Source: Vulcanimicrobiota bacterium | GTDB lineage: Bacteria > Vulcanimicrobiota > Vulcanimicrobiia > Vulcanimicrobiales > Vulcanimicrobiaceae | NCBI GenBank assembly: GCA_963777315.1 | Contig: CAVZQC010000004.1 | Location: 256,001-320,000 of the forward strand | DNA length: 64,000 nt | Reading direction: 5' to 3' | Shown: positions 1 through 64,000 of the stretch, piece by piece | Layout of the letters: the number at the start of each line of letters is the position of its first letter | Position numbering within the stretch: the first letter of the stretch is position 1 | Notes under the pieces: model-generated | The model's input: only the letters and a program-made list of their open reading frames with translations | What the model was told of the DNA's origin: nothing | The model's database searches: none | Position numbers and translations under genes: made by a program

Positions 1-2
1 CG

Positions 3-1931
3 GTGCGCGTGTCGCCCGACTTACCGGTGTGCGATGCGTGCCTGCACGAGCTGTTCGATCCCGCCGATGCGCGCTACGGGTATCCGTACATCAACTGCAC
101 GAACTGCGGACCGCGGTATTCGATCGTTCAAGCCCTGCCCTACGACCGCCCCAACACGACCATGCGAAGTTGGCCGATGTGCGAACGCTGCCGGGCCGAG
201 TACGACGACCCCATGAACCGGCGTTTTCACGCCCAGCCCGTTGCGTGCGCGCGTTGCGGGCCGAACTACGTGCTCCAATGCGACGGCAGCGCTTTGCGCG
301 CCGGCGAAGCGATCGAGCGTGCAGCTCAACTGCTGCGTGACGGATCGATCGTCGCCGTCAAAGGCATCGGCGGATACCATTTGGCGTGCGATGCACGCAA
401 CGCCACCGCGGTGCAGGCGGTTCGCGACCGCAAGTATCGCAAGGAACGGCCGTTCGCGGTAATGGTTCGCGACGTGGAAGCGGCCGGCGGCGTCGTGTAC
501 TTGGATCGTGCATCTCGGACGGCGCTCGAATCGCAAGCTCGACCCATCGTGATCGCGCCGGCGAAGATGAGCTTGCGCGGCGTCGCCCCGGATAACGACG
601 ATCTCGGCATCATGCTGGCCTATACGCCGCTGCACCACCTGCTTTTTGCGTCGGGTGCACCGCACGTGTTGGTGATGACCAGCGCGAACCGGTCGAGCGA
701 ACCGATCGCGTATCGCGACGATGACGCGCGCCGTTCGCTCGACGGCATCGCCGATGCGCTGCTCGTTGGCGAGCGGGAAATAGCTCGGCGTATGGACGAC
801 TCGGTCGTGAGGGCCGACCGCGACGCGACCACGGTGCTCCGGCATGCTCGAGGCTATGCACCGCAGGCGGTAGCGACCCTTGCCGGCGCCCGGCCTATCG
901 TTGCCGTCGGTGCGGACTTGAAAAATGCGATCGCCGTTGTGGTCGGCGGTCAGGCGTTCGCGAGCCAGCACATCGGCGACCTCGAGCACTACGAAGCGTT
1001 GCAATCGTTCAAACGGACGATCGCTGACCTCATCGCGCTGTACGAGTTGCCCGAGGACGATCTGCTCGTGGCGCACGACGCGCACCCCGGCTATGCTTCT
1101 TCGGCGCATGCGCTGTCGATGCCCGGGGAAAAGATCGCGGTCCAGCATCATCGCGCCCATATTGCAAGCGTGCTCGCCGAACGGCAAGCGCTGGGAACGC
1201 GCGTGCTGGGCTTCGCCTTCGATGGTACGGGCTACGGTCAAGACGGCACGATTTGGGGCGGCGAAATATTCCTGGGTGACGTTTTTGGCGGTTTGCAGCG
1301 AGTCGCGCACTTGCGCACCGCCAAACTTGCGGGCGGGGATGCCGCCGCGCGCTTTCCGGTACAAGCAGCTGCCGGGTTTTTAGATGGAATGGACGTCCCG
1401 GATTTGAGCGCACCGCCGTTCGGCTTTCCCGAGCGCTACAACAGCGTGCGCGAGCTGCTGCGCGCCGACGTGCGCGTGTTCGCCACCACGTCGATGGGCC
1501 GGTTGTTCGACACCGCTGCGGCGCTGCTGGGTTTTACGCGAGAGATAACTTTTGAAGCCCAAGCCGCCATGTGGATCGAACACCTTGCCCGCGCAAGCGC
1601 GCCGGTCGCGGCATATCCATTCCCTTTGCGAAATGCCGAACTCGACTATCGCCCGCTTCTGGAAGCCGTCATTCGCGACCGCGTCGGCGGACGCGACGTT
1701 CGCGAAATCGCGCGAGCGTTTCACGAAGCGCTGGCAGACGCCGTTTTGGCGGTATGCTCGCAGTTCGGCCAAGAGCGTATCGTCGTTTCGGGCGGCGTCT
1801 TTCAGAACGCGCTGCTGACGCAGCGGCTGAGCGATGCGCTGGGCGACCGGCTTTGGACCAACCGCATCGTACCGCCGAACGACGGCGGCATCTGCTTGGG
1901 CCAAGCCGCGTTGGCCAGTGCGGCGGTTTGA
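3..1931 (+). CDS. hypF: Carbamoyltransferase HypF ([NiFe]-hydrogenase maturation), 5' end outside the window
   Basis: Zinc-finger motifs CDAC..YPYINCTNCGPRYSI and CERC..RRFHAQPVACARCGP; KGIGGYHL, QHHRAH, FDGTGYG and C-terminal PPNDGGICLGQA. The acylphosphatase N-domain is not in the window. Confidence 0.96.
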   Translation: MRVSPDLPVCDACLHELFDPADARYGYPYINCTNCGPRYSIVQALPYDRPNTTMRSWPMCERCRAEYDDPMNRRFHAQPVACARCGPNYVLQCDGSALRAGEAIERAAQLLRDGSIVAVKGIGGYHLACDARNATAVQAVRDRKYRKERPFAVMVRDVEAAGGVVYLDRASRTALESQARPIVIAPAKMSLRGVAPDNDDLGIMLAYTPLHHLLFASGAPHVLVMTSANRSSEPIAYRDDDARRSLDGIADALLVGEREIARRMDDSVVRADRDATTVLRHARGYAPQAVATLAGARPIVAVGADLKNAIAVVVGGQAFASQHIGDLEHYEALQSFKRTIADLIALYELPEDDLLVAHDAHPGYASSAHALSMPGEKIAVQHHRAHIASVLAERQALGTRVLGFAFDGTGYGQDGTIWGGEIFLGDVFGGLQRVAHLRTAKLAGGDAAARFPVQAAAGFLDGMDVPDLSAPPFGFPERYNSVRELLRADVRVFATTSMGRLFDTAAALLGFTREITFEAQAAMWIEHLARASAPVAAYPFPLRNAELDYRPLLEAVIRDRVGGRDVREIARAFHEALADAVLAVCSQFGQERIVVSGGVFQNALLTQRLSDALGDRLWTNRIVPPNDGGICLGQAALASAAV

Positions 1932-1937
1932 CCGCAC

Positions 1938-2513
1938 GTGCAGGCTGGCGCCTTCATTCGATACCATAGCGGCGACGGGTTCGGTCACGTCGGCTGGGCG
2001 TTTGACGTCGAGCCTGGAAGCAGCGTCAATGCAGGGTCGGTCGAAAACCATAGCGGGCACATCTTTTCACCGGCGGCCGACATGGGTTTTTGGACGACGT
2101 TTTCTGCCGATCCCACGCAAGACATGCGCAAACGTTCGTACGACGACGTGAAGTACATGGAAGTTCCCAACGCGGATCCCGTGCTCGCGTATCGCACGGT
2201 GCTGTGGATCAAGCACAACGGCTACCGCGCGTTTCTGCGCAACTGCGAGGACGACGTTTACGACGTGCTGCGCGCGTACGGCATCACCGACCTGACTCCG
2301 CCGTCGCTGGTGTGGTTTCCCAAGTCGTGGTTCCGGCGTTTTCGCGGATCGATCGCGCACGTGTCCGATTTCAGCTGGAGCCAACCCGCTCAAACCACAC
2401 TTGCGGAGGCGGCGATGCCGCCCGATCTCCAGCCTTGGCATCCCACTTGGCGCAGGGCGTGGCATTTCGATTTCCACCTGTTCAATTTCAAGCGGCTGCT
2501 GGGGCGCGCCTAA
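1938..2513 (+). CDS. Hypothetical protein, probable permuted papain-like (NlpC/P60-related) hydrolase
   Basis: 191-aa ORF 6 nt after hypF; GHVG precedes GYRAFLRNCED (His before Cys). Confidence 0.6.
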   Translation: MQAGAFIRYHSGDGFGHVGWAFDVEPGSSVNAGSVENHSGHIFSPAADMGFWTTFSADPTQDMRKRSYDDVKYMEVPNADPVLAYRTVLWIKHNGYRAFLRNCEDDVYDVLRAYGITDLTPPSLVWFPKSWFRRFRGSIAHVSDFSWSQPAQTTLAEAAMPPDLQPWHPTWRRAWHFDFHLFNFKRLLGRA

Positions 2514-2527
2514 AGCTCGCGAAACTG

Positions 2528-3754
2528 CTAGAACTTCGGCTCCGCGCGGCCCTGCGTACGCAGCAGCATTGCCGGGAATCCGGTGTCGTTCAGCCGCTGG
2601 AGCAGCAAAGCGACGTCGTCGTGATTGCGCAGTTCGAGCGTAAAGTCCAGGTCGGCGCTTCTCGAAGACAGGTCGCTGAACAGGCGCTGGTGAGCCAGAT
2701 CCATCACGTTCGCGCCAAGCTGCGCGATCAGCGCGGATATCTGGGCGAGGGCTCCAGGCTTGTCCGCAATTTCGACGCGAATACGAGCCAGGAGGCCCTC
2801 GCGTAGTTGCGTGCGCATGATGACGTTCGCCAGCAGTCCCGGTTCGATGTTTCCGCCGGTGATCACCAGACCGACCGTTTTGCCGGCAAAGCGATCGGCA
2901 TGTACCGACAATGCGGCAGCGCCCGCGGCGCCCGCGCCCTCGACGACCAGCTTTTCTTGCTCCAGCAAGGCATAGATGGCCGACTCGATCGCGTCTTCGG
3001 ACAGCAGGACGATATCGCTGACCAGACGCCGGACGACGTCCAACGCCCGAGCGGACTGCGTTTCTACGGCAATCCCCTCCGCGATGGTCGAAGTGCCGGA
3101 AACGGGATCCAGTCCTTGCAGCGCGCGGTGCATGTGTGGTTGCCTGGCTGCCTGCACGCCGATTATCCTGATGCCGGGATTGAGCGTCGTTGCGGCGACG
3201 GCGACTCCGGTGATCAAACCGCCCCCGCCGATTGGCACGATGAGCGTGTCGAGCTCGGGTTTGGCGCCCAGCATCTCGATCGCCAGCGTCCCGTTTCCCG
3301 CTACGATGCAGTCGTCGTCGTAGGGGTGAATCAGCGTGAGGTTTTCGTCCTGGGCGATGCGCGTTGCCGCCTGCTCGGCTTGGGCGATGGTATTTCCGGT
3401 TACGACGACGCGCGCACCGAAAGCCTGCGTTCTGCGAATCTTCGTAAAAGCGGTGCCTTCCGGCATGACGATCGTCGCGGGAATTCCTAGCCGTTTGGCA
3501 TGCCATGCGACGGCCTGCGCGTGGTTACCGGCCGATACGGCAATCGCACCGCGCGCTGCGGAATCGTCATCGAGGCTTTGCAGCTTCACGAGCGCGCCGC
3601 GTTCTTTGAACGAGCCGGTGAACTGGCGGTTTTCGAGTTTGAGCCAAACGTCCGCACCGGTAACGTTGGAGAGATGAGGCGACGGGATCAACGGAGTTTG
3701 GGGAAGTATCGCTGCGATCTGCGATGCAGCCGCCTCGATGGCGTGGAAGTTCAC
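2528..3754 (-). CDS. ilvA: Threonine ammonia-lyase (PLP-dependent) with C-terminal ACT domain
   Basis: KLENRQFTGSFKERGA, SAGNHAQAVA, PIGGGGLI, EGAGAA, ITGGNI; ACT-like DKPGAL. Confidence 0.92.
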   Translation of the reverse strand: MNFHAIEAAASQIAAILPQTPLIPSPHLSNVTGADVWLKLENRQFTGSFKERGALVKLQSLDDDSAARGAIAVSAGNHAQAVAWHAKRLGIPATIVMPEGTAFTKIRRTQAFGARVVVTGNTIAQAEQAATRIAQDENLTLIHPYDDDCIVAGNGTLAIEMLGAKPELDTLIVPIGGGGLITGVAVAATTLNPGIRIIGVQAARQPHMHRALQGLDPVSGTSTIAEGIAVETQSARALDVVRRLVSDIVLLSEDAIESAIYALLEQEKLVVEGAGAAGAAALSVHADRFAGKTVGLVITGGNIEPGLLANVIMRTQLREGLLARIRVEIADKPGALAQISALIAQLGANVMDLAHQRLFSDLSSRSADLDFTLELRNHDDVALLLQRLNDTGFPAMLLRTQGRAEPKF

Positions 3755-4674
3755 GGCAGCAAGTCGAGCATCGGACGTGCTGCGGCGGCGTCGGCGATCG
3801 GCCGCAGTCCCCAGGCATCTTCCAAGGTGCGAAGCAGCGAGTAATGGTTGTACGGCACCATCGACACCCGATGTCCTTTCTTACGGGTGACGACGATCGT
3901 TACGATGTGTCCGCCGCCCGGCACAGCCCCGCAGCATCCCTGATTGGAGTCTCCTTCATCCCACGTGAGAAAAATTGCGGACTGGTCCGTGAAGGCGCGC
4001 GAGGCGAGGATGGTCGTTACCAGCGAACGGACGTAGCGGTCGCCTTCGCGCAGGAGGGCGTGGTTTTTCGGACATGCGGCGTCCCCGTGCATGTCGTGGC
4101 ACAGGTCCGGAGCGATATAGATAAAACGCGGGGAACTGCGCCCGTTGTCGAGCACCTTCGAAAGTTGCCCCATCGAATCGAGAGCGCGCACTCGCTCGCT
4201 GCGTTTCGGGTTCATAGCGATGTTGCGGAAATAGGCGAATGGGTTGTGCTTTTGCGCGTATTCGCCCGAAGGCATCGATTGCAACAGCGCGACCCATGCA
4301 ATGCCTTTTTTCTCCAAGCCGTCCACGAGCGTGGGGGCGTCGAAACCATGGCAGCGAGCATCCGGTGGACTCGGAAAACAGCTGCGACGATCGTCGGTCA
4401 CGCCGAAGGTTTGTCCGGCGATAAGCGCGAGGTAATTGGGCAAGCTCGGATGGGTTATGGCATAGTAGCGGCTTGCTAAACCATACCGGGCGGCCAGAGA
4501 AGCGATAAACGGCGTATAGCGTGCGCCGCCGGGCCCAAGCAGTGTTGCGGATTCCTCGTTCTCCATGACGATGAGAACGGCCATGTCGAGTTCGGGATGC
4601 TCCCGAAACGCTCGGCGTGAGGGCAAATGAGCCGCGGTCGCGATGTGAGCCGGGGGCGCCTGGGCAACGAACAT
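3751..4674 (-). CDS. Phosphoesterase / acid phosphatase (alkaline-phosphatase superfamily)
   Basis: LIVMEN, THPSLPNYLAL, KHNPF, DLCHDMH, TWDE and YNHYSLLRTLED motifs; its stop overlaps the ilvA start. Confidence 0.88.
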   Translation of the reverse strand: MFVAQAPPAHIATAAHLPSRRAFREHPELDMAVLIVMENEESATLLGPGGARYTPFIASLAARYGLASRYYAITHPSLPNYLALIAGQTFGVTDDRRSCFPSPPDARCHGFDAPTLVDGLEKKGIAWVALLQSMPSGEYAQKHNPFAYFRNIAMNPKRSERVRALDSMGQLSKVLDNGRSSPRFIYIAPDLCHDMHGDAACPKNHALLREGDRYVRSLVTTILASRAFTDQSAIFLTWDEGDSNQGCCGAVPGGGHIVTIVVTRKKGHRVSMVPYNHYSLLRTLEDAWGLRPIADAAAARPMLDLLP

Positions 4675-4681
4675 CCGGCTG

Positions 4682-7411
4682 TTAGATGCGGTATTGCACG
4701 GTCAACATCACCTGCCGCGCAGGAAGCCCGTACAGTTCGGTGCCCTGCGTGAGGGAACTGGTGTCCGTACCGAATTGATTCTCGGGCACAAACGAGCCCA
4801 GTCCGATGAGGCCGTACGGGCTGGTCGCGTTGCTGTTGAACATGTTGTTGATGCCGAACGTGAGCGTGACCGGACCGCTCGTGTTTGAAATCGACGCGTT
4901 GGCCCACCAAAACGCGGGCGTATTGAACTGGTTGTTGTCGGCCAGGTAATTCTCGACGAAGCGTACGTCGACGCCGTGGCCGCTTTGGTATTCCAAACCG
5001 GCCGACGCTTTTTGCAGCGGAATGCCTTGAATCTGCGCGCCGTTGATGACGGTTGTGTTCTGCGCGAGAATGTCGTCGGGTACGCCCAAGTAAAATGCGG
5101 ACTGCGTATCGTAGACGAAATCGGCCGCCAGCTGCGGCACGATGTGAAACCGCCCGGATAGTTCGATACCCCGATATCGAGCTTGCGCAGCGTTATAGGT
5201 GGTGTTGACGTTCAGGTTGGCAACGGTGGGGTTGGGTATATTCGGGCACAGCGAAGCGATTTTGTTCAGGTACAGCTGTATGGTTTGCTGCGGAATGGTT
5301 GTTCCCACGGCCGAAAACGGCAGCGTGCCGTCGAACAGCGTGCCTTGCTCGTTCGCCTCGTACAGATTGAGCTGGATCATATTGTCGCTGCCGAACCGTC
5401 GGCCGTAGGCGAACTCGTAATCCGTCGCCTTCTCCGGTCCCAGGTTGCGGTCCGAAACGTCGCCGATCGTCGACTGCAGGTTCCCCGCGCAATTCGGAAA
5501 GAAGCTGCCGACGTTACCGTTGACGGCCGGTACGGCAAAAACGAGATTCGGCTGCGGTATGCTGGCGGAGTGCCCCGCCGTAAGGCGCAGCACGTCGGAA
5601 TTCGAGGGCCGGTACATTATGGAAAAGCGCGGGTCGAACGACGTTATCGGCGTGACGTTGGCGCGCTTTATCCATAGGTTGGCAAAGAGCGAGAGGCGAT
5701 TGTTCGGAAAGTACTGATCGTTCACGAAAAAGCCCGAAACGTTGACGTCGAACGGCTGTTTGTATGCGATCCGTTGAAAGGTCTGATTGGGAACCGTGAA
5801 GTTGTCGGGAAACTGACTGTTCGTGATGAGTTGATGCGCCGTGGAATACCCGAAACCGAAGTCGTTCTTCGAGCCCGCGATATCGTCGGTGACGAGCAGC
5901 CCGTGGGTGAAGAAAAAATGCGAGCGGAAGAAGTCGGACGCGACGGCACGGTTGAAGTCGGTCGCGTAGTAGTCGGCATAGCCGTCTATCGTCAGGGTGT
6001 TGTTGCGGGAAAGCGCGGTAGTCAACCGCGCATCGTAGTCGTGATTGCGTATGCCCTGCCACGGTCCGGGGCCGCCGCCGGCCGGCCCGGAGGTCAACTG
6101 CGCGTACTTTTGCGTCGACAGGCATTGATAGTTGGGTGCGGCGTCCACCAGCACGGCGATAGAGCCCGTGCAGGTCGCGGTTTGGCCGTTCGGCAGCGTT
6201 ACGTTGGTCGTATTGCCGTTTTGCGACAGCGCCTGCTGGGCGTTGTAGAGCTGGAACGGATACGGGAGGAAGTCCTGATCGCCGTTGCCGGTTTTGTCGA
6301 CCCACGCGTTGCCGGAATACGTCGTCAGCGTGAGCTTCGTGCTTGGACTGAAAGCGTAAGCGAGTTTCACCAAATCGTTGCGAAGCACGTAGTCTCCGCT
6401 GACGGCATAGGTATTTGCCGCTACGTTGCCGGCGGTCAAGTCGTTGCCCAGCAATCCCGTTTGGGTGACTACCTGTGGAATGAATTGCCCGTACGTTCCC
6501 TGCACGGCGTGAGCCACGGCGTAACCCAGCTTCCCTATGGTTCCGGTAGCCTGGATGGCCGTCAGAAGCTTTCCGTTGTTTCCCACGCCCTGTTCGAAAA
6601 GCGCGCTCGGTTTTCTGGTTGGGTCGAGCGTCTGATAATCGACGGTTCCCGCGATGGTGTCTACGCCGTATAAACCCGTAGCGCCCGAACCGTACGTCAC
6701 CTGAATTCCCTGCAAACCGTAGAACGGCGATACTTGGGAATCATAGGTGTTAAAAGCATTGACCGCCGATCCGAGCGGGCCGATTTGGTGCCCGTCGATC
6801 AGCGTGGCCGTTTCGCTGGGGTTGAAGCCGCGAATGCTCAAAAACATGTCGTCGCCGACGGCGTTGCTGGTGGTAGAGGTAATGCCCGGCAGCGTCGCGA
6901 TAAGATCGGCCGCGCGCACGTAGTTTTGGCTTTGAATGAGCTCAGGCGAGACGCTTTGATTGATCGTGGCGCTCGTCTGCAATGCGCCCGGACCTCCGGA
7001 CACTACCGCAGCGATCTGGCGCAGACCGCCCGAGCTTCGCGCAATCGCGGTTCGAACGTCGGCGGTTTGACCGGCGCTGACTATGACGTCCGGTATTCGG
7101 GTGCGCTGATAGCCGTTGGCGTCAACGACGATGGAATACGCGGCGGCCGGTTCGGCGGTAAAGCGAAAGGAGCCGTCGGCGGCCGTCGTCGTGACGGCCG
7201 TTTGTCGATCGTTGCGATCGAGCTCGATGCGCGCGCCGGCAATGGGCAAACCGCCGTTCGAGTCGACGATACGGCCGCTAATCGAGCCGGTTCCCGCGGG
7301 CGGTGTCAGCGCACCCGGCGCGGCACCCGCCGCAGCTGCAGTGCCTAACCACAGGCACAGGGCTGCCGTAAGCGCTGCAAGCCAAAACCTCGACATTCGA
7401 ACAGTCTGCAT
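4682..7411 (-). CDS. TonB-dependent receptor with N-terminal carboxypeptidase-regulatory-like domain
   Basis: Signal peptide after ATG 7411 (GGGAG RBS about 10 nt upstream); plug motifs SIRGF..TLIDGH and GLYGVDTIAGTVDY; barrel end FGINNMFN..RQVMLTVQYRI. Confidence 0.9.
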   Translation of the reverse strand: MQTVRMSRFWLAALTAALCLWLGTAAAAGAAPGALTPPAGTGSISGRIVDSNGGLPIAGARIELDRNDRQTAVTTTAADGSFRFTAEPAAAYSIVVDANGYQRTRIPDVIVSAGQTADVRTAIARSSGGLRQIAAVVSGGPGALQTSATINQSVSPELIQSQNYVRAADLIATLPGITSTTSNAVGDDMFLSIRGFNPSETATLIDGHQIGPLGSAVNAFNTYDSQVSPFYGLQGIQVTYGSGATGLYGVDTIAGTVDYQTLDPTRKPSALFEQGVGNNGKLLTAIQATGTIGKLGYAVAHAVQGTYGQFIPQVVTQTGLLGNDLTAGNVAANTYAVSGDYVLRNDLVKLAYAFSPSTKLTLTTYSGNAWVDKTGNGDQDFLPYPFQLYNAQQALSQNGNTTNVTLPNGQTATCTGSIAVLVDAAPNYQCLSTQKYAQLTSGPAGGGPGPWQGIRNHDYDARLTTALSRNNTLTIDGYADYYATDFNRAVASDFFRSHFFFTHGLLVTDDIAGSKNDFGFGYSTAHQLITNSQFPDNFTVPNQTFQRIAYKQPFDVNVSGFFVNDQYFPNNRLSLFANLWIKRANVTPITSFDPRFSIMYRPSNSDVLRLTAGHSASIPQPNLVFAVPAVNGNVGSFFPNCAGNLQSTIGDVSDRNLGPEKATDYEFAYGRRFGSDNMIQLNLYEANEQGTLFDGTLPFSAVGTTIPQQTIQLYLNKIASLCPNIPNPTVANLNVNTTYNAAQARYRGIELSGRFHIVPQLAADFVYDTQSAFYLGVPDDILAQNTTVINGAQIQGIPLQKASAGLEYQSGHGVDVRFVENYLADNNQFNTPAFWWANASISNTSGPVTLTFGINNMFNSNATSPYGLIGLGSFVPENQFGTDTSSLTQGTELYGLPARQVMLTVQYRI

Positions 7412-7477
7412 GAGGAAGTAACTCCCGTCCGCGGCGGTGCGTCTGCTGTTACTATAGCGGTTTGGCCGGCGGTTACG

Positions 7478-7519
7478 CATGGGGAGGCCTACCCACGCTT
7501 CGGCTGTCCGTTCCCCATG
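7478..7519. promoter_or_regulatory. Candidate LuxR-family operator(s) in a divergent promoter region
   Basis: Near-perfect 16-bp palindrome TGGGGAGGCCTACCCA (7480-7495) and inverted pair CATGGGGA (7478-7485) / TCCCCATG (7512-7519); TATAGT -10-like hexamer on the minus strand near 7451-7456. Confidence 0.45.
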
Positions 7520-7559
7520 AACGGGAGTGTAGGCAACTTGCGCGGGCGAAACACCGGCA

Positions 7560-10391
7560 ATGATGAACGACGTGCGGCCACGGGATCTAACCGGCAGGCT
7601 GAGCGAGCTCGCTATTCTCATGGAGCGCTTTCAAGCTGCCGAAAGCGGCGACGGCTGCAGCGTTTTGGTCACCGGCGACGCGGGCATCGGCAAAAGCCGG
7701 CTCCTTAGCGAACTGCACAAACGGCTCGATCCGAACGCATGCTGGTATGCCGCGGCGCAGAGCTTAGAATACATTCAGGCGCCGTATCACGTATTTTTGG
7801 AAATTGCGCGCAACCTGTTCGCTCAGCGCAGCGGCGCGGACGGCCCGCTTGAAGCACCCTTCAGCCGGCTGCTGTCGGGCAACTCGCTGAGCGAATCGGC
7901 GGCGGGAGAAACGCACCAGCGCAAGCTTCGCGCCTTTGAAGGCTTTGCCGAATCGCTGCGTTCGCTGGCGCGGGTGCGTCCGCTTATTGTTGCAGTCGAA
8001 GACGTGCATTGGGCCGACGTAGGGTCGATCGAACTGCTGCAATACTTGGTCTCGCGGCTTGGCGGCTCGAGAATACTGCTGATAGTTACTTGTCGCGTCG
8101 GCGACATCTCCGGCGCGAGCGCGTCGCTGACGTATCTGGAAAGTTTGGAACGCCTGGGTGTGACTCGCGTGCATTTGCCTGCGCTTTCGCGAGCGGAGAC
8201 TCGGATGCTGATCCGGCGTATGGTCCACGGCCATGATTCGCCCGGCGAAGAAGCGATCGAGCAGATAGAGCAGCTCGCCGACGGCAATCCGCTGTACGCT
8301 CAAGAGCTGCTTCGCAGCACGCTGATGCGGCGAACCACGGCAGGGATTACTCCTCCGCGCATTCCGGCTTCGCTTGCCGCCACCGTCGCCGAGCGGCTCA
8401 ACCGGCTCGAGCCCGAGCTGAGAAGCATCATCGTTCAAGCCTCCATAATCGGCAGAAGCTTCGATTCGGACCTGCTCGGGATAGTGGCGCAGCGCCCGCG
8501 CACGGTCGTGTTGGAAGCTTTACGCCAGGCCCGCGATCTGCAATTGCTCGTGGAGGACGGCTTTCGCACGATCAGCTACGCGTTCACGCATCAATTGGTG
8601 CGCGAAGTGATCTACCAACAGCTTTTAGCCCAGGAAACTCTCCCGCTGCACGAACGCATTGCGCGGCACCTCGAAAACGCAGCAGACGCTCCGAACCGTA
8701 CCGCGGAACTGGCCTATCACTGGGCCGCCGCCGGTAACGCTCGCAAAGCCGTTCACTACAATACGGCGGCCGGAGATATGGCCATCAGCGTGCACGCCCA
8801 CGGCGACGTTGCGCGGTTCTATCGCAGAGCGCTGCACTTTGCCGCCAGGAAGGATGCCGAGCGCGGCGATCTCTGCGCGAAGCTGGCGCTGGTGCTGTAT
8901 ATGAACGGACTCACTTCCGAGGCAAAGCACTGGTGCGAAGAAGCGATACGGGAGTTTGAAGTATTGGGAAACGGCCAGCGCGTGGTGCGGCTGCTGCTGC
9001 GCTTTGCCAAGCTGGAATTTTTCGAGGCCAACGTGCCGGCCAGCGTGACCCTGGCCGATAGAGCGCTGCGCAGCCTTGGATCGGACAATGCGAACAATTG
9101 CGGCGCGCTGATCGAGGCATTCTGCGAAATAGCGCGGTACTCGACCATGCTGGGCAGAAGCGCCGATGGACTGGCGTACTTGAACCGTGCCGAACAACTG
9201 GCGCACCGCCACGGCACCGGCCTTGCGGCGTTCTTCTATGACGTTCGTGCCATGGCGCACGCGAACATGGGACTGCAAGCGCGGGCTCTGAGCGATTTCG
9301 AACAATCGACGCAAATGGCCGACCGCTCCGGCGACGTGGAAACGACGCTTCGCATCTGGAACAACTACGGCTGCTACGCATCGTGGCTGGGCCTGGCAGA
9401 CGTGTCCATCGACGCCTACGAACGAACCCTGGCGTTGTGCGAGGCGCGCGGCTTTTTAGTGCGCACGGCGTTCTCGGCACTAGGTTTGGCTTGCACGATG
9501 TTCCGGTTGGGCCGTTTAACGCAAGCTCGCGCCCTCGTGCAGCTGGCGCTCGAACGCGGCGTGACGACGCCGTTGAACCGCCTTGTTCTCGCCGAAGTGG
9601 GCATTCCGTTGGCAATCATGCTGTGCGACGAGGCGCTGCTGGCCGAAGCGGAAGAAGAGTCGGTGCTCGACCGGGTTACGAGCATGCCGTCGGAATGGAC
9701 CGGCCCGGTCGCCGGCGCTTTTGCGGCGCTTGCGCTGCACCGGGGACAGCTGCAAAAAGCGCGCGACGTTCTGCATGCCGCACTGGTTGCGGTGCCGGCG
9801 GCGGAGCGCGCTTGGCCCATGCTCGTACAAATCGCAGGCTACGGGTATGCGTCCGATACGCCGCTGGCACGCGCATTGTTGGACCGAGCGCCCACAACGC
9901 GTACGACCGCCGCCGGAGCGGCTTACGAACAGCTGTTCAACGCGCATGCGTCGGCCAGAGACGGCCTGCGCGATACGAGCAAAAGCCATGCAAAAGCGTC
10001 GGCTGCGCTGTTCGGACGTTTGGGATGGCCGGTCGTTCAGGCGCAGGCTCTGGAACTGTCCGGAAACCTGGCGAACGCCGCGAAAATCTATCGCGATATC
10101 GGCAGCGTTCACGACGTTGAACGCATGTCCGGCGCGCTGCAACGCCGCAGCCGCGGGCGCTCGGGATCGAAACTGACCGCGCGCGAGCACCAAATCGCAG
10201 CGCTCGTGGCGGAAGGCTGCAGCAATAAGGCCATAGCGAAACGACTCGGCATCAGCGAACATACCGTCGGTCACCACTTGGAATCGATCTTCAATCGCCT
10301 GGAGATCAGCTCCCGCCTGCAGTTGGTCTCCGCCATGAACTCCAACGGAACAACTAAGACATCGTGTGGCCCAACATCTCCGGCGAGCTGA
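7560..10391 (+). CDS. Large ATP-binding LuxR-family (LAL) regulator: AAA ATPase, TPR-like region, LuxR HTH
   Basis: Walker A GDAGIGKS, Walker B VAVEDVHWAD, GNPLY; C-terminal LTAREHQIAALVAEGCSNKAIAKRLGISEHTVGHHL. Confidence 0.92.
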   Translation: MMNDVRPRDLTGRLSELAILMERFQAAESGDGCSVLVTGDAGIGKSRLLSELHKRLDPNACWYAAAQSLEYIQAPYHVFLEIARNLFAQRSGADGPLEAPFSRLLSGNSLSESAAGETHQRKLRAFEGFAESLRSLARVRPLIVAVEDVHWADVGSIELLQYLVSRLGGSRILLIVTCRVGDISGASASLTYLESLERLGVTRVHLPALSRAETRMLIRRMVHGHDSPGEEAIEQIEQLADGNPLYAQELLRSTLMRRTTAGITPPRIPASLAATVAERLNRLEPELRSIIVQASIIGRSFDSDLLGIVAQRPRTVVLEALRQARDLQLLVEDGFRTISYAFTHQLVREVIYQQLLAQETLPLHERIARHLENAADAPNRTAELAYHWAAAGNARKAVHYNTAAGDMAISVHAHGDVARFYRRALHFAARKDAERGDLCAKLALVLYMNGLTSEAKHWCEEAIREFEVLGNGQRVVRLLLRFAKLEFFEANVPASVTLADRALRSLGSDNANNCGALIEAFCEIARYSTMLGRSADGLAYLNRAEQLAHRHGTGLAAFFYDVRAMAHANMGLQARALSDFEQSTQMADRSGDVETTLRIWNNYGCYASWLGLADVSIDAYERTLALCEARGFLVRTAFSALGLACTMFRLGRLTQARALVQLALERGVTTPLNRLVLAEVGIPLAIMLCDEALLAEAEEESVLDRVTSMPSEWTGPVAGAFAALALHRGQLQKARDVLHAALVAVPAAERAWPMLVQIAGYGYASDTPLARALLDRAPTTRTTAAGAAYEQLFNAHASARDGLRDTSKSHAKASAALFGRLGWPVVQAQALELSGNLANAAKIYRDIGSVHDVERMSGALQRRSRGRSGSKLTAREHQIAALVAEGCSNKAIAKRLGISEHTVGHHLESIFNRLEISSRLQLVSAMNSNGTTKTSCGPTSPAS

Positions 10392-10406
10392 GACGACGGG
10401 CGAGGC

Positions 10407-13400
10407 TCACGCAGACGCGTATTGCTGCGGCTCTTGGGTCCTCGCGGATTCGGCGAACGCACAGAAAAGATTGACGAGCGCCATCTGTTCGGGCGTATGA
10501 CAATGGGCATCGAGCAGCTCGGGGCTGCATACCAGTACGCTCAGACACTGAGCACGCGAGACCGCGACGTTGAAGCGATTGCGGCCGAATAAGAATTCCA
10601 TCCCGCGGGGAACGTCCTGCGCGCTGGATGCCGCCATCGAATAGAAGACGACCGGCGCTTCCAGGCCCTGGAATTTGTCGACGGTGCCTACGGCAACGTC
10701 ATCGTAACCGGCTTGCTCGAGCAGCCGCGTGATGTGAATGCGCTGCACGTTGTACGGAGCCACGATCAGGATGTCGCGCTGGGTTAGCGGCCGCGCCGGT
10801 TTACCCGCGACCGTTACGGTACCGCGCAGAAGGTCGCCGACCTCGGCAACGATGCGCTGAGCCTCTTCTTCGGATCCCGTGCGATTGGACTCGTGTGCGA
10901 TGGGAATGTAGAACAGTCCATTGCCGGAAAGTCCCGGCGAGTCGACGCGGTTTGCCGACGTCTTGTCGGCGGAATGCAAGCGGCCTTCGTAGATCGCCTC
11001 CGAGATGAAAGCGCAGATACGCGGCTGCATGCGATACGAGCATTCCAGGAACAGGCCGTAGTCCTCTCGCACGGTGGGCGTATCACCGCGAAGATGATCG
11101 AGGACGGAAAGCGACGTTCCGATGGGGTGCGACCCTTTGGATACGTGGGGCAGCTGCATCGGATCGCCGAGCAGCACGACGTTTTTGGCAATGCGAGAGG
11201 CAACGATGGCGTCCGCTAAGCTGACTTGACCGGCCTCGTCGATAAAGAGGTAATCGAATGTGCCCTCGGTCCCCTGGTACGCCCACGTAAACATCGTGCC
11301 GGACGCCAGCCGGCAATCCTGCGAAAGCAGCACCGCCATATCCCCCGAGTTTGCCATCATGGACCACTGCTCGTAAGGTTCGTAAGCGGACCGTTCGGTT
11401 GTGGTTTCTTTGTGGCAACCGTTGAATCGAAAGTTGCGCGCCTGCGCCGTTTGCTCTATCTTGCGCAGGAGATTGTGAACGGCTTTATGGCTCTGCGCTG
11501 CGATCGCAACGCGTTTGCCGGCCTGCAGCAGATCGACGATGGTCCAGGCGCCGGTGGTGCTCTTACCCGAACCGGGCGGACCTTGCACGAATAGATAACT
11601 GCTGTCCAGACGCGCGACGATTGCCGAAACGGCCTCTCGCGTAACTTGCGCGGGCTGAACTGCAGCCGATGTTTGCGCCCGCAAGCGGGGACGCCGAACC
11701 AGCAAGATGTCGAATGCCGCGGGATAGCGAGATTGCAGTTCGCCGGACAGATACAGCTTGCCCAGGTCCTCCATGGCGGCGCGTTTGTCGCGGTCCGACG
11801 GCGGTCCGCTTGGAATCAGCGCCCGCAGCGATTCGGGTCGAAGGCCGCCGGCGAGTTTGAGCTGGAGCACGCATTTGTCGCGATCCATGTCGATGATTTC
11901 GCCCGCGCCTTTCTTGGCGTCCGGGCACGTGGGTTTAGTTCCGACGTGATGCTCCTGCGGCGGAAACTCGAACGTGTACACAAAGTTCCTGTCTTTCGCG
12001 CCGGCCTTATAAGCGGCGATATCGCAACGGTAGCGCAGTCCGCCGATCGCCTCATCGTCGAACTCCTCGAGATTCTCGACATGGCCGAGCCGCTCGAAGT
12101 ATTTCCACCACTCCGGCCGCTGTTCGCGGCGGTGGTACCGCTGCAGGTTGCCCAGCAGCCAGCGCGCGCGAAAGTCATCGGACCACGACCGCAGTTGTTC
12201 CATTGAGTCCGGCGCAGGCATATCGTTCAGAAGAAGCCGCTCGGTTTGCGTCACTTCGTCGTCGTCGGGCTTTTCGGCGGCGTCGGGAACCGTGAACCAT
12301 GCAATGGCGTGACCGAGCGTCGCGCTCAGCTCGCCACGCAACTTGCGCAGCCATTGAAGAAGCTCGTACGTGGAGCGGCAATCCTCCTCGTTATAGAGCC
12401 GGATGTCTTCCAGAATGCCGTCGTCGCCCGAAGCGAGCCACGCCTCGAACATCAGGATTGAATCGTCGCCGCGCTTGGTTTTGGAGGTGCGGTTAAAACC
12501 GTAAAACACTTCGAGCTTCTTGATCGAATACGAGGGTTGCGAAATCCATAACCCCTGGCGTACGACGTTGTATAAATCGCAGAAGACGCCGCGCCGCAGG
12601 AGCTGATTTATCTCGTTCTCACGCGTGCCGTACTCGCCCATGAGGCGGCGCATCCGAGCGGGCTCGTACGACCCGTAGTGGTAGATGTGCAGCTCGGGGT
12701 GCTGCTCGAGGCGCTCCATGACCGCGTCGACGAACTGCTCGAATGCCGCGCGTTCGAGTTGGGGCCTCGTCGACCAGATGGGCCGGTACGTTCCTTCCAG
12801 CGGCAGGTAGTATCCCCATAGGTATTCCAGGCCGCGGTCCGCGCGGTACAGCGGATCGCCCTCCATATCGAAAAAAACGTCGCCTGCGCTGGGCTGAGGC
12901 AAACGCGCGAAACCGGTTTGCGGGTCGAACGGCTTAAAACGGAAAAAGTGCTGCGGCTGCGAACCGTTGCGCACGGTTTGGCGGTGCAAATGCTGCTGGC
13001 GCGCCTGCTCGCGCAGGTTGACGAACGTTTTGTCCGTCATCTTGTATGGTGCGTCCGTGGCTGCCGCAAGCGTTGCGAGGGTCGTGATGCCGGCCGAATG
13101 GAGCCTTTTGATTTGGTCCGCGCGCATGAAGGCGACCAGGCTCAAGTGGTCGTCGGCGTCGCGCCGGCTTTCGCAAGCGTCGTTCCACTTGCAGGTTTCG
13201 CAGCGGGGACATTCGACCGGATACGGCAGCTGCGCGTCGGGCCGGCCGGCATCGGACTCGACGTAGTGCAAGAACGACTCTTTCAAGTGCCGGTAATACG
13301 CCAAATAGTCGGCCAGACGATAGGCGCGCTCTTCACCGCTGCCGAGCACGATGTAACCGTGCTGCGGCATAACGCCCTGTATGCGATCCAAATGCTCGCT

Positions 13401-13871
13401 ATAGTTGCAAATCTGAACGAGAAAATATCCCTTTGTCGCTAGGGCGAGCTTGGTGTCGATGACTTCATAACTCCACGAGCCCAATGCACTCGGGACGGCG
13501 ACGCGCCGCAGAAAATCCGCGCGTCCCAGAAAGGTGCCGTCGAAAAACGTGGGCTGGTAGATAAGGCGAACGCCGCGGCGCATCGCCTCGACCGTCCGGC
13601 CTTCGGCAGCCTGCAGCCCCGCAGCCGTGTTGTCGGCGCGCTCGTCGAAGGCAACCAGTTCCGCGCCGAAAACGTCCTTTTGGCGCTCGAGATAGTTGCG
13701 CTCGTGCTGGATGCCTTTTTCCGCCAGCAGCCGGCGCGTCTGGTCATCGTCGGCAGGCTCCGCGCGGAGATCGAGCGCGACCTCTGCGCTAAGGCCGGTA
13801 AGGCGGCGGCATTCCAGGTAATCGTTCAAGTCGGACGCTGAATATACCAAACGCCCATCGATCCGCTGCAT
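10407..13871 (-). CDS. TM0106-family RecB/Cas4-like nuclease fused to RNase H-like and SF1 (Upf1-like) helicase domains
   Basis: SASDL..EC, GRADFL, VIDTKLA, CPRCETCKW..C, DVFFDMEGDP, YSIKKLE, QGPPGSGKS, IDEAGQ, LLGDPMQL, GTVDKFQG, NRFNVAVSRA. Confidence 0.93.
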   Translation of the reverse strand: MQRIDGRLVYSASDLNDYLECRRLTGLSAEVALDLRAEPADDDQTRRLLAEKGIQHERNYLERQKDVFGAELVAFDERADNTAAGLQAAEGRTVEAMRRGVRLIYQPTFFDGTFLGRADFLRRVAVPSALGSWSYEVIDTKLALATKGYFLVQICNYSEHLDRIQGVMPQHGYIVLGSGEERAYRLADYLAYYRHLKESFLHYVESDAGRPDAQLPYPVECPRCETCKWNDACESRRDADDHLSLVAFMRADQIKRLHSAGITTLATLAAATDAPYKMTDKTFVNLREQARQQHLHRQTVRNGSQPQHFFRFKPFDPQTGFARLPQPSAGDVFFDMEGDPLYRADRGLEYLWGYYLPLEGTYRPIWSTRPQLERAAFEQFVDAVMERLEQHPELHIYHYGSYEPARMRRLMGEYGTRENEINQLLRRGVFCDLYNVVRQGLWISQPSYSIKKLEVFYGFNRTSKTKRGDDSILMFEAWLASGDDGILEDIRLYNEEDCRSTYELLQWLRKLRGELSATLGHAIAWFTVPDAAEKPDDDEVTQTERLLLNDMPAPDSMEQLRSWSDDFRARWLLGNLQRYHRREQRPEWWKYFERLGHVENLEEFDDEAIGGLRYRCDIAAYKAGAKDRNFVYTFEFPPQEHHVGTKPTCPDAKKGAGEIIDMDRDKCVLQLKLAGGLRPESLRALIPSGPPSDRDKRAAMEDLGKLYLSGELQSRYPAAFDILLVRRPRLRAQTSAAVQPAQVTREAVSAIVARLDSSYLFVQGPPGSGKSTTGAWTIVDLLQAGKRVAIAAQSHKAVHNLLRKIEQTAQARNFRFNGCHKETTTERSAYEPYEQWSMMANSGDMAVLLSQDCRLASGTMFTWAYQGTEGTFDYLFIDEAGQVSLADAIVASRIAKNVVLLGDPMQLPHVSKGSHPIGTSLSVLDHLRGDTPTVREDYGLFLECSYRMQPRICAFISEAIYEGRLHSADKTSANRVDSPGLSGNGLFYIPIAHESNRTGSEEEAQRIVAEVGDLLRGTVTVAGKPARPLTQRDILIVAPYNVQRIHITRLLEQAGYDDVAVGTVDKFQGLEAPVVFYSMAASSAQDVPRGMEFLFGRNRFNVAVSRAQCLSVLVCSPELLDAHCHTPEQMALVNLFCAFAESARTQEPQQYASA

Positions 13872-13916
13872 CAGGTTATTCCAATCCTATCACGGCCGCG
13901 TGGTACCGTGCCAACG

Positions 13917-14429
13917 TCATGCGGATCGATCCACATCGTACCATTCCAAACAGCGCAGCAAGATGGCCGCCGTCACGAGCGCATCTGCCAGCGCGCGATG
14001 CGCCGGAAGGTCCGCGAGCGCAGGATCGTCGTCGATGCGAAGATACCGGCGCAGCGTTTGGTTTCGGTGATTCGGCGCTTGCGGAAAGCAGCGGCGCGCC
14101 AAGCGCAGCGTGCAAAGCGACGGCAGATGCGCGAGTGCGGGCAGGAACCCCAAGTCGAACGCCGCGTTGTGCGCGACGACGGTCGAACCGCGGCAAAGCC
14201 GCCGCAGGCGCCGCTGCGCCACGACGAAAGGCGCTGCGTTGGTCACGTCCTGGTCGGTGATGCCGTGCACGCGCGTGGCATACTCGGGGATGGGGCGGCG
14301 CGGGTCGACCAACGTGGACCACGTTTGAACGATGGTTCGGCCGCTGACGACGACGCACGCCATTTCGACGACGCGGTCGCTGGCGTGGCTGAATCCGGTC
14401 GTCTCGACGTCCACCACTGCGTATCGCAC
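13917..14429 (-). CDS. DEDDh 3'-5' exonuclease (DnaQ/epsilon-like)
   Basis: VVDVETTG, VHGIT, AHNAAFD, AHRALADA. Start placed at GTG 14429; the ORF extension beyond it is antisense to the next gene. Confidence 0.9.
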   Translation of the reverse strand: MRYAVVDVETTGFSHASDRVVEMACVVVSGRTIVQTWSTLVDPRRPIPEYATRVHGITDQDVTNAAPFVVAQRRLRRLCRGSTVVAHNAAFDLGFLPALAHLPSLCTLRLARRCFPQAPNHRNQTLRRYLRIDDDPALADLPAHRALADALVTAAILLRCLEWYDVDRSA

Positions 14430-14450
14430 GTACCCAGTGTGGCGCGAGGG

Positions 14451-14478
14451 CGTGCCAAGCGCATGGCACGATCTTCGC
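14451..14478. promoter_or_regulatory. Inverted repeat CGTGCCA-N6-TGGCACG; the right arm forms a sigma54-like GG-N10-GC element
   Basis: Perfect 7-bp arms at 14451-14457 and 14464-14470; TGGCACGATCTTCGC lies upstream of the substrate-binding protein gene. Confidence 0.35.
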
Positions 14479-14517
14479 GGCGCAGCAAAGGCCACGGCGC
14501 ATGAAGAAGTCACCCGC

Positions 14518-16119
14518 GTGGCCAGTTTCCGGCGGCTCGCGGCTTTGTGCATGCTGGCGTTGCTCGTGCCGGCGGGATGCACGAAAGGCGGTACCGGCTC
14601 AGGGAGCGGAGCCGAGCGGGGCGTGCTTCGCGTCGCGGTGCCGCAAGATCCCAAGACGCTCGATCCGCTGCTGATCTCCAGCACGATCGACACTTTCGTG
14701 CAGCGGCTGATGTTCGAACCGTTGCTTTCGGCCGACTCGCAAGGACGGCCGGTTCCGATTTTGGCCGCCCAAGTTCCATCTACGGCCAACGGGGGCGTGA
14801 GCCGCGACGGCCTGACGATCGTGTATCGCCTGCGCGCCGGTCCCCGCTGGTCCGACGGCGTTCCGGTGACCAGCACAGACGTTGCGTGGACGTGGTCGGC
14901 GATCATGAACCCCGGCAACAACGTCGTTTCCCGTCACGGCTACGACGACGTCGCGCGCATCCAAACGCCGGGCCCGCGCACGGTGATCGTGCATTTGCGC
15001 AGGCCGCTGGCCTCGTTCGTCAACACGTTCTTCGCCGAGAGCGACCAGCCGTATGAAATCGTTCCCGCTCACGTGCTTTCGCGCTATCGCAACGTCAACC
15101 AAGTCGCGTTCAACAACACGCCCGACGTAACGGACGGTCCCTTCCGCTTCGTGCGCTGGACCCACGGCGACCGAGTCGTGCTGCGCGCCGACGAGCGTTT
15201 TTTCTTAGGAAAACCCAAGCTGCGCGGCATCGAAGTACTGACGGTGCCCAATGAAAATACTTCGGTGAACCTGCTGCGCACCGGCGCGATCGATTACATG
15301 TACCAGGCGTCGATTGCAACGTACCCCGAACTGCGCAGCGTCCCCGGCGTCCGGCTGGTGTGGCTGAACATGAACGGTTACGAAGGAATGGTGTTCAACA
15401 CGCGGCGCAAGCCGATGAACGACCCCCGTTTTCGTTTGGCTCTCGCATACGCAATCGACAAATCCGAACTGGTTCGCACGCTCACCTACGGCCAAGAAAC
15501 GCTGGCGACCGAAGATCTGCCGGACTGGATGTGGGCGTACAATCCGCACGTTACGGCGTACGCGCACGATGCCGGCCGGGCGCGCGCGCTGCTGCGCGAG
15601 GCGGGGATCCGGACGCCGATCTCGCTCGACCTGGCAGGCGAGATCGCCAACGTTACCGAGAAACGCGAGGCGGTGCTGCTGCAGTCGCAGCTGGCGGCGT
15701 TCGGCATCAGGCTGCAGATCAAAACCTATCCCGGAGATTTGCTCTATGCACCGGCCGGCATGGGCGGAATCCTCAACGGCGGAAAGTTCGATCTGGCGAT
15801 GTGGCCGTGGTACGCGGGGCTGGATCCCGATAACTCATCGCAGTTTACCTGCGCGGACGTTCCACCGCGCGGATACAACGAATCGGCGTACTGCAATCCC
15901 GAAATGGAGGCGCTGCAAACCCGCGCGCTGGCCCATTACGACGTGCGCACGCGCAAGGCGGCGTATGCGCGCATTGAAGAACTGCTCGCGCGCGACAATC
16001 CGCTGCTGGTATTCTGGTGGCAGCGCCAACAGGAAGCCGTGCGCACGCGAGTAAACGGCTTTGCACCTAATCCCGTGGTTGAATCGTGGAACGCCTGGCA
16101 GTGGAGTATCGAGCCGTGA
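14518..16119 (+). CDS. Peptide/nickel ABC transporter substrate-binding lipoprotein (family 5)
   Basis: Lipobox-like VPAGC; DPKTLDPL, WSDGVPVTSTDV, GPFRFVRW, RLALAYAIDK. Confidence 0.92.
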   Translation: MASFRRLAALCMLALLVPAGCTKGGTGSGSGAERGVLRVAVPQDPKTLDPLLISSTIDTFVQRLMFEPLLSADSQGRPVPILAAQVPSTANGGVSRDGLTIVYRLRAGPRWSDGVPVTSTDVAWTWSAIMNPGNNVVSRHGYDDVARIQTPGPRTVIVHLRRPLASFVNTFFAESDQPYEIVPAHVLSRYRNVNQVAFNNTPDVTDGPFRFVRWTHGDRVVLRADERFFLGKPKLRGIEVLTVPNENTSVNLLRTGAIDYMYQASIATYPELRSVPGVRLVWLNMNGYEGMVFNTRRKPMNDPRFRLALAYAIDKSELVRTLTYGQETLATEDLPDWMWAYNPHVTAYAHDAGRARALLREAGIRTPISLDLAGEIANVTEKREAVLLQSQLAAFGIRLQIKTYPGDLLYAPAGMGGILNGGKFDLAMWPWYAGLDPDNSSQFTCADVPPRGYNESAYCNPEMEALQTRALAHYDVRTRKAAYARIEELLARDNPLLVFWWQRQQEAVRTRVNGFAPNPVVESWNAWQWSIEP

Positions 16120-17645
16120 TGCCTTCGCGCGCGCGCATAGCAAATTTCGGCATGTATCTGGCCGGCTTCATGGCCGTGCTCAACATCAGCATAATCTATC
16201 TCGCGCTGCCGTACATCGAACGCACGCTGCACGCCGGCATAGCGGATCAAGAATGGATCCTCAGCGTTTACCCGCTCATGGAGGGCGGCTTTACGCTGGC
16301 CGCCGGTACGCTGGGCGATCTGTACGGCCGCAAGCGCATTCTCACCCTGACGACCTGGCTGTTCGTGCTGGCGACGTTGGGGTGCGCGCTGGCTCCCAGC
16401 GCACCGGTACTGATCGTGCTGCGCGGACTGCAGGGGCTCGGCGGCGCCGCGCTGCTGTCGCTGCCCGTTGCCATTTTGGTGCAGATGCTGCCCGAAGGCG
16501 ACGACAACGAGAATACGATCAAGATGTTCTCGACGGTCGCGGGTGCGGGCGCAGTCGCCGGCCCCGTGATCGGCGGCGCGCTCGTGCATTGGTTTGGCTG
16601 GCCGTCGGTGTTTTATCTGTCCGTTCTGATGGGTTTGGTCGTACTGGCTACGTTCCCGTACGTCAAGGAGAGCCGGCGCGACCCCTCGCTACGGCTGGAC
16701 GGCCTGGGCCAGTTCCTGAGCATCGTATCGTTCATTGCGATCAGCTTCGCGTTGATCGAAGGCAACGCCAACGGCTGGAGCTCGCCGCTGATCGTCGGAT
16801 CGTTCGCGGTATTTGCAATCGGCATCGTGTGCTTCGTCGCGATCGAGCGCCGCGCTGCAAAGCCGATGGTCCACCTGCGCTACTTCGGCTCGCGTTCGTT
16901 CGTGGCCGCCTTGCTCATCATCGGGGCGATCAACTTCGGCTGGTACGGCATAATGCTGCTCTGCACCGACTTTCTGCAGAACGTGCAGCGCCAGTCGCCG
17001 TTTGCCGCGGGATTCTATCTGATGCCCAGCAATCTCGCCTTCTTTACGATCAATCAGTACAGCTCTCAGGCCGAAAAACTGCTCGGACAGCGTCTGCTGC
17101 TGGTCGTAAGCTGGGTGGTCACGCTTGCGGGCATCGTGTGGCTGGCCATGTTGGGCGTTTCCTCGGCATCGTGGCAGGTTGCGGCGGGATTGTTCGTGGC
17201 GGGAATCGGTTGGGGGCTGCTCTTTACGCCCGCTGCATCGATGGGGATGTCGGCGGTTGCGCCGGTCGACGAGGGTTTTGCTTCGGGCGCGATTGCGCTG
17301 AGCCGTTCGCTGTTCGGCGTGTTCGGCATTGCGATTTTGGGGACGCTGCTTTCAGGCGGGATGGCGCGCGGAGTGCACGATGCTTTGGCCGCGGCCGGCA
17401 TTCCGGCGGCGGCCGGCGAGCAGATCGGCAGCGCGGTGCATCACGGCGGCGCGTTCGTCATTGCGCAGCATCCGCCGGCGGGAGTGAATGCCGGATTTCT
17501 CGTGCAGCTGATGGAGCAGTCCTTCGTGAGCGGCTGGCATCTCGCGCTAACCGTCTGCGCGGCGCTTACGCTGCTGGCCGGCCTGCTGATTTACGGTTTG
17601 CTGCCCGCTCGCAAATCGGCCGTCACGGGCAGCGCGCAAGCTTAG
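16119..17645 (+). CDS. MFS transporter, DHA2 (EmrB/QacA-like) family
   Basis: Many hydrophobic segments; motif A GTLGDLYGRKR, RGLQGLG, GPVIGGAL; TGATG coupling with the upstream gene. Confidence 0.92.
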   Translation: MPSRARIANFGMYLAGFMAVLNISIIYLALPYIERTLHAGIADQEWILSVYPLMEGGFTLAAGTLGDLYGRKRILTLTTWLFVLATLGCALAPSAPVLIVLRGLQGLGGAALLSLPVAILVQMLPEGDDNENTIKMFSTVAGAGAVAGPVIGGALVHWFGWPSVFYLSVLMGLVVLATFPYVKESRRDPSLRLDGLGQFLSIVSFIAISFALIEGNANGWSSPLIVGSFAVFAIGIVCFVAIERRAAKPMVHLRYFGSRSFVAALLIIGAINFGWYGIMLLCTDFLQNVQRQSPFAAGFYLMPSNLAFFTINQYSSQAEKLLGQRLLLVVSWVVTLAGIVWLAMLGVSSASWQVAAGLFVAGIGWGLLFTPAASMGMSAVAPVDEGFASGAIALSRSLFGVFGIAILGTLLSGGMARGVHDALAAAGIPAAAGEQIGSAVHHGGAFVIAQHPPAGVNAGFLVQLMEQSFVSGWHLALTVCAALTLLAGLLIYGLLPARKSAVTGSAQA

Positions 17646-18559
17646 CGCTCTAAAGCGGCGCGATTCCAGTTCGCTAAATCGGCGGCGGCTTCGTACGTGC
17701 GTTGAAAAAACGTCAGCACCGCTTGGTCGGGATCGGGGGATTGGCGAGCGGCCTCGTAAGGCAGAATGAATTCTTTCATCTGCGTGCTGTACGATGCGCC
17801 CGGTGGGCCGGCCGGCGCCTGACCGAAACCGGCCGGCTCGGGATAGGCATAGGAGTAAAACATCGCTTCCATGCCGTATCCGCCGGGCCAAAAACCCGCG
17901 CTGCTCACTTCCTGCGAATACGCTTCGAGCGTGATGGAATCCGCGGTGTTGGGAACGCTCGGATGCCGGGGGGCCGGTCTTCCGGAAAATCGCGTAACGG
18001 CCAAATCGAAGCTTCCCCAAAAGAAGTGCACCGGGCTGACTTTGCCCGTAAAGCGCGAGCGAAACGCTTTGCACAACCTGTCCGCTTGCACCAGCGCTCG
18101 CCAAAACCGATGAGCGTACTGCGGATCGTAGGATGCGTGAGTGAAATCGCGTTCGAACGGGATTGCGTCGGCCACTTCGCTCGGCATCGTACGAATGGAA
18201 ACGTCGATCTTCAGCGATTGCAGCGCTTCCAGCAGACGGCGATAGAAGTCGGCCACCGGCATGGCGCTCAGCGCGAAGTCGATCTGCTCGCCGTCGCACG
18301 TACGTACGCGCAAGGCGTGATCGATGAAGTCGAAATCGATCTCGAACGTGCGCCAGCCGGGCAGCGGCATTGGGGAGGTAGTAAGGCCGCGAGCCGTGAC
18401 GTACAGCGTTACGTGCCACCAGTGGTTGACGGGCGGTTCCTGCGTCAAACGGATTTTGCCGACGATCTGCGTCCACATGTGCAGCGTCGCCAGCGTGTCT
18501 TTCCACTGCTCGTACCGCAGACTGGGCCAGGTTTGCTCGAGTAAAGAGGACTGTGCCAT
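17642..18559 (-). CDS. DUF5996 family protein
   Basis: WKDTLATLHMWTQIVGKIRL, NHWWHVTLY, SPVHFFWGSFDLAVTRFSGR. Confidence 0.85.
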   Translation of the reverse strand: MAQSSLLEQTWPSLRYEQWKDTLATLHMWTQIVGKIRLTQEPPVNHWWHVTLYVTARGLTTSPMPLPGWRTFEIDFDFIDHALRVRTCDGEQIDFALSAMPVADFYRRLLEALQSLKIDVSIRTMPSEVADAIPFERDFTHASYDPQYAHRFWRALVQADRLCKAFRSRFTGKVSPVHFFWGSFDLAVTRFSGRPAPRHPSVPNTADSITLEAYSQEVSSAGFWPGGYGMEAMFYSYAYPEPAGFGQAPAGPPGASYSTQMKEFILPYEAARQSPDPDQAVLTFFQRTYEAAADLANWNRAALER

Positions 18560-18622
18560 GCGCGCCCATTCCAGGAATAGGTGCGGCTTACCCGTGCGTG
18601 ATTTTTGCGCCGCAGCGGGCCG

Positions 18623-20101
18623 TCACTGATAGGTTGCGCTGCCGACGGCCACGTTCGAAAGCGTCTTTCGGCAACCGTTCCCGGTGGGGTTGGCCGTGTC
18701 GGTTTCCCACTGCGCCGTGACGGTAACCGTGACGGTACCCGGGGTGGAACGCGTGAACGTGTAACTGCCGTTCTGACCGGCCTTGACGGTGCCGAGATTA
18801 CTCGGACTCATGGCGGCGACCGGGGCTTGATTCGTGTAGCCGCTTTGCACGGTGCCGCCTTCGTTGCGCATGTAGTCGCAGAATTCCATCGGCGTCAGCG
18901 CCGGCGTGGTGAAACTGCACGATGCGCCGACCGGCACGATTCCGCCGTTGGCAGTGCAACCGGCGACTTGGTATCCCACGCTCTTACGGGCCGAACCGGG
19001 ATTTTGATCGCTCCAGGTCGTGCTGCACGACGAAATAATTTGCCGGCCTTGGGAAGCGAGGTCGACCTGCGGACCTTGGCCGGCCGGGGGAATCTCGCCG
19101 GCGATGTTTACGGCGGCGCCGCAAGTGCTTGCGCTTTGGTTGAAAGTTCCGTTGTACCCGGCCTCGTACAACGCGACGTTCGTGCCGCCTGGACCGCTGA
19201 TGCAGCCGGTGCCGTCGGTGGAAAAGCCGCCGGGTCCCTGGGCGTCGGCTAGCGGGGTTAGGTACGTGCCGTCGGTGAAGGCGCGCGCGCTGCAGCCGGC
19301 GGCCTGGGCAAAGCCGCCCGCGAGCAGGGCGTTGAGAAAATACGCGACATCGTGCTGCGGCGCGGATGCGGAGCTGAGCGATTGACCGTTCACCGGCAGC
19401 TGCAGGAACGCGGGCCACACGTTCAGCGGCGACGGCGTGGATGTTGCCGACGGTCTGGGCGTGTAGTCGAGCACGACCGTGAATCCGGTGGGCGCAGTAT
19501 TCGTAACCAGACGCATTTCGCGCGCGCGGCTGGGCGTATCGATCCGCAGGTACGTGATTTGATTGCCGCCGGCGATCGACGGATTCGCCGCTCCGTAAAA
19601 ACGCACGGCGCCCGGGGTCAGCGTCGCCGCGCCATACAGCGGCGAATACACTTTGCTCGATGAATCCGCCAGCGCCGTCACCGGATACGTGTGGGCATAG
19701 AACCCTGTGATTCCGGCGTAGGTTTGGTCCACCGCCGGTGCAGAACCCGGCGCCGCGTAAAGGTACCGCGTGAGCGTCCTTGCTGCAACGTCGTACGTGT
19801 ACGCCCAAAAATAAGACTGATACTTTGCGTCGCGCGTGAAGAAATCGACCTCGTGACCGTCGCCATTGGAAACGCCGTTCACGTCGCGGGCCGGCGTGAA
19901 AATCGCCCAGGCCGAATCGGCGTCGGCTTGCCAGCGGTCGACCAGCTCGCCGATCGAAGCTGCCTCGACGTCGCGCTGTGCTTGGAGTCCGCTCCAATGC
20001 AGCAGCGACACCGTCGACTGCAGCAGGAACAAACCGAAAATTGCAGCGATGCCTAAAGCGACCGCTACTTCAAGGAGCGTGAACCCGCGCTCACGATGCA
20101 C
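18623..20101 (-). CDS. Large prepilin-type (N-terminal cleavage/methylation) protein
   Basis: Class III signal RERG/FTLLEV followed by a hydrophobic helix; Cys/Thr/Gly-rich C-terminal region. Confidence 0.8.
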   Translation of the reverse strand: MHRERGFTLLEVAVALGIAAIFGLFLLQSTVSLLHWSGLQAQRDVEAASIGELVDRWQADADSAWAIFTPARDVNGVSNGDGHEVDFFTRDAKYQSYFWAYTYDVAARTLTRYLYAAPGSAPAVDQTYAGITGFYAHTYPVTALADSSSKVYSPLYGAATLTPGAVRFYGAANPSIAGGNQITYLRIDTPSRAREMRLVTNTAPTGFTVVLDYTPRPSATSTPSPLNVWPAFLQLPVNGQSLSSASAPQHDVAYFLNALLAGGFAQAAGCSARAFTDGTYLTPLADAQGPGGFSTDGTGCISGPGGTNVALYEAGYNGTFNQSASTCGAAVNIAGEIPPAGQGPQVDLASQGRQIISSCSTTWSDQNPGSARKSVGYQVAGCTANGGIVPVGASCSFTTPALTPMEFCDYMRNEGGTVQSGYTNQAPVAAMSPSNLGTVKAGQNGSYTFTRSTPGTVTVTVTAQWETDTANPTGNGCRKTLSNVAVGSATYQ

Positions 20102-20146
20102 GCTGGCGAGAGTGCCCCCGGCGCGGGAGTTGGGGACACCTCGTGA

Positions 20147-21394
20147 TTACGGAGGCGACAAGGAACGCAGGTCCGCCGCTACGGACGATGTGATGTCCGC
20201 GCTCCCGGCGGGCGCTTGCGAAGCGGCGTACACTTGCGAAAAGCCCAGCCGCTTGGCCTCGATCTGCGCCTGCTGCATGATCTGCGCGACCATGCGCTTG
20301 CGAACCGCCTCGCGGTCATGCTCCAGCGAAGCGATCTGCGAACGAACGCTTTGCGTATCGCTTGCGTCCGTTTGGCGAAGCGAGCCCAAGCGCCGCGTCA
20401 GATCGTCGCGCGCAGTCGCGAACGCGCTCGTGTCCGGTTGCGGCGTACCGACCAGCGCCCGGTATTGCGATTGCATTTCGGCGGCCGAGCCGGCGGGAGG
20501 CGCCTGCGCGGTCGAGGCCGGCAGATGCAGTCCGGATGCGCCTGCAGCCGTTTGCGCGGCGAATACGCGTTGCCGTGCGGCCAGATTGTCGTTCGTGCGC
20601 CGGTCGAGCTCGGTCCGCATCGTCGCGACGTCGCGTTCTCCGCGGGCGCGAAGCTGGGCGCCGTACGAGCCGAGTATGCGGGAATCGGTGCGTCGCAAAG
20701 ATGCAGCTTGCGCGTCCTCTCGATTCTCAATGGCGGCCAGTTGCCGCTGCAGCTGCGAGCGGGCCGGCCCGCTCAGGGCCAGCGTCTGCAGTTTCGCGCG
20801 CAGCAGCAGGCGCTGCGGAGCATCGCGCTTAGCCAGATCGAGGAGCAGCGCCGATTCCTTTTCACGCAGTTCCTGCGCGCGCGCGTTGTATCCGCGCCGC
20901 GTGCGCGCGTTCACCGACGCGACGAACGCAGCGTATGCGGCTTGCTGCTGCCGCAGAAGCGCCGCGCGGAATCCGGCCATATCGCGCTGCGCGGTTTGGC
21001 GCACGCCGGCTTGCTGCTCGCCGTACGTTTGCCGTAGGCCGGCCTCGATGTCGCCCGCCTGTGGGGCCGGGCCCTGCGAGGCGCCGGATAGAGCGCGCAT
21101 GGCTGCGAAATCGAACCTATCGGCGGTTTGGTAGCGCGACGTCGCGGCGGAAGCTGCATCGAGTTCGCGCCTGACGGCTGCAGCGGCATTGTCGATGCGA
21201 GCGCCGGTATCGGCGAAGCCCGTGTGCAGCGTGGACTGCAATACCGTGATTTGCCGGTCGTACTGCGCAAGGGTCGAGTACAGCGGATGGCGGGGCAAGA
21301 GCGCGGCGACGTTGACCGACGCCGGACGCGTCTGGGCGCCCGCGGCGCACGCGGCCAGCAGCAGAATCAGGATTGTGGAAAAGGGCTTCATCAA
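20147..21394 (-). CDS. Exported coiled-coil protein, OmpH/Skp-like
   Basis: Signal peptide; N-terminal SVNVAALLPRHP and C-terminal GFSQVY..ADITSSV resemble Skp ends; coupled to tamB. Confidence 0.55.
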   Translation of the reverse strand: MMKPFSTILILLLAACAAGAQTRPASVNVAALLPRHPLYSTLAQYDRQITVLQSTLHTGFADTGARIDNAAAAVRRELDAASAATSRYQTADRFDFAAMRALSGASQGPAPQAGDIEAGLRQTYGEQQAGVRQTAQRDMAGFRAALLRQQQAAYAAFVASVNARTRRGYNARAQELREKESALLLDLAKRDAPQRLLLRAKLQTLALSGPARSQLQRQLAAIENREDAQAASLRRTDSRILGSYGAQLRARGERDVATMRTELDRRTNDNLAARQRVFAAQTAAGASGLHLPASTAQAPPAGSAAEMQSQYRALVGTPQPDTSAFATARDDLTRRLGSLRQTDASDTQSVRSQIASLEHDREAVRKRMVAQIMQQAQIEAKRLGFSQVYAASQAPAGSADITSSVAADLRSLSPP

Positions 21395-24300
21395 AACTTG
21401 TGCTCGTACCGGACGGTGAAGCCGCTGTTGCCCAGCATGGGAATGAGCGCAGACGAGTTCGCCAAGTCGTTAAAACCGAACATGCTCGTCGTCTGGGTGT
21501 ATCCCAGCAGCGGCGGAGAATCGACGCTGTAGAACATCAGGCTGAACGCGGTGGAGTTTCCGCGATGCGCTTCGATGCTCAAGCTGCGGCGTTTGGGCTC
21601 GCCCAGGTTTTCCGAGTACACCGCCGTCACATGTTTACCGAACGCCTTGACCGCGTTGAAGCCGAAGCCGCTGGTAAAATCGTCCGTCAACTGCAGATTC
21701 TGCAGGCCCAGCGCGGTTCCCAGCGATGCGGAGAGTGGTTCGAGCAGCTGTTGGGTGAAATAAGAATTGAGCTGCCCCATCGCCAGATTTCCCAACGCAT
21801 TGCCGGCGTTGAACGACGCGAGGCTGCCGCCCGAGCCGTTCAGGCTGCTCAAGCCCGAGAGCATCGCCAATATCTGTTCTCTGGTATACGGCGGATCGGA
21901 ATCGAACGCAATCTGCATGTTGTCGGGCGCAAGACCCGTTACGTGCAAAGCGATGTACGTTTGCGGATTGGAAACCTGCGTCGTTGCCACCGCGTTGACG
22001 TACGGCATGATGCCGTTGCTCGGATCGAATCGTACGTGCGCGCTTTGAATCGTGAAACGCCGCAGGAAGCTGATGGTGCCGCCCGTCGAGGTGAAGGCGC
22101 CCGCAAGCGTTGGTTTCGCCAGGGTGCCGCCCACTTTGACCGCGCCTTGGGCGCCCACGTCGACGCCGGTGCTCTGCACGCGCACGTCGTTGCCCACGGT
22201 GGCATTCAAGTCGAACGCCAGCGGCAGCGGCGCGTGCGGCGGCGTCTTGGGGGCGTGCGGATTCCAGAACGCCGTCAGCGGAATGCGCGCAGTCGGAACG
22301 TTCACGCTGCCCGCTATCGTGGGTATGCCGCCCGCGGCGCGAGAAGCCACGACGTTCGCATCGATTTTACCGCGAAAATATTTGGGACTGTTGATTTGGG
22401 CGCCTTTGGCCACGATGGTGGACGTAAACGTGGCGGCGTTCGGGTCGCGGAAGTTGGGAACGATTGCGGTGCCGTTCATGTCGAGCGTTCCGCCGCCGAC
22501 TTGCGCGTGCAGCGCGCGAACGGCGACCGTATTGCCGGCAAAAGCCAGCGTGCCGTTCATCTTTTGGATCGGGTTCTGATCGATCGGCCCCACGAAGTAG
22601 CCGTTATGCACGGCAATGCTCCCGTCGAGCTGCGGCGCATCCAAGGTTCCGCGTACGCTCATCGCGCCTCCCATCGTTCCGGCCAAGCGGTATCCTTGGG
22701 GCAGCGCGCTGGTGAAATCGCTGAAATCGACGTTGTCGATCCGTAAGTCGAACGCCACGGGAGCGTTCGATTTCAAACGTACGGGCGCGGTGCCCGAAGC
22801 GGCAATACGTCCGCGCTGCAGATCGGCCTGCGCATGCTCGATGGTGATCGTGTGGAGATTGCCCGCCAGCGTTCCCGATACTTTGGGCACCACGAACTTG
22901 GCGTACCGAACGGAAGCCAAGGTAAAATCGTCGCGCAGCTGCGGCTCGGATCGGGTTCCGCTCACGTGCAGCGTCGTGTCGAGCGTGCCGCCCGCATCAT
23001 ACGGTTTACCTGAAACGGTGGTCATCAGCTTGGCTACATCCGGGCTCTGCGCATGCAGCGCGAGCTGCAGCGGGTCGTTCGCGTGCAAACCGAACGTTCC
23101 CGAACCCTGCGCCGTGAGATAGGGAATGCGCACGAGCGCTTGTTGAATGCGCCCGCGCCCGCGCAGCGCCGTGAGCGAAATCTGCGCTTGCTGAATCGGC
23201 ACGCGTCCCACGACGCCGTCCGTGACGTTCGCGCTCGCATCGAGTGAAACGTCGGGATAGCGGCCCCGCGCCGTGGCGTCGGCATCGATGCGGCCCTCCA
23301 CCGGCGCCGTGTAACCCAGCAGCGGCAGCCACGTGCCCATGTCGATGTCGCGAACGCTTGCGGCCAGGTTCACGTCCGCGCCCGTCGCCAGTTGCGCAAC
23401 GCTGCGGAACGCGGGGACTGCGACGGTGCCCGAAACATGCGCGCGCCCGGCTTGGCCGCCGACGTCCGCACGCAGTGCTATCGTGCGTCCGGACGTGCGC
23501 CAGTTCGCGACGGCGTTGCCGATGTCGAATCGCCTGTAACGCACGCCCCCGAGATCGATGCTGCCGCTGGTGAGGAAGGACTGCGCGGACGTGTCGACGT
23601 CGAGCGCCAGCTTCCCGGTACCGGCAAGCGTATCTCCCGTATCGAAATAGTCGTTGAAGTCGGCGAGATTGGCATCGGGCGCAGCGACGGCGGCCCGAAT
23701 CGAGCCGGCGCCGACCGCCGCATGGAATGCGATCGCCGTCGAGCCCACCGTAACGTGGCCGTCGTTGACGTTGAAGTCCTGTATCGTCCCCGCCAGCGAA
23801 CCGCGTAAATTGCGAAATGCGAGCCCGTGGATCGAGCCTTCGGGAACGTCGAACGTTCCGGCAATCTCCGGGACGCGCCCCGCACCGCCGACGTGCACGC
23901 CGGCGTCGATGCTGCCCTGGATGTATTCGCGCGCCAGTTTAGGCTGTGCGAACCCAATTAGTGCGTGCGCGTCGGCAGCTCGCAGAGCTCGCGGAAAGAT
24001 CGTACCGCGGAGCGAGCGGCGCGCCCATGCGAATGCCGGCGATACTTCCGTCGAGGGCAACTACGGCCGGCCCCATGTCGATCGTGCCGTCGCGAACGCG
24101 CAGCGTATCGCCCGAATATGCGAAGGCCGTATCGCCGCTGACCGGATAGCGCGCGTAACGCGCGCCTTCGAGCACCAATGCGCCGTCCACGGCCGGCGCG
24201 GTCAGCGAACCGCTCGCGGTCGCCGCGACGTCGGCGTATCCCGCTTCGAGCGGTAAGCCCGCGCCGTGCAGAGCCGCCAGATTCAGATGCGCGACCGAGA

Positions 24301-26446
24301 GCGCGACGTTGCCTGCGCCGTTGTCCAGGCTACCCGAGGCGACTGCACTGGCTGTGTGCGCGATCGTCGCACGTGCCGCATACACGTGGACGTTTTTGCC
24401 GCGCGTGCCCAGCGTTGCGCTGAAATCGTCGATCGGCACGCCGCGGATGCTGGCGCCGGAAAATTGCGCGTTGCGAACCTGCGCGACGCTGACGCCGCGA
24501 TCGTAGACCAGTGCAATCGGCGCATCGACGGTTCCGCTAGCCGGTAAGTGTCCGGCCAGCGAGCCCAGCGCTGCGAGCGAGCCGTGCAAGCGGCCCTGCA
24601 GGGCAATGTGGTTTGTGCCCGAGATCGTGCCGGCGGCCTGCAGCGTACCGAACGAACCACTCGCCGCCAGGGACGAGACGCCGATGTCGCCCGGGACTCC
24701 CGCAAAACGCGCGTGCGCTTGCGCGATGGAAATGCCGGAGTAGGCTGCGTCGCGCACGTCGACGTTGCCGCGCATCCCCAGCCGGTTGCCGCGCTGCGAT
24801 GCAAAGATGTCGCCGGTAATCGTGCCGCTCACGGGCGGCGGACCTTTGACGTCCAACCCCGGTAAGGCGGCGACTTGCGCGGGCCGGATCGTCAGATCGT
24901 TCGCATGCACCAGTGCGGCGAGCGTTCCGTGCGGCCTGTCCAGCGCAACGCGCGCGCGTAATCCGGCCGGCGAATCGTCCGATTGCAGGTTCAGATCGAC
25001 GCGCCCCACGCCGTCGCTGCTCACGCTGAACACGCTCGCGAGCCGATTGCCCGAACCGGCTCCGGCCAGCACGCCGTGCGTATCGATGCGCCGCAGATCG
25101 TCGCCGGTCGCCAGCAGCGTGCCGTAGAGCGGCATATCGGGAACGATCGCCGGCGCGTAGGGCACGCCGGCGCTCGAGCCGTTCACGGTTGCGACGGCTT
25201 CAACGGCGTGCGGCTCCTTTTGCAGCGCGATGCGTCCGCGCGCGTCAACACCGAACCCGCCGTACGACACGGCGAAGTTGAGCACGCTGGCGGTTTTGCC
25301 GTCGAACGCAATGCTGCCTTGCGCATTCTGCAGCGGCATGGCGCGATATTCGATCCGCGGTGAACGCAGCGAAATCAGCGCGAGCGGCGTGCGCACCGCG
25401 CCCTCGACGAGCAGCGCAAGATCTACCGGTCCGCGCACCGGCAGCTTCGCAGCCGACGCAGTCAGATGTTTGAGCTGCGTCAGATCGGCATTTGCATGGA
25501 CCGCTAGCCGAAACTTGGGCGCTTTGAGATCGTAGATGCCGCCGCTCACGTGTAGCGGCGTCCCGGCGATGGCGGCCGTCAATCCGGACGTCGTCAGGCC
25601 CGCGCCGGTTACGTCGAGCGGTCCGTGAACGTTGCGAATCGGCTCGCTGACGCCTTGCATGCTCACCTGCGCTCCGCGCATGTATGCGCTGGCCGAGATG
25701 CCCCCGTAGTACCGCGCATCCAAATTGTCCAGATAACCGGCTTGCATGCGAATGTTGGCATTGTTGAGCGCGTAGTTGACCAGCTGCGGCAGCGGCACGT
25801 GCGCGGCCGTCCAGTGGTGCAGCGTGAAACCCGCCGGTGCGTCGATGACGCCGGCGCCGCGAATGGGGTACGAACCGCCGTTGACGTAGGCCATCGAAGC
25901 GGTATAGGTGCTGCGCGCGGCGGTGTGCATTGCAGCCTGGATGTTCACGTTGTCCACGTACAGGCGCCGCGCCGAAGGATCGACGCGAGTGCGGTCGAGT
26001 ATGGTGATCGAACCGTCAACCACGCGAATCGCGGCGTTCATCGGAGTCGCTGCGCGGTTCGACGGGGCCGCTTTGGGCAGCTTGGGCAAATTGTAGGTGC
26101 CGTCGGGATTGTGAATGACGGTGATCTGCGGATGGTAGACGGTCACCCAGCGGAGCCCGTAGCGATGCGTGCTTCCCGGGAGCAAGTCACGCAGATTGTA
26201 GCCGACCTCGATGCGAGGAACGTAGGCGAGCTGCTCGCCGCCGTGCCCGATTAAGCGGACGCCCGTGATGGTGGCTTTGCCGCCGTGCAGCGCGATCGAA
26301 CCGAACGAAGCTTGCGTGCCCGTTGCACTGCCGACGATTTTTGCCGCGCCGAAACGCAGGAGCTGTCCGCGAAAGATGAAGATGCAGGCAGCAATGACGA
26401 CCAGGACCCCTAGGACAATCGCTGGTTTGCTGCGCAGCCGATTCAT
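21391..26446 (-). CDS. tamB: TamB/AsmA-like translocation and assembly protein, split by one frameshift near 23985
   Basis: ORFs 23939-26446 and 21391-24060 join; N-terminal TM anchor, beta-rich repeats, C-terminal DUF490-like SDPPYTREQILAML. Confidence 0.85.
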
Positions 26447-26523
26447 GCTGCGCTTATGCCCAGCTCGCTACCGTACGCAGCGGCCTGTGCGTTCGAACGC
26501 CTGCTCGGTATGCCCTTACGTGG

Positions 26524-27384
26524 TCAGTTCTGGCCCGCCGGGGACTGGGTTCGGATGCGCAGCCGTTCGCGCAGAGCTTGACTGGGGACGCGCACTTTGT
26601 CCGCCAGCCGCATAATCCATAGCAGCCGGATCGTCCACCACGTGATGTCCACTTCGTACCACGCCATTCCGTGCCGCGCCGAGTATGGAAACGCGTGATG
26701 GTTGTTGTGCCAGCCTTCGCCGAACGACAGCAGCGCGACCCACCAGGAGTTGGTGGAGCGGTCGCCCGTCTTGTACGTGCGATAACCGAACATGTGCGTC
26801 GCGCTGTTCACCAGCCACGTCGAATGATACGCGAAGATCAGGCGGCCGAAGACGCCCCACACCACGAACGGCCAGCCGCCCAGCGCGAACAACATGCCGG
26901 CCAGCGCGAGCTGCATCGGGACGTGGATCTTGTGCAGAACGCGGTAGAACGGGTCGTTCCAAAGATCGGGACAGAATTTTTCAAACTGCGCCGGTGTGGT
27001 GGGCACGTTGGGATTGGGTTTGAACAACCACATGAAGTGCGCCCAGCTAAAGCCGTTGCGCGTGCTGTGCGGGTCGCCTTGCCGGTCGGAGTTCGCGTGA
27101 TGAACGCGATGCGTGGCGACCCAAGAGATCGGATCGCCTTGAAATGCCAGCGTGCCTAGGATCGCCGTCGCGTATTCGACCGGCTTGCGCAGCCGGACGC
27201 TTCGGTGTGAAAGAGTGCGGTGAAAACACAGCGTGACGCCCCAGGCGCCCGTCGCGTACGCAATCATTGCGGCAACCGCAACCCCCCACCATGAGAAAAA
27301 CATCGGAACGAAGACCGCCAACGCCAGCAGATGAATCAGCAATAACCCGATGCCGTTGGGCCAATTCGGCCGTGCCTCACGCAT
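26524..27384 (-). CDS. Delta-9 acyl-lipid/CoA fatty acid desaturase
   Basis: His boxes HRTLSH, HRVHH and GEGWHNNHH; VNSATH. Confidence 0.95.
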   Translation of the reverse strand: MREARPNWPNGIGLLLIHLLALAVFVPMFFSWWGVAVAAMIAYATGAWGVTLCFHRTLSHRSVRLRKPVEYATAILGTLAFQGDPISWVATHRVHHANSDRQGDPHSTRNGFSWAHFMWLFKPNPNVPTTPAQFEKFCPDLWNDPFYRVLHKIHVPMQLALAGMLFALGGWPFVVWGVFGRLIFAYHSTWLVNSATHMFGYRTYKTGDRSTNSWWVALLSFGEGWHNNHHAFPYSARHGMAWYEVDITWWTIRLLWIMRLADKVRVPSQALRERLRIRTQSPAGQN

Positions 27385-27435
27385 ACGTGCACTTTGCCCC
27401 AAAATCGTCGCTTCGTATCGGCATGCTTGCGCTCG

Positions 27436-27963
27436 CTATTGCGCTTTCGGCGCGCTCGAAAAGACTCGCCGCGCTGCAAGCCTGAGCTCCATCTCGTCCA
27501 TGACGATGTCCGCGAGCTTCTGCAGCACGTCGGCCTGCTTGGGTGAGAACATACGCGGCTCGTGGTCGATGATGCACAGCGTTCCCAAACGATATCCGTC
27601 GGCCGTGCGCAGTGGCGCCGCCGCATAGAATTGCAGGCCGAACTGGCCCGCAACCAGCGGATTTGCCAGCGCGCGCGGATCTTTGCGCGCCTCTTCGATG
27701 ACGTAGGGCGAGTCTTGCAAAATCGCCGATGCGCACAAGCCCGGGTCGCATCCAATCTCCTGCACGTCCTTTAGACCGCGGCGCGACTTGAACCAGATGC
27801 GATCTTCGTCGACTATCGTGACCAGCGCTATCGGCACGTCGAACAAATCGGCAGCCAAGGCAGTAATGCGATCGAACGATCCATCCGGAGGGGTGTCCAG
27901 AATATCGTACCGCCGCACCGCTTCAAGACGGGCGGCTTCGTGGCGAGAGGGTGCAGTGTTCAT
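27436..27963 (-). CDS. Stand-alone GAF domain protein
   Basis: EAARLEAVRRYDILDTPP..FDRIT, ANPLV, FYAAAPL..G..LGTLCIID. Confidence 0.9.
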   Translation of the reverse strand: MNTAPSRHEAARLEAVRRYDILDTPPDGSFDRITALAADLFDVPIALVTIVDEDRIWFKSRRGLKDVQEIGCDPGLCASAILQDSPYVIEEARKDPRALANPLVAGQFGLQFYAAAPLRTADGYRLGTLCIIDHEPRMFSPKQADVLQKLADIVMDEMELRLAARRVFSSAPKAQ

Positions 27964-27978
27964 GCTATGTGCGTACTC

Positions 27979-29460
27979 CTATGGCGCGAGAACGACGCGG
28001 GCGTGGCTTCCCCCGCCCGGCCGGCGTTCGACGTTGAAGTCTCCGGCGAGTTGTGAAATTAAAAACAATCCGCGTCCGCGCTCGCTGAACAAGTCGTGCG
28101 GGAGGCGGGGCAGAAATTGGAAGCCGGGACCCTTGTCGGTAACGTGCAGGATGAATGCATCCGGACGGACTTCCAAAAATGCTTCGGCGGTGCCGGGCGC
28201 ATACCGCACGAGGTTGGCCATCAGTTCGGCGAAGATCACTTCGAAATTGAACAGCCGCTGCGGATCGAATCCGTTGAGTGCGAGCTCGTCGGACATCTCC
28301 AGGCGCACGCGCGTGGCCACGTCGTGCCAGCGCGGATCGAATCGCCAACGCTTGACGGGTCCCACGGCCCCGACGTGTACGGCCAAAATTGCAACGTCGT
28401 CGCGCGAATGCGCGGGCAGCACGCGTTCGTAGATTCGCCGGGCATACCCGCTTTCTCGCGGATCGATCTGCTCGAGCGCGCTGCGCACGTGCCGTTCCCC
28501 TTCGACGACGTCGTGCGAGGCTTCGGTTAGACCGTCGGTGTACAGCAGCACGATCGACTGCGGTTCCAAATGCGTATAGTGCGCCTCGACGTGCATGCCG
28601 AATTCGGGCAATCCGAGCGGCGTGCCGTGGCCGCGCAGCGGCTGCACGGATCCGTCCGGCGCCCGCACGAACGGCGGCGGGTGACCCGCATTGGCATACG
28701 CGCAGTTTTGCGTGACCGGATCGATGATCGCGACGAACGTAGTGACGTAGCGCTCGGGGTATTGATCGCGCAGCGCACGGTCTGCGGCTTGCAGCATGAG
28801 CACGGGATCGGCGTGGATGTGAGCCACTCCGCGCATCGTCTGACGCACGTTGACCATTGCCACCGCGGCTTTTAGGCCGGATCCCATGACGTCGCCGATC
28901 GACACGACGAAACGCCCGTCGCTCAAGCGAAACGCATCGTACCAGTCGCCGCCGACGAGCGCTTCCGCGCGACCGGCTTCGTAGATCGCCTCAAAGCGGT
29001 AGCCGGGAACTTCCGGAAGCGGGGCGCTGAGCGCTGCGTTCTGAAACGTCAGCGAAACGCGCTGCTCGCGTGCGTACAGTATGGCGTTATGGAGTGCTTG
29101 CGCGCAGCGCGCAGCGGCCAGCTGCAAAAACTCCTGCGTGGCGAGCGCGTCACGCCCGCGGATGCGCAGATGCAGCGAACCCAAGAACTCGCCGGCGGCT
29201 CGCAGCGGCAAAACCAGCGTTTCTCCTTCGGATTCCTCGGCTGAGTGATGTGCGTCCAGCCGGGCGACGATGCGCGCTTCGCCCTGTTCGTCGGGCATGG
29301 TGACGAACGCCCACGTCGCGATTCGAGGCACGAAGAATTCCAGCACCACGTCCCAGCGGTGGGCAACTTCAAGCGAATCAAAAAGCGAAGACGAGAGCTG
29401 GTCCAGCAAAACGAGCTGAAAAGCGTCCAGCCGGTCAACGCGGGAAACTGAGGCGGGCAC
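27979..29460 (-). CDS. SpoIIE/PP2C phosphatase with N-terminal GAF-like region and C-terminal RsbW-like HATPase
   Basis: VGGDWYD, IGDVMGSG, ANAGHPPP, LYTDGLTE, DDVA; ELMANLVRYA, VTDKGPGF, ERGRGLFL. Confidence 0.92.
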   Translation of the reverse strand: MPASVSRVDRLDAFQLVLLDQLSSSLFDSLEVAHRWDVVLEFFVPRIATWAFVTMPDEQGEARIVARLDAHHSAEESEGETLVLPLRAAGEFLGSLHLRIRGRDALATQEFLQLAAARCAQALHNAILYAREQRVSLTFQNAALSAPLPEVPGYRFEAIYEAGRAEALVGGDWYDAFRLSDGRFVVSIGDVMGSGLKAAVAMVNVRQTMRGVAHIHADPVLMLQAADRALRDQYPERYVTTFVAIIDPVTQNCAYANAGHPPPFVRAPDGSVQPLRGHGTPLGLPEFGMHVEAHYTHLEPQSIVLLYTDGLTEASHDVVEGERHVRSALEQIDPRESGYARRIYERVLPAHSRDDVAILAVHVGAVGPVKRWRFDPRWHDVATRVRLEMSDELALNGFDPQRLFNFEVIFAELMANLVRYAPGTAEAFLEVRPDAFILHVTDKGPGFQFLPRLPHDLFSERGRGLFLISQLAGDFNVERRPGGGSHARVVLAP

Positions 29461-29499
29461 GTTGCTGGCATTATGCCCGCCGAACGGCGGGTTAAGCAG

Positions 29500-30078
29500 C
29501 TACACCATGCCGGCGCGAATGGCGCAAACCGCGACCTGCGTGCGCGCGGTCAAGTTCATTTTGGCAAGGATGTGCGATATGTGGTTCTTGACGGTCTTGT
29601 CGCTGAGCGAAAGCCGCGAGCTGATCTCTTTGTTGGAAAGGCCTTCGGCGACCAGGCGCACGACTTCCAATTCGCGCTGTGAAAGAGCGGCAAGAGCATT
29701 GCGCTCGGAACAACCGGCTTGCTCATCCGCACCCTTGGCAGGCAATTCCATCGGCTGCGCAGCCGCCATCTGCTTGATCGTTTTCAGCACTTCCGCGATC
29801 GTCATGTCGCGCAGCGCGTCGAGCGCGAACAGTCTTGCGCCCGGAGCTACTCGCTGGAGGTGTGCCGATGCGGCGCTGTGGCTCTGGGCCCCCGACTGGT
29901 CGAGGATGACAACGTCCGGACGCAGGCGCGCTATCGGAGCAGCCGCGAGCGAGCCGGCGTGATCGAGAACGTCGATGCCGTCATCGAGGTCCAGTACTTT
30001 GCTCAATGTCCGTCTGATGAGCGGATCTTTGCCGACGACCATGACGCGCGGTCCGGCCGTGTGAGGTGCGAGGGCCAT
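29500..30078 (-). CDS. NarL/LuxR-type regulator with a degenerate receiver domain
   Basis: PDVVILD; LSQRELEVVRLVAEGLSNKEI..SDKTVKNHIS. Confidence 0.9.
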   Translation of the reverse strand: MALAPHTAGPRVMVVGKDPLIRRTLSKVLDLDDGIDVLDHAGSLAAAPIARLRPDVVILDQSGAQSHSAASAHLQRVAPGARLFALDALRDMTIAEVLKTIKQMAAAQPMELPAKGADEQAGCSERNALAALSQRELEVVRLVAEGLSNKEISSRLSLSDKTVKNHISHILAKMNLTARTQVAVCAIRAGMV

Positions 30079-30287
30079 CCTTGTCTACTCCCCTGTCGAG
30101 CTCCATGCGCCCGAACTGCACCCTTGTTAGCCTTCCTCACCGGCGAAAGGTCGCAAGGGTATGCCGCTAGTGTATCCAAGGCGTTTTTCATAGTCCTTAC
30201 GGCCCACCTGGCTGCGCTTACAAAGACCTTACACCAAGCGGCGCGGCGGGGTAGTCGTGGAGTGGGGAACTGTCGTAGTAAGGCTGC

Positions 30288-33144
30288 GTGGCTGTTTCTA
30301 CGGGCTCGATGCTTGAGATTCGGCGCGATGCGCTTTTGGACCGGGTCGAGCGCGTGCGGCCGAAGATCACCGCTCTCATCGCGCCGGCGGGATTCGGAAA
30401 ATCTACCCTGGCTCGCCAGCTCATTGCAGGCAGGGCGGCTGCAGTCTGCGACGCCGAAGGCGTAACGGACGAACTCGACCTGGCTCGCCGGCTCGTGCCG
30501 GCCCTAGCCGTGGAAAGCCCAATCCGCACCCATACGCTGACCCAGCGCGAACTGATGCTCGGGGACGGCGGCACCAGCGTAGCTCAGCGCGTGAACTTGG
30601 CGCTCGAGGCTTGGAAAGCCCCGACGGACGACACGATGTTCGTGTTCGAAAACGTCGAGCACATCGGACGCAGTCCGGCGGCGCGGGACTTTTTCGCGCG
30701 TCTGCTCACCCAGCGCGGTGAAGGTCGCGCCATCGTCATTTGCTCGCGAGAGAATTTGCGCGTGCACCTCACGCGCTTTGCGTCGCCGCACGAGATCCTC
30801 ACGCTGCGCGCGGAACATTTAGCCTTCGATCGGTCTGAATTGGGCCGCCTCTTTCCGACGCGCGACGGCGAACCGAATTTTTTGCCGCGCATCATGCGCC
30901 TGTCGCAAGGGTGGCCGATTGCCGTCTTTTTGCTCAAGCGCTTTGCAAGTGAAGGGCGCATCGACGAGCTGCTCGAGAGTTTGGACGACGTCGCGTTCGA
31001 CGAACTGCACGATTATCTGGCCGATCAGGTACTGGCTTCGCTCGATCCCGAACTGGTGAACGCACTGTTTGCCTGCGCCTGCATACCGCACGCGACCATG
31101 GCGGATTTGCAGGCGGCGATTCCGACCGGCGCGGCAGTCCGCGACCTTGCCGCGTTCGCGCGCGAGTCGCCGTTTTTGACGCGAACGAACGCAGGCGAAT
31201 TCGTGCTGCATCCTCTTCTGGCGGCGCTGCTCGTCGAGCACCGCGAAGAGCAGCGCGACGAACTGGTTGCACGCACGGCGCAGGTGCACGAAGACGCGGG
31301 CCGCTACCAGCGCGCGTCGGAACTGCATTTGACGCGCGGCGATGCCGCCGCGGCGGCGCACGCGCTGGGCCAGCACGAAGTCATCCGCGACCCCGCACCG
31401 TCGATGGAATACGCACGGGTGCTGTCTTCGCTGGATCGCTCTTTGGTGCAGCGCTATCCGCGCCTGTGGGCGGTCACCGCGCTGCTGCGCATATTCTGCG
31501 TCGACACCGAGGAACTGCTCGACGAAGCAGAGTCGCTGTGGCGCACGCTCTCACCGGACGCTTCGCCCACCGAGCGATACTACATTCTGGTCTTTCGCGT
31601 ACTGTTCATGAGCTACATCGGCCTGCTGGAAGAAGCGGTCGACGTTCTGGAACGTTTCAGCGCCGAGCAGGGCGTGGGCGAGCGGCCCAAAGATCACTTT
31701 GAAGGATATTTGTTCTATTTGCTGGGCCTCATGCGCGGGCGTCTGGGACTCATTTCGCAGGCGGAGCGCGATTTGACGCTGGCATTGCCGCTGATCGGCG
31801 GCATGGACGTCATGACCTCCGGTACGCTGCTCGCGCTGGGCACCGACGTCGCGCGGGTACGCGGCGAATACGCGATTGCGCGCCAATTCGTCGACCGCGC
31901 CCTGGAGTCGGCGCGTCGATCGGGTTTGTACAATTTCGTGGCGTTCGATCTGGCGGAAGCGGCCCTGGGCGCGTGGCTGGCGTCCGACGACGCGGCGCTT
32001 TCGCGGTACGCCGTCGAGCTCGATGAAGCGGTGCATCGCAACGGGGTTCGCGGCTTGAGCTGATTTTGCGTCGGTCCTGCGCGGACGCACTGAAACGCCC
32101 GCCGACGCCGATTTGCTCAAATGGGTGGCATGCGGGCGCATCATCGAAGCCGCGAACGCCGCCGATTCGCTGCACGCGGTGCGCTACGCTCAGGCCGCGG
32201 TCTCGGCGGCACGCCAGTACGGCGCGCCGTTCATCGAATGTTTGGCCGTCATCGCGCTGGCGACGTTCGATACGATGCGGTTCGAAGACCATATGCGCAT
32301 CGCAATCAACTTGGCCGAGCGGTGCGATTCACCGCAGCTCGTGTCGGCAGTCTACGCCGTCGCGGACAAGCGCGCCGAGCGCGGCATGCTGTCGCCCTTC
32401 ATGCAGCGGCTCGAACGCCGGCGAGAAGAGCGAGTGCCGGTTCTCGAGGTGCAACTCGCCGGCGGCGAGGTGCGCAGTGCGGGCCAGCCGGTTTCGCTTT
32501 CGGAGCGCGAATTTGCGCTGCTGGTCGCGCTGGCGCTCAGACGGGAAGTCGTGCCCCGCTCGCGGCTGGCGGATCTGCTGTGGCCCGAGCTGGACGACTA
32601 CGCGGCGCGCAACGCGCTCAGCGTTTGCCTGCACCGTTTGCGCCATCACCTGGGCAACGATGCGGCAATCGTCCGCAGCAGGGAGGGATATGCTCTGCAC
32701 GACGACGTCAGCGTCGATCTTTGGGAGATCGATCGCGCCGTTGCCGGACTGCGTTCCCGCCCCGCGCTTTCCGACGGCGAGCGGCGCATTCTGACGGGCA
32801 TGCATGAAAAACTGCGGGCGCGAAGGCCCGACCGGATGCTGCAGTGGGAGTGGTTTGAGGCGACGGACCGGCACTTGAACGAACTGCGTTTGGAAGTCGC
32901 CGGCCGCCTTGGCAAGGACGCGCTCAGCCACGGCGATCCGCACCGTGCGCTCGAGCTCGCGCGCGAGATGATCGGATACGATGCCTGCGATGAATCGGCT
33001 CGCCAGATCGCGATCACCGCACATCTGGCCGTCGGCGACCGCGGCGCGGCGCTGCGCCAGTACCGCCAGTACCGCGACATTTTGGCTTCGGAACTGCAGG
33101 TCGAACCGTCCAGCGAGATCAAGCATCTGGTGGGTTTGCCGTGA
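30288..33144 (+). CDS. MalT-like AAA/TPR regulator with C-terminal winged-helix and BTAD domain, split by a frameshift near 32062
   Basis: APAGFGKS, SQGWP, DYLADQV; the second ORF has SRLADLLWPE..NALSVCLHRLR and DACDE..ALRQY..LASELQVEPS. Confidence 0.85.
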
Positions 33145-33710
33145 TCGGTCTGCTGCTGTCGGCACTGCTGCACTACGACGTGCTGATTTCCGCCGGGCAC
33201 GAGGGCCGCCCGCAAAGTTGCTCGAGTTTTCCCAAGCATCACTGCAACTTGGGCGCGCCGGGCGAACGGGAATGGACGCCCATCGTTGCGGATGCGGCGA
33301 CGAACGTTTTACGCGGACGCGGTTACTCGGTGGCGCGCGAGCCGGCGGATTTCGCCGGCACCTACGACGTCGGAGCGGCGATCTTCATCCACTTCGACGG
33401 CATCGCCGTTCCCTGCACGAGCCGGGCGTCGATAGGCTATCACACGCAGGCTTCCAAGGCTGCCGCCGACCTGTGGCGAGCTGAATACGGCGCGGTGTTT
33501 CCGTTCGGTTTCCAGCCCGACAATTTCACGCGCAATTTGCGCGACTACTACGGACTTCGCCAAGTGCACGCACGGGACGGCGCGCTGGTGCTCGAACTTG
33601 GCGAAATCACGTGCCCCGCGCAAAAGCGATGGCTCGCGTCGCGATTGCAGTGGGAAGGCGAGTTCATCGCCGACTTCGTCACGCAGCTTCTGCAGCACGC
33701 CGTGAAGTAA
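33141..33710 (+). CDS. N-acetylmuramoyl-L-alanine amidase-like protein (Amidase_3)
   Basis: ISAGHEG, E in GEREW, IFIHFDG, LVLELGEI match the zinc-ligand pattern; short hydrophobic N-terminus. Confidence 0.7.
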   Translation: MIGLLLSALLHYDVLISAGHEGRPQSCSSFPKHHCNLGAPGEREWTPIVADAATNVLRGRGYSVAREPADFAGTYDVGAAIFIHFDGIAVPCTSRASIGYHTQASKAAADLWRAEYGAVFPFGFQPDNFTRNLRDYYGLRQVHARDGALVLELGEITCPAQKRWLASRLQWEGEFIADFVTQLLQHAVK

Positions 33711-33740
33711 ATCGGCGTCCGGCGCCTAACAAGGCGCCTT

Positions 33741-36700
33741 ATGCGTGGGATGTTTGCGTTATGTGTCGCGGCGCTGGCGTTGTGTGCGGCCGCGCCGTCT
33801 TCCGATCCCTTTGCGCAACTGCGCTTTCGCAACGTCGGACCGCAAGTGTCGGGTGGACGGCTGGGCGCGGTTGCGGGAACGGATGCCGATTCCTCGCTGT
33901 ATTATGCAGGCGCGGCGGGCGGGGGCGTATGGAAGACGACGGATGCCGGACAGCAATGGGTGCCGGTATTCGACAAGCAGGACGTGCAGTCGATCGGATC
34001 GATCGCCATCGACCCGTCAAACTCGAACGTCGTATGGGTAGGCAGCGGCGAAGGCGCGCCGCGCAACGACGTAATCCAAGGCGACGGCGTCTATCGAACG
34101 GCCGACGGCGGCAAGGCTTGGCACCGTGTGCTGGCACTGCGCAACGCGCTGGTTGCACGCATCTTGATCGATCCGCGAGATTCGAGCACGGTGCTCGTCG
34201 GCGTGCTCGGCGATCCGTTTGCCGATTCGACCGAGCGAGGCGTGTACCGCACGTCGGACGGCGGCCGGACGTGGAGCAAAACGCTGTACCTTACACCGCG
34301 CACCGGCGTTTCCGACATGGATTCGCTGCCTGCGCAGCCCGGTGTAGTATACGCGGGGATGTGGGATTACCGGCGCACCGGCTGGAGCTCGGACAGCGGC
34401 GGACGAAGCGGCGGATTGTTCAAGTCCTTCGATTTCGGCGCGACGTGGCAACGGCTGAGCGGCAACGGCTTGCCGGGCGCACCGACCGGGCGCATCGGCA
34501 TCGCGATCGCGCCCTCCAATCCACAGCGCGTCTACGCGCTGATCGAATCGAAGCAGGGCTTGCTCTGGAGAAGCGACGACGGGGGACGCAGACTGGCGCG
34601 CGATCAGCGACAACACGCTGATCGACGAGCGGCCGTTTTATTACACTCACGTGTTCGTCGATCCCACGGATCAGAATCACCTGTGGGCCCTGTCGGTCAA
34701 CATCGCCGTCAGCTCGGACGGCGGTAAAACCTGGCGCGTCGGAGCGCACGGCGTTCACGGCGACAATCACGGTATGTGGATTTCGCGGGATGCCAAACGG
34801 ATCATCGAGGCGAATGACGGCGGTCCGTCGTTTTCGTTCGACGATGGCGCGAGTTGGGCCATGCCGCATAATCTTCCGATCGCGCAGCTGTACCACATCG
34901 GGTACGATCGGCAGCGTCCCTATCACGTCTGCGCGCCGCTGCAGGACAACGGCGTGTGGTGCGCGCCCAACGATGGGCTGGACGACTCGGGAATCAGCTC
35001 CTCGCAATGGCGCAGCATGGGCGGCGGTGACGGCACCTGGGTAATGCCGGATCCGAGTGACGCCCACATCGTTTGGTTCAGCAGCGGCGGCGGTAACGCG
35101 CAAGGCGAGCTCGCCTATGTCGACCTGCGCTCCGGCGCAGTGGCGTACGTGCAGCCGTATCTGCGCGACCAGAACGTGGTCGATCCGAAAGTCTTGGCGT
35201 ACCGGTTCAACTGGGAAGAGCCGTTTGCGTTCGATCCGTTCGATCCCCACCATGTATGGGTCGGGGGAAACGTCCTGTTTTCCACGATCGATCGCGGCAA
35301 GCACTGGCGCGTGGTGAGCGGCGACCTCACCCGAAACCTCAAAGCGCATCAAGTGATCACGGGCGGCATCACGCTTGACGGCACGGGTGCCGAAACGTCG
35401 GACACGATCTTGTACATCGAGCCCTCGAAGATCCGTCGCGGACAGATATGGGTCGGCACCGACGATGGTGTGCTGCAGCTGACGCGCGACGGCGGCGTAC
35501 ATTGGCACGATGTGACGCCGTACGGCGTGCGGCACGCCGGCGCAACGGCAAGCTACGGGCGTTTCTCGGGCGTGTCGGCATCCCCGCACGATCCCGCAAC
35601 CGCCTATGCCGTCTACGACGCGCACATGGTCGGCGATCCGGCGCCGCACGTGTACGTTACGCACGACTACGGCGCGCGCTGGAGCGACGTGTCGCGCGGG
35701 TTGCCCGGGCAAATGCCCGCGCGCACCGTGCGAATCGACCCCCGCAATCCGCAGCTGGTGTACGTGGGCCTGGACAACGGGCTGTGGGCTTCCTTCGACG
35801 CGGGTGAGCACTGGCGCAATCTGGCGCTCAACCTTCCGGCGGTTGCGGTTCGCGATATCGCCGTGCAGCCCGACACCGGCGATTTGCTCCTGGCCACACA
35901 CGGCCGTGCCGTCTATATTCTGGACGATGCTACGCCGCTGGAGAAATACGCCGACGTCATGCTCAGTCCGGCGAATCTGCGCGATCGCATTTTTCCGATC
36001 CGGCCGGCGTATCAATGGAATCTGCACCAATTTTACGGGACGCCCGTGGACGGAGCGGGGCCGCCGTACGGCGCGCTCGTGACGTTCTATTTGGACGGCG
36101 CGCGCAACGGTCTGAGCGCGCACATCGTCGACGCGCGCGGACGTTCGGTGCGCACCTTCACGGCAAAGGAACTGGGCGGCCATAGCGGTTTCAACAGGCT
36201 CGCGTGGGATACGACCGAGGACAAACCGGTCGACTGGAAATTCACGCCCGCCTGGAATCAAGGCGTGAGCGCGGGCGCGCCGGTAGTGCCGGGCGTCTAT
36301 ACGTTCGTGCTGCAAGCCGGTGCGGAAACGTTGCGCGCGCCGATAACGGTTCGGCAGGATCCGCGCACGCATTTCACGCAGGCGCAGCTGCGCAGCGGTT
36401 ATGAATCGATGCACCAGCTGCTCTCGGACTTCGGACGGGTGAATTCAGCGCTCAACGTGCTTTCAACCGTGCTGAACGAAGCGCCGCTGCGGGCAGCGCA
36501 ACTCGGCGCCCGCAGTCAGGGCGGTCTGGCGTTGCGCGTGGCCAAGGCCGCCGCGCAGGCCAAACTGCTGCTGCTGAGCATTACGCAAAACCCGGTTAAC
36601 GATCAGGACAACGATTTTCTGACCGACGTCTTGCGCGAGCGACTGCAAGCCGAGCTTGGGTACGCAGGCGGCAACTTGGGCCCGCTATCGCAGGGCGCAC

Positions 36701-36870
36701 ATTCGCAGATGGTGCAGCTGCACGCCCTTACCGACCGGCGGATGCGCGCCGTTCAAGCCTTCGAGGCCGGGCCGTTGCGCGATGTCGACGCCGGCTTGGC
36801 GGGACTAAAAATGCCGGCCCTGACGACGCTGACCAAACGGCCCGTCATGTATAATCCGGGCGGTACGTAA
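33741..36870 (+). CDS. Secreted VPS10/BNR-repeat beta-propeller protein (glycosyl-hydrolase-like), frameshift near 34592
   Basis: Signal peptide, FRNVGP..GGR, repeated S/TxDGGxTW Asp-boxes, HGDNH, RFNW, LATHGR. Confidence 0.88.
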
Positions 36871-36874
36871 GCCG

Positions 36875-37174
36875 CTACGCGGCTGCGCCGGTCGGCGCAT
36901 GCGCCAGACCCAGCTTGTCGAGGCGCACGCGAATACCGTTGGGCGTGCGCCCGAACAGTACGGCGAGATCCTCGACGGCATTGCCGCTGTCGAAAAGCCG
37001 CCGCAGCTCTTCGTCGTCGGCGCCGTTCCACGGTTTGCCGGCGTTGGGATGGGTTTCGCGCACTTTGGCGTAGGGACTAGGCCGCTTTTCGGCTACGCGC
37101 TGGAGTTCGGCCAGCAGGTCTTCCAAACGGCTGCACAAGCCGTCGATCTTCACGATCGTTTCGTCGATGTTCAT
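36875..37174 (-). CDS. Small protein with a Myb/SANT-like HTH
   Basis: NAGKPWNGADDEELRRLF..GRTPNGIRVRLDKLG; AAGGGTG RBS-like sequence upstream. Confidence 0.7.
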   Translation of the reverse strand: MNIDETIVKIDGLCSRLEDLLAELQRVAEKRPSPYAKVRETHPNAGKPWNGADDEELRRLFDSGNAVEDLAVLFGRTPNGIRVRLDKLGLAHAPTGAAA

Positions 37175-37222
37175 CGTTCACACCCTTTCTTCTGACAAAC
37201 GACGTGGCGGCAGCGTAAGGGT

Positions 37223-39457
37223 TCAGTGTGACAGCTGGGTGGCTCGATAATGAAAACCCAATCTCGGCGGTTGCGCGAAAGCCGGATCGCCGCATTGCCA
37301 GAGCAAGAACGAGTACTCGTCGGTGAGCAGCTGTTCGTTTTGGGTCCGCGAGCCGGCCAGGAAGCCGTGACCGGCGTCGTAATCGACGCGCAGAAGTATC
37401 GGCCGTCCGCTGGTGGTGGCCCGCTGCAGCGCAATCGTCATCTTGGCGAGCTCCCATGACGAAACGCGCGGATCGTTGTAGCCGGTAACCAGCATCACCG
37501 CCGGATACGGCGTTCCGTTCACGACGTGGTGATACGCGTCCATCTCGCGTAATGCGCGGAAGCCCGCCGCGTCTTTCACGGTTCCGAATTCGGGAACGTT
37601 GGGCGGCCCGTTGGGCGTGAACTCCGAGCGCAGTGCATTGCTCACGCCCACCACGTCGAGCGCCGCGGCAAACAGATCGGGCCGTGAAGTAATCGCGCGG
37701 CCGATCGTAATGCCGCCCGCGCTGGTCCCTTCGCCGGCGAGATGCTGCTTTGCGGTGTACCTGTGCTGCACCAGATATTCACCGCACGCGATAAAGTCTT
37801 CCCAAGTGTGATTCTTGGTGGCGATCATGCCGGCCCGGTGCCAGCTTTCGCCGTACCAGCCGCCTCCCCGGGGATGGCAAACGGCAAAGACGCCGCCGCG
37901 TTCGAGCCAGGCAATCCGGGTTGCGCTAAAACCGGGCTCAAGAGTAATGCCGTAGGCCCCGTAACCTTCCAAATACGCCGGATGCGAACCGTCCAAGCGC
38001 AGACCTTTGCGATGCACGATCGACAGCGGAACCATGGTTCCATCCGCGCTTGGTGCCTGCACTTCGTCCGAGGTATACGCGGACGTGTCGACCGAAGAGC
38101 GGCTCTTCAAACCCGTGTCGGTGACGGCGCCGTTCGGATCCGCGAAATAATACTGCAGCGACTGCGTCCAGCCGGTCAACGCGAACACCGCGCCGCCGAC
38201 GCGCGGATCGGTGGCCATCAGCGGGATCGACCCTTGGAAGGGCAGCGTGACGGACGAGGCCGCCCCGGGAGCGCCGTCTTGCGCGAGCGCGATCTTGCGA
38301 ATGCGTCCGAAACCGCCTTCGCGCGAGTGCACGTACAAACCGTCGGCGGCAACGCCGATCCGCTGCACGACTTCTTTGCCTGCGGGCACGACGACGCGCG
38401 CAGCGGCGAGATCGGGCGCAGAAAGCGATGTGGCGATCACTTTGAACGTCGGGGCGTCGCGATGCGTGAGCAGAAAAATCGTGTCGCCTTTGACGTCGAA
38501 GCCCGTGACGTCGTCGGCGTCGCCGGCGATCTTTTTCCATGCCGTCCGCGCTGAAGTGAGCGCATCGGAGTTCACGTCGTAAATGTCGAGTTCATTTTTC
38601 ACGCCGTGGAGGATCAGGCCGAGCGTGTAGTGCGATGCCGGCGAGTACGCGACGATGGGAAAATCCGTCAATGCGAAGTGCATGGCGGGATCGACCCCGT
38701 AGCCGAAGACTGCCGGGTCCTCGTCCGGGTTGCGTCCCAGGACGTGCAGGTAATTTACCGCACGCGTCTCCTTCATCGTCGCCGGTTCACCCGGCGCGAG
38801 CTTGGGGAAGCGAACGTAATAAAACGATTTTCCGTCCGGCAGCCAGGACGTTACGCCGACGAAATACGCGCGTTCGATCGTATCGGGCAGCACTTTGCCC
38901 GTTGCGGTTTCGACGACGCGAATGACGGCGTTTTCCGAACCGCCCTCCGAGATGCCGTACGCAACGTGCGACCCGTCCAGCGAGGGAGAGAAGTAGTTGA
39001 TCGTATAGTGTTTGCCTGCGCTTGCGAGGCTATTGGGATCCACCAGCACCCGCTCGGCTCCGCCGTCCCGGCGCCGCACGTAGAGTTTGGGCGTGTTTTC
39101 GCCCGGTTTGAGCTTTTGATAGAAGTAGTATGGTCCGTCTATCGTTACGCCTGAGACAGTTTCGCCGGCGTTGTCGAGCTGTTTGATGCGCCCAAACAAC
39201 CGTTCCCGGGGCGCTCCGAGCAGAGCAAGGACCTTGCGCGCGTACGCGTTTTGCGTTTTGAAAAAGCGCTGCACAACCGGATCGCTCATGTCTTCGAAGT
39301 ACCGGTACGGATCGGTAACCGCCGTTCCGAAATACGTGTCGGTGACGGGTTTGGGTGCCGGCAGCGGCGGGGGAACCGGGATGGTGCGCGTCGCGGCGCC
39401 GGTTAGTCCGGCCGCGAGCACGACGGTGAAAAGAAGGCAAACCAAACGCAGGCGCAC
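37223..39457 (-). CDS. Secreted prolyl oligopeptidase (S9A)
   Basis: GTG 39457 with AAGGAG RBS; signal peptide; DPYRYFED, GYGAYG, RGGG, catalytic GTSAGG, DPRV, AGHG. Confidence 0.93.
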   Translation of the reverse strand: MRLRLVCLLFTVVLAAGLTGAATRTIPVPPPLPAPKPVTDTYFGTAVTDPYRYFEDMSDPVVQRFFKTQNAYARKVLALLGAPRERLFGRIKQLDNAGETVSGVTIDGPYYFYQKLKPGENTPKLYVRRRDGGAERVLVDPNSLASAGKHYTINYFSPSLDGSHVAYGISEGGSENAVIRVVETATGKVLPDTIERAYFVGVTSWLPDGKSFYYVRFPKLAPGEPATMKETRAVNYLHVLGRNPDEDPAVFGYGVDPAMHFALTDFPIVAYSPASHYTLGLILHGVKNELDIYDVNSDALTSARTAWKKIAGDADDVTGFDVKGDTIFLLTHRDAPTFKVIATSLSAPDLAAARVVVPAGKEVVQRIGVAADGLYVHSREGGFGRIRKIALAQDGAPGAASSVTLPFQGSIPLMATDPRVGGAVFALTGWTQSLQYYFADPNGAVTDTGLKSRSSVDTSAYTSDEVQAPSADGTMVPLSIVHRKGLRLDGSHPAYLEGYGAYGITLEPGFSATRIAWLERGGVFAVCHPRGGGWYGESWHRAGMIATKNHTWEDFIACGEYLVQHRYTAKQHLAGEGTSAGGITIGRAITSRPDLFAAALDVVGVSNALRSEFTPNGPPNVPEFGTVKDAAGFRALREMDAYHHVVNGTPYPAVMLVTGYNDPRVSSWELAKMTIALQRATTSGRPILLRVDYDAGHGFLAGSRTQNEQLLTDEYSFLLWQCGDPAFAQPPRLGFHYRATQLSH

Positions 39458-39558
39458 GGCGTATCTCCTTGAGGCGGGCTTCCATATTACAGTCCCTTTA
39501 CGTCCGCCTCCTTGCGCCAAGAGGAGGCTCCTGCGCGTAAGCCTAAAGGCCCATAGCA

Positions 39559-42201
39559 ATGATCCGGCCCGTTGCCGCGGATGGGCGAATCGAAACCGGA
39601 GGCCCATTCACCCCTGTCGTCCGCGCGCGCGTCGTGGACCGCATTTCGTCCGCTGCTTCGCAGCGGATCGCCTTGATCGTTGCCCCCGCGGGTTACGGCA
39701 AATCGGTTGCGCTGCGTCAATACCTGCAAACCGTGGACGGTCCGCACGTGCGTTACGACGTGCGAACCGATCATTCCACGCTGCTGGGTTTCGTGCGCGG
39801 ACTGGCCGACGCGCTGCTGGAGGCCGCACCCGACGCGCGCAAGACCGTTTCGGGCGCTTATGAGAAAAGCCGATCCTCCAAATCGCCGGGCACGGATCTG
39901 GCAATGTGGATGCACGCGCACATCAAGACGTTCACGGGTCTGATCGCCATCGACGATCTGCACGTTGCCGAAAACGATCCCGAGATTTCCAAATTTTTGG
40001 TTTCGCTGATCGAGCGCACTAAAGGGCGCGCGCGCTGGATCATCGCGACTCGGTCGTCCTTGGACTTGCCGGTCGGCTCGTGGCTGGCGTACGGCGACAT
40101 GGATCTGAACATCGACGAGCAAGACCTGCGGTTCACGGTCGACGAGGCGCGCCAAACGGCCAAGGCCTCGCGAGTCGGGGTTCGCGATGAAGAGCTGGCC
40201 GAAATTCTGTCGATGACGGAAGGCTGGCCCACCGCACTCAGCTTCGCGTTGCGGACCTCGACGCGTTCGGTCGATCTGCGAAACATAGCGGCCAGCACGC
40301 GCGAGATGGTGTACCGGTATCTCGCCGAGCAGGTGTACCGCATGCTCGAACAAGACGAGCGCGAGCTGCTGCACTTTATCGCGTATTTGCCCGAAGTCGA
40401 CTTGGAAGTGCTGCGCCGCGCCGGCTACGAAAAAGCCAAGGCCGTCATCGAGGAACTGCGCGACCGCGTCGCCTTTATCTATCCCGACCGGCCCGACGTG
40501 TACCGCTGCCACGATCTGTTTCGGGATTTTCTGCAGCACCAAGTGGAGCTCGAAGGCGACGCCGTCGCCGAACGGATGCAGCGGCGCGTGGCTCAAGCGC
40601 TTGAATCCGCAGGACGCCTTCCCGAGGCGCTGTCCGTCTATACCAAAGCGCGGGCCAACGACGAGATCGTGCGGCTCCTGGAGCTGTACGGCTTCGACCT
40701 GATGGAATACGCGCACGGCGACATCGTGCAAGCGTCGATTGAAGTACTGCCGAAGGAAGTGCGCGCGGTCGATCCGATAGTTTTGGCATTGCGTGCCTCG
40801 AGCGCGCTCAATGCGGGTCGGCTGGATGCTGCCGAATCGCTGTTCGACCGCGCTTTGGAACGGTCCGGCGATTCGATTCTCAGAGCGAAGATAGCGCTTT
40901 CCTTGGCGCTCCTATTGATCAACCAGGGCCGAGACATCATTTCCCTTTTGCAAAGCGTTCGCGATGAGGCACTGCCCAAGGACCTTCTCGGCGAAATCGT
41001 GAGCCTGATGGCGGTAGGATATGCGTACAACGAGCTGCCGGACGACGCCAAACTTGCGATGGCGGAGGCTGAAAGGTTCGTGGCGGAAGTCCAGGCCGAC
41101 GAAGTAAGAGCGAAGATTCTTCAGCGGATCGGCGTGACGGCGTTGAACCTGCAGATGCCGCTGGAAACTATTCTGAACATGCTTACACGAGCCAGCACGC
41201 TCGCGACCGAAAACGCAATGTACGGACTAGCGAGCCGCTCGCTGAACTTCTTGGCAAACGCCATCGAGCTTTACGAAGACAAGGACGACACGGCGAGAAC
41301 CGTATGGTACGCCCAGCAATCCGTGACTGCAGCGATGAAGGCCGGCGATCGCATGAGTTTGCAGAGCGCGCTGCTTCAGCTGGTTCACATCGAAACGAGG
41401 CGCGGTAACCTCGAACGACTGCTCGCGCTCGAGTCGCAGTACATCGCGACCTCGACGACCGATGCTGCCCGTATGGGGTACATCATGCCGGCCAAAGCCG
41501 CAATTGCGGCGTGGGACGGGCGTTTCGACGAAGCGCATCGGATCATTTCGACGGTCGCAGTGAGCAGTCACTATGATTTCGACCGCGCGTTCGACGACGC
41601 GGTGCAGGCACTGTACTTGGTAGCCGATGGCCAACGCCAGCGCGCTCTGGATCTCTCGACGCGGACGCTCGCGCAACTGCAGAATTCGAGCTTTCGATAC
41701 ACCTATGGTAAGCGCATGGGCGACATGGGGCGAATGGTGTGCGCGATCGTTGAAGCTTTGGCCGGCCGGACCACTAATGCCAAACGGATCTTACAGCGCA
41801 AGCCCGAGGACGCATCTCCGTTTGCCGGCGCTCTCCACGAGGTTGCCCTGGCGTGTACGCGAGCGATTGGTACTCCGACGCTGCGGGACGATGCGAAGGA
41901 AGCGTTGGACCAGTTATCGGCGGTCGGCTACGGGGGAATCAGCCGGACCATCGAAAAGGCGCTGGAACGTTGCCTGAAGTCCGAGGGTGCGGTCTCAGGC
42001 GTCTCCTTGACCACAGCGGAGAGCGAAGTGCTCAAGGCGCTCGCCGACGGCAAGAGTCCAAAGGACATTGCCCTTGAAACCGGCCGCAGCGTGTATACGA
42101 TTCAAGCCCACGTGCAGAACCTCATTAAGAAGTTAGGTTGCAGTGGGCGTAATGAGGCTCTGAAGGTGGCTCGTAAGAAGGGCCTAGTGAACTTTAATTA
42201 G
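39559..42201 (+). CDS. MalT-like AAA/TPR LuxR-family transcriptional regulator
   Basis: APAGYGKS, IAIDDLH, TEGWP, YRCHDLFRDFL; C-terminal LTTAESEVLKALADGKSPKDIALETGRSVYTIQAHV. Confidence 0.92.
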   Translation: MIRPVAADGRIETGGPFTPVVRARVVDRISSAASQRIALIVAPAGYGKSVALRQYLQTVDGPHVRYDVRTDHSTLLGFVRGLADALLEAAPDARKTVSGAYEKSRSSKSPGTDLAMWMHAHIKTFTGLIAIDDLHVAENDPEISKFLVSLIERTKGRARWIIATRSSLDLPVGSWLAYGDMDLNIDEQDLRFTVDEARQTAKASRVGVRDEELAEILSMTEGWPTALSFALRTSTRSVDLRNIAASTREMVYRYLAEQVYRMLEQDERELLHFIAYLPEVDLEVLRRAGYEKAKAVIEELRDRVAFIYPDRPDVYRCHDLFRDFLQHQVELEGDAVAERMQRRVAQALESAGRLPEALSVYTKARANDEIVRLLELYGFDLMEYAHGDIVQASIEVLPKEVRAVDPIVLALRASSALNAGRLDAAESLFDRALERSGDSILRAKIALSLALLLINQGRDIISLLQSVRDEALPKDLLGEIVSLMAVGYAYNELPDDAKLAMAEAERFVAEVQADEVRAKILQRIGVTALNLQMPLETILNMLTRASTLATENAMYGLASRSLNFLANAIELYEDKDDTARTVWYAQQSVTAAMKAGDRMSLQSALLQLVHIETRRGNLERLLALESQYIATSTTDAARMGYIMPAKAAIAAWDGRFDEAHRIISTVAVSSHYDFDRAFDDAVQALYLVADGQRQRALDLSTRTLAQLQNSSFRYTYGKRMGDMGRMVCAIVEALAGRTTNAKRILQRKPEDASPFAGALHEVALACTRAIGTPTLRDDAKEALDQLSAVGYGGISRTIEKALERCLKSEGAVSGVSLTTAESEVLKALADGKSPKDIALETGRSVYTIQAHVQNLIKKLGCSGRNEALKVARKKGLVNFN

Positions 42202-42268
42202 GTACACCCACGCCGCGAGGCTGTATTCTTAAGGAGAAGCTACTCTTATATAGGAGCGAATTCGCAAC

Positions 42269-42346
42269 ATGATCACCGCCTTCGCCGTGGCCGCCCTGCT
42301 CGGCCTAATCATCTGCTCCGGTATCTCGCCGGGCACAGTCGGCTAG
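42269..42346 (+). CDS. Unannotated 25-aa hydrophobic peptide MITAFAVAALLGLIICSGISPGTVG (candidate signalling propeptide)
   Basis: ATG 42269 to TAG 42344-42346; TAGGAG RBS at 42251-42256; TG-TATTCT extended -10-like element at 42222-42229; below the ORF-track size cutoff. Confidence 0.65.
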   Translation: MITAFAVAALLGLIICSGISPGTVG

Positions 42347-42377
42347 CGCTACTCCCAAAACACGTAGGAACGCGAAC

Positions 42378-43361
42378 ATGGAAGTGTACACCTTGCCGGC
42401 CGCCGCGTCGGTACTTTCAGGCGACCTTCGCCGTCTGACCAAACTCGTCGTCGAGCATTTGCACGACCCGAGTTTGTTTGCCGATCCGGCCCTCGAGTCG
42501 TCGATGGAGCTGATCCTGGACCGGTTCTGTCTCTCGGTCCAACTTTCCAAACCCGTGGGCTTGGCAACGTGGGCCGTTCGCGAGGGACGCCGGCTGGGAA
42601 CCGCGCGTGCGTCGGTGCTGGCAGATGCCGCGGCGCACGTTATCGCCAGCGAGGCATCGCGCTTCCATATCGATCAGGGCCGCCTGCTGGCGCTGCTCGA
42701 AGTGCTCAAGACCGAGATTCGCTCGGCCTTGTCGGCGCTCAGCGATACGCCGGACGAACCACGTTCGGCCTATTCGGAAACCGCTACCGCGCTGCTCGCG
42801 CTGCTGGGCGAGCGCGATAACCAAACGTGCTGCCATTCCAAAGCCACGGGCGAGTGGGCGCGGCGGTTGTGCGCCGCGATGGGACTGGCCAAGGAGCGGG
42901 CCGAGTTCATCGAGTTGTGCGCGATATTGCACGACATCGGTAAGATTTCAACGCCCGACGAAATTTTGTTCAAGCCCGCGGCCTTGAGTGCCGGCGAATG
43001 GGAAATCATGCGCGACCATTCCGCCGCGGGTCAGCGAATTCTCAATCAGATTCCGTCCCTGGCGCGCTGCGCGTCGATCGTGCGCGCGCATCACGAACGC
43101 TGGGACGGACAGGGCTATCCCGACGCGCTGGCGGGCGAAACGATTCCGTTCGAAGCGCGCGTCGTGGCGGTGGCCGATGCCTTTCATGCCATGATCAGCG
43201 ATCGCCCGTATCGCAAGGCGATCGCGCCGCGCCGGGCCTTGGAGATTCTGGAGTCCGGCCGCGGCACGCAATGGGATCCCTTCGTCGTGGATGCCATGCT
43301 CGGGCTGTTCAGCGGCTCGCGCAAACAGCAAGCGCCGCAGGTCCGGGCCTCCAGCGCGTAA
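42378..43361 (+). CDS. HD-GYP domain phosphodiesterase with a helical N-terminal domain
   Basis: HS, LHDIGK, HHERWDGQGYP, VADAFHAM, RPYRKA, GTQWDP. Confidence 0.93.
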   Translation: MEVYTLPAAASVLSGDLRRLTKLVVEHLHDPSLFADPALESSMELILDRFCLSVQLSKPVGLATWAVREGRRLGTARASVLADAAAHVIASEASRFHIDQGRLLALLEVLKTEIRSALSALSDTPDEPRSAYSETATALLALLGERDNQTCCHSKATGEWARRLCAAMGLAKERAEFIELCAILHDIGKISTPDEILFKPAALSAGEWEIMRDHSAAGQRILNQIPSLARCASIVRAHHERWDGQGYPDALAGETIPFEARVVAVADAFHAMISDRPYRKAIAPRRALEILESGRGTQWDPFVVDAMLGLFSGSRKQQAPQVRASSA

Positions 43362-43393
43362 GCGATTCCCACATACCGGGTCGTGGGCAGACG

Positions 43394-43428
43394 GCGCGCC
43401 TGACCTCCTCAAGGCGCGCTTTCTTTTT
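43394..43428 (+). terminator. Rho-independent terminator after the HD-GYP gene
   Basis: Stem GCGCGCCT/AGGCGCGC followed by TTTCTTTTT. Confidence 0.75.
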
Positions 43429-43470
43429 GTGCGCCACCCAGATGGCACGGCGATACCGCACACTGCGGTC

Positions 43471-43911
43471 ATGGACTACATCATCGGAGCGGGGGCCATC
43501 CTGGAAAGCGGCGAGCGCGGCAGCATTACGCCGGCCAACCTGCACGCGCACGTCGATAGTGCGCTCGCGCAGGCGGTCCGGGTAGCGGCGGTGGATTTCG
43601 AGGGCGGTTCCCCAGACTCGCTGCGACGGTTGCTGCTGGTGGCAAAGGGCTGGAATGCCGCGGCGTTCCGTGCCGGCGTCAGCGACAAGCTGCGCGAGCA
43701 GCGGGTGTGCACGCTGGGGGACGTGCTGACCACGCTGGCGCGCGCGGCCGGTGCAAGCGAGGTGCACCTGTTCGCACACTGGCTGCCCGACGAAGCCACC
43801 TGCGCGCAACTGAGCGCTGCGGGTGTCGGTATCGTGACGCATCCCTTAGAAAGCATCCAGGCCGCATCGGTCGTAGCGGGGCAGCGCCGGCGGCGCTGGA
43901 TGGCTGCCTAA
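43471..43911 (+). CDS. Hypothetical protein
   Basis: ATG 43471 downstream of the terminator; genome-like codon usage; no recognised motif. Confidence 0.6.
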   Translation: MDYIIGAGAILESGERGSITPANLHAHVDSALAQAVRVAAVDFEGGSPDSLRRLLLVAKGWNAAAFRAGVSDKLREQRVCTLGDVLTTLARAAGASEVHLFAHWLPDEATCAQLSAAGVGIVTHPLESIQAASVVAGQRRRRWMAA

Positions 43912-43960
43912 ACTCCGGCACAGCGGGGCCACAGGGTTTGCGGCGACGATCCACAGTAGA

Positions 43961-44647
43961 ATGTTGGATATGCAGCCCGCCCGCGTCGCTGTGGTCGATG
44001 ACGACCGGTTCGTCCGTGAGATGCTCGAGTTGGGGCTCACGCGCGAAGGTTACATCGTGCGAACTGCGGCGGACGGTTTGGCGGCGCTCGATTTGGTGCG
44101 CGCCTGGGATCCCGAAGTGATCGTGCTGGACATCATGATGCCCAAGATCGACGGCGTCACGCTGCTGCCGCGGCTTCGCGAAATCACCCAGGCGCCGATT
44201 CTCATGCTCACGGCCAAAGGCGAAACGGCCGACAAAGTGTCCAGTTTAGGAGCCGGCGCGGACGACTATTTGGTCAAGCCGTTCGTCTTCGAAGAACTCA
44301 TCGCGCGCCTGCAGGCCAAGCTGCGCCGTCCGCAGCTGATCGAAGAACAGGTCCTGCGCTGGCACGAAGTTTCGATCAATCCGGTCACGCGCGAAGCGTG
44401 GCGCGGCCAATCGCGCCTCGATCTCACCCAGCGCGAGTTCGATCTGCTCGAAGTCTTCTTGCGCGAACCGCGGCGGGTGTTCAGCAAAGACCATTTACTC
44501 GAGCTCGTGTGGGGCCACGATTTCGAGGGCGGCCCGAACATCGTGGAAACGTACATTTCCTATCTGCGCGCAAAGATCGACCGGCCCGAGCAGGCGTCTT
44601 CGTTCATTCGCACGGTGCGCGGCGTCGGCTACGGCCTCTCGCAGTAG
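43961..44647 (+). CDS. OmpR/PhoB-family response regulator
   Basis: VVDDD, LDIMMP, LTAK, DYLVKPF, LTQREFDLL, IRTVRGVGY. Confidence 0.96.
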   Translation: MLDMQPARVAVVDDDRFVREMLELGLTREGYIVRTAADGLAALDLVRAWDPEVIVLDIMMPKIDGVTLLPRLREITQAPILMLTAKGETADKVSSLGAGADDYLVKPFVFEELIARLQAKLRRPQLIEEQVLRWHEVSINPVTREAWRGQSRLDLTQREFDLLEVFLREPRRVFSKDHLLELVWGHDFEGGPNIVETYISYLRAKIDRPEQASSFIRTVRGVGYGLSQ

Positions 44648-44651
44648 GAGT

Positions 44652-46055
44652 GTGATGCGCCGTTCGCTCGCGTCGCGGCTGGCGTCGTTATACACGCTGC
44701 TGCTGGGTATTACCGTACTGCTGGTGATCGTTGCGTCCTCCATCGCGCTGATCTACGAGCTCTCCGGTTTCAGCAGCGACATCATCATCGCCAAGCACGA
44801 AGAGGCGCGGTTTTTGTCGGCGCGCTACGAAGGCGACGGCATGACCTTGCAGCAAGCCGCGCCGCGCATCGTGCGCGCGCTGAGCGGAATCGGGCTGCAC
44901 GTCGCGGTGTACGATGCAGCCGGCAAGTTTTTGGGCGGCGATCCTGCCGTGCGTCCGGATATCCTCGGCCGCGTCTTGCGCGGAAGCGTCAAATTGGCGC
45001 CGCCGCCTCGCATCGGGGAAGCTGAAGAAGGCGTGCCGGGCCGTTTGCCGATGCGTTCTCCGCCGCATGACTGGTGGCGCATCACGGCGGTTCCGGGCGG
45101 CTATGTCACGTTCGAAGCTTCGGAGTGGATCATTTTTGCCAACCTCGTTCCGTACTGGTGGATCATCATCGGCATCGCGGTGCTGGCAATCGTCGCGTCG
45201 TGGTTCATCGGCCGGTTCTTTTCGCGTCAGGCGCTCGCGCCCGTGACCGAAGTGACGTCGTCGCTGCAGGCGCTTTCTTCCGGCGATTACACCCAGCGCC
45301 GTTTCGTCACCGCGAGCGGCGACGAGATCGGCACGCTCACCCAAGCGTATAACGACGCCGCAGCCAGCGTCGCGGCCGCGATGGAAGAACGGCGCAGCAC
45401 CGAAGCCAGGATGCGGCAGTTCGTCGCCGATGCCGGACACGAGCTGCGCACGCCGCTTACGGTGATCGCCGGGTACATCGACGTGCTGCGCCGGGGAGCG
45501 ATCGAAGAACCCAACGTCGCAAAAAGCATCCTCGGCACCATGGCGCTCGAGAAAGAGCATATGCGCGGGCTCATCGATCGTTTGATGCGGCTGGCGCGCA
45601 TGGATTCGGAAACGCCGCCTGACCGTACCGCGATCGACGTGGCGGCGATGCTGCGCGACCAGTGTGAGGCGGCTCGGCGCTTGGACGAGCGCCTGCAAAT
45701 CGACTACAACGTCGACGGCGTGAAAGAAGTGTATGCCGACCGCGCCGAACTGGGCGACGCGCTCTGGAACGTCGTGGAGAACGCGCTCAAGTACGCACCT
45801 CAGGCGCCGGTGCATCTACGCGCGTATCGGGAAAACGGCAGCACCGTGTTCAGCGTTCGCGACGAAGGACCCGGAATGAGCGAATCGGAGCGCCTGCATG
45901 CGTTCGAGCGCTTTTATCGAGGCGACGCGCGCGGCGAGATTCCCGGAACGGGGCTGGGGCTGGCGATCGCAAAACGTGCCGTCGATCGCGCCGGGGGCAG
46001 CATCGGCATCGAGAGCGCGCCCGGGCGCGGCACGACCGTATTCATCACGCTTTAA
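44652..46055 (+). CDS. HAMP-domain sensor histidine kinase
   Basis: Two TM segments, DEIGTL, DAGHELRTPL, ENALKY, DEGPG, GTGLGLAI. Confidence 0.95.
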   Translation: MMRRSLASRLASLYTLLLGITVLLVIVASSIALIYELSGFSSDIIIAKHEEARFLSARYEGDGMTLQQAAPRIVRALSGIGLHVAVYDAAGKFLGGDPAVRPDILGRVLRGSVKLAPPPRIGEAEEGVPGRLPMRSPPHDWWRITAVPGGYVTFEASEWIIFANLVPYWWIIIGIAVLAIVASWFIGRFFSRQALAPVTEVTSSLQALSSGDYTQRRFVTASGDEIGTLTQAYNDAAASVAAAMEERRSTEARMRQFVADAGHELRTPLTVIAGYIDVLRRGAIEEPNVAKSILGTMALEKEHMRGLIDRLMRLARMDSETPPDRTAIDVAAMLRDQCEAARRLDERLQIDYNVDGVKEVYADRAELGDALWNVVENALKYAPQAPVHLRAYRENGSTVFSVRDEGPGMSESERLHAFERFYRGDARGEIPGTGLGLAIAKRAVDRAGGSIGIESAPGRGTTVFITL

Positions 46056-46096
46056 CGCGACTCTCAGCAGTTTCCAAAGCCAAGCGTGGTACAAGA

Positions 46097-49000
46097 ATGG
46101 CGATGCGCCGACTTTTCGGGCTTTGCTTGACCCTGGCGTTGCTGGCCGGCGCGGCGCCCGTCCTGGCCCAGACCGACACCGGCGAAATCGACATCGTCGT
46201 GCAGGATGCGGCGTCCAAAGCACCCGTCGTGCTGGCGCGCGTCCTGTTGGACGGCCCGGTAATTACCAGCGAATTCACCGGAGACAACGGGCGCGTGCGG
46301 TTCACCGAGGTGCCCGACGGAGTCTATCGGGCGCGCGTGTTTGCGCGCGGCTTCCAGGCGGTGACTTCGGAAAACTTCGAGGTTACGAACGGGCGCATGG
46401 TCACCGTGACGGTCGCCTTGGCGCAGTCGACGGGCAATCTGAAAACGATTGCATCGGTCGTCGCCAAGTCGACGGCAAACGTTTCGACCACGACGATCGA
46501 TGAGAACAGCACGCAGCGCCGGCTTTCGGATACCCTGGCCGATGCGCTGGGCAAACTGTCGGGCGTAAACGTTTCGACCTCGAGCAACGACACCGACGCC
46601 ACGCAGACCGTTTCGCTCGAAGGGCAGGACGCCAGCCAAACGGCGCTCACGCTGGACGGCATTCCGCTCAACGCGCCGGGCTCGGCGGGAGACCTGCGCG
46701 GCATCGGCACCGATCTCTTTACGCGGTCGAACGTGTCGTTCGGTCCGCAAATCGGCGGTTTGGCAGGCGGCGTGAACTTTTCCACGCTGCAGCCCACGCT
46801 GTCGTGGAACAGCGAATTTTCGCTTTCGGTGGGAAGCAACGGCAAAAATAACTACTCGTTCGGCGAAAGCGGAACGCTGGGCAAAGTGGGCCTGGCGGTC
46901 ATGCGTACGTACCGGCTGACGCCGAGCCTGCTGGACGGCATGAGTTTTCTGGACACGAGCGGTTTGAATTACGTTCACGACGGCGACGGCCAGTCCGCCG
47001 GCACGATGCTCAAACTGCGCTACCAGCCCAGCGAGTCGCAAACGCTCACGGGCACGTTCATGAAAACCGCCAACGGGTCGCAGCTGGTGTGCGCGCAAAT
47101 CACCGGACCGCTACCGTGCGGCTACGGACCCAACAACAGCTACGACACCAACTTCAAGCTGTTCTCGCTCAGCGACGACGCGCTGGTGGGCGATACGCAA
47201 GTGCAAGCCTCGGTCTACGGACTGCGCATGGCGTCGACGCGCGACGAGCTCGATCGCTACGTGAACGGTGTGGCCGAACCGACCGGCACCTCGCAATCCA
47301 TGAGCACGAACGGCCTGACGTTCAGCGCCATACTTCCGGCGCGCGACCGGCACACGATCTCGATCAACGGCTACGAAACGAGCAGCGACAGCGCGTTCAC
47401 GCCGCTGGTTGCGCAGGCCGCTCCGTACGTTGTTCCGGGGCAGCACGTGTCGTATGCTGCCGTTACGGTCAACGACAGCATTCGTTCAAACACCAAGCTG
47501 CGCTTCAACGATTCCATCGGCATCAGCCGGGCCAGCAATGCGCCGGCCTCGCTGCTCGTGGGTTTCGGTACGCAATGGAATCCGACCGCCGACGACGGAT
47601 TCGCGTTCACCTATAACATCGGCGGCACCGCCGCGCACGCGGGCCGCTTCGGCGTGCTCAGCGATCCGGCGCAGCTGCGAATCGACTGCAATGGCGACGT
47701 CGCCTACGGGAACGCGCCCGGAGACGAGCCCGGTGCGAGCTCTTCGAATTCGGCGCGCTTGAGTTACACCCACAAAATGCGCGCCGGCTTGATCAGCACG
47801 CAGGTGTACCGTCAGGTGCAGCACGACGTCGTGCTGCCCACGCAGGTCAACGGCAGCGTGCTCTCGGGGATGGGTGCCTTTCCGCCGGACTATTTCGGCC
47901 AGGTGCAGCAAACGTACCAGAACGCGTGCGGTACGGCGGCGCCCTTTGGACCGGTCAACACGTATTTCCAGACGCCCATCGGCAACGTCCAGCGCGTATA
48001 CGAAGGCGCGCAGATCTCGGCGTTCTATACGCTGGGGCCGGTCGTCATCGAGCCGTACTACAACGTGCAGGTGGCCAAAGCGCTCAGCGGCGACGTTCGC
48101 CTGAACAATCCTTACTCGATTACGATTCCCGCCGCGCAGCCTGCCCAACGTTCCGCTCCACCGCGCCGGAATCACGGTCGATTACAAGGCGCCGCGTTCT
48201 GCGTTCGAATGGCTGGCCGATGCAAACTACACCGGCGCCAACAATTCCCAAAATCTGCCGGCGTACACGACCGTCGACGCGGGCGTCGACGCGCATTTGC
48301 GGCGAGGCGATTTGGTTTTTGCCGCCAGCAACGTGTTCAACACGTACGGCGGCGCGTTCGCCGGCTCGCAGTGGGCAGTCCCGTACACGACCTTGGGCGG
48401 CACGCAGATCGCAACGATCGCGCGTCCGAACCCGCCTCGGCAATACTCGGTGACGTACACCGTGCGCTTCGGGCAAGGCGTGGCGCAAAACGGCAACTCG
48501 GGCGCGCCGCTGCTTTCCCAGCAAGGGCCGGAAGGCCGGGGCGGCTCGCGAGGGCGCGGATTCCGGCAATTCGGCGCTCCGCTTCCACAGAGCCCGCCGG
48601 CCGATCCGTTCGCGCTCAACGCCACGCCCATGTGCACGGCGGAGGCGCAAAAAGCCGCTCAGCCCATTCTGAACGGCCTCAAAAACTACGTAGCGCAAAT
48701 CAACGCGCTCAAGGGCGCGCAAGGCTTTCCCGCCGCGGTTCCGCCGGCCGGCATCCCGGGATTGAACGTGCAGTATCACGGGCTGGGTTCGACGTACGCG
48801 CTCACCGTTACGCTCACGCAGACGGCGCAGATGCGCTCGCTGTTCGGCTGCACGACGCTCCATATTGCCGACCAGCAGACGGCCCAGCAGCGCAGCCTCT
48901 ACGTGCAGCCCAGCTCGAGCGGCATGTTCTTCCGGCCTGCAGTGACGTTCATGCCCTCGGTGGGTCTGTATTTCGTTCGGCGGCCTCCGCAGCCGGGCAC

Positions 49001-49412
49001 GCAGAGTTTCCGTCTGTACAAACTGCCCGCTGCTGCGCCGAGCACGCCGTTTGCGCTGCACGCCGTTTCGACTACGTGTACGGCGGACATGCACGCCGCA
49101 GCGCAAACCGCCCTTGCGCAGCTCCAGGCGCACTTTGCCGACAATGCGCCTGCGCCCGCGTGGACGATCGCTTCGCATGCGGCAAAGGCCGGGACGTGGT
49201 ATTCGCTCGAACCGGTCGACATCGGGACGGTTCCCGCGCTGCTCAACTGCGGACACGTTGCCGCCGCGAATCGTCAGGCGCTGTCGGCGTTGGGATGGGA
49301 TGGCGAACGTCCGCCGACGCTGAACTACGCGCCCGCGCTGGGACTGTACGTTATGATGGGCATGCCGGGCGGCGGTCCGCGCCCGTCCGCATCGCCCAGT
49401 CCCGCGCCGTAG
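46097..49412 (+). CDS. TonB-dependent receptor-like protein with a C-terminal tandem-domain extension, frameshift near 48141
   Basis: Signal peptide, carboxypeptidase-regulatory-like N-domain, plug LTLDGIPL..AGGVNF, barrel end NVFN..RQYSVTYTVRF, then about 310 further residues. Confidence 0.8.
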
Positions 49413-49460
49413 CGGAATCAAGAAGCGATCTTCCACCTCGATAGCGGAGATACGATTTAC

Positions 49461-49632
49461 ATGAGTGACGAGAATCGGCCTGAGCTTGCGCGAAGCAACG
49501 GGCGAACAGCGTGTCCGATTGGTCTTCGGTCAAGGGATGACGCCCGAGCAAATAGCTGAAGCGGCTATTGCCAGCTATGAGAAACACTTCGGCAAACTAC
49601 CCGACGAAGATTTAGAGGACGAGAGCACCTAA
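49461..49632 (+). CDS. Small acidic hypothetical protein (about 56 aa after removing one base near 49487)
   Basis: GGAG upstream of ATG 49461; corrected frame MSDENRPELREATGEQRVRLVFGQGMTPEQIAEAAIASYEKHFGKLPDEDLEDEST; alternatively an intact GTG 49465 ORF. Confidence 0.45.
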
Positions 49633-49719
49633 AGCGGGATGCGCTCGGGGGATATGGCGTTCTATCTCAATACCGATCCACGCGGGCACACACATCGGTG
49701 TACCGCAGCGCCGGTTCGA

Positions 49720-50052
49720 TCAAGAGAGCAGCCAGCCCAGCGCGGCAAGGTTGAAAAGCGCCGTTGCGGCCGGCCCGAACGTTTTGAGCGGATCCGCGAG
49801 CGCAACCCCAATCCCCGCGTCGCAAGCCTGGACAACGATCATACAGCACGCGACGGATTCCAACCACGCCGGCTCGTCGATGGGGAACGCCACGATGCTC
49901 GCAACGACCAGGGCTAGACTGCGGGCCGAGGCATAGAGGGCCACCGTCCGCGTCTGACCTGACGCTGAACGGCAGGCGACAATCGAGAAGCCTAGGCTTA
50001 CGATCGCGCTGATCGCGGTTACTATTGCGCAAACAAGGAACGGCAGCGTCAC
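49720..50052 (-). CDS. Small multi-TM membrane protein
   Basis: Hydrophobic ORF LPFLVCAIVTAISAIVSLGFS..ALYASARSLAL..VQACDAGIG..KTFGP. Confidence 0.7.
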   Translation of the reverse strand: MTLPFLVCAIVTAISAIVSLGFSIVACRSASGQTRTVALYASARSLALVVASIVAFPIDEPAWLESVACCMIVVQACDAGIGVALADPLKTFGPAATALFNLAALGWLLS

Positions 50053-50066
50053 GTTTTCTTCGTCAG

Positions 50067-50504
50067 TTACGCGTTCACCGTATTGCGAGCGGTAAACGAA
50101 ATGTCCGCGTCCTGTACTTCGCGGTAGGGGAGCAGCCACACCAGCGACTCGTCGTGCAGGTCGACCACTTGCACCCGGTTCCCGAACGGATCGATGAAAT
50201 CGCAGCGGAAGTGGGGAAAAAGTTGCAGCCCGTACTTCTTCGTGATCTTTTCGCGCACTTGCGCGATCTGATCCTCATCGCGCACCAGCAGACCGAAGTG
50301 CCGCACGCGGTCCGGCCGCACTTTGTCGACTTCGAACATCGCCAGGAATTGATGTTCGCCGAGCTTGAAGAACGCATCGCCCTCGCCGTCGTCGAGTTTT
50401 TCCAAATTGAACACGTCCTGATAGAACGCCACCGCCTTTTCGATGTCGTCCACTTCGATGGCGATGTGATTGCAGCCGTACGCTTTGACGCTCATGCCGC
50501 TCAA
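50067..50504 (-). CDS. VOC (glyoxalase/bleomycin-resistance) family protein
   Basis: NHIAIEVDDIEKAVAFY, HFGLLV, DPFGNRVQV. Confidence 0.9.
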   Translation of the reverse strand: MSGMSVKAYGCNHIAIEVDDIEKAVAFYQDVFNLEKLDDGEGDAFFKLGEHQFLAMFEVDKVRPDRVRHFGLLVRDEDQIAQVREKITKKYGLQLFPHFRCDFIDPFGNRVQVVDLHDESLVWLLPYREVQDADISFTARNTVNA

Positions 50505-50535
50505 GACACCGCTGCCGCCGAGGGTGGTTGCGCCG

Positions 50536-52555
50536 TTACGGCTTTCTCAGGTAGCGGTCCAGCCACTGCAGCCATAACCGCGTGAGGATGGCGGTTTGCG
50601 CGGCGTCCGCGGGGCCGTGCGTATTTGCCGGAAAGACGACGAATCGCACGGGTACGCCGCGTTCGTGCAGCGCATGGTAAAACTCGTAAGCTTGCGGAAT
50701 CGGTACGACCGGATCCAAGGTCGTAGCCCATATCAGCGTCGGCGTCGTAACCGCGCGCGCATAGGCGATCGGGGATTGCGCAAGATAGACCGCGGCTCCG
50801 CCCTTTGCATATGGGGAAGTGCCCAAGTAATACCGGTTCTGCACGTTGCTCGTCGACAGCGCGTACTCGTCGATTTCGTTGTTGACGGCCGCCCCGGAGA
50901 CTGCCGCGCGCCAAAAGTGATGTTGGGTAATGAGCCAGCTGGTGAGCAGGCCGCCGTACGACCACCCGCACACGCCGATGCGGCTCGTGTCCGCACCGGG
51001 CAGTTTGCCCACCGCAGCTAGACCGCGCAGAATGTCGTCGGCAGGACCGCTGACCGTGTCGCGATAGATGGCCAATGCAAAAGCGTTTCCGTCGTCGTCG
51101 CTTCCACGATAGTTCGGTTCGAAAACAATGTACCCGTGAGATGCAATCAGCTGCGCGCGCGGCCAAGCTTCCCAGGCAAAGCTGCGAAGGCTCGAATCGC
51201 CGGGTCCGCCGTGAATGTTCACGACGATGGGATACTTGCGGCCGGCCTGCATATTCGGCGGAAACGTGACTACGCCGTACTCTTGGAACCCGCCACGTCC
51301 ATGCCAGCGAATCTCCCGCATAGTGCCCAGCTGCAGGCGTGCCAAAGCATCGTTGAAATGCGTGAGCGCGCGAGGCTTAGCGCGCACGGAGGCCAGATAG
51401 TACAATTCACGAGCGTGATGGGGACCGATACCAAGAAACGCTATAGACCCGCTGTGCGATACGCCGGCGGCGATGCCGGCATCGAACGTGCTGCTCGCGT
51501 ACGAGTCGCACACGACGTTCAAATCGCCCAAATCGAGCCTGCTGGTATCTGCCGTCGAGCGAAAGCAGCCACGCTTGCGCCTTGGTGCGATGGTTCGCGC
51601 ACACGAGCAGTGCGCGGCCGTCCGGCATCCACAACGCGCCGCCCGCGTTGAAATCGAAATGCGCCGTAACGTCGGTGTCGGTCTTTCCGTCGCGCAAACG
51701 CAGGGTGTTGAACGCTAAATAGTTGCCGCTGCGCGCGTACCAATACAGCAGCTTCGATCCGTCCGGCGAGAACGACGGACTGAGCTCCAAACGCGTATGT
51801 CCGGTGAGCTTGCGCAGCCGCCCGGCAGCGACGTCGAGTTCCCAAAGCGTCGAATACTCGTCGTCGCCGCTCAAGGTGTTCGCCACTCGGGTAAACACGA
51901 TGCGCTCGCCGTCGCGCGACCAGACGAACTGCGGCGCAAAAATTCCCCCGCTGTCGGTGGGCGCAAGCGTCCACGAGCCGTGGGTGAGCTCGCGCGCGGC
52001 TCCGCCCGCGGCGGATATCAGCCATAAGTGAATCGGCGCGGTCGGGGAGGTCGCGGTATAGTCGTTGTCGGCCGCATCGAAGAATCCCGGATCGGGAATG
52101 GCCACGGCGGCGGCAAACGCGAGCTGTGCCCCGCCGGGTCGCCAGGCCATGTCAATGACGTCCGAACGGCTGTGCGTCAGCTGCCGAACGCCGTGCGAAT
52201 CTTCCGCGAACAACTGCATGTGCCCGCTCGGGCGATCTTGCTGCAGGTACGCCAGCGTGCTGCCGTCCGGCGACCAGCGCGGATCGGCCACTTCGCCGCC
52301 GCGCGCGACCGTCGTTTGAGCGCCGCCGGCGATAGTCACCAGCACCAGGGCGCTGCGTTCACCACGCCGGACGATAACCGCGACGCGCGTACCGTCCGGC
52401 GAGATCGCGGGCTGCTCGAGGTCCACGATGGCACGCATGTCGGCAATCGCCAGCGTGCGCGCCGCTGCCTGTGCGGTCCAGGGCGCTGCTAACAGCGCTA
52501 AGGATGCAAGTGTGCGAGCAAGAAGTCCGAAGTGTGCGAGTCGGCTTCGTACCAT
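50536..52555 (-). CDS. Secreted S9 dipeptidyl/acylaminoacyl peptidase, frameshift near 51538
   Basis: PD40-like SPDG repeats; IHGGP, PNYRGS, GWSYGG, DPVVP, THG; signal peptide after ATG 52555. Confidence 0.88.
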
Positions 52556-54543
52556 GAATGCCAGCGAAGAAACCCGTGAATGTCGTTCGGTATCACGTAC
52601 TCCTCGTAGGGAACGTGCGCCAAGCGCAGACGCGCAACGAGATCGACCATCTGATGGAAGCGCACGTTGCGGTCGTCGTCGCCTTGAATCAGCAGTACGG
52701 GCGACTTCCACGTCGAGATGTAGGCGTCAGGCGACGATAGCCAAGCCGTTTTCAGGAACTTGCGGCGGTCGATCTGCTGATACCGCTGCTGCGTGGGCCC
52801 TCCGAACCATTCCGGAAACATCGTCCAATCGTGCACGCCGTGCCAGTCGACGCCCGCCTTGAAAATGTTGGAGTTTTTCGCCAGCGCCAGCGCAGTCAAA
52901 TATCCGCCGTAGGATCCGCCCCATATTCCGATTCGCTTGGCGTCGACGGCGGGATCGCGTTGCAGATATCGCGCGCCGGCCAGCACGTCCTGATACTCTG
53001 AGGCGCCCGCCGGCCCCGCATGCGCCGGATGGTGAAAATCGTGGCCGTATCCGATCCCCAAGCGGTAATTCACCGACAGCACGACAAAGCCGCGGTTCGC
53101 AAGGTATTGGTTTTCTGCGTACCCGTACGTGTAGTAATCGAAGTAATGCCAAGTCAAAAGCATTTGCCGGGGAGGCCCGCCGTGAACGAAGATGACCGCG
53201 GGCTTTTTGGCCGGCGAACCGGGTGAATCGAACAGCTGTCCGTGCACCAACGTGCCGTCGCCGGATCGAAAGGAAACTTCTTTGGGCACCACCAGGCTGT
53301 CGGTCGGGAAGTCGTTCGGTATTTGATCCGCATCGAGCGTTCGCCCATTGTAAACGATCGTGGTGGGCGCTTTGGCGCCGGCTTGAACGTACGCTACGCC
53401 GCCGTCGGTCGCTGCGGGCCACCACTCGCTGTTGGTGCCGCGCGTTACCTCGACCGGCGTTCCGCCGCCGGCGGAAACGCGAAAGATGTGACGGCGATCG
53501 TCGTCGCCGGGAGTGCTCCCGCTGTTTGCCGTGTAGTAGATGCTGGCCAGATCGGGCGATACCGCCGTGTCTTCGATCACGTAGTTGCCGGGCGTGAGAA
53601 GGCGCGGCGTTCCGCCTTGCGCGGCGATTTCGTAGATGTGCGGCCAGTTCGACTGTTCGGAAATGAAGATCAGCCGATCGCCCGCGACCCAATTCAGCTG
53701 CGGGCCTTTGATTTGGGGCAGCGAGTCGCGCAGCGAATCGCCGCTGTGCCAGATCTGACGGCCTTGGCCGCCGGCGGCATCGGCCGTCCAAATGGCCCAC
53801 GTTTGCGGATGGCGCGCGAGCGGATCCTGCGGCGGTCCTCCGCTTCCCGGAATACGCACAAACGCAATGCGCGAGCCGTCCGGCGACCATTGCGGCGAAA
53901 AATCACGCGAGGTGGACGGGGCGAGGTATTCAATCGGCGTATCGCCGTTGCGGTAGAGCCCGATGAAACTGTGGTCGCCGCGATCCGAGGTGAACGCGAG
54001 TGCTTTGCCGTTCGGCGCCCATTGCAGTTCGGAGTCCTCGCCGCGGTCGAAAAATAAGCGCGAAGAGGCTTTACTGCCGTCGATAGGTGCCGACCACACC
54101 GACGGATCCGGATCGTGCACGAATGCGACGGTCGTGCTGTCCGGCGAGATCACCGGAGAATCGCCGTTGCCGAGCGCTTTTGGGGCCCCTCCCGACGTGG
54201 CAATGGAGAAGACTTGGAGCTGCGGCTCGATCGGACTGGAGTTCGGATCGGGCCACGGACGGACTATCCAATTCGAATCGTGCGCGCCGCCGCGCGCGTA
54301 TACGACGTATTTGCCGTCTTTGGACACGGCCAGACCGGTGATCTCCTGTCCATCGTCCGATTGCGAGCTCCACAGCATGCGCGCAGCATAGTTCGGTCCG
54401 GGTGCAAACCAGATGCTGCGAACGCCGCTTTCGTTCAGGACGTAAGCGATGCTGTGGCCGTCGGCGCCTTGCACCAGCGCGGCGGGAAACGGCAGACCCA
54501 ACACTTGGGCCAGCGAAAACAGGGCGGCAAGAAGAACGTGCAC
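52498..54543 (-). CDS. Secreted S9 dipeptidyl/acylaminoacyl peptidase
   Basis: SPDG repeats; VHGGP, VNYRLG, GGSYGG, DDRNV, IHG. Confidence 0.93.
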   Translation of the reverse strand: MHVLLAALFSLAQVLGLPFPAALVQGADGHSIAYVLNESGVRSIWFAPGPNYAARMLWSSQSDDGQEITGLAVSKDGKYVVYARGGAHDSNWIVRPWPDPNSSPIEPQLQVFSIATSGGAPKALGNGDSPVISPDSTTVAFVHDPDPSVWSAPIDGSKASSRLFFDRGEDSELQWAPNGKALAFTSDRGDHSFIGLYRNGDTPIEYLAPSTSRDFSPQWSPDGSRIAFVRIPGSGGPPQDPLARHPQTWAIWTADAAGGQGRQIWHSGDSLRDSLPQIKGPQLNWVAGDRLIFISEQSNWPHIYEIAAQGGTPRLLTPGNYVIEDTAVSPDLASIYYTANSGSTPGDDDRRHIFRVSAGGGTPVEVTRGTNSEWWPAATDGGVAYVQAGAKAPTTIVYNGRTLDADQIPNDFPTDSLVVPKEVSFRSGDGTLVHGQLFDSPGSPAKKPAVIFVHGGPPRQMLLTWHYFDYYTYGYAENQYLANRGFVVLSVNYRLGIGYGHDFHHPAHAGPAGASEYQDVLAGARYLQRDPAVDAKRIGIWGGSYGGYLTALALAKNSNIFKAGVDWHGVHDWTMFPEWFGGPTQQRYQQIDRRKFLKTAWLSSPDAYISTWKSPVLLIQGDDDRNVRFHQMVDLVARLRLAHVPYEEYVIPNDIHGFLRWHSWYEADSHTSDFLLAHLHP

Positions 54544-54547
54544 GCTT

Positions 54548-55081
54548 TCAATACTCCGTCGAAGTGCCCGACATGCGAGCTTTTTCCACCATTTCTTTCA
54601 TCCGCGGATGGTCGCCTGGTATCGTCGTCACCCACCGCTCGAACCGCGGCACGGGTTCGTTGACGAGGAACAGCAGATACCACACGTTCATCTCGCCCAT
54701 GAATTTGAAATTGCGCCGAATGTCCTTACTGAGCGAGGCGTAGTCGGGAAAGGATCGCAGATAGTTGGCAAAACCGCAGTGGCGGCCATCCAGGGCGAGC
54801 AACGTGCGCGCATTGTCGATCGTGGCGCGAATCTTGCGCGCACTATGCAGCACGTGGTCCGCATGCATCAGGCGATCGACGTCCCCCTCGGTGTATCGGG
54901 CCACCATCTGCACGGCGAAACCGTCGAACGCATCGCGGTATGCGGACCAGCGCTGCGCGATTGCGGCCCAACTCAGTCCCGCTTGGAACACGGCGCGAGT
55001 GATGACTTCCAAGTAATCCGAAAGATTCGGGTTCTCTACTCGATCCGGGATTACGCCGACCGGACCTCGGACCGCCGCCAT
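54548..55081 (-). CDS. DNA-3-methyladenine glycosylase I family protein
   Basis: FQAGLSWAAI, AFDGF, KIRATIDNAR, FKFMG; TAATG overlap with the upstream gene. Confidence 0.85.
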   Translation of the reverse strand: MAAVRGPVGVIPDRVENPNLSDYLEVITRAVFQAGLSWAAIAQRWSAYRDAFDGFAVQMVARYTEGDVDRLMHADHVLHSARKIRATIDNARTLLALDGRHCGFANYLRSFPDYASLSKDIRRNFKFMGEMNVWYLLFLVNEPVPRFERWVTTIPGDHPRMKEMVEKARMSGTSTEY

Positions 55082-56262
55082 TACGGCGCGTTCCGTGGAG
55101 CGTCGAATGCAAGCGCGGCCATCATGGCGATGCCCGCCGGCAACGCGGATTCGTCGATGTCGAACGTGCTCGAATGGTGCGGAGCGGACGTGCCGGAATC
55201 TCCGCGCGCTCCCAATGTATAAAAGCACGCGGGAACGCGCTGGGCAAAAAACGAGAAGTCCTCCGCGCCGGTGAGTTTGTCGGCGGTGACGACCCGCTCT
55301 GCGCCGACGACGCGCTCGGCCAACGCCCGCGCATAACGCGTCTGCTCGACGTCGTTTGACGTGACGGGGTACCGGCGAAGGTACGTGAAGTCGTACGCCG
55401 CGCCCATTGCCTCGCAGCACGAACGCAGGACTCGTTCGATGCGTTCGGGCATCGCGTTGCGCACTTCGTCCGAAAATGCCCGCACCGTTCCGAGCATCCG
55501 CACCGTACGTGGAATGACGTTGTGAATGGTACCGCCGTGAATGGAACCGATCGTTACGACGGCCGGTTCGAGCGGATCGACGTGTCGCGAGACCACTTGC
55601 TGCACGGACGTGATGAAATTGGCGGCGGTGTAAATTGGATCGACTGCGTCGTGCGGGGCCGAGCCGTGTCCGCCCTTGCCCAGCACGTCGATCTCCACCG
55701 AGTCGCTGGACGCGTAGAACGGACCCTCACGAAAGCCGAGCAGCCCTGCAGCGAGCTTGACGTTCAAGTGCAGACCGTACGCGCGCTCTATGCCGAAGCG
55801 CTCGATGACGCCTTGTTCGACCATGACCTGCGCCCCACCGGCCCCTTCCTCCGCCGGCTGGAAAAGCAGGCACACCGAGCCGCTCAGGCGGTCCTTGCCG
55901 GCGGCGATCAGTTCGGCGGCCGCCAACAGGATGGCGACGTGCCCGTCGTGACCGCACGCGTGCATTTTGCCGGCCGTTCGCGAACGGTACTCGTGCTCGT
56001 TTTCCTCTTGGATGGGCAGTGCGTCCATGTCGGCCCGCAGCATGATCGTACGGCCGGGCGCGTTGCCCGACATGATGCCGACCACTCCGGTGTTCGCGAT
56101 GCCGGTGTGCACGTCGTAGCCCAGCGCCTGCAGGCGCTGCGCCACGATCGCCGAGGTTCGATGCTCTTCGAACCCCAGCTCGGGATGCATGTGAAAGTCT
56201 CGCCGCAGCGCTACGGCGGTACGGGCAAGCTCCTCGGGGACCTCTACGGCTGTCGTCAACAT
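55081..56262 (-). CDS. M20D amidohydrolase
   Basis: HMHPELGFEE, RADMDALP, MHACGHDGH, FQPAEEG, GKGGHG, GAEDF. Confidence 0.95.
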   Translation of the reverse strand: MLTTAVEVPEELARTAVALRRDFHMHPELGFEEHRTSAIVAQRLQALGYDVHTGIANTGVVGIMSGNAPGRTIMLRADMDALPIQEENEHEYRSRTAGKMHACGHDGHVAILLAAAELIAAGKDRLSGSVCLLFQPAEEGAGGAQVMVEQGVIERFGIERAYGLHLNVKLAAGLLGFREGPFYASSDSVEIDVLGKGGHGSAPHDAVDPIYTAANFITSVQQVVSRHVDPLEPAVVTIGSIHGGTIHNVIPRTVRMLGTVRAFSDEVRNAMPERIERVLRSCCEAMGAAYDFTYLRRYPVTSNDVEQTRYARALAERVVGAERVVTADKLTGAEDFSFFAQRVPACFYTLGARGDSGTSAPHHSSTFDIDESALPAGIAMMAALAFDAPRNAP

Positions 56263-56339
56263 AGTCCAATCGCGGCGCAGAAAAAGCGTTCCGGCTAAAA
56301 GGGACTTTTGTCGCAGACGTTGCATACCCTGGCACACGC

Positions 56340-56618
56340 TTGGGGACCGCTATTGCAGAACATGACCTTGAATCGGAATCCCGCTTGTCGTGCTGGCGGT
56401 GTTGGTCGATCCGGCGGTTCCGGCCGCCCTCGCAGCCGTAGTGAGCACTTTGCGATCGGCCGTCTTCGGACGGGCTTTCAGCGTAATTGCAAACACCATA
56501 ACCGCGTGGTAGGATGGCCGGGTAAATCTGGTTTCGAAGTCCGCAAAGTCCGTTTTTATAAGGCACTAGGCGAGTCGAATCAGGCCCAAAACAACCACGT
56601 AACAAGGAGTCTCGTTTA
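56340..56618 (+). other. Long structured 5' leader / candidate cis-regulatory RNA
   Basis: Hairpins 56413-56428 and 56460-56473 (cUUCGg); helix 56449-56456 with 56486-56493; alternative partner 56542-56549. Confidence 0.4.
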
Positions 56619-56936
56619 GTGTACGTTGATGAAATGTTGAATTGCGTGGACTGCGGACGGCAGTTCGCGTTCACTGCGGGCGAGCAGCAGTTCTACGCCA
56701 GCAAGGGTTTCCAAAACAAACCCAACCGGTGTCCGGATTGCCGTCAGGCGCGCAAGCAAATGCGCTCGACGTCGGGCGGCAGCGCAGGCATGGGCGGCGG
56801 CGGGGGACAGCGCCGGGAAATGTACCAAGCGACGTGCAGCCAGTGCGGCGGCGTTGCGGAAGTGCCGTTCCAGCCGCGCGGCGACAAGCCGGTCTACTGC
56901 CGCGACTGTTTCCAGTCTCGTCCGAGCTACCGTTAG
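56619..56936 (+). CDS. Double zinc-ribbon protein (zf-trcl plus CxxC-x17-CxxC)
   Basis: CVDCG..FTAGEQQFY..PNRCPDCR and ATCSQCG..VPFQPRGDKPVYCRDCF; AAGGAG RBS at 56604-56609. Confidence 0.93.
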   Translation: MYVDEMLNCVDCGRQFAFTAGEQQFYASKGFQNKPNRCPDCRQARKQMRSTSGGSAGMGGGGGQRREMYQATCSQCGGVAEVPFQPRGDKPVYCRDCFQSRPSYR

Positions 56937-56960
56937 GGGCGGTTCGTTCGAATCGTTCGC

Positions 56961-56991
56961 AAGGGTCCGCCGAGTACGCGGGCCCTTTTTC
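56961..56991 (+). terminator. Rho-independent terminator
   Basis: AAGGGTCCGC..GCGGGCCCTTTTT hairpin between convergent genes. Confidence 0.75.
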
Positions 56992-56998
56992 ATGTGCG

Positions 56999-58447
56999 CT
57001 ACGCCATTGCCTCGATGGTGCGCAGCCTGCGGGGAAACACCAGGGCTACGCAGGCGCATACCGCCGCGTTGAGCGCGAGCGCTATGAAACCCGAGTTGAT
57101 GCCCCATGGGCCGGACGTGGAATGCAGCGCGTATGCCGCTACGATTTCGCCCGCAACCAGCCCGCTTCCGACCGCCCACGCGCCGACTCGTTTCCACACG
57201 AGCGCAAAAATGACGCCGGGGAACAGCTGCGTTACGCCGTTGTAGTAAAACAGCAGCAGATCGACCAGCGAGGTCTTTGCGAAGATCCAAAGCACGAGCG
57301 CCAAAACGGCCACGGCCAGCACCAGCACGCGCGTCCACAGCAGCCGCGACCGGTCCGTCTTGGCAACCCCGAACGCGTCGGTCAAGACGTTCTTGGAAAA
57401 GATGCTCGCGGCTCCGAGCAGCAATACCGAAGCGGGCAGCAGCGCAGCCAGGCATCCCGTACCGGCGATCAATCCTAGTACCCAAGCCGGATAGTACCGC
57501 TGCAGCAGCAGTATGAAGGACTGATCGGCAGCCGGTCCTTTGAGGCCCGGAACGACGGAAAGCGCGGTGAAACCGGCCAGCAGCACAAAGACGAGCACCA
57601 CCTGGTAGAACGGCATGAAGATCATGTTCCGCCGCACGGTGTCGCCGGAATGCGCGGAATAGATCGACTGCGCGCTGGCAGGACCCATAAAGAACCCGAT
57701 CGACGTGAGCAGCACGGTGGAAACGTACCACACTTCTCCGTAGTTTGCCGTTGACGGCGCGAGCGTCATCCAGTGCGGATGCAACTGCAGAACGCGGTCC
57801 AGCATCGCGCCGGTCGATCCGAAAAAGTGAATGGGCAGAACGATGCCGGCGAACAACACGGCAAGCAGGACCATCGTGTCCTTGAGCACGCTCGCCCAAG
57901 CCGCGCCGCGCAGGCCGGCCGTGAAGACGAACAGCGCGATCAGAATGAATGCTGCGCTTACGGCCGCGAGCGCATCGTAGCGGCCGTAGCCTGCAAGCGT
58001 GAGCAGAATCTGCAGTCCCGTCAGTTGAAGCGTGACGTAGGGAACGGTCAGAAAAAACTGCAGGACGCCGACGAGGACCGCAAGCGCGCGGCTTGCGTAG
58101 CGATCGTGGAAAAAGTCGCCCCACGTCAGGAAGTTGCGTTCTTTGCCGATTCGCCATACCTGCGGCAGGTAAAAGTATCCGATCGTGTACGCGACCGATC
58201 CGTACGCCAAGATGTAAAACGCCGGCGCGCCTTTACCGTAAGCCCAACCCGCGGCCCCCAAAAACGTGAAACTGGTGTAGATTTCGCCCGCCAGCAAAAT
58301 CCACAGCAGCAAGGCGCCGAACGAGCGGCCGCCCACGATGTATTCCTGCGGATTCATCTTAAAGCGCCGAACGCTCAGCAGAGCAAAAGCGATCGTTCCA
58401 GACACGATGACCGCAACGATCGGCAGGGCTACCGCTTCGGGTTTCAG
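56999..58447 (-). CDS. Sodium:solute symporter family protein (exact start uncertain)
   Basis: EYIVGGRSFG, AGEIYTSFTFLGAAGWAY and many TM segments; paired with DUF3311. Confidence 0.9.
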   Translation of the reverse strand: MKPEAVALPIVAVIVSGTIAFALLSVRRFKMNPQEYIVGGRSFGALLLWILLAGEIYTSFTFLGAAGWAYGKGAPAFYILAYGSVAYTIGYFYLPQVWRIGKERNFLTWGDFFHDRYASRALAVLVGVLQFFLTVPYVTLQLTGLQILLTLAGYGRYDALAAVSAAFILIALFVFTAGLRGAAWASVLKDTMVLLAVLFAGIVLPIHFFGSTGAMLDRVLQLHPHWMTLAPSTANYGEVWYVSTVLLTSIGFFMGPASAQSIYSAHSGDTVRRNMIFMPFYQVVLVFVLLAGFTALSVVPGLKGPAADQSFILLLQRYYPAWVLGLIAGTGCLAALLPASVLLLGAASIFSKNVLTDAFGVAKTDRSRLLWTRVLVLAVAVLALVLWIFAKTSLVDLLLFYYNGVTQLFPGVIFALVWKRVGAWAVGSGLVAGEIVAAYALHSTSGPWGINSGFIALALNAAVCACVALVFPRRLRTIEAMA

Positions 58448-58638
58448 GCGCTGCGCCTCAGGCGATCGACTCCGTACAGGAACACCGGCGTAACCACCAC
58501 CCACGCGACGATCCACGCCATCAAAAATGGAAAGCCCAAGATCCGGGGCTGCGTGTGATTTGCAAGCGGCACGGCAAACGTCAGCATGACGACCGGAACG
58601 GCGGCAAGGACTGCCCGTAAAACGCCACGCGGCTTCAT
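58444..58638 (-). CDS. DUF3311 small membrane protein
   Basis: VPLANHTQPRILGFPFLMAWIVAW directly upstream of the symporter. Confidence 0.85.
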   Translation of the reverse strand: MKPRGVLRAVLAAVPVVMLTFAVPLANHTQPRILGFPFLMAWIVAWVVVTPVFLYGVDRLRRSA

Positions 58639-58646
58639 GGGCGGCG

Positions 58647-61600
58647 CTAGATATGGATCTTCAAACTGAAGTACACCGAGAACGGGTTGAGCATGGAACT
58701 GGTAAGGTCGTTATACGTTCCAAAACCGGGTTCGTAGGGATATTTGAGCATCGTTTGGACGTTGTCGCCCGGGTTGTAGACGTTGCCGACGGGCGAGAGG
58801 ATGCCGCCCGCCACCGAACTGTACGAGCAGACGTTGGAGCTCCAGTAGTACGTGAACGGCGTCTGCTGTCCGCCGAAGCACCGGCTCACGAGATTTGCGA
58901 GCGTGATGACGCCGGTAACTTTGGGCGAGAAGTCGTACGACAGACGCAGATGCATCAGGAACTGCGACGGCTGGCGGAATGCGCCCAAACCGTCGAATTG
59001 TCCGGTGTACGAATCCGGAATCGCGTTGAGCGTTCCGGCGCACGTCGTTGCATCGTACGGCGAGCCGCCGGCGGCACCGTACGGATAGCGCGGATCGCCG
59101 CTGGTGCTGCCGCCGGCAGCCGAGCACCCCAACGCCGGGTCGATGCCGGGCATGGTTTCCGGCGCTCCGTACCGATTGCCCGCGACGAATTGGAACGACG
59201 GCGTTATCGCCAATTTCTTGTGTTTGTACTGCAAGATCAGCGATGCAACGTACGGATAGGTGTATGCGTTTACCCCCGTACCGATGCCGCCGGGAATGGT
59301 CGAGTACGGGAGATATTCGGCGTTGGGATCGAAGAGCGATTGAACCGGTGCGTTCCAGTACGGGTTGGCGATGTCGCCGCCGGCGCAGGCTCGGGTCGGG
59401 CGTTCCGCTTGAAGCGTAGCAGGCTGCCGCCGGTGTGCCGTTGGTGGTGCTGCCGCAGCGGCTGTCCGAGTGGTGTGAGGCGCAGTACGACGTGTACGCG
59501 TTGTAGGTCTGAATGTCGGCATTGATGGGACTGAGCACGGTCGTGCCGTTGGGCAAACCGCTGAACTTGAGTTTGGCGTAGGTATAGGCAAAACCCAGCT
59601 GGGCCGCAAAACCGTCGCGGGCGAAATCGCCTTTGGTGAAGGCAAACTCGACGCCCGACGACGTTTGGTTGCCCGCGTTCAGCCCCGAAATGAACCCCTG
59701 TTTGATGTCGAGGTAGAAGTTTTCGATCTGATCGTGCGTTTGGCGCAAAAACGGAGTGACTTTGATTGCCATGTCGGTTCCGTTGAACTGATGTTCGTAC
59801 GAAAAATCGTAGTTGTAGGAAACCGCCGGGCGAACTGCATGCCCGGGCGTATTGAATCCTAGGGAGTAGAACGGAACCAGCGCGTCGGGCAGATTCTGCT
59901 GCAGCGCATCGTACTGCTCGTAAGCTGCGGACGGCTGCTCGTTGTACTTGCCGAAGCTGGCGCGCAGGACCGTCGCAGGACTGAGCGTCCAGGTCGCGCC
60001 GATGCGCGGCTGCAGGATGTTGTAGGTGAAGGTTTGGTTCGGTACGTTTTGCAGGTTGGCCGCAACGTACTGCGAGCCTGCGGTCGAGCACGCTGCGCCG
60101 ATGGGAATAGAGGAGCCGTCCGCAAGCAGGGTCTTGTCGTACAGCGTGAGATTTTGCGTGTCGTAGCACGTGTCGTTGTTGAACGCGTTGAACCAGAAGG
60201 CGCGCGCCGGCGTTGCGGTCGTGTTGTCGCCCACGTACTGATAGCGGTCCAGCCGCAGGCCCAAGTTGAACAGCAGATGGTCGTTCGGGCGCCATTCGTC
60301 GGTTAGCGAATAGCCGAAGAAATTGGGCGTGACCGTATTGTATTTGCCGTACGCGCCGTTTTCCACCGCGTACAGCGCGCAAGGACCGCCGCCGCACGTT
60401 TGGGTCGAGAGCACCGCAGAGTTAATCGCATTGCCGTTCGTATCGGTCAGCACGGAAGGGCTGCTGTAGAACGTATTCGCAAGCGAAGCGAAGGACGCCG
60501 GCGTTCCCACCGGGATGACGCTTCCGCTGCCGCAGCTCGTCGGTGTGGCGGGTCCGGCCGTGCCGGTGAGCGCGTAGCACACTCCGTGGGTAATGTCGTT
60601 CGGGTTGACGACGACGGCAAAAGCATCGGCGGGGTCGTACATCTGCGCGTTGTTGACGCGCTCGGAAGTCGCCGTCGTGTACGATGCCTCCGCCTGGAGC
60701 AGATGATTGCCGCCGAGCTGCTTGGCGAAAGTCGCGCTTACGCCGCGCGTATGTGAAGCGACCTCATAATCGTTCGAGTCGAACCCGGTGTATGGCTGCC
60801 ACGATGAGACCGCGCCGGTCGAGACGTAATCCGAGTAATACGTATAACCGTACACGCGCAAAAAGGCGCTGGTGGAAAAATTTTTCTGATACTGCAGCTT
60901 GACGATGTCTTGGTCGTTGAACTGCTGGTCGCGAGTAGTCAGGGGCAGCGGCGCAAAGAGCGCGCGATTGGCCGGCGACGAGGGAAAGAGGTAGGGCACC
61001 ACGCTGCCGGCCGAGGCATCCGTCAGGAACTGCCCGGGCTTGCCTGCGAACTGGTAGCTGTCCGTGTAGTAGGGAAGAGTCGTTCCAAACGGCAGCGTTA
61101 TGCCGGGCAGAAGATTGCCTGAGGCATCGTTGTTGTACGTGGTTCCTTGAAAGTTGAGCAAGCCTTCATCCAATGGCGAAACGAACAGCGGCGTAGTGAT
61201 CGAATCGACGTCGTAGAGCAGCTGAACGTCGTCGTGAAGGCCGCTACTCTTGTGCGGTATGCCGAAGTGCAGGTTGACCACCGTGGTGCGGCCGATCACG
61301 CTCGCGGGCGGCAACGATCCGAACGGCATGGGGCCAAGAATGTAACCCGGCGCGCCGGCCGCGCTCACGTTGGGCATGCCGTTGGTCAGACACGACGGCG
61401 GCGGCTGCGGTCCCAAGTTGGCCGGCAGCTGGCATTGATCCAACACCGGCCCGAACTCGTCGGCGAGCGAAGCGCCGTTGAACTGATCGATGTAGCGATA
61501 GTCCTGATTGTAGCCGCCGATTCCGACGTAGTAATTGAACGAGCGATCCGGCGACGATCCGCCGGCCTCGACGTCGGCTTGGTGGTAGAACGTCGGCGCT

Positions 61601-62394
61601 CCGGCCGACAAGCTTACGTTCGCGTAACCGGGATACGTTCCGGATTTGATTACCTGATTGACGAAACCGGCCAGGCCTTGCGCCTCGGCGTTCGCGGGCG
61701 TCGCGCCCGTGTACACCTGCAGCTCGAGCTGGCCCAACGAAGAAGCGCCCCCGCCGGGGTAATTGTCAAAGCCCCGGTTGATCGGGATGCCGTCGAACTC
61801 ATAACCGACTTCGCTCGAATCCCCGCCGCGCACGTGCACGGCTTGATTGTAACCTTGCTGATTCGAGGGGACGTATGCGCCGGGCGCTGCTGCGATTGCG
61901 GAATAGGCGCTGTTCAAATTGCCGCCGCCTCCCAGCGCGCTGGTGCGCTCCTGTTGGGCCGCATTGACGGAATACACGTCGGCCGTAGTTCCCGGGCGCA
62001 CCAGACTCGCCGCGCTGCGGGACGTTACGTTGGCGATCGTCTTGAGCGTTCTGTGCATGGAAATCGTCACGACTTGCGATGCGTCGGCGAACACGGCGAT
62101 GTTGGACACCGAAGCGGTGTCGTAACCGGTCTGCTGCGCACTCACGGTGTACTCGTCCGGAATCAACGAAACGAACGTGTAGCGGCCGCTCGCGTCGGTG
62201 GTCGCGCCCGCGCTCTGCGAAGGGCTGATAGCAGTGACCTTTGCACCGGCGATAGGCGTTCCGCTCGCCGCGTCAAGGACGGTCCCGTTGATGCGCCCGG
62301 TCGTGCCGGCAATAACGGGCCGGCAGGGTGCAAGAACGAGGCAAACGATTGCGGCAAGCGATGCGATCGCGCGGAATACGTTTCGCAGATTCAT
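58647..62394 (-). CDS. Large Cys-rich TonB-dependent (Oar-like) receptor, frameshift near 59389
   Basis: Signal peptide, AGTTGRINGTV, VHVRGG..YEFDGIP, GFVNQV, NLGLRLD, QPRIGAT; C-terminal VYFSLKIHI in the second frame. Confidence 0.87.
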
Positions 62395-64000
62395 CGGTGT
62401 GTCTCCCTGGCGTGAGCGGTGACGGTCATCAGCCGGTCGTAGGCGTTCATGGCATTGCGATATTCGATGCGCACGGCGGCGGCTTCGCGCAGGTGCGGCG
62501 CGAGCGGCGGCCCCTGCGAGAGGGCGACGTCGCCTTGCAGGATCGTGAGCCGTTCGCGAACGCGGTCCGGCATCCACTGGTCGTCCTCGGAGTTGAGCGC
62601 GCCCGAGGTGAATCCGGCATACACGCGGTCGATTTCACGCTGTTGCTGCGGGCCTGAGCGTTCGCGCAGCTCGTCCAGATGATTGAGCGCGGCATCGATG
62701 GACGACAGCTCGGCGTCGAGCTGCGAAAGAAAAGCATACCGGGCGGCATAATCGGCCGCCGACCAGTGCGCGCGCGGGTCGGGGAGCACTTGCAGCGGAC
62801 GCGTTTGCGCCTCGGCTCCGGCGCGCAGCCGGATTACGTATGTTCCGGGGACGACGGTCGGGCCGGACGACGGACCGCGATTCCATTGCCGCGCGCGTTT
62901 CCACGGCACGGGCGGCTCGCCCCCCAAGTCCCACGCAACGCGGTTGATTCCGGGCGCTTGCGTTGCCGCCAGCCGCCGTACGATGTTTCCTCGCGCGTCG
63001 AGCACGTCCAAACCGACGGGATCGGAATGCCGCTGCGGCAACTCGTACGACACGATAGCGCCGTACGGCGGGTTTTTACCGCTGTATGCGCCGGCGGGCA
63101 CGCAGCATTCGTCGTCGTGCGTACCGTACGTACTGGTCCACCACATGTAATACGTGTAGGACGGCCGAGGTGCGAAAAGCGTGACGCTTTGCGCGTCGTT
63201 TCGCGGCCGTTCGATGGGCGTGAGGTCGTCCAACACCCACAGCCCTCGCCCGTGCGTTCCCGCGATCAGATCGCGGTCGCGCGGCTGAACGCGCAGATCG
63301 TGAATCGCAACCGGCGGCATGCCCAGACGCAGGCTTGCCCAGTGCAGTCCGCGATCGCGGCTGTACCAAACCCCCTGCTCCAGCCCTGCGTACAGCACGC
63401 CGGGGTCGACCGGATCCTCGCGAACGACATGGGCGTACTGATCGCGCGGTAATCCTGAATCGATTCGCCGCCAGTGTGCGCCGGCATCGTCCGTCGCAAA
63501 AATGTACGGCGTGCGATCTCCCAGCAAATGCCGGTCGACGACTGCGTAAGCGCGAGCGGCCGAAACGGCGGAAGGCTCGACGCACTCCACGCGTGCCCAT
63601 TCACCGCTGCCCGCAGGCGTCACGTTCACCCAATGCCGGCCGCCATCGGGCGTGCGCTGAATCAGTCCGTCGTCGGTTCCGGCCCAGATTACGTTCCCGT
63701 CAACGGGCGAGGGCGCGATGTCGAGCAGCGTGTCGTAGAACTCCGCACCCGAAACGTCGGTATTGATCGGGCCGCCCGCGACCTGCTGCTTGGACGGATC
63801 GTTGCGCGTGAGGTCCGGACTGATCGCCTTCCAAGTGCGTCCCCGGTCGGCGGTTTGGAAGACGACGTTTGCGCCGAAGTATGCAACGCCGGCAAGCGTG
63901 CGCGAAAACGCCAGCGGCGCCTCCCAGTTGAAGCGGTACGTGAGGCCGGCCAGCGCGCGCCCGTTGGTATCCGTCACGCTGGGCGTGATGTCGTAGTTCT
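62391..64000 (-). CDS. VPS10/BNR-repeat protein (paralogue of 33741-36870), 5' end outside the window
   Basis: YRFNWEAP, SPDLTRND, WAGTDDG, AGTHGRG, GINRVAWD; ATGA overlap with the receptor gene. Confidence 0.88.
   Translation of the reverse strand, partial: NYDITPSVTDTNGRALAGLTYRFNWEAPLAFSRTLAGVAYFGANVVFQTADRGRTWKAISPDLTRNDPSKQQVAGGPINTDVSGAEFYDTLLDIAPSPVDGNVIWAGTDDGLIQRTPDGGRHWVNVTPAGSGEWARVECVEPSAVSAARAYAVVDRHLLGDRTPYIFATDDAGAHWRRIDSGLPRDQYAHVVREDPVDPGVLYAGLEQGVWYSRDRGLHWASLRLGMPPVAIHDLRVQPRDRDLIAGTHGRGLWVLDDLTPIERPRNDAQSVTLFAPRPSYTYYMWWTSTYGTHDDECCVPAGAYSGKNPPYGAIVSYELPQRHSDPVGLDVLDARGNIVRRLAATQAPGINRVAWDLGGEPPVPWKRARQWNRGPSSGPTVVPGTYVIRLRAGAEAQTRPLQVLPDPRAHWSAADYAARYAFLSQLDAELSSIDAALNHLDELRERSGPQQQREIDRVYAGFTSGALNSEDDQWMPDRVRERLTILQGDVALSQGPPLAPHLREAAAVRIEYRNAMNAYDRLMTVTAHARETHR

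Follow-up and report, generated by a model that had tools for sequence, protein, structure and literature searches.

The locus analysed here harbours a conserved regulator-peptide pair, and our data suggest that it is probably a STAND activator responding to a peptide, whose pheromone gene is autoregulated and which here controls c-di-GMP breakdown. In the best reading the module consists of two genes, i.e. regulator and peptide, with an HD-GYP phosphodiesterase gene as cargo. The window, a stretch of 64,000 nucleotides from a Vulcanimicrobiota bacterium (contig CAVZQC010000004.1, positions 256,001 to 320,000), contains on its plus strand the gene for an 880-aa STAND-type regulator (39559..42201), followed after 67 nt by the gene for the 25-aa peptide MITAFAVAALLGLIICSGISPGTVG (42269..42346), a candidate pheromone precursor with an uncharged hydrophobic core and the tail SGISPGTVG, and after another 31 nt by the gene for the 327-aa HD-GYP protein (42378..43361). 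A preliminary description of this DNA had given the same position for the small ORF and the same gaps, and all three genes were confirmed. The ribosome-binding site, -10-like element and terminator that it had named were recovered as well, i.e. a Shine-Dalgarno-like TAGGAG (42251..42256, plus strand), a TATTCT hexamer (42224..42229, plus strand) and, at the end of the peptide/HD-GYP transcript, an intrinsic-terminator-like GC-rich hairpin with a T-run (43393..43428, plus strand), where a stretch of 79 nt folds at z = -2.91. A consensus scan listed neither the peptide promoter nor the terminator, whose loop exceeds the limit of the scan. The distance of 12 nt between TAGGAG and the ATG is long; 11-12 nt are also found in L002, L004 and L007, and GGAG or GAGG precedes most homologous peptides.

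Judged by its domain order and modelled fold, the regulator is a STAND protein of the MalT/PH0952 type with a LuxR HTH, not a member of the RRNPP family. Its NOD motifs (Walker A APAGYGKS, Walker B IDDLH and GWP) are invariant or nearly so in two regulator alignments (A1/A2), and are followed by a winged helix, an arm, a helical-repeat (TPR-like) sensor at about residues 420-790 and the C-terminal LuxR HTH at residues 816-870; Pfam matches were AAA_22 and GerE. In the AF2 model (pLDDT 87) the sensor region consists of all-helical repeats, and the best Foldseek matches of the full-length model, among the matches listed, were PH0952 (6MFV) and MalT (8BOB), with no RRNPP structure among them. Of the MalT-like TPR/LuxR receptor proposed earlier, the STAND NOD and the LuxR HTH thus stand, whereas the Pfam matches to TPR_2 and TPR_12 score below their cut-offs; the modelled repeat region matches the TPR-sensor protein PH0952. 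The regulator differs from MalT itself, since the MalT equivalog NF003420 (NCBIfam) matched its N-terminal half only and scored 154 bits where 537 are required, and none of the maltose genes was seen nearby. An HMM of the sensor recovered 8/8 ATPase-less or cut TPR-LuxR proteins and 0/16 shuffled or reversed controls. The ATPase-less relatives are 470-535 aa long, and 11 of 13 non-redundant ones adjoin a hydrophobic ORF with a PPxx tail; once aligned, they diverge too much to be scanned for patterns. A search of a phage collection with the sensor gave no match.

Comparison across related loci identifies the 25-codon ORF as a conserved coding gene. The scan for small ORFs downstream of homologous regulators, which had been suggested as a check, was carried out in 65 non-redundant clade loci of related Eremiobacterota with a rule asking for a start 25-140 nt past the regulator stop, a length of 18-30 aa, hydrophobicity and a Pro/Gly tail. 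The rule was satisfied in 50/65 loci, a figure flattered by the derivation of the rule from the peptides themselves, so that the controls carry the weight: 6/1657 genes of at least 300 aa in the own genome, 0/29 paralogue-clade loci and 0/36 distant MalT-like loci. Base changes in 13 equal-length peptide pairs favoured third codon positions (85/56/136 for the first, second and third position). The peptides of the relatives (n=55) are 19-44 aa long, with a Pro within the last nine residues in 53/55, and tails comprise 47 different sequences among 48 loci; in relatives the peptide begins 34-129 nt after the regulator. Neither Pfam nor NCBIfam holds a family for the peptide, and, as a point against the pairing, regulators without a peptide occur in L070, L072, L073, L026, L124 and L127.

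The same kind of comparison assigns the peptide gene a promoter of its own, in which a palindromic box lies near -43. In the window the box is an imperfect 18-bp palindrome, CTAGTGA-ACTT-TAATTAG (42184..42201), which overlaps the last codons and stop of the regulator gene and is its predicted binding site; with TATTCT as the -10 hexamer, transcription is predicted to start at about 42236, and no -35 consensus is present. A box of at least 11 bits was found in 55/65 loci, and 54 of these 55 have a TAnnnT -10 hexamer 20-21 nt past it, vs 4.8 % in shuffles. When the own genome was scanned with a matrix built without the window's site, that very site was the best (24.5 bits; maxima of three shuffles, 16.6-18.8). 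The genome-wide scan alone was not enriched, with 28 sites of at least 11 bits vs 43-67 in shuffles; weight was given solely to the top site and to those that have a -10 at the right distance. In LuxR-type class II activation the lux box lies near -42.5. The palindrome centred near -43 before a putative signal gene, with no -35 consensus, resembles this arrangement, and the box is predicted to be an activator-type site of the peptide/HD-GYP transcript. The half-sites of the box vary with the recognition helix: where the helix has Lys, position 5 is a C in both half-sites in 6/7 loci vs 2/42 others, and box and helix are both distinctive in one clade; on independent pairs the covariation of helix and box was not significant (4 pairs, p 0.25). 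The box is absent in 7/8 loci of the TPPDPF clade. Leaderless starts occur in one lineage (L005, L037, L040 and L045), where the ATG of the peptide gene follows the hexamer at exactly 6 nt.

The downstream gene encodes an intact HD-GYP protein (Pfam HD_5, E 2e-38) that is predicted to be binuclear and c-di-GMP-specific. As in the phosphodiesterases PmGH (4MCW) and PA4781 (4R8Z), the HD, HHExxDGxGYP and RxY[K/R] motifs are present; in the alignment to 4MCW the metal ligands, HHERWDGxGYP and RPYR are intact, and the motifs are kept in 15/15 matched relatives. In contrast to PmGH, the acidic residue of the trinuclear group at E185 is replaced by Gln in the window and by Q, A or L in 15/15 relatives, and the enzyme is therefore predicted to be binuclear and probably to stop at pGpG, following the account in 10.1101/2021.11.05.467447. 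Its N-terminal helical domain of about 135 aa is uncharacterised, with RsbRD_N as a weak lead whose score of 0.78 lay below the lead threshold. HD-GYP was found in 41/50 peptide loci and is absent in 9/50, a distribution that marks it as optional cargo and not as core of the module. The HD-GYP output wired to c-di-GMP, as put forward in the preliminary description, thus stands as an intact downstream enzyme but not as a core part.

Evidence that sensor and peptide belong together is given by their divergence. In 24 path-disjoint pairs, compared on FastTree trees, peptide divergence tracks that of the sensor after removal of NOD distance (rho 0.65, p 0.0007), vs rho 0.03 for the HTH, and with HD-GYP as a further clock the relation holds at 0.81 in 17 pairs. 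The hydrophobic part (rho 0.65-0.69) and HD-GYP (0.61) follow the sensor too, so that the divergence test is not tail-specific, and in the TPPDPF clade the tail is identical while sensors differ by 40 %. A partial Mantel test over all pairs had pointed to tail specificity (0.32 for the tail, 0.07 for the N-terminal part); we set this contrast aside, as related loci do not count as independent data and it was not seen again in the paired test. The expected receptor-peptide covariation is therefore seen as co-divergence of peptide and sensor, but does not single out the tail as ligand. Co-folding of the L035 sensor (residues 330-800, 47-row alignment) with its 35-aa repeat peptide gave a score of 0.02 against a mark of 0.32, which is evidence neither way.

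These data also bear on an unlikely alternative, in which the peptide works within the producing cell, with no intercellular signal; as a small membrane protein it would tether, inhibit or activate either the regulator or HD-GYP. In favour of this, the hydrophobic part co-diverges with the sensor no less than the tail does, and MalT is under the control of inhibitory proteins described in PMC10427625. The precursors speak on both sides. A basic n-region is absent from the window's peptide and in 54/55 short precursors, so that the signal-like core described earlier, though hydrophobic, falls short of a canonical Sec signal peptide, as the intracellular reading would expect, and a lipobox is found in only 8/55; however, the hydrophobic runs are short (4-15 residues, strict count), L032 and L035 lack the core yet keep their Gly/Pro tails, and the peptide is retained where HD-GYP is lost. 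Moreover, repeat-bearing and lipoprotein-signal precursors occur in the sister clades and better fit export and cutting. A basic n-region together with a Cys is seen in six basal precursors (four of them with LAAC), tandem units are found in L035 (three VVPVGG) and L213 (four AIPV), and paralogues adjoin secreted precursors with tandem 7-8-mer repeats, their linked protease leaders holding at least two xxxxALPG-type units in 14/18. Internal repeats are also described for RRNPP precursors in PMC9765709.

In the favoured reading, that of a peptide-responsive activator, the regulator would very likely bind the box and activate the peptide/HD-GYP transcript. The hydrophobic part would then in good likelihood take the precursor into the inner membrane and be cleaved, leaving a 5-9-residue Pro/Gly tail that the TPR-like sensor would bind. 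If MalT is a guide, this ligand may free the NOD, with exchange of ADP for ATP, oligomerisation and onset of transcription; for MalT/LAL proteins, inducer-triggered opening and multimerisation are presented as the likely switch in PMC6468293. We lean towards an exit of the tail from the cell and its re-entry by an oligopeptide permease, by which the loop would read cell density, and the missing basic n-region, the rarity of a lipobox and the two membranes to be crossed are points against such an exported peptide. Genes for import and proteolysis are found in the own genome (13 family-5 binding proteins and one M50 protease, besides 11 GGDEF domains), but these are generic and unlinked to the locus. 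An agonist is clearly the likelier role of the peptide than an antagonist; as an agonist it would make the loop autoinducing, here raising a binuclear HD-GYP that cuts c-di-GMP to pGpG. Of the peptide-signalling system first proposed, the regulator-peptide pair is thus supported by conservation, box and ATPase-less receptors, while binding, export and quorum behaviour are what we infer.

It is improbable that the regulator switches on the operon for a metabolite or protein and that the peptide is a mere output, for instance an effector that is secreted or acts on membranes. In line with such a role, MalT has a sugar as its ligand, some regulators are orphans, and the box of the paralogue clade drives protease and STAS genes, not the repeat-bearing gene; this reading leaves unexplained, however, why the divergence of the peptide keeps following that of the sensor once three clocks are accounted for, and why Pro/Gly-tail peptides or repeats lie beside the sensor in three architectures, vs 0/36 distant MalT-like loci. 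Even less probable is a cis-acting leader or ribosome-arrest peptide with Pro-Pro near the stop that controls HD-GYP translation while the regulator senses an unrelated ligand. PP within the last nine residues (36/55 peptides) and the start of HD-GYP 6-60 nt downstream of the peptide in most loci would suit it, but peptides of 20-25 aa would sit wholly inside the exit tunnel, only one Pro is found in the window's peptide, the Arg-containing RAPP/RAGP/RGPP motifs near the C-terminus that arrest of this type requires according to PMC12992588 are missing (Lys/Arg anywhere in only 1/55), and the peptide persists in the 9/50 loci without HD-GYP. It also persists next to ATPase-less receptors whose neighbours differ, in two cases on the divergent strand.

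A literature search found no description of such a system. The pair looks like Gram-positive peptide messaging built from different parts: as in RRNPP(A) systems (Rgg/SHP, ComR/ComS and PlcR/PapR), a cytoplasmic helical-repeat regulator adjoins a hydrophobic precursor of 20-25 aa with a variable C-terminal part, and both have a regulator box before the peptide gene and include orphan receptors as well as precursors with internal repeats, as described for RRNPP(A) in PMC10075063 and PMC9765709. The 25-aa peptide and its 67-nt distance lie within the RRNPP(A) ranges (propeptides of 10-100 aa by PMC10075063; adjacency of -60 to 400 bp). Unlike these receptors of 250-500 aa, the regulator has 880 aa, with the ATPase-less relatives alone near that range, and has an N-terminal STAND NOD and a C-terminal GerE/LuxR HTH instead of an N-terminal Cro/C1-type HTH or Rap-type bundle; diderm host, Pro/Gly tails and HD-GYP cargo also differ. 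With MalT/LAL activators such as E. coli MalT and P. horikoshii PH0952 it shares NOD, arm, TPR-type sensor and LuxR HTH, but not the palindromic 18-bp site, the adjoining peptide gene or the ATPase-less versions of the sensor. Compared with LuxR systems, a peptide gene replaces the AHL synthase and the sensor bears no relation to the AHL-binding domain.

Descriptions of cytoplasmic peptide receptors come from Bacillota, and two surveys treat them as a Firmicutes trait with receptors of up to 500 aa; a detector restricted to 250-500 aa would overlook the present system. If our reading is true, a widespread, diversified receptor-peptide family extends peptide signalling to a diderm, mostly uncultured phylum, supplies a ligand class for one of many orphan MalT/LAL regulators and couples STAND on/off switching with the turnover of c-di-GMP. 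It is tempting to speculate, at barely better than even chances for the whole, that the Eremiobacterota of this family arrived, independently of RRNPP, at a peptide quorum-sensing language of their own, in which one TPR-like sensor family would read Pro/Gly-rich pheromones. Its members would carry a STAND ATPase switch ahead of the sensor or do without one, and would be followed by either a LuxR HTH or an HD-GYP partner; the pheromones would be made as micro-peptides, lipoprotein precursors or repeats on a secreted protease. A STAND (NLR-like) ATPase would then be a self-peptide receptor, and cytoplasmic peptide signalling, tied to c-di-GMP, would operate across an envelope of two membranes. 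Natural receptor/peptide/box triples number in the dozens; they allow testing without culturing the host and may provide orthogonal signalling parts.

An Rfam search of positions 39000-44000 gave no match up to E = 1. A divergent prolyl oligopeptidase gene (37223-39607, minus strand) looked like a processing enzyme but was rejected as a core part, since it is found in only 2/65 loci, the flanks compared being uneven. The source of the window is an uncultured soil-type bacterium with two membranes; Omp85, encoded in its own genome, supports the diderm host assumed in the preliminary description.

The regulator (39559-42201), a 25-codon peptide gene (42269-42346) and an HD-GYP gene (42378-43361), all on the plus strand, lie where the preliminary description had placed them, with gaps of 67 and 31 nt, and the TAGGAG motif, the TATTCT hexamer and the hairpin with its T-run are likewise present; the peptide-gene promoter and the terminator hairpin are not among the sites returned by a simple promoter/terminator scan of the window. 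The sources of homologous loci were 61 related genomes plus three scans, two of genome collections and one of metagenomic sequence. After dropping duplicates, loci without the regulator C-terminus and loci with less than 250 nt downstream, 65 clade loci were kept, the counts on which (peptide rule, box and neighbour genes) include two from unpublished genomes, i.e. L012 (G029) and L014 (G021), neither of which is the sole basis of any conclusion. A hydrophobic ORF of 18-30 aa starting 25-140 nt after the regulator stop was found in 53/65 loci, and in 50/65 it also had a Pro/Gly C-terminal tail, as against 58 and 6, respectively, of 1657 genes of the window's own genome, the rule being derived from the peptides themselves and the window being counted on both sides of the comparison. 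Loci of a paralogue clade gave 0/29, and distant MalT-like loci 1/36 for the hydrophobic ORF and 0/36 with the tail. The small ORF that had been expected downstream of homologous regulators is recurrent.

Among the 15 loci missed by the rule, four carry the tail on a longer precursor (L010, L035, L088 and L092), three fail narrowly (L006, L014 and L032), two are degenerate (L008 and L022) and six of the 65 show no peptide ORF (L026, L070, L072, L073, L124 and L127); L070, L072 and L073 are orphan regulators with neither peptide nor HD-GYP gene. The peptide ORF of L007 is frameshifted, as are other genes in that genome. The 55 peptides compared are 19-44 residues long, with Pro among the last nine residues in 53/55, PP in 36/55, Gly at the C-terminus in 32/55 and Lys/Arg in 1/55. 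In 13 equal-length peptide-gene pairs, 85, 56 and 136 bases differed at codon positions 1, 2 and 3, respectively. Judged from comparative sequence, the peptide gene is a real gene.

The 880-aa regulator is a STAND protein consisting of a NOD, an arm, a TPR-like sensor and a C-terminal LuxR HTH. Pfam places AAA_22 at residues 34-156 and GerE at 816-870, with sub-threshold TPR matches, and in alignments of 26 and 47 rows the Walker A, Walker B and GWP motifs vary little or not at all. Its AF2 model (pLDDT 87) best matches the folds of PH0952 (6MFV, E 5.8e-12) and MalT (8BOB, E 1.3e-11); it shares the STAND architecture of MalT/LAL proteins, yet is not MalT, scoring 154 bits with the MalT model against a cut-off of 537. 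The closest homologues come from records labelled Baltobacteraceae, Eremiobacterota or Vulcanimicrobiota, which would place the host there too. The sensor is the most variable region (mean column identity 0.46 vs 0.68 in the nucleotide-binding domain); according to PMC6468293, the main site for the inducer lay in the sensor of several STANDs examined, and opening of the NOD follows inducer binding.

An 18-bp palindrome that the preliminary description does not mention, consensus CTA(C/G)TNA-N4-TNA(C/G)TAG, precedes the peptide gene at 11 bits or more in 55/65 loci, with peptide starts assigned by hand and the TAnnnT hexamer kept outside the matrix. This hexamer follows 20-21 nt after the box in 54/55 boxed loci, compared with 4.8% in shuffles. 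Within one lineage, four loci have their ATG exactly 6 nt past the hexamer, the arrangement of a leaderless mRNA. Even with a matrix made without it, the box of the window (42184-42201) is the top site of its genome; it is positioned near -43, the usual binding position of class II activators. One clade combines CTCGTCC half-sites with a distinct recognition helix, and of the loci with Lys in the recognition helix 6/7 have C as the fifth base of each half-site, vs 2/42 of the others, a difference that on independent pairs (n=4) comes to 3 to 0.3 (p 0.25). The box scan found no box in 7/8 loci of the clade with TPPDPF tails. The regulator very probably activates the peptide/HD-GYP transcript via this predicted box.

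The genome's second-best box (C1:15522, 17.1 bits, -10 at 20 nt) precedes a short segment that contains a 9-codon ORF as well as a GC hairpin, a possible small RNA target. L022 retains its box upstream of an interrupted peptide ORF. L068 and L081 differ by 3-4% in NOD and arm and by 40% in sensor and HTH, with a box in L081 only, which looks like recombination within the regulator gene. Tandem regulator copies occur at G023:C203:14276-19440, G127:C6:61717-65826 and G110:C3:165023-169192.

Among 48 tails, 47 were different. On 24 path-disjoint pairs chosen on a NOD-only tree, tail divergence followed sensor divergence with NOD distance removed (rho 0.65, p 0.0007) and did not follow HTH divergence (rho 0.03); the tail-sensor correlation was 0.67 with a synonymous clock and 0.81 with HD-GYP distance added (17 pairs). 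The hydrophobic part (rho 0.65-0.69) and HD-GYP (rho 0.61) also track the sensor, and TPPDPF tails are unchanged over 40% sensor divergence, so that this test does not locate the ligand. Of the proposed receptor-peptide covariation, the change in step of peptide and sensor therefore holds, and a special role of the tail does not emerge.

Gene, promoter architecture, domain make-up and recurrent pairing are established, all as read from the DNA, and the peptide is probably the ligand of the regulator. The main rival, i.e. an intracellular membrane peptide, is unlikely, but fits better than a peptide that is output only, which we consider improbable, or an ORF that is a leader peptide, which is less probable still. 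As the regulator's ligand, the peptide may, on balance, be exported and returned; the genome encodes 13 family-5 binding proteins and an M50 protease, all generic. Its Omp85 gene, above the family cut-off, supports the two-membrane envelope assumed earlier.

The HD-GYP protein retains every metal ligand as well as the GYP loop and RPYR, with Gln at the position of E185 in PmGH (4MCW). HD-GYPs without an acidic equivalent are described as binuclear, preferring c-di-GMP and likely stopping at pGpG (10.1101/2021.11.05.467447), and the same is predicted here; the genome has 11 GGDEF matches. The gene follows the peptide gene in 41/50 loci with sufficient flank, so the proposed output is common cargo of the signalling unit rather than core.

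A sensor-only profile matched 8/8 of the shorter TPR-LuxR proteins tested, one of them truncated at a contig end (E 1.7e-34 to 7.7e-14), and 0/16 shuffled or reversed copies, and 11/13 non-redundant ATPase-less loci adjoin a hydrophobic ORF with a PPxx-type tail. At E up to 1e-20, the sensor-only query hit 36/55 genomes of the window's family vs 0/65 of other families; the full-length query reached the sister family as well, where it found a basal form. All 6/6 basal precursors carry Cys and a basic n-region, with LAAC in four. The L213 precursor repeats its tail four times, and that of L035, whose regulator is 60% identical to the window's, has VVPVGG three times; RRNPP precursors often contain internal repeats, which indicate the mature peptide (PMC9765709). 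In the paralogue clade (~33% identity; this genome has one copy), a subtilase-like lipoprotein gene follows, with at least two xxxxALPG-type units in its leader in 14/18 loci, and a variant box is predicted to drive a pro-kumamolisin-type protease and a divergent STAS gene.

At the paralogue L254 (C2:154711), -10 hexamers flank the variant box on both sides. The minus-strand side leads into a leaderless STAS gene; the plus-strand side leads into ~70 nt that end in a hairpin and T-run, possibly a small RNA, in place of the relatives' protease gene, which is found at C2:848940 with its own box. A third paralogue, L255 (C1:231503-235308), has no HTH; its gene overlaps with one encoding an HD-GYP protein and faces an ORF of eight DSASALP repeats after a hydrophobic leader. 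GGDEF genes lie immediately upstream of both (C1:230259 and C2:149408), so that all three STAND genes of the genome adjoin c-di-GMP enzymes.

The module is proposed to work similarly to Rgg/SHP and PlcR/PapR, but receptor length and architecture place the regulator outside RRNPP by the criteria of PMC10075063. The literature searched (titles and abstract openings, with few subscription journals among the sources) contained no description of the system; a preprint speculates on peptide binding by mycobacterial TPR-LuxR proteins, without a peptide gene (10.1101/2024.03.06.583649). The feature is real and differs from known peptide-signalling systems.

Divergent from the regulator lies a secreted-looking prolyl oligopeptidase gene (37223-39607, minus strand; Peptidase_S9_N and S9 by Pfam), a neighbour conserved in only 2/65 related loci. 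A ~146-aa protein without Pfam match (43471-43911, plus strand), followed by a response regulator and a histidine kinase, is kept 3' of the module in 39/65 loci, making the locus a syntenic chromosomal site. A few kb 5' of the module lies part of a SARP-type regulator (32113-33144, plus strand; Trans_reg_C and BTAD by Pfam). Two long plus-strand genes, each apparently split by a frameshift (33741-36870 and 46097-49412), encode what we take, by eye, to be a beta-propeller glycosidase-like protein and an outer-membrane-receptor-like protein.
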